Part shown: positions 1 to 64,000 of the stretch, in pieces | Position numbering within the stretch: position 1 is the first letter of the stretch | How the letters are laid out: each line of letters begins with the position of its first letter | NCBI RefSeq assembly: GCF_011745625.1 | Contig: NW_027191458.1 | Span: 868,001 to 932,000, forward strand | Reading direction: 5' to 3' | Length of the DNA stretch: 64,000 bases | From: Cladosporium halotolerans | Taxonomy: Eukaryota | Made by a program: the position numbers and the translations under genes | Notes under the pieces: generated by a model | The model's input: the letters and a program-made list of their open reading frames with translations, nothing else | What the model was told of the DNA's origin: nothing | The model's database searches: none

Positions 1-950
1 TCCACAGCAACCCTACCCGCTCCCTCACGCTTCAGTACCTCCAGTCTCCTCACAATCTCGCCCTTTGGCCTAGCCACCATCGCCGCATCCGTCGCCTTCC
101 CTTCTTTCCCGGGAGTGCTGAAAGGACTCCACCACCCAGCAAACATCTCCGACCAAGACGCCCCCGCCGAAACCGTATCACTCTTGCCGCCCTCACAGTC
201 CTCCCGCCTCCTGTTCGCCCACAGCACATGCACATCCGCCTCACCAGCCACAGCCTTCGCAGCCTGCAACGCCGGCGCAATTCCCGTCCCGCCCGCGAGG
301 AACACCACCTTGCCCACCCTCTCCGGCAAAACATACTCAGCATTCGGCCCACGCACCTCCACCTCCGCGCCAGCCTCCAGCCTATGCAAGTATCCCGACA
401 CCTCGCCGCCCCTCTCCTTGCGGATCAGAAACCGCAGCTCGTCCGCCGCCTGGCCCGGCTCGGGCGGCAGCAGCGTGTACGCGCGCGCGATCTGCAGCTG
501 CGGCTGCTTGAACAGCACGCTCCTGATCGCGCGCTCGCCGCCCTCGGCAGCCGCCAAATCCACGCCCTTCCCGCCCGCGATGGGCCTCAGCGTGAAAATC
601 GCACACGTCGACGAGACCTCCTCGCGGCCCGCGATGCGGTACTTCACAAAGCCGTCCTCGCCCACGCTCGCTGCGCCGCCGGCGCCGCCGTTGGCCTTCT
701 TGTGCTTGTAGACGCTGTAGCCGAAAGCCGCCGCGACGCCGATCGAGACGCCGAGAATTTTAGAGAAGCGGCTGAGCCGGGCGTCGTTGCCTTTGCTGTC
801 TTTGGGCGAGGGCGGCTCGTAGTGGGGGACTTGTTGGTGCTGGCGCGCGCGGGCGGTATGCGCGAAAGCGCGTTTAGGGGCGGTGGTTGGGCGGAGGCAT
901 CGTGAGGGTGCTGATGCGAGTTTTTGCGCGCGGGCGACTTGTGGGCGCAT
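1..950 (-). CDS. CYC2: Cyc2-like FAD/NAD(P)-binding flavoprotein (cytochrome b5 reductase-like fold, cytochrome c maturation); 3' end runs off the window
   Basis: Not in the ORF track because it is open at the window edge. Manual translation from the ATG at 950 gives MRPQVARAQKLASAPSRCLRP (Arg-rich presequence) and a TM segment ILGVSIGVAAAFGYSVY. It continues FVKYRIAGREEVSSTCAIFTL..FKQPQLQIARAYTLLP..LRFLIRKERGGEVSGYLHRL..VRGP..VFLAGGTGIAPALQ (RxYT and GGTGIAP motifs). Confidence 0.85.
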   Translation of the reverse strand, partial: MRPQVARAQKLASAPSRCLRPTTAPKRAFAHTARARQHQQVPHYEPPSPKDSKGNDARLSRFSKILGVSIGVAAAFGYSVYKHKKANGGAGGAASVGEDGFVKYRIAGREEVSSTCAIFTLRPIAGGKGVDLAAAEGGERAIRSVLFKQPQLQIARAYTLLPPEPGQAADELRFLIRKERGGEVSGYLHRLEAGAEVEVRGPNAEYVLPERVGKVVFLAGGTGIAPALQAAKAVAGEADVHVLWANRRREDCEGGKSDTVSAGASWSEMFAGWWSPFSTPGKEGKATDAAMVARPKGEIVRRLEVLKREGAGRVAV

Positions 951-1451
951 TTTCTTCTAATTGCGAGGCTTGTTGGTTTGGAAGGGAAGTGGTGGGTTCG
1001 CATTGGGTTGGTTGGAATTTGGGGATGCTTTCTCGGGCATGACGTGGGACGTTGGCTTCGATCGTCGACTACCATGTAAAGTACGTTTTTTGTTATTGTA
1101 TGCAAGGATAAATACGGCAACGATCTTTGAGCGTGGGAGAAATACATCTAATTTGCGAATGGCTACTGTAAATCGTTAAGGTGGAGCCAAGACTAGGTAT
1201 GCTAATAGATATGACATCGTAAGAATCACGAAGGCGTAGGTTGATGTGCGAAACGAAATCGAAGTCCAAAAATCCACTCAAAACCATGCCATCGACATCA
1301 GTCATACAAAATTCGTCCGGAGAAGGGAAATATTGCTGAAAACCGCTCGACCGCCCAAGGTGATTAAACGCCTGCTCGTCCCGCCGCTGACCGAAGTTTT
1401 TGCCTGACCACCAAAGAAACCATGCCGTGATCGTCAATGAGCCCTGCCGTC

Positions 1452-3755
1452 TCAGAGCCAATAGCTCTCGCCGCTCTTCGAGATGATAAACTCACACCCC
1501 AGACCCTTCCCATCCTCCTGTAACGCCTGCTCATGAGCATTGAGCTCTTCCAAAATAGTGTCGCCCACGTAAGGGCCGTCTTTGAAGGTGTCTTTGACGT
1601 GGATGATAACGACCTTCAAGCCCTTCAGAGGCAGATCCCAATTCCCTGCATCGTGCGTGTAAGACCTGCCGACGTCGAATGTATTTGCTTTCGATAAGCC
1701 GTTTGGTCCGAAATGAGGACGAGCCTGATTCGGGGATTGAGGGTGGGATGTGGACATTGGCGACATCGGCGCGTCTGCAGCAGAGTCCGATGCCATATAA
1801 TGAGATTGATCAGCTGGCGATGGAGGCCCAGAAGAAACCTGCATCGGGGATGTGCCAGGGGCGCTGTGGTCGGGTTCACTTCTTCGACGATAGTTCTGGC
1901 TGATAGTCCGGCCAGCCAGGCTACGGCTGCGTTTCTTCTCACTCTCGCCAACAGCGTGACGCGCGACTTCTCCACTGGAGATGCCAGACCGCTTCCGTTT
2001 CTTGATGAGTCGATCTTCATGATCCATCTGAATCCTTGCCTCGCGAACCAAGCCGGCCAGGGCCCCTAATTCCGTGATCAAGTGCCGAGGAGCAAGGTGA
2101 CCGAAAAGATACTCGTCAGATTGGCTATCCTTGTATGAGCATTCTACGAATATACCAGTGAGGGAACCATTCGCAATCTTTTTCGCAGACTCGGCCCAAA
2201 TAATATAGTTGCGTGGCGTCAAGGACAGGGCGTCTGGCTCCACATCTCCAAAAATCAGGACCTCTCGTCCAGTCTCGCTATCCCTGACGAAGTAAGCGGT
2301 GCTGTCTACCACGCATGACGACTCCTGTGGATGCATATTAGGTGATTGATTGTTGTGGAAGCTTGATCTCGGATTCAGTCCCGGCGTGCCTGGTGTGGAG
2401 AATTGCGACTGTTGGTTGAACGACAATGACCGCGGGAGATTTTGTGCAGTCAGGTCAGCAGAGCCGCCATGATTGGTGTCTGCGATATTCGGTATGCTCC
2501 CTCGGTGCTGATGCGCCGGCGGAGATTTGGTGCATACACCGTGGTTCACCTTGAACGCTTTCGCGCCCAAGCCGTCGCAAACTTCAATGTAGCCACGACC
2601 TTCGCCTTCACCAACCATGGGATCGCCACCTTCTTTGAGTCTTTGAAAGGTAACGAATCCTACACCACCATCTTCATCGCTGAGGTTCGGCCAGATGACA
2701 TCGTTAAAGATGTGTCGTTTGACAGCATCAACGGTGCTTGGCAAGGCGGCGAGTGTCTTTGGCTTGGACGTCGCATGGAAAGCAGCCGTGTTGATGGCGA
2801 ATCCAGATATGTGATCGAGGTGTGGGTGCGTGATGAGGTAAGTCGAAATGTACAGCTGCAAGAGATGTAGCGCGTTCGCACGAGGCGTGGCATGCGGCAG
2901 CTTCATTCCAGCGAATGGCCCATGTGTCATGAACATGGGTTCTGGCTTGGGCGTGTCTTCCGCATCGGAGCTCTCCGTGTCCACCTCCGCATCCTGGGTC
3001 GGAGATAGAGAGGTCCTCGCCAGGTCCTGACTTAACCCTGGTGTCTGAGCTCCTCGTGCTGCCTCTCGCCTGTCGTCGGCCGCAGCTTTCTCCTTCGTCA
3101 GAGCGAAGTCCCTCTCAACGATCCTTGTTATGGGCGCCAAATGGCTTCCGGCATCCACTGCAAGAACGCTCCCCTTGGCCCAATCTGTCGCGATGCTGCG
3201 CACCAGAAAGGCAGTCACGTTTTCCTCGCTAGGCCCACCGCTTGCGCCAAGGCATACAACCTGCAATGCAGGCTTCCGAGGACCTCTGTTTCCCCTCCCT
3301 CTTTTCCCTAACGACGTCGCGGATATGCCATCGACAGAGTGCCGTGGCGCCGTGTCTCTGTCGGAAGATGCGACCTCACGCTCACTGGCGTTGTTCATGG
3401 AGCGCGGCGGCCAACGGCGCGGCGATTGACATGTATGTAGCCGGTGCACTGTCTCGGGCGTGTGCAGCTGCGGCTCGCTCGGACAGACGGCAGCGGTCGG
3501 GGACGTGTTTGCGCGGACGTCGGGCGCCTGAATGGATGTTGGTGAGAGAGTGGCTCGGGTGGGCTCACCAAGCACAGCATACCGGGCTCGTGGGATGGTG
3601 TCGCACGCGGCGCAGCTGACCCGGTCCCACTCTTCTGTACCGGGGCCGTTCTGGCCGTTGCGCTCGAGCTGGAGCGGTGGACCGCGCGGGGCCACATCCA
3701 GACCGAGGCGCTGTAGGGCTGTGCGGAGAGATGTTCTGCGGTCACGTGAGCTCAT
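1452..3755 (-). CDS. PDE1: Low-affinity class II cAMP phosphodiesterase (metallo-beta-lactamase fold)
   Basis: 767-aa ORF with LQVVCLGASGGPSEENVTAFLV, LITHPHLDHISG, HIFNDVIWPNL, IFGDVEPD, ECSY..LFGHL and IIHVKD motifs. The true start may be a downstream Met. Confidence 0.93.
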   Translation of the reverse strand: MSSRDRRTSLRTALQRLGLDVAPRGPPLQLERNGQNGPGTEEWDRVSCAACDTIPRARYAVLGEPTRATLSPTSIQAPDVRANTSPTAAVCPSEPQLHTPETVHRLHTCQSPRRWPPRSMNNASEREVASSDRDTAPRHSVDGISATSLGKRGRGNRGPRKPALQVVCLGASGGPSEENVTAFLVRSIATDWAKGSVLAVDAGSHLAPITRIVERDFALTKEKAAADDRREAARGAQTPGLSQDLARTSLSPTQDAEVDTESSDAEDTPKPEPMFMTHGPFAGMKLPHATPRANALHLLQLYISTYLITHPHLDHISGFAINTAAFHATSKPKTLAALPSTVDAVKRHIFNDVIWPNLSDEDGGVGFVTFQRLKEGGDPMVGEGEGRGYIEVCDGLGAKAFKVNHGVCTKSPPAHQHRGSIPNIADTNHGGSADLTAQNLPRSLSFNQQSQFSTPGTPGLNPRSSFHNNQSPNMHPQESSCVVDSTAYFVRDSETGREVLIFGDVEPDALSLTPRNYIIWAESAKKIANGSLTGIFVECSYKDSQSDEYLFGHLAPRHLITELGALAGLVREARIQMDHEDRLIKKRKRSGISSGEVARHAVGESEKKRSRSLAGRTISQNYRRRSEPDHSAPGTSPMQVSSGPPSPADQSHYMASDSAADAPMSPMSTSHPQSPNQARPHFGPNGLSKANTFDVGRSYTHDAGNWDLPLKGLKVVIIHVKDTFKDGPYVGDTILEELNAHEQALQEDGKGLGCEFIISKSGESYWL

Positions 3756-5390
3756 CTTTGAATGCCAACCGGGCGCCTCGCGAAGAGAGTGACACTTGTC
3801 GACTGTTGGTCACAGTGAATTGTGCTCGCTCGCAAGCGTAAGAAGAGTGGTTTGGGTTCACATTGCTCTGCAGGCGTTGTTGTCATTCCACAGCGCTCTC
3901 CGACAAGCGAGAAACACCTGGGGGCACAAGCATTGCTGTGTGCTGCATTGCGTCAACTCACCTGCGCTGTGAGCAGAATCATTGGGCGAAAGAGTACGCC
4001 TCGAGCTCGGACTTGAAAGCCCTATCCATCCACGAGATCTTCGCATCTCACTGCTTCTCGCCTCTCCAAAGCCCTACAGCTGAGCCCTATGCCCTAGGTG
4101 CATCTCCAGACGTGCTCAAATGCTTCTCGAGACCTCACCTCATTCGCAAACGACACATCATGTTGTGATTGCGTTTGTTTCCACGGATGCACAGTGCAGA
4201 ATGCTCAAGATTTCACCTCTGAATGATGCATAAGGAAGGGGGAAGATCTAGCGCCTCGTACCGACGAAATGCCGACAGGGGAAGCTGTTCGCGAGCTGCA
4301 TCCGATCTATCGTCATGAAAACTGTCCGAGACGCCAACGGAAGACATCAATCGCAATAGATGAGTCCAAAGCCACAAACCCGGTTCGTCTTGAAGTGATC
4401 GCATCGTTCACCTCGTACACTAGTACAGAGAAGGTAGCCACTACTAGGCGACAGTACGGCGAGATTTGGACCCATCACCATTGCCGATTTTGGAACAACC
4501 ACATAGCATATGACAGCGGAATGGACACCGCGGAAGACACACCGTCCCAACACCGAACGGCTGTTTGGTGGAGAAACTAGACGTAGCACGCACAGGCATG
4601 ATATTGCGCCCAAGTCTGCCGGGGTGCAGAACGGTTTCCTCATGGGAACGTGAAACGCCAAGCCTGTCAGAAGCAAACCGAGCCAACAGGCAATTTCAGA
4701 CGAGGTCCATCAGCAGGTACACAGGAAGGTTTCCGCAGGTGTCAGCCACGCCTTATTACCTGCAAACCAGGCCATTTTTACAGGCATATCAATGCAGACC
4801 TCACGCGTGGTGCAAGTATCTCAGTACAATGATGCCCTGCGCTTCACCACCAGTCATCATGCCGGTCATCTTTCTGGATCTCGACGTCGCCAAGAGGTCG
4901 GCAAGCACGCGTCCCACCTTTCAAACACGCTGGCGTCAACAGCTGAGGCCTGTGAGCGACCACGCGAGGCGCCACAGCCGAGACGAACGTCGCAGTTCTC
5001 TCTATCGCTTCTTCGAGCCCATGTCAAGAGCGCCGCCATGTATATCTCTAACACTAACAAAAACTTAAACGCGCACCGATTCCCGACTTGGCGCCTATTA
5101 AGCATGATCAAGTGGGTACTGACATCGTTTCGTTGTAGCGAGGCTCAATATACGACGTGCGGAGACACGCCGAGTTCAAGACCGCAGGTAAGGGAAAGGG
5201 GAGACGCCATTGCTATAAGATGGGTTGCCTCCATCAGAAGTTCAGTTGGTTGTCAGTTCATTCCAATTTCATCGCAAACAGTCACTCGTTCACCTTATCC
5301 TTCTTTCGTTTCCATCTTCGTTGACCGAAGATCGATCTTCAAGCTCTTTCGCATCTTTCGCATCAGCAATCCCTCACAACTCCCTTCAAA

Positions 5391-6433
5391 ATGAAGACTG
5401 CTGCTTCCGTCCTCGCTCTGGCCGTCGCTGTGCGCGGCCACTACACTTTCAGCAAGCTCCAGGTCAACGGCCAGGCCGTCGGCAGCGACTGGCAGTACAT
5501 CCGTGAGCACACTCGCGGCTACATGCCGACCAAGGGTCAGGAGATCCTTGAGAACGACTTCCGTTGCCAGCCCGGTGGTGACAGCGGTGCCAACACCGAG
5601 GTCTACACTGTTGGCACTGGCGACGAGGTCACCTTCCTTGGCGCCTTCGGCATGAACTCCATCGAGCACCCTGGTAAGCTTTTGTCCTCTGGAAGACTCA
5701 GAATCTCAGCTTTGCTAACGTGCTTAAAGGCCCCGCTCAGGTCTACTTCTCCAAGACCGACGACGTCAAGTCCTACGACGGCTCCGGCGACTGGTTCAAG
5801 GTCCGCGAGGCTCTCTTCTGCTCCAACCCGGGCAACGACGGCGCCCTTACCGACGCCTGGTGCACCTGGGGCGAGCCCGGCATCGCTTTCACTGTCCCCG
5901 AGACCGTTCCTGACGGCGAGTACCTCGTCCGCGTCGAGCACATCCCTCTGCACGGCGCTCAGGGCACTTCCACCGGCGCCGAGTACTACTACTCTTGCGG
6001 TCAACTGAAGGTCGAGGGCTCCACTGCCGAGTCGCTGCCTTCGGCTGAGATGGGAAAGATCCCAGGCATGATTCAGCCGGACGATGATGCTGTCACATTC
6101 AATATTTGGACTTCCGTTTCCAGCTACCCAACCGCCCCCGGTGTGGCTCTGGCGCCTGGCGGCGAGACCTGGGGCACCGCCGATGGCTCCAGCGATGCCG
6201 TTGTAGAGAACACTGAGGGCGTCCAGGCTGGCTCCAGCTCCGGCTCTTCCAGCTCCGGCTCTTCCGACAACTCGAGCTCCACCCCTACCACCAGCCAGAA
6301 CACCCAGAACCCGTGGTCCAACGGCCAGAGCAACACCCAGAGCAACGGCCAGACCAGCCCCGAGTGCGAGGTTCAGTACGTTGAGCGTTCTGTCTCCAAG
6401 TCTCGCCGCGCTCGCCGCTCGGTCAAGGCTTAA
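5391..6433 (+). CDS. AA9 (GH61) lytic polysaccharide monooxygenase with Ser/Gly/Asn-rich C-terminal extension
   Basis: Signal peptide MKTAASVLALAVAVRG followed by His1 (HYTF). Intron 5674-5729 (GTAAGC..GCTAAC..AAG) joins HPG|PAQVY. Also GDWFKV, GEYLVRVEHIPLH and AEYYYSCGQL. Confidence 0.93.
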
Positions 6434-7111
6434 GCGCTAGGCCACGTGGTGGACTGTCACGGAGCTTCTGAATGAGGTTTCGTGAAGGTTGCGACCTCCG
6501 ACGACTTGCGAAGTGAATACGATGTGTTGAGCTTTGAGGATTCGAGACGCTCCTTTTTGCCTGACGGCGAGTGTCCTGCTTCCGGGTGCTTGTTGTTAGG
6601 CCTTTGATGTACTTTATCCAGAATAGAATCGAAAAACAATCAAAGATTGATTTTCGGCGATGATCTCAGTGCCATGCTGTATTGTAGTGGAAAGCGATGC
6701 TTTAAACTTTTTTTCCTTTTGACTGCGGTGCGTCATTGAACATTGGAAGTGTAGTGAAGGCATGTTGAATGACAACACCAATCACTCACTCATGATCGAT
6801 TGACGCTGTTGGCGCAAGAATCAATTCATACATTGTCACTACGCTATCCTACGGACCAACAGCGTTGTATACAAAGCCGCTTTCGATAGAAATTTCTGGC
6901 TTATACAAAATAACCTCTCACATATAATTCAATATCATTACAATCGCTACTGTCTTCCTTCGTAATTCGACCCGTTCTGTATCTCGCATCCTTGACCCAT
7001 CCGGCGATCTCTCGGAGCCACCCGGCCGAAGCCGACAGCGTCGAACCTCCACCGACCGAACAGCAGACGCAACGAATCGCCGCCAACCGGGCAATGTAAG
7101 GGCGACGAAGA

Positions 7112-7598
7112 ATGTCCGCACCCACAGCGCCCAATGGCGCTCCCATCAACCTCAAGCGGAAGCCCATACCCCTATCCGCCAGCCAGGAGTCGCAGGTGCG
7201 CGAGCTGTACTACAAGCGCGTGCGGAACAAGTGCGCGGACGAAGTGAGAGGTATGCTTTCGGATCATGTGTTTAGCCCTTGCGATCAAGATGAGATGGCT
7301 GATAAGTATTTGACTAGATTTTGCGGCATGCTGTACGAATAGAACGTTCACTGCGACCTTCATGTGCCGGCCACAGCAGAAGTTGATGAACGCCTGCATG
7401 AACCAGTACGCCACGCAGGAGGAGATGGACGCGGCGCGTGACGAGTGGTTTGCGACAATGGATACGAGACGGGAGGAGAGGATGGCGAAGGAGAAGAAGC
7501 GTGTGGAGGATGAGAAATTCTGGCAGGATTGGTGGAATAAGGACAAGAAGACGAGCGAGCTGCCTGCGCAGCCGGTTAAGGAGCAGGGGAAGAAGTGA
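7112..7598 (+). CDS. CMC1: Cmc1-like twin CX9C cytochrome c oxidase assembly factor
   Basis: Intron 7251-7317 joins KCADEVR-DFAACCTNRTFTATFMCRPQQKLMNACM, giving two CX9C motifs. Confidence 0.85.
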
Positions 7599-8579
7599 GC
7601 TACAAAGCAGAGGATACACAGGGTTTACGCCGGAATGAGTTGCCCCTGCACTCGGAAGGCTAAGACGAGCATTTATGGGATGGGGAAGGGAGCATGCACC
7701 ATGTGTGGCCTCAGATGCGGAAGGACACTGCAAGCATCAAAATACTGAACCGAGCACGAAAGACAATGACTTCGCAGACCAACAGAAGCCCTCTGGTTTG
7801 GAGGACGGTGGTGTTGTTGGAATTGCGTCCAGTACTACGTGTACAATGGGAGCTCATTGCAGGTGGTGGACCAGAAAACCACGGACTGGACAATGTAAGA
7901 TATTTACTTATATACGCTGCGTGGCATGAAGCGTCTCGATCATCGCTTCCCAGCAGCGGCAGCCGGCAAGCCTTTTGCAATAGCCTGTCCGGCGGCTTTG
8001 ATCAAAGAAATCTCAACACTCCATGGCTGTGCCAGTATGTCCTTGATTGCAACCCGGACTTGATTGTTCTTGAAGTTGTTCCTTCTTGTATGACATCGTA
8101 GTGACACCGTTCTGTACATCATTCCTTGCCGTAACCTCAAGACAAATCATCACTCACCTACTCTAAGGGCGCTGCTTACACATGGAAAATACCTGTGCTG
8201 TACGGCGGTTGCGGCCGTGATCTACCCGGTCAGTCTTATTTCGCCTAGCAGCTCACGGTATTATTGAAGGGTTCATGCGAACGTAGCGTGCTCCGATGCA
8301 CATGTCATTCACATCTCTTTCGCAAGCAAACGGATCCAATCGAGAATGCTGCCGCGAAGCCTTTTTCCATTGTAAACGGATCAAAATGCAATTAATTGAT
8401 GAATAATGATGCGGCGGCAACGGGACGCCTGCGGATAACGCCCTACTGCAAAGTGGGCCCTGGCGGGAGTGGCACTACCAAAAGTTACCTCATTTAAACA
8501 GCGAGTGTCCCACCAGACAGATCGCCAGAGCCTCGGCTTCAACTGCGGACAAGTGAATGTGCAATCGACGCGGCCAAAA

Positions 8580-9545
8580 ATGCCACGCCCAACCTACACC
8601 GAAGAACAGGTCTACCAGATCTACGATCGGATCGACCTCCCACAACAACATCGGCACCGCCCAGGCGAAGCATCCAAAGCGATCGCACGTAGCAATGACG
8701 GCCTCGCCTACCTCTCCACCCTCCAGCGGCACCATCTCGCCAGCGTGCCTTTCGAAAACCTAGAACTACACTACTCCCCGACCAAAGTCATCACAACCGA
8801 CCATGAGCTCCTCTTCCAAAAAATCGTCACCCAAGGCACCGGCCGCGGCGGCTACTGCATGGAAAACAACCTCTTCTTCGCCACCTTCCTGCGCACCCTC
8901 GGCTTCCAGATAATGAGCACCGGCGGCCGCGTCAACAATTCCAAGCAACCCGACAGCGCCGGCGTCGTCCCCGAGACCTTCACCGGCTGGAGCCACATGA
9001 TCAACATCGTCACGGTTCAAAACGCCCGCTACATGGTCGACGTCGGCTTCGGCACCGGGCAGTCCACGCACCCGCTGCTTCTCAAAGACCGGCAGCCCAG
9101 CTTGAATATCGCGCCCTCGCAGCTCGTGCGTTTGCGCTGGGACGCGCCGGCTGAGAACGAGGACCAGGATTCCAAGCTGTGGATCTTTGAGCGCCAGGAC
9201 ACGCCGGAGGGGCCGTGGATCCCGACGTACTGCTTTCCGGACGGCATTGAGTTCTTGCCAGCGGACTATATGGTTGCGAACCATTTCACGTCGACGCACC
9301 GGTCGAGCTTCTTCACGTATAAGGTCGTGTGCTCGAAGTTTGTGCTGGATGACGTGGGTGAGGAGATCGTGGGGACTGTGGTGGTCTTTGGGAACAGTGC
9401 GCATAGACGTATCAAGGGCGTCAAGGAGGATCTGGGACCCATCGAGAAGGAGGAAGATAGGATTGGGATTTTGGACAGGCATCTCGGCGTGAAGTTGAGC
9501 GAGCATCAGAAGGCTGGCATTCGGGGAATGTTTAGTGCCGTGTAG
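8580..9545 (+). CDS. Arylamine N-acetyltransferase (NAT family)
   Basis: PFENL, RGGYCMENN (catalytic Cys), SHM (His) and VDVGFG (Asp) triad motifs. First in-frame ATG is at 8580; no intron needed. Confidence 0.93.
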   Translation: MPRPTYTEEQVYQIYDRIDLPQQHRHRPGEASKAIARSNDGLAYLSTLQRHHLASVPFENLELHYSPTKVITTDHELLFQKIVTQGTGRGGYCMENNLFFATFLRTLGFQIMSTGGRVNNSKQPDSAGVVPETFTGWSHMINIVTVQNARYMVDVGFGTGQSTHPLLLKDRQPSLNIAPSQLVRLRWDAPAENEDQDSKLWIFERQDTPEGPWIPTYCFPDGIEFLPADYMVANHFTSTHRSSFFTYKVVCSKFVLDDVGEEIVGTVVVFGNSAHRRIKGVKEDLGPIEKEEDRIGILDRHLGVKLSEHQKAGIRGMFSAV

Positions 9546-9999
9546 ACCTTCTTGAGGCAGATCGTAGAGAAGGTGGATTGAAGCCGTAAATACATAACGA
9601 CACAAATGATTTCTCTTTGCTAGGAGGAGTCATTGAATACCTAATCGTTTTATCCGGACGCGCCTTCAGGGCAACCTAGACGATAAAGGCCGAGCGCAGA
9701 TACAAGTCTCCTATGGATATGCCGTCTGGTCATACAAGAACGGGTCTTCAGGCGTGCAAGAAGTAGAGGTGCACAATGGCAAACTTCTTCGAGCAACGAT
9801 CGTACGACTAACGATGGGTACGAATACACGAAATTACTCCAAAAGCATCAATCCGTAGATGCTTAGAAATGACTCCGAATAAAAGGTATCTAGAAACAGC
9901 AGATATCTGCTCAAAGGCGCAGACGGACCGCGCCTATACGAAAGAAGGTTATTGAGAAATTTGTCTCCAAAAAGACGACGTCGCACGAGGAGAAGGCGT

Positions 10000-10835
10000 T
10001 TACGCAGTCTTCTGCCACGCGCTGTAGAGGCCGAGCAAACTGCTGACAGTTCCAGCAAGGCCGACGATGCCGTCGTCAAGGTTAGCGTAGCCGAGAGCGC
10101 TGCTGGGCACGGTCAGATCGCAGAGGTCGGAGAGCAGCTGCAGCTGGGCGGTGCTGGCATCCCTACATAAATGTTAGCACAATTCCAACCGCAGAAAGAA
10201 GGTTTAAAACGCACTTGGCCAGCTTCTTCACCTCAACAGCCTTCTCCGCATCCGCGCTGTCCTGCTGCTTCTTCGCCTGGATCCTCAGGTTGTAGAGTGT
10301 GTACAAGCCCGCAATGACATTGCAGCTCAGACCAAAGAACCACGCGCGGTAGGCCTCCTTCTGCAGGCGCGCGGCAGCCTGGAACTTGCGGATACCCGCG
10401 ACGTCCGGGTAGCTCATGTTGTCGAGCAGCATGTAGAATGCGTAGCCGAGCTGGCGGCCGACGGCCAAGTACTTGACGATGGGATCAGCGGCCTTCGAGT
10501 CGGAGGCGACGGCGGCGAGCTTGAAGTGCTCGATGAACTTTGTCAGGCGCATGGCCTTGCGCACGCTGCCGAAGTTCTTCTTGACGCCATTGAAGACATC
10601 GACGGTCGATTGCGAGTGGTTGGTGCGGTAGAGGTACCAAGCAAGGAAGCGGGAGAAGTACTGGATGGTGCGGAGGGTCTTGTCGCGGCCGACTGTTTAG
10701 GAAAGACGTTGTTAGACTGTGGGTCCGAAGAGAGATTTGTTACGTGCTGTGCGCAGGTGATCACGTACGGGTCGTGGCCACAAACTTCTGGTAGTGGCTG
10801 ATAGCCGGGTGGTAGACGAGCGCGTCGGCGACCAT
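10000..10835 (-). CDS. PEX11: Peroxisomal biogenesis factor 11
   Basis: Spliced product MVADALVYHPAISHYQKFVATTLGRDKTLRTIQYFSRFLAWYL..RKAMRL..LSDLCDLTVP..LDDGIVGLAGTVSSLLG..WQKTA*; two introns. Confidence 0.93.
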
Positions 10836-11276
10836 GGTGTGCGGTGTGAGAGGGGAAGTTGTGGTTATGCGGCGATAGAGGGAGGTAGGCGGACCAAGAC
10901 AAGTGAAGTCGAAGGATGGGCGCTCGGCTCGTGGTGAGGTGGAGGAGGAATGGGACAATAAGCCTCCGGTGCAGTCGCCGATATGTACTGGTTGGAGGAG
11001 CTGGCGCATCAGCTGCCCCCACGAAACGCGCAGGGTCGCGGGCCCGGAGCGGAAAAGGGTAGCCGAGGCCTCGGTCGCGAGATCGGCATGCGCACGTCAC
11101 AGCACGGCAGCCGGCGTGAGGGCTGGTAAGCTTGCATGTGCCGCTGGGGCTGCTTGAGCCTCTCTCAAACCCTTGTACAAAAACATCTCCGGCCATATAT
11201 CCGCTCGCCCCGCGCTCTCTGCCCCCCTCTCGGTCGCGTGGTGTTGCTCATTGCAATGCTCTAGGAGAGCAGCACG

Positions 11277-12336
11277 ATGTCCAAGGCCGAAGCAAAATCA
11301 AAAGATGTGCAGCATGGCGCAATCCACTATCCGTTGTGGTTTGGAGGCAGCGCAAGCTGTTTCGCTGCATGTGTGACCCATCCGCTCGATCTGAGTAAGT
11401 CGCAATGCCATTGGAATGTGAGAGAACATCACTGACCATTGTATAGTCAAGGTAATTCGGTCATGCCCTACGATCGCTCCCGAACATCGCTGACACCACC
11501 TAGGTCAGACTACAAACGCAGCCGCATGATGGAACGCGAAAAAACATGCTACAAATGATCACCCACGTAGTAAAGGGCGATGGCTTCACTGGGCTGTACA
11601 GAGGAGTGAGGCGACACTTGTGTATTTGGATATTCGTTCATTAGTTGACAATGGCCGCCAGCTTTCTGCGTCCCTGCTCCGTCAGATCACATACAGCACT
11701 ACCCGTTTCGGTGTCTACGAAGAGCTCAAGGAAACCTTTACCTCTGCGAAATCGTCACCTTCATTACCGACCTTGATTGCCATGGCTTCTACTTCTGGAT
11801 TCCTTGGTGGCATTGCTGGGAACCCCGCCGATATTCTCAACGTAAGAATGCAGAACGATGCATCACTACCACCGGAGCAACGGAGGAACTACAAACATGC
11901 GGTTGACGGTCTGGCGCGCATGGTCAAGGATGAGGGAGTGCGAAGCCTTTTCCGCGGCGTTTGGCCCAACAGTATTCGTGCGGTTCTCATGACTGCCTCG
12001 CAATTGGCGAGTTACGACGTTTTCAAGAAAGAGCTTCTGCAACGAACCAGCCTTGGCGACGACCTCACAACACATTTCACGGCTTCTATTATGGCCGGCT
12101 TTGTCGCAACCACCGTGTGCTCGCCCGTCGACGTGGTGAAGACTCGCGTGATGAGTGCGCATACTCAGGAGAGCATCGTCGGCTTGATCACTCGTATCAC
12201 AGCTAAAGAGGGTCTGGGATGGGTCTTCAAGGGATGGGTGCCCAGCTTCATCAGACTCGGCCCGCATACTGTGGCGACATTCATGTTCCTGGAGCAGCAT
12301 AAGAAGATGTACAGGAAATGGAACGGGTACGAATAG
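11277..12336 (+). CDS. DIC1: Mitochondrial dicarboxylate carrier (SLC25 family)
   Basis: Exons 11277-11394, 11447-11451, 11504-11605 and 11662-12336. They give HYPLWFGGSASCFAACVTHPLDLIKVRLQ, GLSASLLRQITYSTTRF, NPADILNVRMQ, SPVDVVKTRVM and GWVPSFIRLGPHT. Confidence 0.92.
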
Positions 12337-12729
12337 TGTGCGACCGCCGAAGGGAGCGGCTTTTTACTTTCTTCGTTAGAGCATTTCCTTTGCATTCCTT
12401 TGCATTGGGTGGCGTTGAAAATAGGTTGGAATAGATTGGGCATGGCAGGGCTTCCTGAGCGCGTAAGCGCAGTATATACTCCCTGTAGAAATGTTCTCTG
12501 TACAGACTCAAATGCGCGAGGGTTGTGTTCGTTGAAATGAACGCGATTAGCAATCTTCACATGCGATTTTCACATGCCCCTCCGCGTTCCAGTCCGCCAC
12601 GTGCCCCTCGTCTCCAACAGCTTGGGACCGACGTCACACAACGGTGCAGCTGGTGCCTCCGAGTACGTGTGGACATTGCCACTACCGCACTCTTCCTACA
12701 CTACACACATCTATACACAACCATCAAGT

Positions 12730-13577
12730 ATGTCTGCAGAAGAGGCCAGCAATATTTCCCAAGGGGCAGGGACGGCGCCCGCAAAGAGGAAGCACTTCGT
12801 CCCTCTCGGTAAGCTCTCTAACACGAGCCAGCGACACACAACAAACCAACCAGCTGACCCGCCAAACCACTAGAAAACAACCCCGAAGTAATGAGCGCTC
12901 TCCTGCACAACCTTGGCCTCTCCCCCACCCTCGCCTTCCACGACGTCTTCAGCATCGACGAGCCCGAGCTCCTCGCCTTCGTGCCCCGCCCCGCGCACGC
13001 CCTCCTCCTCGTCTTCCCCGTCTCCGCCACCTACGAGACCTTCCGCGCGCAAGAAGACGCCTCGAAGCAAGAGTACGCTGGCGCCGGCCCAGGCGAAGAG
13101 GTCCTGTGGTATAAGCAGACGATCGGCAACGCGTGCGGGCTCATCGGCCTGCTGCACGGTGTCAGCAACGGCAAGGCGAGGGAGTTTGTGCAGCAGGGCT
13201 CGGATTTGGAGAAGTTTATTCAGCAGGCTGTGCCGTTGCAGCCGAGGGAGAGGGCGACGCTGATCGAGGAGACGGAGGCGCTGGAGAAGGCGCATCAGGC
13301 TGCTGCTGCGGGGGGCGATACGGCGGCGCCCGAGGCGGCAAATGATGTGGATTTGCACTATGTTTGCTTTGTCAAGAACGAGGAGACGGGTAGGCTGTGG
13401 GAGATGGATGGAAGGAGAAAGGGGCCGCTTGATAGGGGTTTGCTGGGCAAGGATGAGGATGTGTTGAGCGAGGCGGCGTTGGAGAAGGGTGTGAGGGCTT
13501 TCTTGAAGAGAGAGCAGGAGGCTGGTGGTGGAGATCTGAGGTTCAGTCTGATTACCCTTGCGCAGAGTCTGGACTGA
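12730..13577 (+). CDS. YUH1: Ubiquitin C-terminal hydrolase (peptidase C12, UCH-L3/Yuh1 type)
   Basis: Intron 12809-12873 gives FVPLENNPEVM. Catalytic motifs QTIGNACG, LHYVCFV and WEMDGRRKGP. Confidence 0.92.
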
Positions 13578-13857
13578 GCGGTGATGTTGAAGCGGTAACC
13601 TTAATATGACCCAATGCGGAACAAGACGTGGACGCGCACTGGTATAGCCGCCCTGGAAGCTGTGGGTATTGCCATCATTGCTGGGACGATGAATGTACAC
13701 CGGAACGGAAGAACCCTACGATGAATCATCGCTTATAGGCAACGCTTCGGTTCAACGGCTGAGGACTGGCCTGACACCACGAAGATTCCGAGTAACACGA
13801 CAAAAAATAGCGAAGCGTCGAAATCCAATGCATTCTGAAATCTATCTCTACTAAGGT

Positions 13858-15464
13858 CTACAGTCTAGCCTTCACCGTACTGACGACACTACCTAACCTT
13901 CTTCCTGTGGCATAGGGGTGCCCCTCGCCTCTGGACACGAGATGGTCTACATCAAGCGTGCTGACCAAGCCGGGGTGGCATTGACTCAGATCAGTGATAC
14001 CAACAAGCGCCATGGCAGTTGCCAGCTCCGATTTGAGGATCTCGATAAAGTGCTCGACGCCTTCTTGACCGTAGTTGACAGCGTACAGGAACGGCCGACC
14101 CATGCCGACAGCTGTGGCGCCAAGGCACATGCACTTAAGAATGTCAGAACCACGACGCACACCACCGTCGACGAAGACTTCAAGTTGAGAAAAGATAGTT
14201 GGGCAGTTAAGCTGGCACTCGAGAAGTGTCATGATCGCTGGCGGAGAGCTGGAGAGATCTTGTCAGCGCTGAGAGATCAGATTAGGAAAACACTGCTCCG
14301 AACTTACCAGTCCAAGTTGCGCCCACCGTGGTTGCTGAGCAGCACGCCGTCAAGACCAGCATCCGCGCACATTTTCGCATCTTGCCAGCATTGAACGCCC
14401 TTTGCGACAATTTTGCCATCCCAATGCTTCCGCAGCCACTTGAATTCGTCCCACGTGAAGTCAGGCGCGATGTAGCCACCCATGACCCTACCCAGGCCGC
14501 CTCCCTTCTTGTCATTCTTAGCCTGCGCGCCACTCATGGGCGTACTGAGACCCTCGTCCGCCTTAACGCGCTCGTCTGCTTCGCGCTTGCCAGGCGTAGG
14601 CGCATCGACAGTCACGAAAACGGTGTCGACGCCCAGTGACCGGACGTGCTTGAGGAGTGCTTCGGACTTTGAGCGGTCTTTGTTCACGTACAGCTGAAAG
14701 AAGAAGGGGTGCTTTGCATCCTTGGGCACGGAGGCAATGATCTCGTCGATTGGGAAGGATGCATTGGTTGAGACCCCCTGAGGGATGCGATTGGCGATGC
14801 AGCCTCGCGCAATGTCTTTCTCGCCTTCAGGGTGGACCATGCGTGCCATTGCGGCTGGTGAGACGAACAGAGGCAGGCCCACATCGTGGCCCAGGATCTG
14901 AGAACTCGTGTCGACAGTATGAACATCACGCAGAAGACGAGGACGCCACCAAATTCTCGAGAAGAACTCCTTGTTGCGGTCTCTGGTGTAGCAGTCGGTG
15001 TCTGCTGAGGAGTAGAATGCCCAAGTCTTTTTGCTGATTGTCCGCTCGGCGATGCGCTCGAAATCAAGGGCGTTGATTACAGTCTCAAGACCAGGCTTTT
15101 CGTGAAGCTTGAGCTCAGGTGTCTTCTGGGGCGGGGGCTTTGCCCACTCTTCTGTGATGGTCCCTGGGTCGACTGAACCTTTCAGTTTTGACGCATCGAG
15201 GTTTGTTGGCAAGACTGCTGGAGCATGTATCGAGTTGTATGAAGTGCTTGCGTCTCTGCCTGCATGCTTCCAGATGACTGTGATCTGTTAGAACTCGCCC
15301 TGGGATAGATTTCAACGCAGAAAGCACGCACTCTCGCCTCCACCGGGATGCTGTGGGGCAAATTCCGTGATGTCCCAAACCTTGCCGTCGACTACGATCC
15401 AGCAATCGTCGGCATTGTTGTGTTTCGAGATCTCCTCGACGGAGATGAGCGTCTTCTCAGCCAT
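13858..15464 (-). CDS. Flavocytochrome b2-like protein (cytochrome b5 domain plus FMN-dependent alpha-hydroxy-acid dehydrogenase); no mitochondrial presequence, ends -ARL
   Basis: N-terminal KHNNADDCWIVVDGKVWDITEFAPQHPGG (cyt b5), then FFFQLY, TVDAP, KGVQ, SNHGGRNLD, DGGVRRGSD and GRPFLY; two introns. Confidence 0.9.
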
Positions 15465-15942
15465 TGTCACAGTGTTGATAATGGCAGTCAACAGAAGTGG
15501 ACGACACAGCCGATATAGAATGCATTTCACTGGCCATCTCGGGATGTGCTTCCGATTCCCCGTTGATTGAGTCGGCAACAAACTGGTGGAGAGGAGGAGA
15601 TCTCGGATGAATCAAACACCGAGGCGGCTCACGGCTGCGACACCGCAGGCCCACCACACCCCGCGATCGCAGGCGTTCCCACGGATGCCTTGGTGCCTCG
15701 CAAGCCTCGCCTGACAGCAGTGGCGCACGTCTTCACTCTCCATTGGCGGTCCAAACACTGAGTGTTTGCTACGGGATCAGAGGTGAGGACAGATACAATG
15801 TCGTTTGCCACCAGGATGCAAACGCATTTTCCTTCGTTACTGTCTCTTCGTCGCACAAGCAGCGCAGGCCAACGGACAGCTGCCTGAGGAACGCCAAGCC
15901 CAGCAAAACAAGTCAAGCTCTGTTAGAGCAACCGTGACTACG

Positions 15943-17154
15943 ATGCCAGTAGACATGACCAAAGATATGGCGCTCCTGAAGCTGGATGGTTGCGAATTGC
16001 CCGCTGCGGCGGACATGCATGTTCATCTTCGCGATGGCCCAATGACCGAGCTGGTTGTGTATGGAAATCTTCATCGTTCCATTTTGCAAACCCGCTGACT
16101 GATGGTAGGCCAACCATTCGTAAAGGTGGCGTCAACACGGTGTTTGTGATGGTATGAAGACTGCGAGAGACTCTTCGTTTTTCGTGTTGGTCAACTGATC
16201 GCAAACGCATAGCCCAACCTGGTCCCTCCTATCACGACACCTCAGCATGCTCTTGAGTACAAGAAGCGTCTGCAGAGCCTGGAGCCCAATGTCACTTTTC
16301 TCATGTCTCTGTATCTTCACCCGAACATCACGCCGGAGACCGTCATTGAGGCGAAGAAGGCCGGCATCACTGGCATCAAGTCATACCCTGCTGGTGTGAC
16401 AACGAACTCTTCCGCCGGTGTCGTCTCGTACGAGGCTTTTTACCCGGTCTTCGAGGAAATGGAGCGTCAGAACATGGTCCTCAACTTGCACGGCGAGGCA
16501 CCTCCGTCCGTCAACTCAGACGTCACAGTCCTGAATGCTGAGGAGACATTCTTGCCCACGCTCGTCGAACTGCACAAGCGTTTCCCCAAACTGCGCATTA
16601 TTCTCGAGCATTGCACAACCGAGGCCGCCATCGAGACCGTGAAGTCCTGCGGTCCGTCCGTTGCCGCCACATTGACCGCGCACCACCTTTGCCTCACCGT
16701 GGACGACTGGGCCGGCGACCCTCACTGCTTCTGCAAGCCTGTCGCCAAGCTGCCGTCGGACCGCAGGGCTCTCCTGAGGACCGCAGTGAGCGGCAACCCC
16801 AAGTTCTTCCTGGGCACCGACTCCGCGCCCCACCCCGCGATCTCCAAGCGCGGCGACAAGGTCGCGGCTGGTGTTTTCACTCAGCCTCACGCGGTGGGAT
16901 TCGTCCTGGATGCTCTGCAGATGGGCGTCGAGAAGGAGGTGCTGACTGAGGAGGACGTCACGCAAGAGAAGCTGAAGAACTTCCTTAGCGAGTTCGGAAG
17001 GGCTTTCTACCAGCTTCCTGACGAGCGTAACGAGAGTATCGTCCTCCGCAAGCCCACCGAGTCTGTGCAGGATCTTCTGAGCAATGCCGACTCCACGATT
17101 GAGGTCGTGCCTTTCCGCCGTGGCAAGATGACCTGGGGCGTTGAATGGAAGTGA
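15943..17154 (+). CDS. URA4: Dihydroorotase, homodimeric type
   Basis: DMHVHLRDG, VM|PNLVPP across an intron, KSYPAGVTTNS, LHGE, LEHCTT, FCKPVAK and FLGTDSAPH; two introns. Confidence 0.95.
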
Positions 17155-17689
17155 GATCTTGAGGTCTCGCGAGGAATGCGGAGTATGAAGTGAATGCTAC
17201 CAAATGTATATATGACTTCAATGCAGACGAGAATGATGGCACCACGCTCGAATGTGTCTCACTGGACTTATCGAGTACCTATCTGTTACACAGTGGAAGA
17301 CTGATTTGCCAGGGCTCTTACCCGTGTTTCAAAAAGCCATGGAACCGAAACGGTTTCCAGATACAGTCTTCGGCATAAGTCACGGCAAAGAGCTGATTCG
17401 AAGACGGCAGCATGGAAAGGCGTGCAGTTTGTACACAGGATGTCCACAGGGCGCGTACAAGTGGGAATCCATGTGTCAATTGCCCGTAAGAGGCAAGGTC
17501 TCCCGCGCATCTCTTATTAGGGCGTTTTCCCCAGACCCTCGATAGCACGGCTCAGGCGCAGGTGGCACGGCTGCCGACCGATAAACCCGATCTGAGCCGC
17601 CCGCCCGCTTCGTGCCATTGATCTCGACTCACTTTCGCCTCCCTCTCTCCCTCCGCCACAGTCAAGTCACACGCGGGTTTCGCTGGAAG

Positions 17690-19392
17690 ATGTCGACCTT
17701 CAGGACCGCTGCGAGGGCCGGGAGCCTGTTGGCTGCCCGCCGGCCGATTGTCGCGCAGACGCTGCCGCGATGGATGTCTGTCGATGCGCAGAACAAGCTT
17801 CTAGCTGCTGATCTGAAGAAGGCGGATCCGGCAGTCTACGATATTGTCCAGAAGGTGCGCAAAGCTGATGGGCAATATCCAGCTTCCTATGCTAACACTC
17901 AAGTAGGAGAAACGGAGGCAAAAGCACTTCATCAACCTGATTCCGTCCGAGAACTTCACCAGCCAAGCTGTACTGGATGCGCTTGGAAGTGTCATGCAGA
18001 GTATGCTTGCGCCAGTCTTGGAATACATTCCGAGCGACAAAGCTGACTCTCTTACAAGACAAGTACTCGGAAGGATACCCCGGCGCGAGATATTACGGTG
18101 GCAACGAGCACATTGACGAGGCGGAGCGACTGTGCCAGCAGAGAGCTCTGGAGACATTCGGCTTGGATCCGCAGAAGTGGGGTGTAAACGTACAAGGTGC
18201 GTTCCCAAGGACCAATATGTGAACGAGGCCAATTTGCTGACACTGGGCCCAAGCTCTCTCCGGCTCGCCTGCCAACCTCTACGCCTACTCCGCCCTTCTC
18301 AACGCGCACGACAGAATCATGGGTCTTGACCTTCCTCACGGCGGTCACCTGTCTCACGGATACCAATTGCCCTCCAAGAAGATCAGTGCGATCAGCAAAT
18401 ACTTCGAGACCCTCCCATACCGACTTGACGAGAAGACGGGCCTGATTGACTATGACAAGTTGGAAGAGCTGGCTATGCTGTACAGGCCGAAGATCATTAT
18501 TGCGGGCACGAGCGCATACAGCAGGCTGATTGACTACAAGCGATTCAAGAGCATCACGGACAAGGTCGGCTGCTACCTGCTCAGCGACATGGCGCATATT
18601 TCTGGTCTGGTCGCTGGTGGCGTGGTCCCCTCGCCTTTCGATTACTCCGATGTCGTCACCACAACCACTCACAAGAGTTTGAGGGGACCCAGAGGCGCAA
18701 TGATCTTCTTCCGCAAGGGCGTGAGGAGCACGGATAAAAAGGGTGTTGAGACCATGTACGACCTCGAGAGCCCGATCAACTCGTCAGTCTTCCCCGGTCA
18801 CCAGGGAGGACCCCACAACCACACCATTACTGCTCTGGCTGTCGCGCTTCACCAGGCTCAGCAGCCTGAGTTCAAGGAGTACCAGCGCGCTGTCCTGGAG
18901 AACGCAAAGGCTTTCGCCCAGAGGCTGGGCAACAGCAAGGAGGAGGGCGGTCTGGGCTACAACATCGTCTCCGGCGGCACCGACAACCACCTTGTCCTCG
19001 TCGACTTGAAGGACAAGGGCATCGACGGCGCCCGTGTGGAGCGCATTCTCGAGCTCGTCGGCGTTGCTGCCAACAAGAACACCGTGCCCGGCGACAAGAG
19101 CGCCATGAAGCCCGGCGGACTCCGCTTCGGCACCCCGGCCATGACCACCCGCGGCTTCCAGACTACCGACTTCGCCCGCGTCGCTGATATCGTCAACCGC
19201 GCCGTCAACATCACCAAGTCTCTCGATGGTAAGGCCAAGGAGGCTGCTGAGCAGAGCGGTCGCAAGAACCCGACCAGCGTCAACGCTTTCAAGGAGTACG
19301 TCAAGGAGGGCGAGGAGATCGTCGAGATCGTCGAGCTGAGGAGGGAGGTTGAGGATTGGGTTGGCACCTTCTCGCTGCCTTGGGAGCAGTGA
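17690..19392 (+). CDS. SHM1: Mitochondrial serine hydroxymethyltransferase
   Basis: Arg-rich presequence, then [40 protein letters not shown] and [13 protein letters not shown] (PLP lysine); three introns. Confidence 0.96.
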
Positions 19393-19995
19393 ACACCGTC
19401 AGTCAGAAAGAGCTTTGACGACGTGGACGCTTAGCCGAAGGTCTCTAGCCGCTTATTGCATTGCAAATAAGAGCTTGATTGCAGGCATTGCTCCAGGCAG
19501 AGCTTCAGCGCAAACCGCCTTTGATAACGAGGGCGAGTGACTCAACGTCGCACAGTCCTTGTTACGCTGTACAGTCAACAAGGGGGGAATTTTTGAAAAG
19601 CGAGACGAAACAATGGGCTCACGATAGATTCACCATCGAGAAATCATATGCATTGTTCGAGACGAAGCTCGAAGTCACTCGACCAATACCTCTGATCGTT
19701 TCTTGGCCAAGCGGACTGCAGATCTTTGGCCACATTGTGACTTCAAAAGGTCGGATTGACCTGATCTCCGTCTCATTATTACCCCCTTGTTGTTTGTGCA
19801 AAGATAGTCCTACATGTAGCTGTAGATCCTCTACAAGATCAACATCAAAGAGCCGGCTCAAACCCTATGACGTAGCTACCAAATACAGCAAGAGGGGCAC
19901 GCATATTTCCTTGAGCCTTGCATATGTCTATCACTCTCTTGCATTGCCGAGATTGCTCTCTTGATTTTCCTACAAATTCAGAAAGAGCAAATCCG

Positions 19996-20961
19996 ATGAA
20001 CATGGCATCCCCGTCTTCCCATCCCGGCACGCTTCACCTAATCGCCAATAACGTCTCTGCCTTCGAGCCCTCAAAACCCCTCACCTCGGACCAAAACACC
20101 AACACCCTGATCTGGATCGGCGGCCTCGGAGACACCTACAGCTCAGTAGCATACCCCTACGTCCTCGCGCAATCTCTCGGCCCATCATGGTCCCTCGTCA
20201 TCGCCGCTCTCGGCTCCACAGGCGCCAGCTGGGGCACAAGCAGCATTGCCCGCGACGCCGATGAAATCGCCAAAGTCGTTTCCTTCAGCAGAACCCGCCG
20301 GCCCAATGGGAAAGTAGTCATCATGGGCCACTCGACAGGCTGCCAGGACTGCATGCAGTACTTGACAGGCTCGGGCGCGGACGCCCGGCCGCCGGTCGAC
20401 GGCGCGGTGCTGCAGGCGCCTGTGTCGGATCGGGAGGCGCTCGAGGAGGCGCTGCCGCAGGCTTTTCTGCACGAGGCGAACCAGCTTGCGCTGAAGCTGT
20501 GTAGAGAGCGTAAGGACAAGGAGATCATGCCCAATCGGTTTACGAGTTCGCTGTTTGGACGCACGGCTGTGAGCGCGAGGCGGTGGGTGGACATTGCGAG
20601 CCCGGGGCCGGATCACACGGGTGCGGATGATTTCTTCTCGAGCGATCTGGAGGATGATCGGTTGAAGTCGTCGTTTGGGAAGCTGTCGTCGAGGACGCCG
20701 GTGATGATTCTGTTTTCTGGCAGTGAAGAGAACGTTTCGGATAAATTGGACAAAGAGGCGCTGGTGAAGAAGTGGACTGCTGTTGCGAAAGATTCTGGTG
20801 CGAGCATTGATGAGAAGAACGGAGGCGTAGTGCCGCAAGCAAGTCACAATCTGAATGGAAACCCCGAGGGCGTGGTACAGGATCTCGTGAGGCGTGTACT
20901 CAACTTCGTGGGTCGATTAGACAAAGAAGACTTAGGCCAAGCTGCTGGATCTAGGATATGA
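19996..20961 (+). CDS. DUF1749-like alpha/beta hydrolase
   Basis: LIWIGGLGD oxyanion region, nucleophile elbow MGHSTGCQD, LQAPVSDRE, DDFFSSDL and ASHN. Confidence 0.82.
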   Translation: MNMASPSSHPGTLHLIANNVSAFEPSKPLTSDQNTNTLIWIGGLGDTYSSVAYPYVLAQSLGPSWSLVIAALGSTGASWGTSSIARDADEIAKVVSFSRTRRPNGKVVIMGHSTGCQDCMQYLTGSGADARPPVDGAVLQAPVSDREALEEALPQAFLHEANQLALKLCRERKDKEIMPNRFTSSLFGRTAVSARRWVDIASPGPDHTGADDFFSSDLEDDRLKSSFGKLSSRTPVMILFSGSEENVSDKLDKEALVKKWTAVAKDSGASIDEKNGGVVPQASHNLNGNPEGVVQDLVRRVLNFVGRLDKEDLGQAAGSRI

Positions 20962-21157
20962 GGGGCGTCAGTTAAGAGACCTGCCGACCCGAATCTTTGG
21001 GCGTTGTGCATATGGTCGATACCGGGGGAGCCTCTGAGCCCAAGTCATGCTCATCGATCTGCTTAGCGAGCGATCGACTCTATCTCATTTTCATGACCAT
21101 CGAGATAGGTCAGGTCCCAATGAAGTTCGTTGGAAACCACTCAATTTCAATCATTAC

Positions 21158-22597
21158 TTAAGCCTTTGCGTAAAGCTCCTCAAACGACTCATCTGCGATC
21201 TTCATTACATCCTGACCATAGACCATCTTTTGCACGTCAGCATCCGCCCATTTGTCAGGCACAGCACCTCCTTTCTTCTCTTTGAGCGCTGCAAATTGCC
21301 TGTCACGCTCTTCCTTAGCAGCTCCCTCGCCCAAGTGAAGCGACCTTCCGTTCGCCGCAGCCAACTCCACGAGACGGTAAGCGCGGTCCATTCGCACGTC
21401 TTGGTACACCTTCAAAGCCTTCCTAATTGCTTCAGGAGAGGCCTCCGGCAACTTCGACAAGACAACTCCAAGCACGGCACCATCTTCGATCGCCTGCGCA
21501 GCGCCCTGTGCCATGTGAGGCAGCGTAGGATGGCACGCATCACCAACAAGGGCAGTCTGTTCGTGTGTCCAGAACGGCAGAGGCTCGTGCACACGCAGCT
21601 TCCACTCGCAGAGCTCACCGTCCTTGACTAGGTCGAGCATGCGGAGGATCATGGGGCAGTAGTCGCCGAACACCTCCATCATCTGCGACTTGTCGCCCTT
21701 GGTGGTGTACGTTGCCGACGGCGCGGCAGCGAAGTTGCGGTCCGGTTGCACCGTGCTCAGGTTGTAGATGGTCTTGTTCGCGATGGGATAGGCGATGATG
21801 TGCCGCTTCTCGCCGATCCAGCGCGTCACGGCATCGCTGTCGATGAGCTTGAGGAGTTCTGGATCGTGCTCCATCTCGTCGCGGCGGAGCATGATACGGT
21901 AAGCTGCCTGGCCAGTGTCGACAATCTTGGCGTCCACGCCTGTTTGTTTGAGGAGCTGGTCGCGGACGACGGACTTGACGCCATCGGAGGCGAGGAGGAC
22001 ATCACACTCAACATTATAGGGCTCGCCGCCCTTGCGAGGTACGGCTGTGAATGACGGATGAGGGCCGTATGATTTAACCTCAGATATGGCGGTGGCGAAG
22101 AAGAAGTTGATAGCCTTTTCTTTCTTGCAACCTTCGTAAATCGAGTTGGCGAGATTTGAGCGATGTCCGACCATGTGCGGGTATGAGTATGCTTCACGGA
22201 TGTAGTTGAGATCAACGCGGGCTAGCTGCTCGTCGGTCGACCCCTCTGACGTGCTGTTAGTTTAGCATGGACACGAAGCAGGTAATGAGACGTACGTCTG
22301 ATACTTGTTGATTTCAGATCGACGGCCTCGGCCTCGATATCTTTCCATACACCAAGTCGGTCTAGGATCCTGGCCATATTAGGAGCGAGCTGGATGCCAG
22401 CGCCCACAAAGCCTAGGTTTGAGGCAGACTCATACACATCGATCTGCTTGAAGCCCTTTTTGGCGAGAGACAGTGCGGTCGCAAGCCCGCCCATGCCTGG
22501 AATCTCGTTAGATGGCGAGAAATCTAGACGGTAAGGGTGCCTACTCACCTGCACCAATGATGGCAATGCGTAAATCGAGTACATCCTTGAGCGCCAT
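21158..22597 (-). CDS. FAD-dependent monooxygenase (salicylate hydroxylase-like, group A)
   Basis: IAIIGA|GMGGLATA (GxGxxG across an intron), GAGIQLAPN, ASDGVKS (DG motif) and LVGDACHPTLPHMAQGAAQAIEDG (GD motif); two introns. Confidence 0.9.
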
Positions 22598-23241
22598 AGT
22601 CTGTGATGCCTCGATTGTATCCGGGTGGCGAAGACGACGTAACTAATGACCAAGGAAACTTTGAATATGGACTATATAAAATTACTCGAAGAAGAGGGGA
22701 AGGATGACATATAAATGCTTCGTTGACCTACCTGCGCATCGGCAGTAAAGCTGAGGTCTGCTTCGGCAATGACTTTAGCCAAGTGCCGCTGCGCGTATGA
22801 TGGGTCTCGTGGCTTGCGCGGGCGGCGGCGGGTAACCTGAGGGTGCCCTAACTTTGGATCGTCCTAGCCTTCAGACATGCTATTTGGGAAAGTCGTAACT
22901 ACACTCCTAATTTTTGAGCTGTCTCGGATGCGAGGTTCGGCGCCTTTGATGCGAGATCGTCGTGGACTGTTCGCCGACATCGCTTTGACCGAGTTCGAAG
23001 CTGGCACGCTGGCTGACACGGCTGCACGGAGCGCAGGCTTTCGCCACTCTATTGACATGTCCACCAGCTTAATGAGCAGGCATGAATATCAAGGGAAGTC
23101 ATTACCATGTTGTCATATGGACACAGGTCGCTTGCTTTTCGTTGATCGATAATGTCTATGGAACGCTATCGTACCCTTCAACATGGGCAGGCAACCTTCA
23201 ATGGCCGCTGGCACGCAAAGGAGAAATCGGAAGATTCCGTC

Positions 23242-24150
23242 TTACTGAGTGCCGACGTCCAGGCGAACCTTCAGCAAGTCTCCCTTGATGATGTCCTGCT
23301 TCATACCCTCGAGCTCCTTCATGTCCCATGTCGAAGAGATGTACCTTCCGGCAAGCCAGTCGCGCCTCTGCGCAGTCAACCATACGAAGGTGTCTGCCGC
23401 CAAAGCCGGCTGGTCAATCAACAGGCCGTGTGCTTCCTTGGGCATGCCTGAAGCGAGCTCCGTCATTACACCACCAGGGTGGACTGCGTAGCTCACCAGG
23501 CCCTCGTCGGCGTACTCCTCATTGATGAACTCGGTGAAGCGAGTGAGAGCCAGCTTTGTCGGCTGGTAGGCAGACGCTCCAGGCATGATGACATGAGCAC
23601 CAATCGAGCTGACGTTCAGAATAGTCTTGAGTCCATCCTTCTTCTTGAGAAGCAGAGGGATGGCGGAGCGGACCACAAGGTACGCGCCGAACGTGTTGAC
23701 CTGCCAGGTCTTCCACCACTCATCCGGGTCTGAGTCCGCAATCTTCTTGAAGGTTTCCAAGTAACCGGCGTTGTTGATAACAATATCCAGACCGTCGAAC
23801 TTCTGGTCGATCTCCGCCGCGGCATCGCTCACGCTCTTCTTATCCGTGACATCCAGCTTCAGCGAGAGGATGGTCGGCTCTTTCCTCCCAGCCTTCTGCG
23901 CAGCTTGCTTCATCTCCTTCTCGACTTGCTCCATGCCAGAGCGCGCTGCAATAGCGATCTGTGATGCACCTGCGCGAGCGAAGCTGATCGCATTGTCTTT
24001 ACCTAGACCTTTGGATGCACCCGTGACAAGCACGCTCCGGGAGGAGAGATCCCATTGCTCTGGCTTAATGAAGTCGTATGTGTCGTTGTGGATGGTGGAC
24101 GTAAAGTCGACTCCGCTGCTCTTCTTCGATGACATAGGGTTTTGAGACAT
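23242..24150 (-). CDS. Short-chain dehydrogenase/reductase
   Basis: TGASKGLG, INNAG, NVSS, YQPTK (YxxxK) and HPGGV. Confidence 0.92.
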   Translation of the reverse strand: MSQNPMSSKKSSGVDFTSTIHNDTYDFIKPEQWDLSSRSVLVTGASKGLGKDNAISFARAGASQIAIAARSGMEQVEKEMKQAAQKAGRKEPTILSLKLDVTDKKSVSDAAAEIDQKFDGLDIVINNAGYLETFKKIADSDPDEWWKTWQVNTFGAYLVVRSAIPLLLKKKDGLKTILNVSSIGAHVIMPGASAYQPTKLALTRFTEFINEEYADEGLVSYAVHPGGVMTELASGMPKEAHGLLIDQPALAADTFVWLTAQRRDWLAGRYISSTWDMKELEGMKQDIIKGDLLKVRLDVGTQ

Positions 24151-24827
24151 GTTTGGTAGGATATGTGACGGTAGATTTGTTGAAGTAAAGGAGTACTTGA
24201 GATGCAAATGTAGAGAAGATGGAAGGGCAAGATCGCAAAATGTACTTACTTATGGGGCGTCATTAGAAATCGATGAGGACTGCTATGTCCGCCATCGTCC
24301 GCATCTTCACGGGTGTAGCAGCCGTAGCAGCAAAATATTAATCATCCTTGAAAAGTACTGCCGACACATCACCGCAAGAGGGTCCTGCACGTCGTTGCAT
24401 CATTATCCGGAGATAGACAATGAATTGTACCCACTTAAACCGCTTGACACGGGAGGGGAATCGGCATTTGCCAGCAGTTTTAGATCCGTGAGAATTTGGG
24501 GATGACATGCTGGCGCATCCGGCAGCAGCAGGCAGGAAAACAAGCGTGGAAGCTAGACTGGTCGTTCGCAAAAGATGTTGCTACCTAACGGTCGCGCCGC
24601 CGGCAAAAGCCTGGCAACAGAAGGTGTGCGACAATCGAGCCGAGGCACGATCGACTCTCCCCGCAGGCTTCAGACCTCACTTATTCCGCAAGCGAGGCGT
24701 AGTCAATAAACGAACAAATATAATACTCCTGTCGCGGAGCTGGGGAGAACCAATCGACTCGATTCAGTTGAGTCCTTCGCAGAGCTCCCTCGTTTTATTC
24801 TCTGAACATATATCAAACCCCGTCAAC

Positions 24828-25880
24828 ATGGCGCCTCCAACCCTCGTCACCCCTTTGTGCGAGCTGCTCGGCATCAAGTATCCCATTCTCCTCGCTGGCA
24901 TGGCGCGAACATCTTCCGGGCCTTTGGCAGCAGCTGTGTCGAATGCTGGTGGTCTGGGAACCATCGGTGGTCTCGGCTACAGCCCTCAGCAGATGCGAGA
25001 TATCATTCACGAACTCAAAGCCAATCTCTCAAACCCTGATCTGCCCTTTGGTGTTGACCTTGCCCTTCCCCAGGTTGGCGGGTCAGCGAGAAAGACCAAC
25101 CATGACTACACCCATGGTCAACTGGACGAACTCATTGGCGTGGTGATCGAGGAGAAGGCACGACTTTTCATCAGTGCAGTGGGCGTGCCACCACCTCATG
25201 TCATCAAGCGATTGCACGAAGCTGGCATTCTGGTCATGAACATGGTCGGCCACCCGAAGCATGCGCACAAAGCCTTGCAAGCGGGCGTCGACATCGTTTG
25301 CGCACAGGGAGGCGAGGGCGGCGGCCACACAGGCGATATCGCGACCAGCATTCTGATTCCATCCGTCGTCGATGTCGCGAGCCAGTACAAGAGCCCACTG
25401 ACCGGTCGACCTGCAATGGTCGTTGCTGCGGGTGGCATCTACAACGGTCGTTCTTTGGCCGCCATGCTGTCCTTCGGCGCAGTCGGAGCCTGGGTGGGCA
25501 CGCGGTTCGTGGCGTCGAAAGAAGCCGGTTGCAGCGAATTGCACAAGGAGGCTGTCGTCAGCGCCAAGTTCGAAGACACGATGCGAACTCTAGTCGTCTC
25601 TGGTCGACCGCTCAGAGTCAAGAGGAACGCTTACATTGATTCTTGGGAAGTCGATCGGCCTGAGGAGGTCAAGAGGCTTTGCGACAGTGGCGTCGTGCCT
25701 CTTCAGAAGGATATGGACGAAGACAAAGATTTCGACATTCCCTTCCTCATGGGTCAGGTGGCCGGTGTGATCGAGAGAGTTCAGCCGGCGAAAGAAATCT
25801 TGGAAGAGATGGTGACTGAGTGCGTCCAGATTATGCAGACTCAGCAGTCATACTTGAGCGGCGCTAAGAGCAAGTTGTAA
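24828..25880 (+). CDS. Nitronate monooxygenase / 2-nitropropane dioxygenase family FMN enzyme, ends -SKL
   Basis: LLGIKYPILLAGM, AAVSNAGGLG, QGGEGGGHTG, AAGGIYNGR, GAWVGTRF and MGQVAG. The ATG at 24828 lies within the longer listed ORF. Confidence 0.9.
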   Translation: MAPPTLVTPLCELLGIKYPILLAGMARTSSGPLAAAVSNAGGLGTIGGLGYSPQQMRDIIHELKANLSNPDLPFGVDLALPQVGGSARKTNHDYTHGQLDELIGVVIEEKARLFISAVGVPPPHVIKRLHEAGILVMNMVGHPKHAHKALQAGVDIVCAQGGEGGGHTGDIATSILIPSVVDVASQYKSPLTGRPAMVVAAGGIYNGRSLAAMLSFGAVGAWVGTRFVASKEAGCSELHKEAVVSAKFEDTMRTLVVSGRPLRVKRNAYIDSWEVDRPEEVKRLCDSGVVPLQKDMDEDKDFDIPFLMGQVAGVIERVQPAKEILEEMVTECVQIMQTQQSYLSGAKSKL

Positions 25881-26303
25881 TGGTCACGCCTTCGACCTAC
25901 GCGACTAAACCGAATGCAATTTTCACCTATGCGCTCAAAGCTGTCTCGGAAGCTGAAGCTATGAGCATGATCATACGATCTACCGCAGCGCCGCTCAAAT
26001 TCGTTCATCTCCGAGAGCACAATGGACAGAACGAGCAGCCCCAATGGCGCCTGATGCTCGTCTACTGAATCTTCTCACAAAATGTTTTAGCTCTATGCAG
26101 ATACCAAGTCTTTCGTTGTCTCACAATCAAGTATATGTTCAAAGGGGACGGTTTTTGACAAGGATCAAAGGCGAAGCTTGTAATGAAGACTGAAGATGTA
26201 CAGGGTTATTTATAATATGTAGCAAACGCTGCATGCAAGCGACTATCGTACAGAAGAGCTGGGTATCTACAACGTTCCGAAATTATTAAAAAGACAGCAT
26301 GCA

Positions 26304-29300
26304 TTATGCCGCGGCCTCAGCGAGCTCCTTGGCCATGTCCTCCACCTTCCAGCCACTCGCCTCATCGACGAAAGGCTTCCTCGGGCCAAGAAGGACAAAG
26401 TTGCCCTTGCCCTCTCCAAGACCCTTGACAACGTCCTCCGCCGCCTTCCTGACATCTTCGCGGCTGACATCAAGCAGCCTTTCTCTCCTCTCTTGCTCCA
26501 TCTCTCTAGTGACGCCGACCTCGAAGCGCAAGAGACCCTCAGCACTGACGCTCATGGGCGCGTCAATGCCCTGGAAGACGGTCAATTTGGCCTCTTCCAG
26601 TTCCTGCGCCGTCCACTCGCGCTCCGCTGCCCAGCGGCCGGCATCCTTCATCACGTTCAGAGTGTTCTCCGGATTCGGGTCGCGGTATGAAGACAGAGTG
26701 AAAACACCGTTTACGGGGCGCGAGTAAGCGAAAGCGCCGTACGCGCCACCCTTTTCACGGATCTCGTGGTGGAGGTGCTTGTGGGTGAGGAGAGCGGCGA
26801 GCAGAGCATAAGAGGCTCCGCGAGGGTCCACGTAGGGGACTGTGGGCAGGCCGAGAGCGGAGTAGGAAACCTGGTAGGGCATGTTGAAGAAAGTGTTGCC
26901 ATTAGCGGGGTACTGAATGGCTTGAGAGTTAAGAGCAACATTCGGCGCAGTGAAATTGGTGGCCGCAGTTGAGTTCAGGAAGTTCTTGAGCGCTTGCTCA
27001 TTGGGGCCAGTCGCATCGGCGCCGCAGGTCAAAGCGACGCGCACGTTCGCCTTCATGTTGTTGACGGCGATCGCTTGAATAGCCTTCAGTTTCTGGACAA
27101 GCTCGGCCATGGCTTCCTGGTTCTCCTCGGCAGCCGCAAGACGGGCGATGAGCTTGACTTGAGTCAGACCGCCCGTCTGCTCAGCCATCTTGCCGCTGGC
27201 TTTGAGGCCTGCATTCATATACATTGCAGCATACATGTGTCCACTGCCAGCCACCGCATCGACAGCACCGCTGGCACCCGACTGCAGAAGCTCTCTGATC
27301 ATCTTGTACGCCTTCGGTGATTCGAAGTCTGTCTCAAACAGAACAGTCTGAAGCAGCTCGTACATCGCAGGTACGTTGCGATCGAATGCGTGGCCAGACA
27401 GACTCAAGCCCTCTTCGGCGCCCTGCAAGTCAAAAGGAGAGCCTGCCGCGTGGTAGCCAACATTGATGCCGCCAGTCTTGAGCTTGATCAGGTCTTCAAT
27501 CTCCTCCATACTCTTGCTCTTCGTGCCGATACGCATCAAGCTGTCGCAGAACAGGGGTACGAGCATGCGAAGCTCGTCGGGAAGATCCTTGAACGGAGCA
27601 ATGGCGCGGAAGTAGGTCATCTCGTTGGTGGGTGCCTCTCGCCACTGCACTTTGGCGTGGTCGACGGTATTATCACGGAGAGTTATTTCCTTTTGCTGTC
27701 TTGGAATATCGCTCACGTTGAGCATGGGGAGACAGTCGTTTGACTGGGTGCGACCTGAGTCTTGCTCCTCGACAAGATCGAGCTCCTGTTTGCGGAGGAA
27801 CTCGTAAGCCTGCTCAGGGCTACCATGCTTCTTTGATTCCTCGGCGATCTTCTTTTGCAGGCGATCCGCTTCCTCCGCGGCGAGCTCTTGGGCGAACGTC
27901 GCGGAAGGCTTCATGATGTACGTCAAGTTGTCATCTGTGAGAAGATACTTCTCAAGCAAATGCTCTAGATAACGCGGCTTGGCGAGATTCTTCCTGAATT
28001 TCTTGACGATGCTGTCGTACTCGAGAGAATCGAAAGGATCCCTGCCAGTAAACCACTGGCCTTGGACATTCCGCACAACGTTGATACCGAACTTGGCAGT
28101 CTTGTGCTTGAGGACAAGCTCCAGCTGGTGCAGCACGCCCTCGATCTTCTGTTGGTCGAGACCGTTGGCAAGAACGCCTCGAAGCTCGGACATAATGGTT
28201 TCCTTGATCTTAGGGAGATTCTCCTCGGTGACTCCATTAAGCCCAAGAGAAAAGATACCCTTGGCGGTGTGTGCATCGTAGCCAGTGTTGGGAGAGAAGT
28301 CTGTTCCAAGGCCAGACTCAACTAAAGCGCGGTACATGGGTGAGCCGTATCCGTCGATTAGCAGGGAGGTTGCGACGTTCAGTGCGAAAGACTCCTGGAT
28401 GTCGTTGCTATCCCCCATGATCCAGGCGACGGAGATGCGATTCTGCGCATCAGGCGGTGCCATTCGGTCCACCGGACCATGAACGACGACTTCCTTGGGA
28501 CCATTCTTCAGTGACTTCGGAAGTTTGTTCTCTTGGTCCACCGCAATCTTTGAAAACCTGTCCAGCTCCTTTCCAACGATCTCCAGGTGCTCCTCCACCG
28601 GCGTGTCTCCGTAAGTAAGGATCTTGCTGTTACTCGGGTGGTAGTGCTGTTGGTGGAAGGCACGCAGTTGCTCGTACGTCAGGTCGGTGATCTTTTGCGG
28701 TTCTCCTCCGAAGAAGTTCAGCGAGGGGAAAATCTCCTGCAACCAGCGCATGTAGTAGAAGTAGGTCGCATCTGAGAATTGTCCTTTCATCTCGTTGTAG
28801 ACGACACCTTTAAAGACCAAGTCCTTCCCGTCCGCATCCGCAGGCGCAGCTGGGTTCTCCGGTCCAATGCGCCAGCCTTCCTGTACAAAGTCCGACTTTT
28901 TGAGCAGAGGGTGCAGGGTCGAGTCGAGATACATGGTCATGAGGTTGCGGAAATCTTTGGTGTTCGTGGTGGCGATCGGGTACATGGTGTGGTCGAGGGT
29001 CGTGAAGGCGTTCATGAAGTTGTTCAGAGAGCGAGGGAGCATCTTGAAGAAGGGGTCTCTAATCGGATACCTAGCTTACTGTCAAATTACCTTCTCACAT
29101 CTATCGTCTACGCGATTGCTTACTTCTCACTCGAGCACAGGGTCACATGCTCAAGAATATGCGGGACGCCTGTAGCGTCGGGAGGGTTCGTCTTGAAGCC
29201 GATGCTGAAGACGTTGTTCTCATCGTCTCTTGCGACATGCAAGTAGTCTGCGCCGGTCTTGTCATGCTGGAATAACAGCGCCGAGAGCTCCAGCTCGGGC

Positions 29301-29467
29301 ACATGCTTCGTCTTCTGAAGAGTGAATCCGTGGATGCGATCGCCAGGCTTTGGCAGCGAGTCTAGCGCCGAAGCATAGTTACGGCGCGGGCAGGCAACCA
29401 GGCGGGAGGCCGATAATGATGCCTGCAAGCGAGGTGCCGCGCGGGCTGTCCGCAGCGCTGAGAGCAT
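26304..29467 (-). CDS. CYM1: Mitochondrial presequence protease (M16C, PreP/Cym1)
   Basis: Presequence [14 protein letters not shown] and inverted zinc motif GVPHILEH. Intron 29071-29123 gives [12 protein letters not shown]. Also [16 protein letters not shown] and IREKGGAYG. Confidence 0.95.
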
Positions 29468-30033
29468 CAGGGCGACGGTGTGAGGTTGTTGCAAGAGGAA
29501 TGTAGTAGGTCTCCGGCGAGTCCAGGGCAGATCGTCACTAACAGCTGAGCTTTGGTACGGCTCAAGCTCGGCCGAGTTTCTCTACCAGCAGCCACCCAGG
29601 TTCGAGTCTTCTGCGACTCTGCCGCATGAGCATCGCACACCGGTACCCCATTAGCGACATCAGATCAAACACAACAACTAGCCATACACGATCGCGCTCA
29701 CGGTTAAGCCCTGGAGATCGACCGCGCGTGGTGCCGCAGCGAATCCCGCCGAGATTGGAGACCTGGACCTTCCTGTGCTCCTCCATCTCGCCACGACACC
29801 TCGGTAAAGGGCGCTATACTTGCATACTTCTGGATACGACGGACTAGCTGTCATTCTTACGAGGATAGACCGCGTTGACTTTGCTCTTCGATGCCAGCAA
29901 GGTGCCTACAGACTCTGCCGTCACCCATCGCCAACTGAGAAGGGAGGATTCCTCCGCGCGGGAGCGCATCGAACACACCTAGAGTGCGGCAACGACTGGT
30001 CAAACGCGACTGGAGACGCTCCAAAAAGTAAAC

Positions 30034-31630
30034 ATGGCGGCCGTGGCCAACCACAACCAACAGCCGCTGCCCGCGGGCAGCGCGCGCAATTCTCCCGTCG
30101 AGTACAATCGGGATGCGTCGGCTTCGGACACGTCCCTCGCCGCGCCCCCACCTCCTCCGAGCAACGCACCGGCACACAAGGGAAAAGCCGGCAAGGGCAA
30201 GAAGGCAGCAGCTCATTCTGGCGATCCTAATGATGCGCACAAGGCCCTTCTGTCGAAGATTTCGCAGCTCGAGGCCTCGAGTACGGAGACGGCGAAGGAG
30301 GAAGGAGAGATCGAGGCCGAGGTCAAAAAGGCAAACAGAGATTTGAGCCAACTTTTGGGCACGATGGAGCCGCATAACAGCAAGCTTGACATCGTGCAGC
30401 GCAAGTACAGTGAGCTTCTGAGCGACATGAAGCGCGTCGAGCGCGAACATGTCAAGGCGAAGAAAAGGGGTGATCAGCTGCAGAAGGAAAAGGAGGAAGT
30501 CAGCAAGAACCTCACCAAGGAGAAGGCGATGAAGGATAAGCTGGAAAAGCTAAGCAGGGAGTTGACTCGAGAGAACAAGAAGCTGAAGGAGGATTTGCGG
30601 GACGAGAAGGAAAGTGGCGGTGATCGGAATGAAGAACTGCACCGTAAGCTGGAAAACCTCGTGCTGGACGTGGAAGAAGTGATCATGGACCGGCGAGCGC
30701 CCGAACGACAATCAGCAGACCTCGAACAAGACAAACTTTTCCGGGAGAAATTTACCAGCTTCTTACACCAATACGAGCTGCGCGAGCTTTACTTTCAGTC
30801 TATGCTGCGGACCAAGGATCTCGAAATAGCATACCAAATGTCGCGACATGATCAGCTGAAGAAAGCGCAAGAGTCCGAGTTGAGTAAGAGCCACCAATTA
30901 ACGAGACAAGTCAGCACTTTCAGCCAGACCGAGAACGAGCTTAGGGGGCAGCTGAATGTTTACGTGGAGAAGTTCAAGCAGGTACGTCTTTAGAATAGTC
31001 CCCGACCTATGCCTTGTTTCGGGCAACAGGCATTTTGCTACGGTTGTCAGTAAAGGTAACTGACTGACTCCGCAGCAGGTAGAAGACACGCTAAACAACA
31101 GCAATGATCTGTTCCTAACTTTCCGCAAGGAGATGGAGGAGATGTCGAAGAAGACCAAGCGTCTGGAGAAAGAGAATCTCAACCTCACTCGCAAGCAAGA
31201 AGCCACCAACAAAAACATCTTTCAAATGGCCGAGGAACGCAGTCAAAGTCAACAAACGATCGACCGCCTGGCGCGAGAGAACGAAAAGCTCAAGAAGCTG
31301 TGCAGGGCTATGCAGTCAGGCGGTTATGGCGTTGCCGGCGGAATGACAGCTGGACACGTCGATCCCAATGCCGAGTTTGATGATGGTCTTGAAGGAGAGA
31401 CAGAAAGCGAGTATGAGGACGAAGAGTACGACGAAGATGAGGAAGGGGAGTATGAGGAAGATACCGAGGAGGAGGGAATTGACCTTCAGCAGCACGCGCC
31501 TCAACAACCACAGGCAAAGGTGTTCGGGCCCGCGCCCCCGCCGCCACCGCCTGTAGCACAACAAGGATTGCCGAATGGGAAGGCGGCGCCTCCTCAGCCT
31601 AATGGTTCGTTGAATGGCGCTCGGCATTGA
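30034..31630 (+). CDS. Taxilin-family coiled-coil protein
   Basis: KDKLEKLSREL..ENKKL, YELRELYF and QLNVYVEKFKQ|VEDTLNNSNDLFLTFRKEMEEMSKKTKRLEKEN (intron 30982-31078), followed by an acidic/Pro-rich tail. Confidence 0.88.
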
Positions 31631-32535
31631 CGGGGTTTGTTGGCTGCTTTGTATGTATATGTGCTACCTATGCCTATGCCTATTCTTCTGAACGCATCAA
31701 TCATGAAGAGCCTACATTCACTCTTCAATCTACGCGCACCAGATTTGGCTAGCCTCGTTGTCGCCGCGAAAACACATGCCCAGTAAAGTCTTGGCGCTTC
31801 CGCGCGCTCTCCTGCCATGTATAAGAAGCAGCCGCGACGCCCAACTTCCATTCGCTCTTCACACTGAAAACTGAACCCAAAAAGCGCAGCGAACAGATCA
31901 GTTGCCTACCACAGCAGATCCCCGAGATGCCCTCACGGGCTAGGAGATCATTCATTGTGGAGAGGTCACTAGCACCAGCTTCGGTTGGTATTGCGCAAGA
32001 TCAACAGGCCCGTGTTGCGAACCCCTCCCGCTCTTGTCTCTGACGGAGGTGGGTTGTGGTTCGCGCCAAAGGGGCCAACCGACGTCTATTTCAGACCTGC
32101 ACAGTCGCAAGCCTAAAGACCTGCAGTCTAAATTCGAGCGGACATTGTACCTCATTAGTTACCTGTGTGTATAGATCCAACCGTGCCATTCTTGCTTGAC
32201 GTGTTGAGCAGCGAGGAAAGAGTGGGCGGTGGGTATTTGATGACATTGCTTTATCATGTGTTGCAGGCTCGACATTGAATCTCGCGCTACTGATGTGTAG
32301 AAGAGAAGATCTCTTAAACAGGCACCTCAACAACATGGTGAGAGATATGTGGGTTGGCAAATACGCATTAATAAGTAAGGTATCAAATTGCCTGTTTCAT
32401 CATAGCTGCCAATGTGAACCCCGCAAATCGCGTGCGAACGCGTGTGACCGCGCCTGAAGTTCAACTACTATACTCTCATTGGCGCCTCGCTCTTCGGCTC
32501 ACGAAGGACTGCACGCCTTTGATAAATCATTAGCC

Positions 32536-34071
32536 ATGGCTAGAAGCAACGGAGTGAGCGATGAAGCTCTACTCTCACAACCATCGTAGGCCATATCCTG
32601 CCTTGCACCACAATCAGAGCTGACATGCCACAGCGATCATGAGCCAGCAACCCTCAACCGCGCGCCCTCTTCATACAATCCGCTCTCCAACTTCGCGTTG
32701 CCGAAAGGAGAGAACCGTCACTACCAGCAGCAGTTTGCCGACATGTACTTCGCACGGCTGGCGCAGCTGAAACCTGCTGTGGAGACTATCGCAGCCGAGT
32801 CTTTCGAGGGATTCGAAATCGCGGGCGAGACTGCGCGGCGCGTGGAAAGAGTGCTGGATGTACGACAAGGAGAGCTGTGCTGGGTGGTGGGAACAATCTA
32901 CATGGAATTGCCGCTAAAACCGAACATTTTGGACGACATTGGAAAAGAGCACTGGATCGCGGCACCTCCGCCCAGGGTCAAGTTTCTGACTCCGGGAGGC
33001 GGTGATCAGACAATGCTGGAAGACGAATCGGGTCGCTTACGATTGGTTGGTGCAGCATTGGAGGACTTTGTTCTGGTTACGGGTGCGATCATATCAGTAC
33101 TGGGAACGGAGAACTCAGACGGCGATTTTGAGGTTCTGGATGTGAGGGTACCTGATCTACCCAGGCAACCTCAAAGATGGGAGAGAGAAGATGGAGAAGC
33201 TGCCGTCAAGAAGGAAGCGGTTGCAAAGCGGGAGAAAGCAGGCAAAGTAGCGCTGGTGTCAGGACTTGGGATCACCGGAGATGAGGGCGACACGCTGAAT
33301 TTAGAGCTTTTGATGGAATACCTGCTCGGGGAAGCAGCAACGGAGCAAGATCAGCAAGAGACCGCGACAGTCTCACGCTTGATCATTGCCGGAAACTCCG
33401 TCAACGCAGCTCCCGTCCCAAGTCGAGAAGAGTTGGCATCAAAGAAGAGCTCGAAGAAGTACGGCTACGACAGTTCCGCTTACAACCCTGCACCAACCAA
33501 CCGCCTCGACGCCTGGCTTGCAGGTTTACTCCCTTCAATACCCGTCACTCTTCTCCCCGGCAGTGCAGATCCGACTTCTATCGCCTTACCTCAGCCACCT
33601 GTCCATCAAGCAATGTTCCCCCACGCCCGCGCTTACATGGAGCTTCCAACCTCTGGACTTGTAGGCAGCTTCGACTCCGCCACTAACCCATACGAATTTG
33701 ACCTGGACGGCTGGCGCTTTGTCGGAACAGGCGGACAGACCGTGGACGATGTCTTCAGATACGTACCCGGTGACGATCGGCTAGAGATGATGGAAGCGAT
33801 GCTCAGATGGCGGCTATGGGCTCCGACCGCGCCAGACACGCTTTGGTGCTACCCGTTCCAAGATGGTGACGCATTCGTCATGAAGGAGTGCCCGCACGTG
33901 TGGTTCGTGGGCAACCAGCCCAAATTCGAGACGATGCTGGTGGAAGGCCCACTTGGCCAGAAGGTGAGAGTCATCTCTGTGCCCGAATTCCATGAGACGG
34001 GTGAAGTGGTTGTGCTGGACCTGGAGACACTGGAGCCGGAATTGGTGAAAGTGGGCATTTTCGAGGGATGA
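32536..34071 (+). CDS. POL31: DNA polymerase delta small (B) subunit
   Basis: Intron 32586-32633. Motifs YQQQFADMYFARL, LEDESGRLRL, RLIIAGNS, PG..DP....PQ, TNP, APTAPDTLWCYP and CPHVWFVGNQ. Confidence 0.95.
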
Positions 34072-34606
34072 AGAACCTGGAATGCAGGTGAATATTTGCT
34101 TTGACGCCAAGAGGCTCAGATGCCCGCTACCAGAAATGGTAGCCCACTACTAGGCTTTACAGGCGAGGCTTTATCCAAATGCCATGCGCCCTCGCTGTAG
34201 ACGGGAAAGAGTATCGCATGCCCACCGTGCGTCACGAGAGACCCTCCGGCACGCAGCGTCAAAAGGATGTTGCGCTGTACAGCTCAGCTAGATACCCTCT
34301 GTGGCTCTGCGTGGTACACTAGATCACACCCGCGTGCGCTGTTCGAGAGGGCAATGGATAGCTGGAGCAATCACCACGTTCATGAATACAAGGTTCAATG
34401 AGCATTGACTTACCACTTCTCGATCATTCCTATTTTCTCCCCAGGTCTGGAGGCGTCTAGTCTTTTTCAATTTGAGTGATTTAATATTTGGCACAGACAA
34501 GAATCGAAAATTGTACACAAGAATCACCAAGGTGCAGGCAGCCCTATCGAAGCGAACGATAGCATCAGAATCTTGCCAAATCACTCCGGACACGACACAG
34601 AACAAA

Positions 34607-35988
34607 ATGATCCCTTTCCGAGGGCATGGTACGCACAAGGCCCCCATTGCCGCCATGATATTCTCTGCTATCGTGACTCCCTTGATTTTCGGTATGTTGC
34701 GCTTCTGTTCTGCTCGTAATCAAGAAACATTGGCTCAGCTTGTTTTGCGTCTAGGCTCCCTTTACGTGCCTATACCTACTCCCAACCGCTCTGTGAAAGT
34801 TGGCCCTGCCGCCTCTGCTAGCGATAATGGCAGCGCAGCCCTTTATGCAGCCGCGATTCTTCGCGAGCGTAGCCAAGTCGATCCCTTTGCGAACTTTGTC
34901 AGTGCGGCCGCAGATGGAGGAGGGGGCAGCGACTCCGATGACACTTCAGAGAGCATCGGTTCGACTGATGCAGAATACAGCGATGACGACGATCACGACA
35001 ATATCTGGCCGCCCCTCAACTATGAGAAGTTTGTGAGGGACGGAGGGCAAGTTATTGCTTACCTGGTGGCGTCGGACCGCGCCCTCACAGCCAAACTCGA
35101 GTCGGACGGAGTTTTGCGACCGGGAGAATCGCTAGCCAGCCATTCCAGAGATCAGAGATCGCTCCGAGAGAACGGTTGGGACAATCGTGATGCAACCGCT
35201 CGTCTCCGGCAAGATTTTCCGTCGGCATTACCGATTCGCTCAGCGCTCCGGGGCCTTGGTGTATCGCCGCACGGACGTCCAGTCGGGTTGATAGAGCACT
35301 GGAAATACGAGCACACTGCCCGATGGAATCATCGAGGGCGTCAGGCTCAGATAACTAAGCGAGTAGTTCCCCCTGACGACGTAATTGGCTAACGAGACTG
35401 CAGCCTGTTGGTAGCAGGGCTCAATACTCTTTCGGCACGAACCCTGAAGAAGGATGTCTTATGTTTGGATGGGGAAGAAGCCCGCGATACATCATCAATC
35501 ATCAACCAGGCGGTCGCAACGACATTATTCCTCCACCTTTATCATACGCGTCCGACATGGCTTTCCTCGACTGGAAACGCTCTTGCAATACACGGCAGAG
35601 TAGTATGACAGGACTGAATCACATTCTCTTTCCGGCGATCGAAACCATGCGAACTCAGAAAGCCATCGCTCAGACCTTTGCCAACTTAGGCAGACCTTTG
35701 CAAGAAACCAACCCACCTGAGAACTTCGATTGGTCCGGGAATCCCGGTTGGCGAAGCAGGCTGTCGTTCGCCCCGACATCTAGGGAAGGCAGAGCATTGA
35801 TTGGTGGTAGCATCGAGGTGGAAACAATCATGTGGATGCTCCTGCGACACCGAGCCGATCTTGGGCACAAAACGATCAGGGAGATCGTCGTATTCACTGA
35901 CCCCGAAGATCCGATACCGCTTCCGGCCATCTATTTAGAGCTGATCGATGTGCCAATCGCTCCGGAAGCCATGGCCGATGATGGCTGA
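34607..35988 (+). CDS. Uncharacterised fungal protein, paralog A of a tandem family (second intron donor appears mutated; possibly defective)
   Basis: Hydrophobic N-terminus, intron 34692-34754 and an acidic linker. Core domain PVGS..Y.F.T.PEEGCL.F..PPPL...SD.AF.DWKR.C..W..RL.F....EG.AL.G..WMLL.HRA.LG.KT.REI..F is shared with paralog B. Confidence 0.7.
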
Positions 35989-36391
35989 GCGGCCAGTCCG
36001 CGGTGAATTGACTCTCTGGAATACAGCGTCAGATGAATCTGGCACTCTGCAGCTCAGCGAGAAACAATGAAATCTGTGTGACGTGTCGATAGAAAGTCGT
36101 AAGTGGTCAAAATCAAAGAATCGAAGAGTGACTGATTGCTCGAGTGACTTCCGCCATTAAAGATGGAATCTTCCACGAATACCGAGACGTCGTTGCACGG
36201 ACGTCTCAATGCGTTCAGTAGCACTTCGAAGCATCCAGTCTCTCCCACCGACAAGGCATAAAGACGTAGAGTAATCGCACCTCGAGGAATTGCTCGCTTC
36301 ATACGACACTTCACTCCGCACAGACTTCGCAACAGGTGTCACTTACATCAAGCAACCATATCAAGTCACTCTCCACAGCCCACGATAAGAT

Positions 36392-37842
36392 ATGCCTACT
36401 TCGCTCGGCCATGGTACGCGCGCTGCCACGGTCGGCTGCATGATCTTGCTGATCACTTTGACCCTTCACATCCTGTGTAAGTCGAAACAGCGAAATCCTT
36501 CTGTTGCTGTAGTATGATCGCTGCTCACTAAGTGGACAGGTGACCGAAACTCGTCACTTCCAGGCTCCAATCCAAGCCTCGGATTCCGTCCTACAAGCGC
36601 AGCTACTATTGTGCGCGCTGCTAATGGAAGTGATAGTCCATGGCACAACTCCGTGGTCGAATTGTACTCCCGCAGCCAAAACAATGGCTTTGCCAATGGC
36701 GTCAATGGATTGGGGGACGACGGTTCCGGCGAAGATAGCAACCCTGCTGGCAACGACAACGGCCGTAGCAGCAGCGATGGAGGCTTTGTTGACGACAATG
36801 ACTGGGACGATACTGAGTACCACCACTATGTGCGGAAAGGAGGCCTCTCTTTCGAGAACATGGGCTCCTCAGACGACGATGTGTTGCATTCGCTCGTCGG
36901 CGAAGGAAAGCTTGGACTAGGAGAGCCACTTGCAAGTCGTTTTACGGACGTATCGCAACTGCGGCCGAATGGTTGGACTTTTCAGGATCTCACCGATCGT
37001 GTCTCGCTCGGGTCAGAGTGGGAGGAGAAGGTGCCGGTCCGAGTAGCGCTCGCATCGCTTGACATGTCGTATGACACGGTACTTAGAGGTGGGAGGTTCA
37101 AGTATTGGCAATACGAGCCTACACTTCCATGGAATTGGCATGGACAACAGATGCAGGTGTGTATACGAGCAATGTATTCTGATATGCAAAGTGACTAACC
37201 CATAGACAGCCGGTCGGTTCCGATGCCACATACGCTTTCGCTACCAGCCCTGAGGAGGGATGTTTGATCTTCTCCTATTACATTGGCCCGCAGGCCGTGA
37301 TAGCGGAACAGAACCTTGGGGCGCAAGGCATTCTTCCTCCACCACTCAAACACGGATCCGACATCGCGTTCATCGATTGGAAACGCGCGTGTGACACTTA
37401 CCATATCGACACCAGGACTCTGAAGCGAATTTTTGTACCTGCATCACAAACTATTACGACAAAGCACATCGTAGCAGAAGTATGCGCCAGTCAAGGTCGA
37501 CCTTTACCACTAACTGAGAACCCCGGTCTGTACGATATGTCCCATCTGCCGGTCTGGGAACGAAGGCTGAGGTTCGACGGGTCCACGGAGGAAGGCAAGG
37601 CGCTGATGGGAACGCCGGATCTGCAGATGGTCTCATGGATGTTACTGCAGCACCGCGCTGGCCTCGGTAAAAAGACCGTCCGCGAGATCTACTTATTCAG
37701 AGATAGTGACCGCTCGGTCAATCTCCCCTCTTTCTACCTAGTACTGGAGGATGTGCCTGTACCCACAAGGCCACCGGCGAACGGTCACTCCATAACCAAT
37801 GGTCACTCACGCCCTCATCCGCCACGGATCACTATTGATTAA
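36392..37842 (+). CDS. Uncharacterised fungal protein, paralog B of the tandem family (intact)
   Basis: Exons 36392-36476, 36540-37156 and 37210-37842 splice in frame with canonical sites. Clear similarity to A, including the N-terminus (MPTSLGHGT vs MIPFRGHGT). Confidence 0.78.
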
Positions 37843-38730
37843 TTGCCATCCTGGCGCAAAAGGCTTTGTGACGGATGGGCATTGACGACTCGAATAGTCG
37901 AAATCTTTTCTTTTCGGATGGCTCAAGGAATCTCTTAGTACACAGAGGATGGGAAGGAGAGGTCTTTTCATTTCTTTAATTCCGACCGAGACAACCATTT
38001 TCTCCGTGATAGTCTTGTAAGGCGATTGCGAACAAGCCAACATATCCTAAGTCACATGAATTCCTCATTCCAAAGTCTTAGAACCTCGTCCGTTGAGAAC
38101 CCCGAAGTCACAAGACGAGCGCAATAGGTTTGCTTTGGGGTGGTCTCAAGCACAACCGGAATGCTTTTGTGACACTCCTTGACTGTTTCCCCTTGGAGAA
38201 CCTGGCAGAAGCCTCGGGATGTCTAAAGGGCATCTCATTTGTTCTAGCCCAAACTTCAAACCATGGCCATCCCCCCTAGGCTCTGGATATGCCCCGAAAA
38301 GCGATCTCGTCGTCCCCAGTTGATTCGGCTCAGCTTTACACCATCGTGAGAATGGTCAGAAAGCTCGCGAGTGTAGAGGCATTTCTGTTCTTTTGAGAAT
38401 CGGTGTCATCCGAGGATGCTCCTCTGGAATTCGTCCTCCGCCATAGCACCTTCCAGTCTGAAATAGATATTGCTGCCACATGTCTCAGCATACAACTAGA
38501 ACGTGACCAGCAGATTTATACCTGTGAAGAACATACAGGAAGGGACCGAGAGTCCTAACGTCTGCGACTACCCTGCCGGTGACCGTATATTTAACTTCGA
38601 ATGATCTTTCTCAACCCTCTCAACTACCCAATCCACACCTCACCTCCCCCAACAACCAACACCATCCAGACCGAAGCAAGCTCCACCTCCACCTCCACCC
38701 TCCACCAGCACCGCATCTCCTCCCCAAACC

Positions 38731-39910
38731 ATGCACTACCCGCCCCTCACTCCGCTCCTCATCCTCCTCCTCCCCCTCTTCCTCCCAAAAACGCACCCCC
38801 TCCCACGACACCCTCGTCCACGCCGGCGCCGCGAACCGCCTCGCGCTCGAAGCGCCACCAGACCAAATCGCGCAATCGCAGTGGGACGCCGCCGCCTACG
38901 ACCGCCTAGCGGACTTCGGCTGGGCGCGCGACGGCGGCGGGCAGCACTCTGTCGCCGCGGCGCTGGAGGGGCTGGATTTCGCGCGGCTGGCGAGGGAGTG
39001 GCCGAGGGGGATCCGGTTGGCGGGCGAGACGGCTAGTTTGGCGTACAGTCGGTGGGTGCATGGGAGGGTGGCCACAGAGGTGGGGGAGGGGGGGCAGAGG
39101 TATAATGTTCGTTTTTTTTGCCGGCGGCGCTTCGCTTCTTGTCTGTTGTGGTGCTTTGCTGACTGACGGGGGTCGAAACAGCCGACTCGCGCCAATTATC
39201 CGTCCGTCGTGGACGCGCGGAACGGCGTCCTGCTCGCGCCGTTCGGCGGCATTTGGGCTCCGCGGCGCAGCATCGAGATGTTTCGCGGGCAGTGGCGGGG
39301 AGGCGAGATCGCGCCGTTGTCGCAGTGGCACGACGTCGTGTTCTTGGAGTGGATGAGGCAGAATCGAAGGGCGAGCGGAAGGGCCGAGATCAACTACATC
39401 CTGTTCCACAAGATCGCTCGCGTGGACGACGATCCGACCGCCGGGGACATCATCGACGCGATCTTCGACGTCCTCGCCCGGACCGCGTCCGGCAACCCTG
39501 GGCCTCCGGTCATCTCGCACTGGCGGACGTTCAGCTTCGCGGAATCGAGGGACGCGGCAGCGTTTCTGGCGCTGTTGGGGACCGAAGCGGGCAATATGGT
39601 GAGCAAGCTGCTGTCGGAGCACAAGGTTGATCTCGGGGTGCGACGAGTGACCAGCATAAGCGTGTTCGCAGGAGGTTCGCCGCAGGAGCGTTTCGATCGC
39701 CAGAGAGTCCAGCCTTCGATGATTTTCAAGGTCGAGGCGCCGGGCTTAGGGAGTGGGCTCACGACAGGCCTGAACACGCCGGGCCTCACCAGCGGATCTG
39801 GCTCTCCTGGCGAGAGCGATGAAGAGAGCGAGGACTCGTCGAAGCCTCAGCGATACGTTCCGTACCAGCTTCCGGCATCCAATCCTTGGGGGCGCAGAAA
39901 GCTTCGTTAG
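38731..39910 (+). pseudogene. Divergent paralog C of the same family, with a frameshift just after the signal peptide
   Basis: Signal-like MHYPPLTPLLILLLPLFLP is out of frame with the body (HDTLVHAG..FGW..; intron 39107-39181; PTRANY..APLSQWHDVVFLEW..ALLGTEAG..LLSEHKVDLGVRRVTSISVF). Removing one A from the A5 run at 38787-38791 restores the frame. Confidence 0.6.
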
Positions 39911-40003
39911 TCGATGAGGAATTGATCTGGCCGCTTGCCTGTTGCGATCGATCCTGAAAATCTGATGCGGGAGACGATCGAATCTGCAAGACACGGAGAG
40001 CGA

Positions 40004-40270
40004 TCTCCAATCAATAGATGGATGCAAAGAAGAAGCTGGATTTTTTCCCTTTTCGCGGATCGTGAGACAGGGTAATGACAAGGAATGGCTGGAGTTCCAG
40101 GTTGCGGATGGGAATCTCCAAGAAATAGAAGGAAGAGAAGTGAAAGCTGGGCCTTTATCTCTGCAGAACACGGATCAGGGGACGGGCTGACACGAACTGG
40201 TTGAATCTCCAGAACACGGAATGCAGTCTCCAAGTAATAGAAGAAAGCGAAGTAGGAAAAGCTGGACCTT
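40004..40270. repeat. Three degenerate direct repeats, about 111-bp period
   Basis: Core TCTCCAAnnAATAGA at 40004, 40115 and 40227, each followed about 30 nt later by AAGCTGG. Confidence 0.6.
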
Positions 40271-41030
40271 TGACTCTACGCGGACGCTAGAAGAGCTGGA
40301 AGGTGGCTCGGATTGAGCCATGAGCACCAGGTGTGGTCAGGGACCTGCCTGTGTTGCGATTGGAAACGGGCATGCGGGAGGATCAAGGGCACCTAGGTAC
40401 GCTAGAACAAGGGACTCTCACCTCAATCCATTCATGAGATAACAAATCATAAGCACAAGCACAAGCACCGCCCGCTCAGGAGAAACGGCAAAAAAGGAGC
40501 TAGGTCTCATGAAGAACTTAAAAAATTCAGATGGTAAGGACCGTGAATTTGATTGAGTGAGTTAGGAATCCCGCAGAAGCCCGGCCGATTGAGCCAAAGG
40601 TCCGCATCGCTGCCCGGTATAAAAAATAAAGAAAAGGAGAAACTCAAAGGGGGAACAGCGGACCGCAAAACGATCAAAGCATGAGAGGTCGGGGGGAGAA
40701 GCAAACGCGGGGACGCTTGCTTCCGAGTTCAGGGATGATGAAGAGGTTGAGAGATAGAAGAACTTCAGACGCTGCTGCTGCTGCTGCTTCGATAGAAAAA
40801 GTTCTTGGGTAGGAAAAAACACTCAGTTTTGCTTTGGTGGGGGGTAGTCATCTCGGGTTCGTCCGAATGCAGCCGTCGATCGCCGGTGGGCCTCCTATTG
40901 AGGTGGCACTCTCTTGCCATCGTTTACTTAAAAACGCCCGCTGTCGTCCCATCTGCAGACAGAGAAAAATGTGCTCTCGTCAAAACGGCGAAGGCCGCTC
41001 ATCATAAGGCTCGCAGGGAGTTCTCATCGC

Positions 41031-42413
41031 TTAAGAAGCGGGCGCGGCAGCCTCGCCCTCAGCGGGAGCAGCGGCGGCAGGCGCGGCGGCGGCCTCCTCC
41101 TTCTTCTCCTCGGGCTTGCTCTCGCCAGCGGCAGCCTCCTGCTCGGCGCCGTCGGAAGAGGTCCAGAGGGTGAGGTTGTCGCGGAGGAGCTGCATGATGA
41201 GGGTGCTGTCGCGGTAGGACTCCTCGCTGAGGCTGTCGAGCTCGGCAATGGCGTCGTCGAAAGCCTGCTTGGCGAGGTGGCAAGCACGGTCAGGGGAGTT
41301 GAGGATCTCGTAGTAGAAGACGGAGAAGTTGAGGGCGAGACCGAGACGGATCGGGTGCGTGGGGGTGAGCTCAGTCTGGGCGACGTCGGTGGCGTTCTGT
41401 AAATGTGGTTAGCAAATGTGCTGATATTTCGTCTTAGATATCACTCAGGAAAGCTCACCTTGTAGGCGTCGTGCGCGGCAGTGGCGGCGGTCTTACGCTT
41501 CTCGCCAGAGGCGAACTCGGCAAGGTAACGGTGGTAGTCACCCTTCCTGTAAAGTATGAGGTCAGCATAGATTCCCTCAACGGTCGATCAGACTCCCCCT
41601 GGAAGACACATACATCTTGTGGTAGAAGACCTTGCTCTCGCCAGTCTCGGCCTTGGGGATGAGGCTCTCGTCGAGGACGTTGAGGACATCCTCGCAGACC
41701 TTCTCGAGCTCGAGCTCGATCTTCTGGCGGTACTCGCGGATGATGCCGACGTGCTTGTCGGTGCCCTTGGCCTCCTCCTTCTGCTCGATGCTGGAGATGA
41801 TGCGCCACGAGGCACGGCGGGTGCCGACGACGTTCTTGTAGGCCACGGAAAGGAGGTTGCGCTCGTCGACTGTGAGCTCGCCGCCGATCTAGACGGGTGG
41901 GTGTGTTAGCTGGCGGGTTGCTGAGAGGCGGGGCAAGGTGTGGTTTGTCCGACGCAGCGTGGGCGCACGGCGGATTGCGGGCGGATGTACCTTTGCAACT
42001 TCCTATTTACTTGTCAGTCATCGATCTCGATAAGGAGCTCATTGCCAAGAGTGGACTCACCTTCATGTAAGTGACCATCTCTGCGCGAAAGAGTCAACGT
42101 TAGCGCGCGCCCTCATTGCCAATATCGATCTGTCGATGCCTACCATCGTAGCGCTCGGCCTGCTCGCACAGCCGGGCGAGGAAAGTCTTGCTGTTGGCTC
42201 AGAGTCAATATCGTCATCCGTGCGCGTGTCTCCCGCCTGGTTGCGCTCGTTCTCGTACCTCTCGCGCTACGAAACACCTTTCAGTCAGCATACGGTCTCG
42301 CTGTCGCTCACGGCGGAGCTGGGAGCTTTCGTTGAGGCCAGCGGATGGCACGCGGACACGCGCGGCGGAGGGAGGGGGAACGCGGGCGGCGGGATACGCA
42401 CCTCAGTGGCCAT
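41031..42413 (-). CDS. 14-3-3 protein, 8 coding exons
   Basis: Exons 42402-42413, 42259-42266, 42144-42190, 42061-42080, 41991-42002, 41614-41888, 41459-41546 and 41031-41396. They give [105 protein letters not shown]. Confidence 0.97.
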
Positions 42414-42866
42414 TTTGGAGGATGTGGTCGGTGTGGTGTGTTGGAGGGTTGGGTGGGCGGGTTTGGACGGTGGTGGGCGGGGTGTTGCAGGTGCAGGCGG
42501 TCAGGTGTCGGATCAACAGGATTGGGGAATTGTGATGGTGGAGTATGTTGTTCACAGCGGGCGCGGCGCGGGCGGCACAAGTCGTGGCTCGCCGGCTGGG
42601 TGAAGTGGGGCTCATCAGCCTGGCTCGCTGGCACTGGCATCAACCCGCGCACCGCTGTGCTCTTCTGTCAGCTTCTGTGTGCGCTGCTGCGCGTCCCGTG
42701 ACCGCGCGAGCGACGTGCACCACGCTAGGCGCTGCGTGTGTATGAACGTGGCGCGCTCCAGGAGGCCAGCGGTGCTCGCGTGCGGCGGCCCTCGCCTCTG
42801 GCCTGCCCTGCCCTGCTCTGCTCTGCTCTGTTTGTTGACTCGGCGCGGCAGCCCCGCGATAAGCGC

Positions 42867-42930
42867 TGCTGCCCTGCTGCCCTGCTGCCTTGCTGCCTTG
42901 CTGCCTTGCTGCCTTGCTGCCCTGCTGTCC
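42867..42930. repeat. Octamer tandem repeat (TGCTGCCY)x8 upstream of 14-3-3
   Basis: Seven exact TGCTGCC[C/T] units plus one TGCTGTCC. A pentamer run (CTGCC/CTGCT) lies nearby at about 42803-42830. Confidence 0.9.
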
Positions 42931-44644
42931 GTCCTCGCCGGACCCTGACATCTGGCCACTGTTTGCTGCGAGCCGCCCGACGGTGCAGCCTCGCGCGCTG
43001 AGGCAGCCAGGCACCCAGGCAACCAACGGAGCAAGTCTCCCTTTTCCTTGTCGTCAACTCACGCCGCCCACCGGGTCACGTACCGCGCGGTGGCACCGCT
43101 TGCACGGCGAAAGCGCCCTTCTTCAGGGGCGCATGCACCTCTGAAGGAGTCGCCCAGCGCGGTCGGAGTGCCTAGCCCGCACGCCGTTGTCTTAGGCCAG
43201 CCCTGCCTTGACAAAGACGCCCTTCGAATCTTCCATGCGGCCATAGCGGGCAGGCTTTCGCTTGAAGAACCCTTTGATTGATGCGCTACGACTGGATGAC
43301 TCCGAAGCATCTGTGCACCCTTCGGACGGGATCAGGAACCCATGGAGAGTACAGTATAGATCGTGGCTGTGAACGTCGCTTCGGCCTGTCTTTGATTGGA
43401 CTCACTTCGAAACAGCAAGGGGTCCTCGGCGCTGTCCCTGACGTTTGAAAAGACAAACGGCCAAAGTGCCTGCATGCTACCAATCGGTAGACCTTGCGGT
43501 GGCAAGGTGCTGAGGCGGCTTTACTCAGACCAACCATCGTTCTGTGAGGGCGGATTGAGCATCTTCTCAAGGCGTGCTGCTGTTAGCAAGTCGTTTGCTG
43601 TGACACGTGGTCGAAGGCTCTGCCGGCACCATGTTACTAATGATCACGAAAAGAAATCATGTCCGTGACGTGGTAAAATCAATCAAGAATCAGAAAGGTG
43701 TCCCAATTGGTAACGATGGCACGATCAATGGGAACATAGATGCGCTGGCGCTGCCCAGCAGCACATCCCGAAGTAACCAGCCAAAGTCCCGTTCGACGAT
43801 CTGGCAGCTCTACCAAGTCACATACATTTATAAACTTCGATCGTCAACTACACATCTTGCGCCGCATCGTCGTAGAGAAGCTTCGAAGTGCAATCGGAGT
43901 TCCTGCAGCAGTGTGCAGCCTCGGCAAGACTGATCGCCCGCGCCCACGTGCTATCTCGTATCATTGCTCGTCGAATACGAGGCTCCAGAAACGATTCCTT
44001 CGACGCCTGGGATCTTTCGGTTCCGGCACAGCTGGACAAATATCGCCTCTTTGATAATGATGATTTCTAATATAAGTAATACGTCGAACCGCGAATGATA
44101 ATTGCATAAGTCGCGGCTCAGTCTTTTTCCAGGCCAGCGCCGTAAGAGTCTGACTATCCACCAATTGATTGGCATTAGGACAACGGCCCGCGTGTGCTCC
44201 ACGCGACGGTACCACACCACCACGAATGCTTATCGCCAACAAGCCACCCCACCTCGGTATCGGCAGTTCCAGACGCATTCGCATTTGCTCTTATAGTCGG
44301 TTTATGCAAACAACAGGACGTCCCACCTCCGCAATCCCAGTCCCCATGGGACAGCGAAGAGCCGGGGAAAGCTTATGCACGCCTTGTGCTCTGGACGTAA
44401 CCTTATCAGGCAGTAGGCTCATACAAGCGAGACGGCCGAGGCGCAACCGCGCCCTTTATGCATGCGAGTCGGTGTTAGGATATCACCGACGACAAACATG
44501 AAGGTCTTTCGCCGGCCTGCCCTGCCCAGCCCGGGGCTCACTTCACTTGCCCTCACTCAGCCTTGCAGCGTGGAAAAGTGGGCGGCTTTCTGTTTGTGAG
44601 ACGATTCTGGTGCCTGTGCGACGTCGAGTCGTTGCAGCGAGAAC

Positions 44645-46705
44645 ATGTCTGAAACCAAGACTTCGAGTCCTCCGGTCGAACGAGAGACCAATCTCGTCCC
44701 AGGCGAGGATGTCAAAGAATCAACGGTCGACGAGAAGGCATCTAACGGCAATCAATTGAAAGACAATGCCCATTTACCTAAGACGTCGACACGCGATTTG
44801 GTCAACCAAGACGAGGAGAAAGCCCTTCCCTCAATCGGGCAAACCGGCAAGGACACGACCGCTGTGATAGATACCGAGCACGATCCAAACGTGGTCGACT
44901 GGGATGGAGACGACGACCCAGACAACCCCTACAACTGGAGCAAAAAGAAGAAATGGATGAACATCGGTATCTTGTCTACCTTGACCTTACTGACTCCACT
45001 TGGATCCTCCTTCTTCGCTCCTGGTGTTCCACGAGTGATGGCGGACTTCAATTCGACTTCAGAGATCACGGCGACCTTTGTCGTCTCAGTGTAAGTCTAT
45101 TGGCATCCTATCGCAACTTAGCAGACGACTGACGCAGTCCAGATATATCCTTGGCTTTGCATGCGGCCCTCTCTTGATCGCACCACTCAGCGAACTCTAC
45201 GGACGACTGTACATCTACCACGCCTGCAATCTTGGCTACCTCGTCTTCACTATTGCCTGCGCTCTTGCTACTAACATGAACATGCTCATCGTCTTCCGCT
45301 TTTTTGCCGGCTGCTGGGGCGTTGCACCCGTCACAATCGGTGGTGGCACGGTTGCTGATCTCATGAAGCCTGAGGAGCGAGGGTTGGCCATGTCTCTTTG
45401 GGCTATGGGTGCGCTGTTTGGTCCTGTCATAGGGTAAGAGCTCTGATAAGTTCTCTTGTCAGAGTATTACTGACAACTTCTCAGTTCGTAATCACCCATC
45501 AGCTCTGTCTGACAAGGTCCCAAATCTGGCCCACACCACGGTCAAACACTAACCCTCCCCTCACAGGCCCCGTAGCAGGCGGCTTCCTCAGCGAAGCAGT
45601 CGGCTGGCGCTGGATCTTCTGGGTGCTCGCGATCGCCATCGCCGTCGTCTCCTTCACCGCCCTCTTCACCATCCACGAGACGTACGCGCCCGTCCTCCTG
45701 GCCCGCAAAACCGCCCGCCTGCGCAAAGAAATCTCCAACCCGCACCTCCGCTCCAAACTCGAGCAGGACCTCACCCCGCGCCAGATCTTCGTCCGCGCCA
45801 TCACCCGCCCCACGAAGCTCATGCTGCTCAGCCCCGTCTGCTCCCTCATGTCGATCTACATGGCCGTCGTCTACGGCATCCTCTACCTCCTCTTCACGAC
45901 CTTCACCTTCGTCTTCCAGCAGGCCTACGGCTTCAGCGAGTCCATCGTCGGCCTGACGTACATCGGGCTCGGCATCGGCAACTTCATCGGCCTCGCGGCG
46001 CTGGGCGCCAGCTCCGACCGCGTCATGAAGGCGCTGGCCGCGAAGCACAACGGCGGCAAGGCCAAGCCCGAGTACCGCCTGCCGCCGCTGATCTACGGCT
46101 CGCCGTTCATTCCCGTGGGACTGTTTATCTACGGCTGGACGGCGCAGAACAGCGACAGCGTGCACTGGGCTGTGCCGCTGTTTGGGACGCTGTTGGTGGG
46201 GATTGGGCTGATTGCGTGCTTTATGGCGATCAATACGTATCTGATCGATGCGTTTACGCTGTACGCTGCGAGCGCGATGGCGGCGAATACGATTTTGCGA
46301 TCGGTGGGAGTCACCTCCCTGGTCTGTCCGGAGATGCATTCGCTGACGTGAGAGCTTCCCGCAGATTCTGGGTGCGGTGTTTCCTCTGTTTGGACTGAAG
46401 ATGTACAACGCGCTTGGTTTGGTAAGTCGCCGCAGACAAACGACTCGAGAGGATATGGGAGCTGACAAAATCGCAGTATGTCTGCTCCCTCCCGTTTGGA
46501 CTTCGTGGATGTTATCCTTGAGTTGCAACGCCAGATCAAATATTCCAACTGCTTCAATTTGGAGAATGCTAATAATCATCTGTACAGGGGTTGGGGCAAC
46601 AGTCTCCTAGCATTCGTCAGCCTAGCTCTCTGCTCGGTACCGATTTTCTTCTACTATTACGGCGAGAGGCTGCGAACCAGCGAAAGATTCAAAGTCAAGT
46701 TCTAA
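44645..46705 (+). CDS. MFS drug:H+ antiporter-1 (DHA1, 12-TMS) containing two stwintrons
   Basis: VDWDGDDDPDNPYNWS, PLSELYGR, GPVIGPVAGG, GWRWIFW, ETYAPVLL, PEYRL and YNALGLGWGNSLL. Intervening sequences are 45091-45142, 45433-45566 (twin), 46304-46364 and 46421-46587 (twin). Confidence 0.93.
45433..45566 (+). other. Spliceosomal twin intron (stwintron) #1, [D1,2]/[A2,3]
   Basis: Structure G|GTAAGA..TACTGAC..TCAG|TTCGT..CACTAAC..ACAG. Internal intron 45434-45484 splits the external donor G-TTCGT. Confidence 0.85.
46421..46587 (+). other. Spliceosomal twin intron (stwintron) #2, [D1,2]/[A2,3]
   Basis: Structure G|GTAAGT..GCTGAC..GCAG|TATGT..GCTAAT..ACAG. Internal intron 46422-46476 splits the external donor G-TATGT. 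Confidence 0.88.
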
Positions 46706-47119
46706 AAGCTGAACAGAAAAAAGGCAGGTTCGAGATGTTTTGGCCGGAAATAGACCATGTGGTGTTAATTAGAGGGTATCGATGCGCCTTCCAACTCCAG
46801 TGCGATCCTTTGTCGTGTGATACACCCGTCTTTGCAGCTTTAATTCTCATACAAATCCTCCAATTCAGTGGGCGAGGATCCACCCCTTTCTGGCATTCGT
46901 AACATGCGCCAGAACCCCTTCGTGGTGCCCGCGTGCTTGCAGTGGTAATGTAGCACATGAGCTGCATGGTCATGCTGGGCCAAACTGCTTGTGCCTCGTA
47001 TATTGCCCAGCCTCTATACGGCCGCCAGACATGATCAGTGGCCGGCTGAGCGCCGAAGCCCATCAAGCCACGCATGAAATCCCGTCAAGAAAAAACTTTT
47101 AGCTTCCCACCCCCATCTC

Positions 47120-47665
47120 TCAGCGCTTGCCCATCATGCTCTTCCTCTGCGCGATCTTCTTATTCCTGCGATCGACATCACTCCCCGTGTTCTTCCTGCT
47201 GCCAATCTGCTTCGCCTTCCTCTCCTCCTTGTCATCCACGATCGTCAACCAATCGTCCGGCACGGCGCCCTCGGCCTTCTTGCCCTTGTAGCCGTACTTG
47301 GGCTTCCAGTCCTGCGCGGCGTCGTCGAACTCCAGCTTGCCGTCGCGGCGCTTCGGCTTGATGCCCTTCTTCTCCGCGAACTTCTGCCACTTCGTCTTCT
47401 CCTTCTCCTTAGGCACGGGCTTCTCGCGCGGCAGGTGCGTGCTGGGCTCCGGCAGCGTCAGCTGCAGCGACTGGTCGTCGGCCGACTTAGTGATGGCGCA
47501 GGTCGTCAGGAGCTGGTTGATCAGGCCCTGGGCGGTGTCGCGCGCGACGGCTTTGAGGGTGGCCTCTTTGTCTTCGGCGAGCGAGGGGAGGGGGTTCGGG
47601 TCGTTGCAGAGGAGGGAGCCGAGGTCGAAGGTGAATGGTTGGGGTTTGGGTTCGAGGTGTGCCAT
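47120..47665 (-). CDS. RRS1: Ribosome biogenesis regulatory protein Rrs1
   Basis: FDLGSLLCNDPNP, ARDTAQGLINQLL, LPREKPVP..TKWQKFAEKKGI and WKPKYGYKG. Confidence 0.93.
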   Translation of the reverse strand: MAHLEPKPQPFTFDLGSLLCNDPNPLPSLAEDKEATLKAVARDTAQGLINQLLTTCAITKSADDQSLQLTLPEPSTHLPREKPVPKEKEKTKWQKFAEKKGIKPKRRDGKLEFDDAAQDWKPKYGYKGKKAEGAVPDDWLTIVDDKEERKAKQIGSRKNTGSDVDRRNKKIAQRKSMMGKR

Positions 47666-48263
47666 TTTGGCGGTCGTCGTGTGTGTTGGTTGGTTTGGTG
47701 GAAGTGATCGGCCTTTCTTTTGGTATGCCCGCTGAAGAAGAAATCGCGGCCGAGGCGAAATCTTGGCTTGGGGAAGCCGGATAAGGTTGGCGCTAGCTCG
47801 GCAAGGCTGGTAGGGTAAAGTCTAATTCCGCCTGCCGAATGCTCGCTGAGGCTGCATAATCCGTGCTTGCGAGTGTTGTGGTTATTGGTTCTTCTCGTAA
47901 TGGATACACGGCGAGCCAGAACAGAGCTCCTGCGAGTGAGACAAACCCTAGCTCTGGTCTGACGCGCGAGCAGATATCCCTGTATCGCCCACGTTGAAGT
48001 GTCCGCGCCTTGGAAATGTTGCACAGCCTACGCCCAAAAGATCACCAAGCTCCCCGCCAACGTTCCTCCAAAGCTCCATCGTCCTGTGAACTGACGTCTG
48101 GCTTCACCCACACAGCCACCCTGCATGCCGCACCACCCGAAACTTGTTTAAGCTTTGGGATACTTTTCTATAAAGCTACCGTGAGACGCTCACTTCACTC
48201 CTTCTGCTTCTCTCAAACAGTTCCAATCACAGCAGCTTCGCCTTGAACGACTCGCCATCCGAC

Positions 48264-48917
48264 ATGACTCTGACCCCATTCAACCCGCCCCTGGGCCCCC
48301 AGCCCGTCAACCCAGCCTTCTACTCCCCAACCGAAGTAACCCTCCACATGAAGGAGAAGATGCTCTCCCTGACCGGCGACGACTTCACCATCTCGACGGC
48401 CGAAGGCACGCCCGTGGCGAAGTGCAAGGGCAAGATGATCTCGCTGCACGGCACCAAAGCCTTCACGGACATGCAGGGCAACGAGCTGTTCACGGTCAAG
48501 AAGAAGATGCTGGCGCTGCAGAAGAGCTTCGTCTGCGAGAGCCCGCACGGGCACAACTTCGAGGTCAAGGGCCACTTTTCGCTCGGGAGCAGCAAGTCGA
48601 GCGTGCACTTTAAGAATGCGGCTGATGGCAGGGACGTTGAGCTGCAGTTGAAGGGCGATTTCATCGATCGCTCGGCGACTATTACGTTTGAGGGGAAGCC
48701 GGTGGCGGAGGTGAAGAGGAAGTTCGTCAACATCCGTGAGATTTGGGCTGACAAGCAGACGGTGAGTAGACATCTTCTCGAGACGTGAGGAAAGTCGCAC
48801 TTGGATGCCTTGCTGATTTTGCATTTACAGTATTTCGTTACTGTTGCTCCCAACGTGGATCTCACTATGATTGCGGCAATTTGCGTGTGCTTGGACGAGC
48901 GTGAGAACGAGAAGTAA
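48264..48917 (+). CDS. LURP-one-related / tubby C-terminal-like (DUF567) protein
   Basis: LHMKEKMLSLTGDDFTI, LKGDFIDRSATI and VAEVKRK. Intron 48762-48830 leads into YFVTVAPNVDLTMIAAICVCLDE. Confidence 0.88.
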
Positions 48918-49132
48918 TGTTATGACCACCAGCGAGGAAGACGGTCCCGATGAACTGAAAGTGGAAGGAAGGGACGAATGCTTTCTAATGACTAATGCGT
49001 ATCCAATCTCGGTTGCACGTTCTATCAGGCATTACGCTCGCCTTGTATGCTTATGGACCATCAATTGGTGGCTCCTGTGCTTCGCCATATACGTCGTTCT
49101 TCATCGCTTAGCACCCCGTGTGCTCTCCGCGA

Positions 49133-50602
49133 TCACGCAACACCCTTGATCCAATCCATGTTGCTCCTGATGTCACCAAACCATGCCATGAGAATGTCCT
49201 CGTAGTAGTACGACCTCGGCCTCCACTGGCCCCGATCACCAGCTTTGGGCAGCTCGCTCTTGCCAGCCTTCACGTACGTGCTGGTCAAGTTCAGGACCGG
49301 CTTCTCCTTCATCGCCTTCCTCTCAGCATCGCTGCACCGCGGCACGACCTCAGTCACGCCCTCCTTCCGCATGCGCTTCAGGATCCTACAGACCATCTGC
49401 GCCGTCGCGTCCGCGCCCAGAGTCCAGGACGCGTCCACGTAGCCGATCGTCATCGCCGCGTTGGGGAGGTCCTCGAGCATGACGCCCTTCCAGAAGAACT
49501 TCGTGCTGACGTCGTACGGTTCGCCGTCGACGGAGATCTTCATGCCGCCCGCCATCTGGATCTTGAGGCCCGTCGCCGTCACGATGATGTCGGGGTGCAG
49601 TTCGCGGCCGGAGGTGAGCTTGATGGTGTCTTGCGTGACGGTGTCGATGGTGCCGGTCTCGACGCTCGCGGAGCCGTTGCGGAGCGATTTGTAGAAGTCG
49701 CCGTCGGGGCAGAAGCAGAGGCGCTGTTGGAAGACGTTGTATTTGGGCGTGAAGTGGGGGTCGATGGGCGTGGTTTCGGGTAGCTGTTTGGCCGCGGCTC
49801 CCTTGACCATTTTCTTAGCTGTGGCGGGGAAATATTTGAAGAAGGTGGTCAGAAGGAATGGCAGAAGGATCCACTTGAAGCGGATGAGTCGGTATGCGAG
49901 GGCGGCGGGCAGCCATGCTCGCATAAACTTTTCGGCTGCGTCTTCGGTAGGCTGTGAGAGCAGGTAGGAGGGGCTACGTTGCAGCATGGTGACATGGCTC
50001 GTGTCCTTTGCGAGTACAGGAAGGAGCGTAACGGCGGTTGCTCCAGAGCCGATGATGACTACGTTCTTGTCCTTATAGTCGAGGTCTTTGTTCCAGAATT
50101 GAGGGTGGACAACTTCTCCTTTGAAATTTTCGATACCGGGGATAACGCTGGGAAGAGGGCTCTTGTAGTCGTAGTAGCCCGTGCAGAATTGCGCCCATCG
50201 ACTGCGAATCGTCTTCTTCGTTGACCCGTCTGCGGTGACGTCGAATCCCCATGATTTCTTCACAGTCGACCAGTTGGCGGAGTCTACTCGGTGGTTGAAC
50301 AGGATTCGCTTATCAATGCCATACATCTCAGCCGAGTCCTGGACATACTTGATGATGAGATCACCCTGGGCAATCGAGGTGGTTTCGGTCCAGTTCCGCC
50401 AAGGGAATCCGAATGTGTAGAGGTCAGAGTCTGAGCGAAGGCCAGGGTATTGGAAGAGGCTCCAGGTTCCGCCGACCTCGTGACGTCCTTCTAGAATAAT
50501 GTAACTGAGCTCTGGGTTGCGCTCCTGGAGACGGTATGCACAGTTGATGCCAGATATGCCAGCGCCAATGATGACCACATCGTAATCAATGGTGGAAGCC
50601 AT
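49133..50602 (-). CDS. Baeyer-Villiger-type flavin monooxygenase (EthA/AlmA-like)
   Basis: IIGAGISG, GGTWSLFQYPGLRSDSD, fingerprint FKGEVVHPQFW, IGSGATA, LQRSPSY, QRLCFCPDGD and ASWTL; intronless. Confidence 0.92.
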   Translation of the reverse strand: MASTIDYDVVIIGAGISGINCAYRLQERNPELSYIILEGRHEVGGTWSLFQYPGLRSDSDLYTFGFPWRNWTETTSIAQGDLIIKYVQDSAEMYGIDKRILFNHRVDSANWSTVKKSWGFDVTADGSTKKTIRSRWAQFCTGYYDYKSPLPSVIPGIENFKGEVVHPQFWNKDLDYKDKNVVIIGSGATAVTLLPVLAKDTSHVTMLQRSPSYLLSQPTEDAAEKFMRAWLPAALAYRLIRFKWILLPFLLTTFFKYFPATAKKMVKGAAAKQLPETTPIDPHFTPKYNVFQQRLCFCPDGDFYKSLRNGSASVETGTIDTVTQDTIKLTSGRELHPDIIVTATGLKIQMAGGMKISVDGEPYDVSTKFFWKGVMLEDLPNAAMTIGYVDASWTLGADATAQMVCRILKRMRKEGVTEVVPRCSDAERKAMKEKPVLNLTSTYVKAGKSELPKAGDRGQWRPRSYYYEDILMAWFGDIRSNMDWIKGVA

Positions 50603-51949
50603 GGACGGTGGCGTGGCGACAAACGCAACGAGATTGGAGAGTTGGGAGGATCCGGCGACGCCTGCAGGATTGTGGAGGACGCAGGGGTTTGAAACACCCT
50701 AGAACTCTGTCAAATATCTTGTGGAAAGAGGGGTTGATCGACGAGGACCGCGGTCTGTATCTTGAGGAGAGGCGTGAAATAGATGTTGGGCAACGAAATG
50801 TGCCTCGGCTCCTTCGGTGCCTGGCTGCCCGGCGTTGGCGATCGCAATGCTTGCCTTGTCTTGCCTGGTGGCTGATCTCCGAGCGCGGCTCGGCCCCGCT
50901 TCAGCCAACTTTATCCTTGCGTGCGTGGCCGCCGCCCGCGCCACGTCCGTCTGCATAACCGTATGTGCTATCATCCAACATCCGAACCCTGTCAGCCAAT
51001 CACGCTCTCGTCAGCGTCTGTGAGCCTATCACAGCTTCTGCAGCGCACCATCCGTCGGATTACACACCGCTATAAGCGTCACGCCACATCGCACCACGAT
51101 ATCAGCACCGAAGGCTGCGCCCACCGTACATATGTCTACACAGTCGGGACCCGACTCGCAGGCGCACATGTATGGCAGTGAGAGCGGCATTGCGTCGAAA
51201 TTTGGCTGTTTTCCACGCGCATGCTCAGCCATTTGACCCGGCGCGCCATTTAGCTCTATGGCTTAAAACCAGAATCTGTATGAGCCCTCGAGGAATTAGA
51301 ATGAGAGCCACATGCAGCGATTGTAGATGTTCATGCCTGAGTTGCGTCTGCGGCCACGCCTTCTGGACTTTCCTTATCGCGAGAGATTTCGATAAGGTGA
51401 AACCTCTTGAGCCAGATGTCATTGGCTAGCTACTATACCCGTCAGCTGCAGCTTCGAATTTGTGCAACAGCAAGCCCTTAAGCCTCTTCTTTGAGCTTGA
51501 GTTCTCCACGCGCAATGGAAGCTCCAGAAGATGATCACATACGAGACTGCTTGCCAGCTGCGCTCTCAAGTTCGCGCAGGTGCAGGCATTCTCCTCTGCC
51601 CCGGATGTTTACAATTCTCACGTCTTATGAAGGTGCAGTCACACAGCGTTCGTAGAATTTTGCGATACTATATGAGACTATGTGCACTATAAAGGAATTA
51701 TTGATTGTCAACACGTCGACGCATAACGGTATTCAGAAACACTTCGACGGGCCGTCTCTTTCTGCATGTGCGGGTGAATTCTATGGACGTTCGGAACAGA
51801 GGCAAGAGGCTAGCAGCCGGTGAGGATAGCGAGCTCGCTCTTTCATTATATGTTCGTAGGAGAGGACTAAGCTAACTTTGAGAAGATTGCAGTCCTATGA
51901 TCCCAGACTTTGAGGGTCCATACACTGAAATCACGCGTATTCGGGGCCA

Positions 51950-52411
51950 CTAATCAATGCAGTAACTCCCTGCTAAGGGACTCGATTGCTCAAGAAGACT
52001 AATCATGATGTTAGCCAAACCATACTTCAGACATCGCAAGATGATATACGTACTTGTTCACATCGAATCTCTCCCTATTACTGGCCGAGACGTTCGCGTG
52101 ATATGGCCGGAAGAATCCGTCAACCGTGTCTTGGACTTCATAGCACTTTCGCTTCTTGAGAAGTCCTGCATTTGGTCCAGTCCAGGTGAAGTTTATGTCT
52201 CGAATACCAGATTGGCCATCTTGGGGCACCGTAACGAGTGCAAATTGGACCTCTTCATTCTTCAATAGCTGAGCAAGTTTCGCAAGGACCTCATCATTTC
52301 CTGATGCTGAGAAATGCACCTCCTCGCGGCTGACGCACTCAACCAGTTGTCATTTCGCAAGGCGGTTAGAGACTCGGAGAGCTTGACTGCGTTATCGTTT
52401 GTCGATGCCAT
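51950..52411 (-). pseudogene. Coactosin-like ADF-H domain gene with an apparent frameshift near 52340
   Basis: ATG at 52411 in CAACAATGG context: MASTNDNAVKLSESLTALRNDNW. After a frame change: VSREEVHFSASG..EEVQFALVTVP..RDINFTWTGPNAGLLKK..FFRPYHANVSASNRERF. Intron 51999-52053 (GTACGT..GCTAAC..TAG) leads to a last exon NLLEQSSPLAGSYCID*. Confidence 0.68.
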
Positions 52412-54738
52412 TGTTGAAGAAGGTGTGGAAGAACCGATGCCAGGGCATGCGAGCGAGGCTTTGCTTTATCATAAGGCGAGCGTCGGAGTGGAGTAGCAGG
52501 AGTGTCCCTCCATGCCTTCGGGAAACTACGGACACGTCACTCTCGTCCAGAAACTAGATCGCCTTCTCTGGAAATCATAAGATTTTCTGTCCTAAGGCTC
52601 GGTCGCATCTTCAATAGGTCTGTGCTTGTCAATCTTGCTATAGGCGGTCTGCGACGATCGACAAATTACTCATCTGCGATGCCTCGTAATGATGTTCGGG
52701 CCTTTCTTAAGCTATTCGTAACGCTTATGTCATAGGGACATATTGTCTTGGGATCTTCCTGTTCTTTCTACTTCCACGTCTGGGAAAATCAGGCTTCCTG
52801 GAGTGAAAGTTTTTGGTGCTCTGAATATTTTGGGTACGCAATTGAAATGAATAGAGATTAAAGAGTAGCTTCCAGGCTATCTGACGAACGAAAATCGCAA
52901 TTTGAGTGGGTCTCCCACAAGCTTCCGATATGAAAATGTCGCTGCTGTGGCTTCGATAGTGGAAGTCATTGGGATGCAAGCGGACCTCTTCTGCATGACA
53001 TTGCGAATTTCGCTTGATATCGCGCCCCTTAGCGGATCCCATAGTGTCGATCGATCGACCATCGTCTTCATACAGATATGATAGAGACCAAGACCCTCAA
53101 GTACGCATCTTTATAGACATCGGAGACATGCTGATCATCGGGAAGCGTCGAAGGTAACAGAAGTTCAGACATAGCACCATGTATCCTTGTCAGTAAGGCA
53201 GACTGATCAACCAGGAATGCAGAGATGGAGCATCAGGGAAGTTATTGCGTTTCAATCAACCGCGTAAAATGGTTCGTTTCAAGCAGCCATTGGTTGGTGT
53301 GCAGCCAATAAGCGAACAGAAGCCAACGGAAAGTGAGCAGCCATTGACCGAAGAGCAGCACTTGTGAAACTTGTGAAAGCCGTCTCTGCAGGGCGGCGAT
53401 CTTCGAATGACCCTCTCATTGCTTTGCGCGCAGAAAATTCATTCCAATCAACAAGAATTAAGAACCAGATTGGCAAAGCGTCGCATTGGACCAGTAGATA
53501 CGTCGAGTTCATCAGACAACACTGCATCACGCGGAATGGGTACCCCAGTACCCGAGGTTTTAGCATTTCGGGGATGGCTCCGTCCGACAAACTCCGCGCT
53601 AACCCGGCGTTTTGCACAACTTCAACAGCTTGGCGTGGTCTGCTCTTTACAGCAATGAATCCCGCTTGCCTCCAGCTCGACCTCTTCTTGATCAGTTCCG
53701 GTCGCATCATTGAGCAACACTCGATGTTCGCGCTCGAGTCTGAAAATCTATTCTGCCCCCATTGCGCATCGTCTTTGCGTGTTGCGTAATGATTCGCGCG
53801 CATTAAGCGTTGTACGTGCGTACGTGAACATGCTCTATGCAAGCGTCAGTCGCTTTCCGTGCACTACCGGGTAATAGGTACATTGCAAGATAGCCGCCGT
53901 GCTGCGAGCAATCGACTTTCTCATTTTATCGAGCTTGCGAACGCATGACCTATCAATTGCACACTTGCCGGGTACAATCTCAGTCTCCTACCATGGGTCG
54001 TAATCACTGGAGTGTGCGACGTCTGTTTAAGCTTAATCCCACGGATATCCAAGCTTAATCCCCCGACTTCGTTTGTCATTGTACACTGTTATGGCACTTC
54101 AATCAGGTCACGAGCTTTATGTCGAAGTCTAGACCTCACAGCGGGATGATGCCACGTGCAACGAATGTTGCATCATTAGATCTTTCCAGAGTGATGCCAA
54201 CACGTACCCAGTGCATCAAATTCGATCAGGATGCGAAATGTGTCCCGGAAGCCTACGGCCGCGGCATGTGGTGGACCAGCTGGTTGGTACGAGGCACCCG
54301 TCGCACGAGCTACGGTGAGAATCAGATATCCATGGCGACACGGACTCTTGACAATGACCTCATGGTCGGAGATGATGAAAGGGCAGAGCTCGGGACATGA
54401 TCGCTGGAGTGTCGAACGCAACGCAAGCAACCGCATTGTGAGGTTATGGCAGGGAAAAGTGAGTGAAGTACGATGAGTGTCCAGTCAGTCGTTAGAGACG
54501 ATGAGTATCGCCCATGTCCCGAGCGTGTTGAAGTGTATTCTAAAAGTCCAGGAGGTTCTAACAACTAGGAACCCTGGATGAAAGTTGGGAAAAAAAGGAT
54601 CGATCGATCAAGGCGATGTGCACAACCAGCCGGCCAATTATTAAGACGACGCTCGCCTCGGCGAGAACCGCAAGTGGCAATTTAGGAAGGAATGACCTCG
54701 ACCAAAGTTCCAGGTTCTTGCGCAGGTGATTACAAACA

Positions 54739-54828
54739 CAGCAACCTGGACTTCGACAAGACACCAAGTGCGGCGTGATACAGCAACAACCTGGACTTCT
54801 ACGAGACACCGAGTGTGGCGTTATACGG
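54739..54828. repeat. 45-bp imperfect tandem duplication (2 copies)
   Basis: CAGCAACCTGGACTTCGACAAGACACCAAGTGCGGCGTGATACAG versus CAACAACCTGGACTTCTACGAGACACCGAGTGTGGCGTTATACGG. Confidence 0.85.
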
Positions 54829-56179
54829 AAAGAGACAGATAAGGAAGGTACGAGCACGGTGACAAATGAACTCTGACGGTTCCGGAAGACAAATGGTCGT
54901 CTGGCTCTTTATTCAGGCAATCAGTTCTGCTCTATAGGAGACGATCACTTCTGAAAAGCGCACCATCAACAGTGCAATAATGTGCGTTCGTTAGCTCGGC
55001 ATTATGATAGACACAGTCAGCCGACACTAGGGGTGCACAAGTTCCTCAAATAACGAGAGTTCCCGACTCTGTCTGTTTCAGGCCGACAAGCACATCAATC
55101 TCAATCAAGCTGTCGGCCTGACCGATGACAGTACCCAACCTCTTACAGTAAGATTGCTCAATTCTATTAGCCTTCTTTGAAACTAATACCTTACGGCGGG
55201 TGAAGCGTCTCTTGGACATTTGTTCCAGTAGTAGGCTAACCGGGATTAATTAGAAGTAGGTGAGCATCACGTCGATTACGCTCACGCAGGAAAGGGTAGC
55301 CGACGTGGATCACTCGCGCGGAGTCGTGAAGTCAATATTCCCTATTGCGATCCCGGAGCGTGTGGCCAACGAGCTTCCACTCACGCCAAGTACTCGGCCA
55401 ATGATACCATACTTGAGAATGGTCGTCCTTCATGCTGTTGTTGCTGCTTGCATTTGCTTGCTTGCGTGCAAAAAGCAAAGACTATTGACAACGATAAATG
55501 TTTTCATGCTTGGTCAGAGACAGCATGATGAAGCTGACCGAATGTATGTGACTTCGCCTATGAACATGCATCTACGCTGGAGGGGAGTGGAGTGTGTCGA
55601 GCAGGAAGCGAACTCGAGGTTGTGGTGGACGAACACATTGAGCGCAGCACGACAAGAGCCGCGTGAATGCGCTGCAACGAGCGTGATCAAGTACATGTGT
55701 ATCGATTTTGTCACATTTGACGTATCGTATATACAGTGCAACAGAGCGGAGAAAAGGGAACGAGCGAATGCGAAAATCAATTCGAGTCATGCAGCAACAT
55801 GCAAGACTCTCAGCGTCCAATGATGAAGCGCTTTCTGTCGCAACCTGAATATGTATGCATATGGATGGCCGCCAAGGTGGAGCCGGAGGTCACGTTACAT
55901 TTCCCCTCACCTCCACCTTTCCTAGACGACTGCGACTGAAAGGTTCACGACGACCAAAACAGTCGTCATTGGTGGACTGGCGCGCCGATCATTGATTTGG
56001 TCAAAATTCCAAGCCATATCCCCGCAGACTACGACAAACAGATCAGAATTTAGCCGGTCACTGGGAGCACGTTATAAGATGCTCTCCAAAACATTCGGTC
56101 ATCATGTTTTCCTTCTCTGCGGGACTGCCTGTGCAGACCCCAGCTATACGCGGTCGACCAACATACATGATCATTGAGA

Positions 56180-58688
56180 ATGGTCGGCGGACGAGAAATC
56201 TCTCGGAGCGCTGCGCTTGTCGCAGCAGCTCTTCTCTCTGGAGTGAGAGCAGAGCTTGATTCGAGGCTTTGGTACGACCAACCAGCTGAGCTATGGACCG
56301 ACGCGTTACCGATTGGCAATGGACGGTTGGGTGCCATGATATACGGAAAACCAGATTCTGAGACCCTTCAGATCAACGAAGAAACCGTCTGGTCTGGAGG
56401 GCCCACCGATCGGCTGAATCAGAATGCTTCTCAGGCTGTCACCCAAGTTCGTGAACTTCTGGCCAACGAGCAGGTAGAGGAAGCAGAGAAGCTGGCAGAT
56501 CTGGGCCTCGTCTCAACTCCACAAGCGCAGAGGTACTACCAAACGCTGGGGAACATTGAGATCTACTTCGATGGTGGCCTGGATGAGTACAACAACGGCA
56601 GCTACGAGCGCTGGCTGGATCTGGACAACGCCACCGCCGGCGTACACTTCTCGATCAATGACACTCAGGTCGAGCGGGAGCTGTTCGCATCCGCACCGGA
56701 CGATGTTATAGTCCACAGGCTCACTGCCCAGGGTGGCGGTAAGCTATCGTTCCAGATGCGAGTCAATCGCCCACAAGACAACATCAACACGGCCTCGGAT
56801 AAGAGTTTCAACCGAGGCGGCAACTCAGTCTTCATGACAGGTGCTGCAGGAAGCTCCAATCCGATTGTTTTCGCGGCTGGCCTCACCGTACAGACTGATG
56901 GGAATCTCAAAGCTTGGGGCGAGTTCCTCGTGGTAGACAATGCCACTGAGGCGGTTGCCATGTTTGCTGCTACCACCACGTACAGAGAAGAAGATCCAGT
57001 GGCTGCCGTCGAGAGCACGCTCAATAGCGCCCGGCAACATTCCTACGAGGATCTCCGCCAGCGTCACATCGACGACTATCGGGCCATCTACGACACATGC
57101 AGTCTCAAGCTTGGCAAGGAGGATAACAGCACAACCGACATCTTGCCCACGAACGAAAGGATCAACGCTACCCAGAATGGCGCTAACGATCTTGACCTCA
57201 TTACGCTCGAATTCAACTATGGACGATATCTATTGATATCATCATCCCGACCAGGCACTCTTCCTGCCAACTTGCAAGGAATCTGGAACGAGGATTTCGA
57301 ATCGGCATGGGGATCTAAGTTCACGATCAACATCAATACCGAGATGAACTACTGGCCTGCTGAGCTCACTAATCTTCCATCACTCCACCAGGCTCTCTTC
57401 GACCATATCGAAAAGGTCAGGGTGAACGGCGAGGTTGTTGCTCGCGATATGTACAATGCGTCTGGTTGGGTAGGTACCTCCATAATCCAGAGGCTCAAAC
57501 GCTGCAGATGCTGACAAAGTCCAGGTGGTACACCACAACACAGACATCCACGGTGACGCCGCTCCTCAAGACCGCTACCCGCCAGCTTCATACTGGACCC
57601 TCACCTCTGCCTGGCTCTGCACGCACATCCTCGAGCACTACTTTTACAGCGGCAACCAAACCTTCCTGCAAGAGAAACTCCCCACCCTCACTGGCGCCAT
57701 CCAATTCTACCTCGACACTCTCCAACCCTACCAAATGAACGGCACGACCTACCTCGTCACCAACCCCTCCACCTCCCCCGAAAACACCTACTACACCGCC
57801 TCCAACGCCTCCGGCAGCATGACCGTCGGCCCGACCTGCGACTTCCAAATCCTCCGCGAGCTCTTCACCGGCTACCAGCACGCCGTCGCCTCCCTCCCCT
57901 CCCACCCAGCCATAAACGCCACCTTCCTCGCCGCCATGAACACCACAATGTCCCGCTTCCCCCCGCCCAAACTCTCCACCCGCTACCCCGGCGTCCTCCA
58001 GGAATGGCTGCACGACTACCCCGAAGCCGAGCCCGGCCACAGACACATCTCGCACCTCTACGCGCTCTACCCGGGGACCCAGATCCCCCCTCCCGACGCC
58101 CCAGGCCACAACCCGACCCTCTGGACCGCCGCGCGCAAGACCCTCGACTACCGCCTGGAGAACGGCGGCGCGGGCACCGGCTGGTCGCGCGCCTGGACGA
58201 TCAACTGGGCCGCGCGCCTGCTGGACGGCGCCGCGCTGGCGGACAACGTCTTCGAGTTCTTCAACCGCAGCGCGTACCCGAACCTGTTCGACGCGCACCC
58301 GCCGTTCCAGATTGATGGGAATTTCGGGTTTGCGGCGGGCGTGGCGGAGGGGTTGTTGCAGAGCCATTTTGTGAGGGCGGATGGGGCGCGGGAGGTGTGG
58401 TTGTTGCCTGCGTTGCCGGAGGGGTGGAGCGAGGGGAGAGTGGATGGGTTGGTGGCGAGGGGTGGGTTTGTTGTTGGGTTTGAGTGGAGTGTGGGAAGGG
58501 TTGGGAGGGTTAGTGTGGATAGTAGGCTTGGGGGGAGAGTGGTGGTGAAGTTTGATGTTGGTGGTGTTGGGGGAGGGAGAGTTGATGCTGGGGAAGGGAG
58601 TGATGCGTTTGGGGAGGTAGAGGACGGGATGATGTCGTTGGAGACGGAGGAGGGAGGGATGTATGAGTTTGATGTTATGTGGGATTAG
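56180..58688 (+). CDS. Secreted GH95 alpha-L-fucosidase
   Basis: Signal peptide, then LWYDQPA..ALPIGNGRLGAM, NEETVWSG, YGRYLLISSSR, PANLQGIWN and TININTEMNYW. Intron 57470-57524 gives GW|VVHHNTD. Also HRHISHLY, GWSRAW and PFQIDGNFG. Confidence 0.95.
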
Positions 58689-60460
58689 ATGTTTGTGAGA
58701 AGAAAGAGCGGAGGAGAACATACGCTGCTCTGTTAGATAGATGATACTTTTGTTATGAATTAAGGCTCTTCAACAGAGTAGTTGAATGACATCGCCGAAA
58801 AGGACCGGATACCTACCGACCTATTTTCGCCGGTGGGCTTCATAGACCTACAGCCATTTTCAAAGTCTAGAACAAAAGGTAACACCAACGTCAATCCTGT
58901 TTTCTTCGGACATTAAGGGATTCGCACACGCTGTGAAGCCGTCTGATCAGGAAATTACCTGGCATAGCTTGGAGATAAATCGTAGCAAAGAACTCCATCA
59001 TGGGTAATGAGTCTATTCTCGGGAACAAGTTTCGATGGCTTGGGCGATTTGGTAGAATGCCGATTTGCGAATGCGAAGTCATTTCACGAGCGGAGTGTCC
59101 GCTTGCAGTCTTCCGCTTGGCATAGATTTTCAGCCTTGTCAAATAGACATGACTCCGATCAGGCATGTCCAGTCGGAGGTGAGATTGCCGCCGACGCCGG
59201 CTGTACCTATGTTGCTGCACGGGATCCGACGAGAAGAACCCGGAGGTCAGGCAACACGGAGCGGCCGACCGACGCTGTCACCTGCCATCAGCCGCCGTAA
59301 CCAGACGACCAGGAAGTACACGAACACGAGCGAGGTGACATCGACCGCAGAAAATAATGTCTCCGAACAGTCACGGTGACAGCAGCGTGGCACGGTGACT
59401 TTCGAAAATTTGTTGACACACGCCGTCCTGCAGGCCTTCCCAAAACGGCAAACGGTACGACGCTTGGGCGGTGAAAATCCTCCGAGATACCATGGACGAT
59501 GTAGTGCCGCACGGACACCTCCGGTATAGTGAAGAGTCCAGGCAGACGGTGAATTGACTTCATCCAGGAGCCGCATTGGACGGTGCGATTGGAGGTTGGA
59601 GGGCGCGGATCGGAGCATGACAGAAAACTCCGACTCCGTTCCCATGCGCCGACCGGGGCGTCCTGTAAGGAATGTAGGGTATCATGCACGCCATTCGCTG
59701 CAGCCGCCCGTGCGCAGGTGTCCGAGTGCGAACAAATCTCGACTGGTAGAGTGGCTGCGGTTTAGCGCGCCACGCGGGAGGCAGCAGCATTGAGTTGAGG
59801 AGGACGAGCAGGGGAGTGAGGTGGGCGGGAGACAGGGTAGGATGATGGTGTGGTGCGAATGCAATAAGTCGATGCCGATGTGTCGATGTATGCAGACAAG
59901 ATTGCGGCATGACGACAGGATGTTGCCTGACCATCTCGGGCGGCACGCGCGTGGGCAGGGCGACGAGCAAGGCAGCAAGGCAGCAAGGCTCGCTAGCGCT
60001 GCCCGCCGTATACCACTGCAAAGCAAAGCCCACCAAGCTTTCGCTGGCCAGGCCCGCAGGCGTGAGAGCGAGAGCGAAGCTTGAGCTAAGCGAGGCCCCG
60101 CCGCAAACGGCATGGCCTGCTGGCCGACTCGTCGGGCCTCACTTCCTCCCGTCGCTTGTCTCCTAACTCCAGCGCCATAGCACCCATGAGCGCGGAGAGT
60201 GTGTCGCTCCGCCCGTCCCAAGGCCATGCGCCGGGCCATGCATACGGCGTGATTCACCCTGATTGCCCTCCGCCTGCGCGATCCAGGTTTGTATATATGT
60301 TTCTTCCGTCCGTGTACCACACTTCACTTTCTCCGCCATAGTCGACATTCCTTGACCCGGACGCGTCTTTGTTTGGGTCTCCACCTTCTGCGGTTTTCTC
60401 TTGCAGGAGCTTCTACCTTCATATAATCTCGTGCACCACCGCGCCTTCTATATCCTCACA

Positions 60461-62301
60461 ATGCCTTTGGGCAGCCTTTTCCGCAAGGGCGGCAAGAATG
60501 ACCCGCCACCTACCACATCAGCCGGCGACGATACCACGCTCGCTCCGAGCGACGCACCCTCTATAGCGGACGAAAAGATGCAACCCACTGCTACGAGCAC
60601 GTTGCCCGAGTCACGCTCTCACTCCACTGAAGACGAGAAGCCCGCCGCGCTGAAGGAACAGGCTGCCGAGACGACTGGTGAAGATGAAGACGAGGAAGAT
60701 GAGACGGAATATCCCAAATCGACGCAGCTGATTTTGATCACTGTCGCTCTGTGCCTCTCCGTCTTCTGTATGGCCTTGGACAATACTATTATAGCCACAG
60801 CTATACCGAAGGTATTTTCACACGACTTTCCCAGCTATATACCTCACTTTTCTGAGTTCTATCACAGATCACAGACCAGTTCCAGGCCATCAACGACGTT
60901 GGTTGGTACGGTTCTGCCTATCTCCTGACCACCTGCGCCTTTCAGCTCTTTTTCGGCAAGCTCTACACCTTCTTCAGCGTGAAGTGGATCTACTTGACCG
61001 CTCTGGTGATTTTTGAGGTCGGCAGTGCGGTCTGCGGCGCTGCGCCAAACAGCCCAGCTCTCATCATTGGTCGTGCAGTTGCTGGTCTTGGATCTGCTGG
61101 AATCTTTTCTGGTGCAATTCTCATCGTTGCAAACACTGTTCCCCTCCGCCAGCGTCCCACCTACATGGGCTTGATTGGCGGCATGTACGGTATTGCATCC
61201 GTGGCTGGACCGCTCATGGGAGGTGCATTTACGGACAAGTTAACCTGGCGCTGGTGTTTTTACATCAATCTTCCCATCGGTGCTGTTACATTCGCCTTCA
61301 TCGCCTGGTTTTACCATCCGACTCAGAAATCCCGTGCCAGGAGCTTCAAGGAGGGCGGCTGGCAAAACAACCTCGAGCAGTTCGACATTTTCGGCACTCT
61401 CGTCTTCCTGCCAATGATTGTCTGCCTGTTGCTCGCTCTCCAATGGGGCGGCTCCAAGTACCCCTGGTCGAACGGCCGTGTCATCGCTCTCCTGGTCGTT
61501 TTCGCAGTCCTGCTCATTGTCTTCATTGGCATTCAGGTCTGGAAGAAGGAAAATGCCACTGTACCGCCCCGCATCCTCAGGCAACGAACCGTTGGCGCCG
61601 GAGCATGGTTCGCCGCGATGATCGGCGCCGCTTTCTTCATCCTCGTTTACTTCCTTCCATTTTGGTTCCAGGCCATCAAGGGTGCCTCCGCCGTGAAGTC
61701 CGGCATCATGAACCTCCCGCTCATCCTCAGTCTGGTCCTCATGTCAATCCTCATCGGCGGCCTCATCACCAAAATCGGCTACTACACGCCCTTCGTCATC
61801 GGCTGCTCCATCCTCACCTCCATCGGCGCCGGCCTCATCTCCACCTTCACGACCACCACCAACCACAGCCACTGGATCGGCTACCAGATCATCTTCGGCT
61901 TCGGCATGGGCATGGGCATGCAGCAGACGCTCGTCGCCGTGCAGACCGTGCTGCCCAAGGCCGACGTCCCCATCGGCACCGCGATCGCCATGTTCAGCCA
62001 GACGCTCGGCGGCGCCCTCTTCATCTCCGTCGCGCAGAACGTCTTCACCAACTCGCTGCTGAAGAACACGCGCGCCGCCGTGCCCGGGCTCGATCCCGCG
62101 CTCGTGCTCGCGACGGGCGCAACGGACCTGCAGAAGAATATACCGGACCAGTTCTTTGGCGCCGTGCAGGTCGCGTACAATTCTGCGCTCGTCAATACTT
62201 TCTATGTGGCCGTTGCGTGCGCGGTGCTGAGCATCATTGGAGCGGTGTCTTTCGAGTGGAAGAGTGTCAAGGGGAAGAAGATTGAGATGGCTGCGGCTTG
62301 A
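60461..62301 (+). CDS. MFS drug:H+ antiporter-2 (DHA2, 14-TMS) efflux pump
   Basis: [18 protein letters not shown] (intron 60812-60867), [41 protein letters not shown] and EWKSVKG. Confidence 0.94.
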
Positions 62302-62718
62302 TTCGGCAGGATCGCGGCGACTGTGTTTTGCGTTGTTTCGATACCCTCTGTTGTGTAATGATATCTTGACAGCGACGGCGTTTGTAAAATGGGTCTTGGG
62401 CATAGATTTAGTAATGGACTGACTGGCGTCGAGGCTGCGAGCAAAAGCGGCGTAATATATAGAGCGAAGCACAGGGGGAAACTCTCCAATCCAAGAGATC
62501 ATTGATTTTATCACCTGAAAACTTCCAGACTGGTTCCATGTCAAGCGCAATAGAAATCATGCACATTCATTGAAAAGGACGTTGTCTAGCCATCCACCAT
62601 GAGTTCCTATTAACACCTCGCCCAAACACAATGAACGAGAAGTCCCCATACCCATGCTCTCCAAAACACCTTCCGTGAATCATGCAAGCATTCCAAAAAC
62701 ACAGCAAGAAGACGAGGA

Positions 62719-64000
62719 CTAGATATCCCCCTCCGAAACCTGCGCCTCAAAGTCCCTCTTCACCGTCAGCTCCTCCCACCCCTCCACGTTCTCGATCACC
62801 AGCCCTTTCTCGTTCGCCAAGTGCAGCAGGCAGATGAAGCCGTACGACGTCGAGATGTCCGCCAGCTGCGCCTTGGGGTACACGTGTGAGAGGTTGTTCA
62901 TGATGTCCGTGAACTTGAGCACGCCGTCCGCGTCGGCCGCGAGCGTGGGGATCTGCGGTTTCTGCGGGTGCGCGGGCTGCGTGGTTTTGCTGTGGGTGTG
63001 TGTTAGCGGACACTCCTGAAAAATTGGAAATTGCAACGGGGGTGGTGGCTGCACGTACCTCTCTTCTTCTTCTCCAAAGCCGATGCCTTGCCACATCTCC
63101 TCCTTGAGCCGCCGCACGTCGACCTTCTTCGCCACGCGCGCGTACTGCACGTACTCCGGGCGCAGCCTGCGGCTCTGCGTGATGATGTTCTCGCCGAACG
63201 CACCCGCCTGCGCCGGATCGGTGCTGCCGGCGACGGCGTCGATGCCCGGCCCCGTGGGGCCAGCGGCTGCGTCGTCGAGAGCAGGCGAGAAATTCTCCCT
63301 TGCGTCAGCGAAAGAGTCGTCGTCCATGTCGCCGCCGGGCATGGGCAGGTTGTCGTCGGCGAAGAAGTTGGCGTCGTAGTCGCCCTGGACCTGCTGCTCG
63401 TCTGCGGCGGCGGCGGGGCCGTTGTTGGCGGCCCAGTAGGCCTCGTCGACCTCCTCGTGCGCGGGGAGGGGTTTGGCGCCCTTCCTGGCGCCGAGCTTGG
63501 CTTTGGGCTTGAGGAAGAGCTTGAGCAGGTCTTTGGAGTTGAAGTGCTTGTCGTCGGGGAGGAGGTTGCGGGTTTTGCTGCGCCATTCGCGCTTGGGCAG
63601 GGAGATGGTGGCGTTGCTGGAGGCTTTGGTGTAGAGCATTGAGGCGAGCTCGCCGCTCATTGGGGCTGCGAAGTTGATCTCGAAGGGCTCCTTTTCCTTG
63701 CGCACTCGCTGCGGTGCGGCGGGCTTGTTGGCTTCCTTGATACGGGCGATCTTCCAGTGTTCTGGGCCAGCCCAGTTCTTTTGTAGTGCCGTGTCGAAGT
63801 AGTTGAGGATGTTTTCGTGGTCGTTCTGCTCGCGGTGCTGCAATGTGACGCCGTATGCGTTCGAGTCGGCATCGAATGTGCCAACTTCGCCGCCTTCCTC
63901 GCCGCCCTCTGCCGACATAGTGTGAACACGCATCTGAGGCTGAATTGCGGCATCCTTCGCCCACGCCTCGCCACCTTCGCCGAAGCCGACCTCGGCATCT
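62719..64000 (-). CDS. BRN1: Condensin kleisin subunit (Barren/CAP-H/Cnd2), 3' part; 5' end lies outside the window
   Basis: KNWAGPEHWK, LLPDDKHFNS..LFLKP, YARVAKKVDVRRLKEEMW and DISTSYGFICLLHLANEKGL. Likely in-frame intron at 62990-63058. Confidence 0.93.
   Translation of the reverse strand, partial: DAEVGFGEGGEAWAKDAAIQPQMRVHTMSAEGGEEGGEVGTFDADSNAYGVTLQHREQNDHENILNYFDTALQKNWAGPEHWKIARIKEANKPAAPQRVRKEKEPFEINFAAPMSGELASMLYTKASSNATISLPKREWRSKTRNLLPDDKHFNSKDLLKLFLKPKAKLGARKGAKPLPAHEEVDEAYWAANNGPAAAADEQQVQGDYDANFFADDNLPMPGGDMDDDSFADARENFSPALDDAAAGPTGPGIDAVAGSTDPAQAGAFGENIITQSRRLRPEYVQYARVAKKVDVRRLKEEMWQGIGFGEEEERYVQPPPPLQFPIFQECPLTHTHSKTTQPAHPQKPQIPTLAADADGVLKFTDIMNNLSHVYPKAQLADISTSYGFICLLHLANEKGLVIENVEGWEELTVKRDFEAQVSEGDI

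Follow-up and report, generated by a model that had tools for sequence, protein, structure and literature searches.

A predicted spliceosomal twin intron at the last coding junction of a DHA1-like transporter gene from a Cladosporium-like dothideomycete

At the last coding junction of a transporter gene, near the gene's end, an interval of 167 nt (46421..46587) very probably represents a spliceosomal twin intron (stwintron; 46421/2-46587/8) of the alternatively spliceable [D1,2]/[A2,3] type. The gene lies in a window of 64,000 nucleotides, the whole stretch of DNA analyzed here, to which all positions refer. The element's class is known but uncommon: as the original prediction for this DNA had noted, stwintrons were already a described class, and they have been so since 2013. 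The element would combine a 55-nt and a 112-nt intron, both of the ordinary U2 type, which overlap by G46476 and have a G on each flank. Sequence logic together with precedent suggests that it is excised in two spliceosomal steps.

The host gene (Table 1) has a spliced translation of 549 codons, the stop counted. The Pfam domain MFS_1 (PF07690) matches its exons 2 and 3 with E values of 3e-15 and 3e-17, respectively, and the names of homologues include MFS transporter, cercosporin MFS transporter CTB4 and efflux pump, among others. The protein has both the MFS_1 domain and the family-typical motifs of the MFS / DHA1 drug:H+ antiporters; its placement in DHA1, as opposed to another MFS family, is suggested by the homologue names and one motif. 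Exon 4 is read in phase 0 from 46365, and its ...GGT TTG ends at 46421.

Table 1. Positions of the transporter gene, its exons and the predicted components of the two intervening elements.
Feature	Position	Strand	Details
MFS / DHA1-like efflux transporter gene	44645..46705	+	five exons, 548 aa
Transporter exons	44645-45090, 45143-45432, 45567-46303, 46365-46420, 46588-46705	+	four joints, spliced contigs
Exon 4	46365..46420	+	joints 46302>46364 and 46420>46588; translation; end would be 46421 under the [A2,3] route
Exon 5	46588..46705	+	conserved C-terminal GWGNSLL... segment; stop TAA 46703-05
Second element of the same kind (candidate 'stwintron #1')	45433..45567	+	one-extra-G layout; mRNA lacks 134 nt
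G before first donor	46421	+	[D1,2]: predicted base 1 of external donor; [A2,3]: predicted last base of exon 4
5' constituent intron	46422..46476	+	55 nt; predicted [D1,2] internal intron
3' constituent intron	46476..46587	+	112 nt; predicted [A2,3] internal intron
G after last acceptor	46588	+	[D1,2]: predicted exonic; [A2,3]: predicted last base of rebuilt CAG
Local hairpin across internal junction	46457..46489	+	5' intron branch-point region pairs with bases just past the GTATGT donor

All coordinates originally given for the 46421..46587 element held up when they were rechecked against the sequence. The 5' constituent intron opens with the donor GTAAGT (46422-46427) and contains GCTGAC (46461-46466; motif CTGAC), the branch A of which, at 46465, lies 11 nt 5' of the internal CAG (46474-46476). 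G46476 is common to this CAG and to the donor GTATGT (46476-46481) of the 3' constituent intron, in which GCTAAT (46568-46573; motif CTAAT) places a branch A, at 46572, 15 nt 5' of the final CAG (46585-46587). The final CAG is directly followed by GGG (46588-46590), and G46588 represents one G more than is present at the CAG/GGY TGG boundary of eight canonical loci from a sister clade.

This layout would accommodate two mutually exclusive orders of excision, both of which the original prediction had proposed and both of which proved possible on sequence when the routes were enumerated. Along the [D1,2] route, 46422-46476 would be removed first and G46421, which stands immediately 5' of GTAAGT, would be joined to TATGT to give the canonical donor GTATGT; the 112-nt external intron, which has its own branch point CTAAT and acceptor CAG (46585-87), would then be removed up to 46587. 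Along the [A2,3] route, 46476-46587 (GTATGT..CTAAT..CAG) would leave first, CA46475 and the G present at 46588 would be joined into a CAG acceptor, and the 55-nt external intron would be removed from GTAAGT at 46422. The roles that the flanking G's play in the two routes follow the legend of Figure 1 in PMC5587772. Both routes would yield the same mRNA, ...GGT TTG GGT TGG....

The enumeration covered all two-step GT..AG / GT..AG routes that give the observed mRNA, and in a single route pair the signals of both halves are good: 46422-46476 and then G46421+46477-46587, or, in mirror order, first 46476-46587 and then 46422-46475 + G46588. The other enumerated pair relies on GTTGCA as donor and GAG as acceptor, and is devoid of a branch motif. 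As a chance test, the interior of the element was shuffled 20,000 times with dinucleotides preserved, and the shuffles were searched for an internal AG with a donor-completing pentamer after it, together with a CTRAY branch motif. Such a layout arose in 52 of the 20,000 shuffles (0.26%) under the strict donor pattern GT[AG]NGT, and in 113 of the 20,000 (0.56%) under the relaxed pattern GTNNGT.

The reading frame and the assembled contigs bear out what the original prediction had anticipated for the mature message. On translation, one-step excision of 46422-46587 produces a frameshifted tail, and excision of 167 nt (46421-46587) restores the conserved ...LGLGWGN... end, with the stop at 46703-46705. 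A C-terminus of the LGLGWGNSLL type is found in 8 of the 10 homologues fetched, the exceptions being P0001, which is misread, and P0006, which is truncated. The expected mature junction, GGT TTG GGT TGG, is present in spliced contigs of 2586, 2753 and 2650 nt from the runs X20, X21 and X1, respectively, from which all four intervening sequences are absent. X20 and X21 belong to one study, and X1 to a second study and organism; the X1 contig has 51 differing letters over its five aligned pieces. These three runs are not recorded as RNA, and we refer to them as transcript-like on the basis of their longest contigs (6.7-18.5 kb) and the four absent introns.

The contig joint 46420>46588 skips exactly 167 nt. 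With a placement ambiguity of 2, it can be laid as GG..AG, GT..GG or TA..GG, and GT..AG appears in none of the three placements. The mRNA accordingly lacks both introns plus the extra G, as a [D1,2] stwintron demands, and is inexplicable by a single GT..AG cut. The single 46422-46587 junction, which had been named as the outcome contrary to the twin-intron reading, was seen in none of the spliced contigs of the three runs. The middle of the element is covered by no X20, X21 or X1 contig, and neither a splicing intermediate nor a lariat turned up among the contigs; given that assembled contigs drop rare forms, these results are neutral with respect to splicing intermediates.

The same observations bear on whether the gene functions at all. 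If it were a decaying pseudogene, the one-base offsets would be frameshift mutations and the transcripts non-functional, and the fact that the obvious splice sites leave two junctions of the gene out of frame agrees with that view. However, the transcript-like contigs of two organisms carry an intact 548-codon frame from which both one-base offsets are gone, and the encoded C-terminus agrees with the family, such that this explanation is hardly credible.

A second element of the same kind is predicted upstream in the gene. Its 5' part consists of G45433 followed by the 51 nt of GTAAGA..CTGAC..CAG (45434-45484), and its 3' part runs as TTCGT..CTAAC..CAG to 45566 and is followed by G45567. The joint 45430>45565 skips 134 nt and can be placed as AG..AC, GG..CA, GG..AG or GT..GG, none of which is GT..AG, and enumeration leaves just one pair of two-step routes. 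As a rebuilt donor, GTTCGT is weak, and the layout with GTNNGT was reached in 235 of 20,000 shuffles. At this site, all three same-clade loci (3/3) have a plain phase-1 intron. The two elements of the gene show no mutual sequence similarity except for a 16-nt branch/acceptor stretch.

Alternatively, the 167 nt at the last junction could be excised in one step by way of a non-canonical boundary, which would be GT..GG (46422-46588) or GG..AG (46421-46587), with the internal CAG/GTATGT a mere bystander. The contigs display the end product alone, and both placements fit the joint; furthermore, the element as a whole is not unusually structured, and the tail of P0001 (see below) hints that the outer sites may be sufficient on their own in Cladosporium sp. 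NU13. On the other side of the balance, GG is not a recognized U2 terminus, GU, occasionally GC, and AG being the termini given in PMC5587772; the full internal set of acceptor, branch point and donor is as rare in shuffled sequence as reported above; the same layout recurs at the second site of the same gene; and the experimentally tested cases of this architecture that are covered in the passages of PMC5587772 drawn on here were all spliced in two steps. On balance, we consider one-step excision improbable, and the twin-intron reading is retained.

Another, still less probable explanation is that the genome sequence contains one G too many (at 46421-22 or 46587-90), in which case the true intron would be a plain 166-nt GT..AG intron and the internal CAG/GTATGT would be meaningless. 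The contigs cannot discriminate here, because an identical mRNA is predicted; there are G runs at both boundaries, and a related assembly would, by the tail of P0001, have one G fewer. Nevertheless, two lines of evidence contradict the one-G-fewer outcome that the original prediction had listed as adverse. An independently built 58-kb contig of the DNA-like run X19 spans the whole interval unspliced, at a word depth of 34 and with zero indels, although it may derive from the same reads: X19 is possibly the window's own source and hence not independent DNA evidence. The second line is P0121, a 75-aa ORF protein (sources lgn and ena; 99% identical) recorded on 35 contigs, a figure that counts contigs rather than independent sources. 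It runs in frame from the ATG inside GTATGT, via ...H-L-Y-R-G-W-G-N..., into exon 5, with one amino-acid difference inside the intron; because this frame stays open, four G are needed after CA. P0121 bears on the 3' G run only; the two G at 46421-22 are backed by the window, by X19 and by the YTG/GT 5' boundary, which is conserved among relatives. In addition, a surplus G here would require a separate second error in this gene, placed precisely at the boundary of an intron (45433/45567).

Comparison with relatives suggests how the twin intron could have come about. Eight loci of the sister clade have a single plain phase-0 intron at the site of the element, and the 3' constituent intron is absent from them. 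By its position and the motif GAGCT(A/G)AC, the 5' constituent intron appears to be the counterpart of this single canonical intron. The presence of one phase-0 intron in the eight loci fits the likely origin of the element, an older phase-0 intron whose acceptor received a second intron by insertion. The locus L002, which belongs to the same clade (74% identity), reads TTG/GTGAGT..GCTAAC..CAG/TACGT... and has a 55-nt counterpart intron; it continues with more intron, opening with a donor-completing pentamer, and its contig covers the first 96 nt of the intervening sequence and then stops.

Among annotated orthologs, the closest is P0001 from Cladosporium sp. NU13 (85%; locus tag MBLNU13_g04698), which departs from the family alignment exactly at this junction, where it continues as Y-V-S-R. 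Such a tail results when a gene predictor splices the 5' intron alone; that stwintrons escape gene predictors had already been noted in the original prediction. The 5' intron is the same in NU13, where TAYGT comes after it, and the end of the P0001 tail reads F-R-V-G-A-T-V-S, codons which imply that the NU13 assembly has just two G after the last CAG. With two G, one cut at the outer sites would restore the frame and the twin-intron route would break it; in the lineage of the window, the extra G would reverse this situation, the two-step route being in frame and the outer-site cut not. Conservation of the arrangement may already fail at the nearest annotated relative; alternatively, the NU13 assembly may be short of one G. 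We entertain as a possibility, although a rather doubtful one, that the gain or loss of one G at the 3' boundary decides whether the junction holds an ordinary long intron or an obligate twin intron. For Xylariales, PMC12403724 reports occasional one-step excision of almost the whole stwintron, regarded as a product of 'missplicing'.

We also examined the folding of the element and possible repeated copies. The local hairpin across the internal junction has an MFE of -17.5 kcal/mol (z -3.45), and 0 of 200 shuffles were as stable, in a 46-nt segment chosen post hoc; the fold of the whole 168-nt element has a z of 0.00. The evidence for the hairpin is weak, and its interpretation as a regulatory device was rejected, significance being confined to the post hoc segment. 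Origin by local inverted duplication was likewise dismissed as too weakly supported: the inverted-match score of the 45433-45567 element was reached by 26 of 2000 shuffles, and the inverted-repeat score of the 46421-46588 element by 121 of 2000. When the four constituent introns and the two plain introns were compared by blastn-short with the 64-kb window and 80 loci, the search returned chance matches of 11-14 nt, and the idea of a repeated element (a sister stwintron or introner-like sequence), the marks of which would be several sequence-similar copies in one genome and near-terminal inverted repeats or a stable fold, was set aside, there being no copies in the window or the 80 loci.

In long introns of Drosophila, recursive (ratchet-point) splicing proceeds through a first splice that regenerates a 5' splice site for the second splice. 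In that process, the whole of the regenerated donor is found downstream of the junction and every splice signal stays intact, whereas in the element described here the donor (or the acceptor) itself would be split by the other intron. A split splice signal is the very criterion by which PMC5587772 separates stwintrons from recursive splicing.

The closest known parallel is the stwintron of Trichoderma reesei dhaoS, for which the [D1,2]/[A2,3] architecture and both routes have been demonstrated by RT-PCR (Fekete et al. 2017, PMC5587772). Like the dhaoS stwintron, the element would comprise two U2 introns with a one-G overlap and a G on each flank, removed by two mutually exclusive routes toward one mRNA; both reside in DHA1-type transporter genes of filamentous ascomycetes, both are misread by automated annotation, and in both cases the same junction holds one canonical intron in relatives. 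The two differ in size (66+88 nt in dhaoS versus 55+112 nt here) and in position: the dhaoS stwintron splits a WGPLSELY motif near the N-terminus, and the present element separates the L codon from the G codon in the C-terminal LGLGWGN. They also differ in the evidence, intermediates having been cloned for dhaoS and the present element being known from the DNA layout and spliced contigs. Identity with the published dhaoS stwintron was rejected on account of the different position: exon 2 (45143-45432) encodes ...PLSELY... unbroken, and in PMC5587772 the WGPLSELY position is specific to 73 dhaoS orthologues, with one exception; that orthologue group is characterized by more than 64% amino-acid identity to A. 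nidulans DhaoS.

An earlier demonstration of [D1,2]/[A2,3] splicing concerned the alternative oxidase of Helminthosporium solani (Ag et al. 2015, cited in PMC5587772), which, according to that source, involves the same architecture, likewise in a Dothideomycete, in an unrelated gene. Larger sets have been described elsewhere: 117 [D1,2] stwintrons in one Hypoxylon genome (PMC9024468) and 288 sequence-similar ones in 14 Xylariales (PMC12403724). As portrayed in the portions of these two papers used here, the repeated [D1,2] stwintrons ('sister' stwintrons) known from Hypoxylaceae and Xylariaceae resemble the present element in the [D1,2] geometry and in being lineage-specific, at a junction with a single canonical intron in relatives. 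Unlike them, the element occurs just once in the 64-kb window, is not repeated in the 80 loci and has no unusual whole-element fold.

No concept is changed by the element. Its practical implication is that standard gene models yield a wrong transporter C-terminus, and the nearest public ortholog protein contains exactly that error; a wrong gene model from the same kind of error is also expected at 45433-45567. The element adds a transcript-supported [D1,2]/[A2,3] case from a Cladosporium-like Dothideomycete with a well-supported sister clade that has a plain intron at the junction, and would cleanly illustrate the published idea that a stwintron arises when a new intron lands in the splice signal of an old one; according to the same idea, loss of either half shifts the intron by one base. 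If the reading of the NU13 sequence is true, one-base indels would interconvert the one-step 'missplicing' product and the two-step product, a route of stwintron birth and death without description in the portions of the stwintron papers cited here. In that case, together with the lineage-specific element at 45433-45567, the gene would be a natural pair of recent events.

Element 2 (46421-46588) lies in a five-exon gene on the + strand (44645-46705), in which exon 2 (E 3e-15) and exon 3 (E 3e-17) each match Pfam MFS_1 and whose closest homologues are MFS efflux pumps of Dothideomycetes fungi. Over exon 3, a hypothetical protein from Cladosporium sp. NU13 ranks first (85% identity), followed by matches of no more than 72%; many lower-ranking homologues are named cercosporin MFS transporter CTB4 or efflux pump by their sources. 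The C-terminus ...LGLGWGN... is present in 8 of the 10 homologues fetched, the exceptions being P0001 and the truncated P0006. Three pieces of exon 3 (45605-45627, 45855-45889 and 46048-46085) also match further contigs in all four sequencing runs, with 0-3 differences each; paralogous MFS transporters within the same genomes are the probable source. The neighbouring genes, which encode the RRS1 ribosome-biogenesis regulatory protein (47123-47659, - strand; PF04939, E 3e-44) and a LURP-one-related protein (48264-48788, + strand; PF04525, E 4e-19), look like an ordinary housekeeping context.

Contigs of 2.6-2.8 kb from runs X20, X21 and X1 contain none of the gene's four intervening sequences. 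X20 and X21 belong to one study and show 0 differing letters relative to the window; X1 represents a second study and organism and differs at 51 letters over the five aligned pieces of its contig. None is recorded as RNA, and we infer that they are transcriptomes because their longest contigs reach 6.7-18.5 kb, compared with 299 kb in the fourth run, X19. The joints 45090>45143 and 46302>46364 (last base before the skip > first base after it) are ordinary GT..AG. At element 2, the contigs of all three runs skip 167 nt (46420>46588), with a placement that can shift by up to 2 nt and possible ends of GG..AG, GT..GG or TA..GG, never GT..AG; that a single non-canonical cut removes these 167 nt is, in our estimation, possible but improbable.

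The layout of element 2, set out in the table, proved correct in every coordinate of the original prediction. Translation shows that cutting 46422-46587 breaks the frame and that removal of one extra base restores it, giving ...LGLGWGN... and a stop at 46703-05.

Sequence features of element 2 (window positions)
Feature	Position	Strand	Basis or remark
Exon 4 end, ...GGT TTG	last base 46421	+	sequence
Outer donor GTAAGT	starts 46422	+	sequence
Branch motif GCTGAC	46461-66	+	sequence
Internal acceptor CAG	46474-76	+	final G common with GTATGT
Internal donor GTATGT	46476-81	+	sequence
Branch motif GCTAAT	46568-73	+	sequence
Final acceptor CAG, then GGG	ends 46587	+	sequence

When all two-step GT..AG / GT..AG routes to the observed product were enumerated, a single pair had convincing signals in each half: 46422-46476 is removed first, followed by G46421 with 46477-46587, or 46476-46587 first, followed by 46422-46475 with G46588. 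The sole alternative pair combines a GTTGCA donor with a GAG acceptor and has no branch motif. The preferred pair is the one predicted originally, and judging from these signals both orders would be possible, splitting the external donor ([D1,2]) or the external acceptor ([A2,3]). Most probably, two conventional U2 splicing events, each governed by intron definition, follow one another at element 2, with either order yielding one and the same mRNA. The interior was shuffled with its dinucleotide composition kept; of 20,000 shuffles, 52 (strict donor) or 113 (relaxed donor) showed a usable internal overlap of acceptor and donor together with a branch motif. The layout and the mRNA product are directly shown; two-step excision, in whichever order is preferred, is inferred, and the interpretation of element 2 as a stwintron is supported. 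At 46457-46489, bases around the branch point of the 5′ intron pair in a hairpin with those just past GTATGT (z -3.45, for a 46-nt stretch picked post hoc).

The mRNA evidence is by itself insufficient against an assembly error that left one G too many in the window. Such an error is opposed by a 58-kb X19 contig (word depth 34), which carries the entire stretch unspliced with 0 inserted or deleted letters; X19 may be the source of the window itself. It is also opposed by P0121, an ORF-called protein of 75 aa from two source collections, with 35 contigs on record that are possibly not independent. P0121 differs from the window by one amino acid, located within the intron, and reads in frame from the ATG within GTATGT, through Y-R-G-W-G-N, into exon 5, so that all four G after CA are needed.

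The case for an error comes from P0001, the protein of Cladosporium sp. NU13, which departs from the family alignment right after ...ALGL and continues with Y-V-S-R, a tail implying that its gene model spliced a 5′ intron only and read on into TAYGT. The tail reveals the same internal junction in this gene and shows predictors failing at this site, as PMC5587772 likewise describes for AN3270 and TRIREDRAFT_43701. Judged by the codons for its C-terminal residues, F-R-V-G-A-T-V-S, the NU13 assembly has ...CAG followed by just two G before TTGGGG, and the window has one more. With two G, the frame would be restored by a single cut between the outer donor and the outer acceptor but not by the twin-intron routes. 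The discrepancy is either a real one-base indel, implying a plain long intron in NU13, or a homopolymer error or missing G in that assembly; because of this tail, an error in the window is retained as an alternative. The final 30 residues of this public ortholog show a C-terminus that is wrong from exactly the element 2 junction onwards.

Element 1 (45433-45567) is a second [D1,2]/[A2,3]-type element in the gene, and the same pattern occurring twice also speaks against an assembly error. It consists of G, GTAAGA..CTGAC..CAG (51 nt), TTCGT..CTAAC..CAG and G, in that order; the mRNA contigs lack 134 nt here, and the four placements of the joint are AG..AC, GG..CA, GG..AG and GT..GG, never GT..AG. 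The rebuilt donor, GTTCGT, is weak, and the layout arose in 235 of 20,000 shuffles (relaxed donor). One canonical phase-1 intron (G/GT...AG/GT) is found at this junction in 8 of the 13 loci examined, among them all three from the same clade (L002, L005 and L073); the remaining five have an intron at another position close by. The external intron of the window occupies the same phase-1 position, so element 1 seems to have arisen recently, when a 51-nt intron landed in the donor of an old intron. The internal intron (45434-45484) contains an 11-bp hairpin (z -3.51).

Both flanks of the element 2 junction could be placed in 71 of 80 metagenome loci. No intervening sequence is present in 61, some of which (e.g., L001 and L003) are cDNA-like, and eight (L052-L056, L058, L066 and L074) contain one canonical phase-0 intron of 53-68 nt, with the pattern YTG/GTNAGT...CTAAC...CAG/GGC TGG. 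The other two, L006 (3836-3888) and L010 (1558-1613), are more distant homologues (57-59% identity) in which a canonical intron interrupts the preceding Gly codon, 5 nt upstream of the junction; the family therefore does not share a single intron position at the LGLGWGN-coding motif. L002, placed by its 5′ flank only, reads TTG/GTGAGT..GCTAAC..CAG/TACGT..., as in the window: a 55-nt intron is followed by more intron that opens with a donor-completing pentamer, and the contig stops 96 nt into the intervening sequence.

A midpoint-rooted FastTree phylogeny (query-anchored alignment, residues 121-491, 47 rows; at least 60% coverage and 50% identity) united the window, P0001, P0006, L002 and L005 (local support 0.94). 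The sister clade (0.99) comprises seven of the eight canonical-intron loci and the cDNA-like L001, L066 having been left out for coverage under the cut-off. The two are joined with support 1.0, and outgroups with DNA are intronless at the junction. On the simplest reading, the common ancestor acquired a phase-0 intron, the acceptor of which was subsequently split between A and G by a second intron in the clade to which the window belongs. The opposite order is possible, with an older stwintron whose [A2,3] internal intron was lost in the sister clade, the loss scenario proposed for dhaoS in PMC5587772. P0128, a 74-aa protein from a 982-nt metagenome contig corresponding approximately to window 46481-46760, has a near-identical ORF that starts inside the 3′ constituent intron, skips ~50 nt of the window, flanked by two short CTG repeats and spanning the acceptor and the first part of exon 5, and resumes in a different frame; an environmental relative may carry a deletion allele here, or the jump may be an artefact of assembly.

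Stwintrons entered the literature as a class in 2013, and [D1,2] catalogues for Xylariales run to hundreds of cases (PMC9024468, PMC12403724). The serial two-step mechanism was demonstrated by RT-PCR for T. reesei dhaoS (PMC5587772), where an earlier demonstration for the H. solani alternative oxidase is cited. The published DHA1 stwintron sits in the WGPLSELY stretch, where the window gene is intronless; this position rules out identity with that element or its orthologue group. No sequence likeness was found between elements 1 and 2, or to the rest of the window or the 80 loci, and whole-element folds are not unusual (z 0.00 for element 2, -1.92 for element 1); on these comparisons, which cover the 64-kb window and the loci, element 2 does not look like a 'sister stwintron'. 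In full-text searches of the literature, Cladosporium and stwintron co-occurred only in a 2014 review containing each word once; the two papers that combine stwintron and DHA1 both deal with the WGPLSELY-site element, and supplementary tables of the stwintron papers could list this gene. The element 2 observation is confirmed and adds a case to a known class, one that is unsurprising to the specialist, useful for annotation and a tidy comparative example.

Follow-up and report, generated by a model that had tools for sequence, protein, structure and literature searches.

We identify two twin introns (stwintrons) in a single gene for a putative DHA1-type MFS efflux pump, lying within a 64-kb stretch of DNA that we call the window. 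We give a probability of about 0.85 to the reading that the second and fourth intervening sequences of this gene (IVS2 and IVS4) are independent, genuine stwintrons of the [D1,2]/[A2,3] design, that they are spliced constitutively in two steps, and that they stem from intron turnover and have no regulatory role. The argument draws on the design of the two sequences, on the exon joins in spliced contigs of close relatives, and on the states of the two sites in further relatives.

The gene runs from ATG to TAA on the forward strand (44645..46705), as do all features described here, and its translation predicts a product of 548 amino acids encoded in five exons separated by four intervening sequences. 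Exon 3 matches Pfam MFS_1 above cut-off (E 3e-17), and among NCBIfam models TIGR00880 “2_A_01_02” scores best for one of the homologues (P0004), with 111.6 bits against a cut-off of 131, followed by Bcr/CflA. The source names of the 876 homologues include the efflux pumps CTB4, radE, and cpaT, and the top one, a protein of Cladosporium sp. NU13 (P0001), is 85% identical. Judged from these matches, the gene product is predicted to be a DHA1-type MFS transporter and a putative efflux pump. Nothing in the neighboring genes (RRS1, LURP-one-related, GH95, flavin monooxygenase, and DNA polymerase delta subunit B) points to a biosynthetic cluster.

Translation, homologues, and spliced contigs place exon 1 at 44645..45090 and exon 3 at 45567..46303. 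Exon 2 (45143..45432), which contigs cross without a joint over 45143-45430, contains an unbroken APLSELY; exon 4 (46365..46420) is 56 nt long under the [D1,2] reading and shows 0 differences in three spliced contigs; and exon 5 (46588..46705), placed by translation, ends with the stop codon TAA at 46703-46705. The first and third intervening sequences are ordinary introns with GT..AG ends: IVS1 (45091..45142; 52 nt, GTAAGT..CAG), seen as a skip of 52 in runs X2, X5, and X7, and IVS3 (46304..46364; 61 nt, GTGGGA..CAG), seen as a skip of 61. The IVS3 donor GTGGGA is unusual; in the related loci L004 and L005 the corresponding donor is GTAAGG, and homologues read LRS|ILGA across the join, without a VG insertion.

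IVS2, or stwintron 1 (45433..45566, 134 nt), lies in phase 1 in the Gly codon of GPVIG|PVAGG and reads G|GTAAGA..CTCAG|TTCGT..CACAG|G, flanked by an exonic G at 45433 and another at 45567. Its 5′ component is a 51-nt intron (45434..45484) with donor GTAAGA, branch motif ACTGAC (45469-45474), and a CAG acceptor; its 3′ component (45484..45566) measures 83 nt including the shared G at 45484, with donor GTTCGT, branch motif ACTAAC (45548-45553), and again a CAG acceptor. On the [D1,2] route, the internal intron is the 5′ component, which contains an 11-bp hairpin; on the [A2,3] route, it is the 3′ component, which, when G 45433 replaces G 45484, also serves as external intron on the [D1,2] route. 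Removal of the 134 nt yields FGPVIG|PVAGGFL, a motif that is uninterrupted in 57 of the 60 top database homologues. At this site the downstream G falls on the second position of the Gly codon (G|GC), where a G is obligatory, and because that base is forced, the “dual-route” design here is a by-product.

IVS4, or stwintron 2 (46421..46587, 167 nt), has the same [D1,2]/[A2,3] design and is located at the Leu codon of ALGL|GWGNSL. It reads G|GTAAGT..TCGCAG|TATGT..TACAG|G, with exonic G residues at 46421 and 46588 on its two sides. The 5′ component (46422..46476) is 55 nt long, with donor GTAAGT, branch motif GCTGAC (46461-46466), and a CAG acceptor, and the 3′ component (46476..46587) is 112 nt long including the shared G at 46476, with donor GTATGT, branch motif GCTAAT (46568-46573), and a CAG acceptor. 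Taking out the 167 nt yields ALGL|GWGNSL, uninterrupted in 54/60 top database homologues.

Each stwintron would thus comprise two complete U2-type introns sharing one G, and two orders of excision are conceivable. If the 5′ component were to leave first, the exonic-side G together with the following T.. would rebuild a donor; if the 3′ component were to leave first, the ..CA and the exonic G would rebuild an acceptor. In either case, the rebuilt intron would then be excised, and the same mRNA would result. Use of the [A2,3] route is a possibility that the sequence offers.

Contigs from three of four public runs (X2, X5, and X7, from three studies) skip exactly 52, 134, 61, and 167 nt. The 134-nt skip has four equivalent placements, with ends AG..AC, GG..CA, GG..AG, or GT..GG and never GT..AG, and the 167-nt skip ends in GG..AG, can be moved by at most 2 nt, and has GT..AG ends in no placement. 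With IVS2 or IVS4 removed as a single GT..AG intron, an extra G stays behind and the frame shifts. A preliminary description of this DNA had reported the G|GT..AG|T..AG|G design in two of the four intervening sequences, a lack of obvious similarity between the two, and a +1 frameshift upon one-step removal; the sequence and the spliced contigs bear out the first point for IVS2 and IVS4, local alignment of the two stwintrons agrees with the second (z 1.1), and the extra G accounts for the third.

The spliced contigs, whose label as RNA is a guess, are about 97% identical to the window (about 2.4-2.6% different) and come from close relatives, so we infer from them the splicing in the window's own organism. 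The fourth run, X1, contributes only pieces that are unspliced and more diverged (90-99% alike), one of which is a contig over 46395-46610 with 11 differences and one gap. A skip of 122 is also listed for X1 at site 1 (the position of stwintron 1; site 2 is that of stwintron 2) and is not interpretable. The distance between the spliced contigs and the window, which are not demonstrably from an identical genome, would also fit a window copy that is broken or misassembled, with a spurious G at two intron borders, and spliced contigs that derive from relatives with plain introns. This is extremely unlikely: it needs two independent errors, both of which would have had to hit an intron border precisely and next to a complete inner intron, whereas the independent metagenome contigs L005 and L004 show the same design at site 2, the unspliced X1 contig spans this site, and a further run (X19) contains all sampled words of the stretch (share 1.00).

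We searched both strands of the window with model A, the published search pattern for [D1,2] stwintrons (PMC9024468), and obtained matches only at 45433 and 46421. By chance, a mean of 0.06 matches is expected (200 dinucleotide shuffles of the window, with two or more matches in 0/200), and 1,000 shuffles of the gene gave 0 matches. Each of the four component introns is at least 51 nt long and uses one of the 24 published donors, and in each a DYTRAY branch motif precedes the HAG acceptor by 7-11 nt. Of the two sites, only site 2 fits the stricter 2017 pattern, GGTRWGY.., because the donors at site 1 are GTAAGA and GTTCGT. As the contigs reveal final joins and not the path, each long intervening sequence could also be excised in one step through non-canonical ends, GG..AG or GT..GG, the inner signals being coincidental. 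We consider this highly unlikely, since both sites contain a further full complement of donor, branch, and acceptor signals, spaced as the published pattern requires and with the low chance expectation given above, since halves of the stwintrons occur as autonomous plain introns in relatives (L008 and L004), and since intermediates of the same design have been sequenced in Trichoderma reesei (PMC5587772).

Elsewhere in the 64-kb window, copies of the stwintrons are absent, and only chance matches of 12-14 nt are found. The self reverse-complement likeness of stwintron sequence has a z of about 4. In RNA folding, stwintron 1 reaches a z of -2.41 (matched by 3 of 200 shuffles), due mostly to the hairpin of its 5′ component, and stwintron 2 a z of -0.21 (80/200), values that make no case for a structured RNA element. 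A search of 44300-47000 against Rfam gave 0 matches at E up to 1, and so no known intronic RNA.

The states of the two sites in relatives were read from 80 loci comprising 358 kb of DNA, the metagenome relatives L004, L005, and L008 among them. Automatic tblastn scoring gave site 1 as continuous in 66 loci, split in 10, and undecided in 4, and site 2 as continuous in 74, split in 3, and undecided in 3. This scoring over-calls the continuous state, having read through a 55-nt intron in L008, so the states that we report are taken from manual reading; in the remaining split loci, the introns lie nearby but do not coincide with sites 1 or 2.

At site 2, L005 carries a 157-nt stwintron, which is the sole model-A match across the 358 kb of the 80 loci, and L004 shares the 5′ half and continues into the beginning of the 3′ half, where its contig ends. 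The annotated NU13 protein derails at this site, reading ALGL-YVSRN...RVGATVS, as read-through of the 3′ half would give, which points to a stwintron in Cladosporium sp. NU13 as well. L008 has a plain 55-nt GT..AG intron in phase 0, consisting of the 5′ half only and placed one nucleotide off; over its whole length, this intron is homologous to the 5′ component in the window (z 3.7, 0/500 shuffles). The window, L004, L005, L008, P0001, and P0006 form one clade in our tree (SH-aLRT 99), in which some branches have moderate values (71-89) and L008 is sister to P0001 (86). Because L008 is nested among stwintron-bearing rows, loss of the 3′ component in L008 is indicated. Site 2 would be the older stwintron, common to Cladosporium-like relatives, and in one of these the precise loss of the 3′ component would have left a plain intron one nucleotide away. 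We also considered the 3′ half at site 2 as a tandem duplicate of the 5′ intron; shuffle support for this is weak and uneven (6-7 of 1,000 shuffles are as good for the L008 intron against the L005 3′ half, and 32, 57, 81, 151, and 704 of 1,000 for the other pairs), and we do not claim it.

Site 1 holds a plain phase-1 intron in both L004 (61 nt) and L041 (64 nt). The L004 intron aligns with the 3′ component in the window, in the same phase (z 4.6, 0/500 shuffles), and has no significant likeness to the 5′ component (50/500 shuffles); the L041 intron, which was taken 1 nt too long, has no sequence likeness to the window halves. Given the plain phase-1 state in these two relatives, the inner intron at site 1 looks lineage-specific. 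Judging by the two relatives with DNA here, the change looks like a gain rather than a loss, in which an extra 51-nt intron would have come to interrupt the donor of a plain phase-1 intron that is older and still present in relatives. The preliminary description had also expected that the loss of a half-intron shifts the intron position by one nucleotide, and the relatives match this expectation, with phase 0 in L008 at site 2 and phase 1 in L004 and L041 at site 1.

The same description had proposed that two dual-route stwintrons constitute a splicing-gated switch, in which splicing order or efficiency sets the amount of in-frame mRNA, the +1 products are destroyed, and pump output is tuned. 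The frame does shift when either stwintron is removed in one step, mis-splicing of this kind via the distal sites of [D1,2] stwintrons is described as an occasional error in other fungi (PMC9024468, PMC12403724), and two stwintrons in one four-intron gene are unusual (model-A chance 0.06 per 64 kb). Even so, we find such a switch very unlikely. After one-step mis-splicing at either stwintron, the first stop in the +1 frame is a TAA at 46900..46902, 197 nt past the normal stop at 46703, and as the +1 products are without a premature stop, classical NMD targeting is not expected; the earlier characterization of the +1 mRNA as “probably NMD-prone” does not hold under the usual rule. Relatives, moreover, manage with plain introns (L008 at site 2, and L004 and L041 at site 1), and the G behind the “dual-route” design at site 1 is forced by the Gly codon. 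Stwintrons might be spread over roughly 12,000 genes. With about 117 stwintrons, the count for Hypoxylon sp. CO27-5 in PMC9024468, a rough estimate assuming random spread gives ~0.6 genes with two, so co-occurrence alone says little.

A related proposal combines the birth of a stwintron at site 1 and the decay of the one at site 2 with splicing kinetics that gate pump output, the +1 product being a non-stop mRNA and the two sites forming a two-checkpoint gate; we rate it as very unlikely. If the transcript ended near 46775-46790, the +1 message would be a non-stop mRNA and subject to non-stop decay rather than NMD; two spliced contigs stop at 46774 and 46787, ends that are not evidence for a poly(A) site. 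We retain constitutive two-step splicing as the preferred reading, and the present evidence reveals no new mode of gene regulation.

Stwintrons are rare and, to our knowledge, gene-prediction software always gets them wrong. The NU13 protein, the closest public one, is visibly misannotated at site 2, and a two-step reading is therefore required to model this pump correctly. The locus is also a second, independent DHA1 gene that fits the published mechanism of one-nucleotide intron shifts, in that some relatives carry the stwintron and another has a plain intron displaced by one base. It may further include a stwintron of recent origin, built onto a plain intron that is older.

Both stwintrons are real and at new positions; the stwintron type itself is already known. 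PMC9024468 describes 81 uniquely occurring and 36 sister [D1,2] stwintrons in Hypoxylon sp. CO27-5, and the two sequences reported here resemble those described there in matching model A, in being seamless within conserved coding sequence, and in the +1 mis-splice via distal sites. They differ from the Hypoxylon set in belonging to another fungal class and in having no family of sequence-similar “sisters”. The main-text passages searched in PMC9024468 and PMC8469720 contain no statement on a gene with two stwintrons, and their supplementary tables could list some. An alternatively spliced stwintron occurs in the alternative oxidase gene of Helminthosporium solani (Ag et al. 2015, as cited in passages of PMC5587772 and PMC5639578); as far as those passages go, it shares with ours the [D1,2]/[A2,3] geometry in a Dothideomycete and is found in an unrelated gene.

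The closest comparison is with dhaoS, a DHA1 antiporter gene whose stwintron splits WGPL|SELY (Fekete et al. 2017, PMC5587772). In T. reesei, where the dhaoS stwintron is of the alternatively spliced [D1,2]/[A2,3] kind, two-step excision and both intermediates have been demonstrated experimentally, and intermediates were sequenced; Aspergillus nidulans has a [D1,2] stwintron in dhaoS (AN3270), a second dhaoS intron lies 329 bp downstream, and 21/73 orthologues have a plain intron besides the stwintron (PMC5587772). A supplementary file of that study has no Cladosporium, Dothideomycetes, or Capnodiales entry. The preliminary description had pointed to a stwintron in a Pezizomycotina DHA1 gene and suggested that at least one site might be orthologous to it; that case exists, and the orthology fails. 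Here, APLSELY is continuous in exon 2, with no intervening sequence at the Leu codon or 1 nt after it, and the second dhaoS intron would map to a point ~85 nt inside exon 3 that is free of introns. The dhaoS case is thus orthologous to neither site. The present gene shares with dhaoS the DHA1-type MFS family, and with T. reesei dhaoS the architecture of two U2 introns that overlap by one G and have an exonic G on both sides; in both systems, the plain introns of relatives are offset from each other by one nucleotide, which is what the loss of one component should produce. It differs in being another gene, with sites at GPVIG|PVAGG and ALGL|GWGNSL when compared by intron position, and, where dhaoS has one stwintron, in having two, known from their sequence and final joins.

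The transporter gene is encoded on the forward strand in five exons (44645-45090, 45143-45432, 45567-46303, 46365-46420, and 46588-46705), running from the ATG to a TAA at 46703-46705 and translating to 548 residues. Exon 3 matches Pfam MFS_1 (E 3e-17), and a database search with this exon, limited to longer proteins and with 8,000 candidates scored, returned 876 proteins at E ≤ 0.001. The top match among those candidates is a Cladosporium sp. NU13 protein (85% identity), followed by many Dothideomycete proteins at 60-73%, named in their sources as efflux pumps (CTB4, radE, cpaT); for P0004, a full-length homologue, the top NCBIfam model is TIGR00880 “2_A_01_02” (111.6 bits, under the cut-off of 131). 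The gene (44645-46705) can therefore fairly be called a DHA1-type MFS transporter gene, its role in transport being predicted. RRS1 converges on it from the reverse strand (47120-47821), and the other neighbors, a LURP-one-related gene, a flavin monooxygenase, and DNA polymerase delta subunit B, are all housekeeping or unrelated, with no sign of a biosynthetic cluster among the neighboring genes. Elsewhere in the window, a GH95-type glycoside hydrolase (56171-58688) is divided between two overlapping open frames (56171-57514 and 57486-58688), suggestive of a short intron or a change of frame.

The reading frame has four interruptions, of which the first (IVS1, 52 nt) and third (IVS3, 46304-46364, 61 nt) are ordinary introns, with GT..AG ends in IVS1 and a rare GTGGGA donor in IVS3. 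The design G/GT..AG/T..AG/G that the preliminary description assigned to two of the four is present in IVS2 (site 1, 45433-45566, 134 nt; G/GTAAGA..CTCAG/TTCGT..CACAG/G) and IVS4 (site 2, 46421-46587, 167 nt; G/GTAAGT..TCGCAG/TATGT..TACAG/G), and the observation of two stwintrons is correct and well supported. As had also been foreseen, excising either as a single GT..AG span retains a surplus G and causes a frameshift. Cutting 134 and 167 nt gives FGPVIG/PVAGGFL and ALGL/GWGNSL, and when the product is aligned with the 60 best database proteins, both joins are free of indels. The site 1 motif is unbroken in 57 of these 60 and in 116/120 of all listed proteins, and the site 2 motif in 54/60 and 109/120; the homologues lacking intact motifs are truncated, derailed, or locally divergent entries.

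Contigs from three of the four public sequencing runs compared (X2, X5, and X7, from three studies with three organism codes) skip exactly 52, 134, 61, and 167 nt. They differ from the window at 43-52 positions over about 1,800-2,000 nt and represent close relatives; their RNA label is a guess by the tool, and cDNA is the natural reading because each contig has four clean intron-sized skips, though such contigs are incapable of revealing rare splicing intermediates. For the 134-nt skip the tool gave 45431-45564, whose product is identical to that of 45433-45566, AGG being present at both borders; of the four equivalent placements, not one is bounded by GT..AG. The ends of the 167-nt skip are GG..AG, shiftable by up to 2 nt. 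The X2 contig extends ∼800 nt past 46900 into the RRS1 region; the two transcripts may overlap at their 3′ ends, or may have been joined by an unstranded assembly. The IVS3 donor is absent from the 24 donors of the published search list, and yet the contigs skip this intron to the base; two metagenome loci, L004 and L005, carry GTAAGG at its position.

The pattern with which the definers of stwintrons search for the [D1,2] type, in which the 5′ component is internal, combines a G and one of 24 donors, a DYTRAY branch motif, HAG fused to the rest of a donor, and a second branch motif and acceptor at set spacings (PMC9024468). Searched on both strands, the 64-kb window has two matches to it, at 45433 and 46421; 200 dinucleotide-preserving shuffles of the window gave a mean of 0.06 matches (one match in 12 shuffles, two in none), and 1,000 shuffles of the gene gave none. 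A stricter 2017 pattern picks up site 2 but not site 1, on account of the donors GTAAGA and GTTCGT at the latter. The 5′ and 3′ components have the branch motifs ACTGAC (45469-45474) and ACTAAC (45548-45553) at site 1, and GCTGAC (46461-46466) and GCTAAT (46568-46573) at site 2, all four lying 7-11 nt ahead of their acceptors. The two stwintrons proved on comparison to have no sequence likeness to each other, in line with the preliminary description, and Rfam gave no match in the gene region; of the two, only stwintron 1 folds somewhat better than its shuffles (z −2.4), an effect of an 11-bp hairpin within the 5′ component.

Each stwintron most likely consists of two complete U2 introns with one G in common. 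Were the 5′ component removed first, the upstream G would meet TTCGT (site 1) or TATGT (site 2) to make a donor; were the 3′ component removed first (the [A2,3] route, with that component internal), its ..CA would meet the downstream G to make an acceptor; a second reaction would then finish the excision, giving the same mRNA in both orders. At site 1 this dual-route property comes for free, since a Gly codon requires the downstream G as its second base. The order of splicing and the use of both routes are predictions from sequence at either site, and two-step excision is most likely in view of the signals, the autonomous halves found in relatives, and the Trichoderma reesei experiments in which the same design was tested (PMC5587772).

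We compared the best 80 of 374 confirmed DHA1-homologue loci from one scan of metagenome contigs, and built a quick maximum-likelihood tree of the exon-3 region (137 rows: window, loci, and 60 proteins). The window falls in a clade of six (SH-aLRT 99), in which P0006 branches first, then the window, then the pairs L004 with L005 and L008 with P0001, the NU13 protein (supports 71, 89, and 86). At site 1, a plain phase-1 intron of 61 nt interrupts the same Gly codon in L004, at the position taken by the [D1,2] external intron; this intron aligns with the 3′ component of the window (z 4.6, 0/500 shuffles) and not beyond chance with the 5′ component (50/500 shuffles). L041, from the neighboring clade, likewise carries a plain intron of phase 1 at this point (64 nt), P0001 and P0006 are correctly annotated across the site, and L005 and L008 begin downstream of it. 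An ancestral plain intron, with the 51-nt 5′ component gained in the window's lineage, is the economical reading; two independent losses would also fit. L004, the nearest relative represented by DNA, contains a further intron of 61 nt (L004:371-431, IGG/GTVADLM) where exon 2 of the window is continuous, and intron content therefore varies within this small clade.

At site 2, a stwintron of the same design and place, 157 nt long, occurs in L005 and is the sole match to the [D1,2] pattern in the 358 kb of these 80 loci; the L004 contig shares the 5′ component and ends just after the start of the 3′ one. The annotated C terminus of P0001 derails after ALGL (ALGL-YVSRN...RVGATVS), losing the last membrane span, as expected when the 5′ component alone is removed and the 3′ component translated; L005, treated likewise, gives ALGL-YVSRTLL. 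The P0001 terminus looks like a gene-model error due to the site 2 stwintron. In L008 the 5′ component stands alone, a phase-0 intron of 55 nt with GT..AG ends that is homologous to its counterparts in L005 (z 7.3) and the window (z 3.7); the 3′ component is missing to the base. The simplest reading, with L008 nested among rows that bear the stwintron, is that its lineage precisely lost the [A2,3] internal intron, and the one-nucleotide shift predicted for loss of a half-intron is borne out. The L008 intron also bears a weak likeness to the 3′ component interior of L005 (L005:877-978; 6-7 of 1,000 shuffles), not significant for other pairs, which could hint at an old tandem duplication. Elsewhere among the loci, both sites are uninterrupted or the introns lie at different positions nearby. 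Around ALGLGWGN (L052:1558-1612, L041:3553-3670, and L008:722-776), plain introns of different DHA1 homologues occupy three positions at most 5 nt apart, in phase 1 of the Gly ahead of the Leu, in phase 0 behind the Leu, and in phase 1 of the next Gly, a small cluster of discordant positions.

That one-step mis-splicing serves as a switch tuning pump output is unsupported: one-step use of distal sites is described, in the published text available to us, as occasional mis-splicing (PMC9024468, PMC12403724), and close relatives do without a stwintron at one of the two sites, having a plain intron instead. The suggestion that mis-spliced mRNA would be NMD-prone was a weak guess, as the +1 frame after either mis-splice meets no premature stop and stays open to a TAA at 46900-46902, 197 nt past the normal stop; only a double mis-splice gives an early stop (46608). 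The single products are thus not obvious NMD targets, and would either yield a junk-tailed membrane protein or, if the transcript ends before 46900, be non-stop messages, a matter on which the contig ends are no guide. The open +1 frame itself (45553-46902, across exons 3-5) is probably a by-product of G+C-rich coding sequence. If about 117 stwintrons, the number in Hypoxylon sp. CO27-5 (PMC9024468), were spread over a gene set taken as about 12,000, roughly 0.6 genes would have two by chance.

In the article text of the stwintron literature available to us, we found no description of either position and no statement of two stwintrons in one gene; of the papers covered, PMC5587772 and one citing it mention DHA1 or the major facilitator family. 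The DHA1 gene described there, dhaoS, has one stwintron, splitting the Leu codon of WGPLSELY, which is strictly [D1,2] in 36/73 orthologues, dual-route ([D1,2]/[A2,3]) in 28, and in 11 gives way to plain introns whose positions differ by one nucleotide; a second, plain intron lies 329 bp downstream in 21 (Fekete et al. 2017, PMC5587772). In the window, APLSELY is intact inside exon 2, the spliced contigs have no joint there, and a point 329 nt from the Leu codon would fall about 85 nt into exon 3, assuming no indels. The gene therefore appears to be a DHA1-type gene other than dhaoS, neither site being the published one, and the suspected orthology of at least one site to a known DHA1 stwintron does not hold. 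The apparent loss of the [A2,3] internal intron in L008 is the event that the dhaoS study put forward as the source of one-nucleotide intron shifts (PMC5587772), and the modest added value here is a second DHA1-type gene with a shift from stwintron to plain intron and, possibly, a young stwintron built on an older intron.
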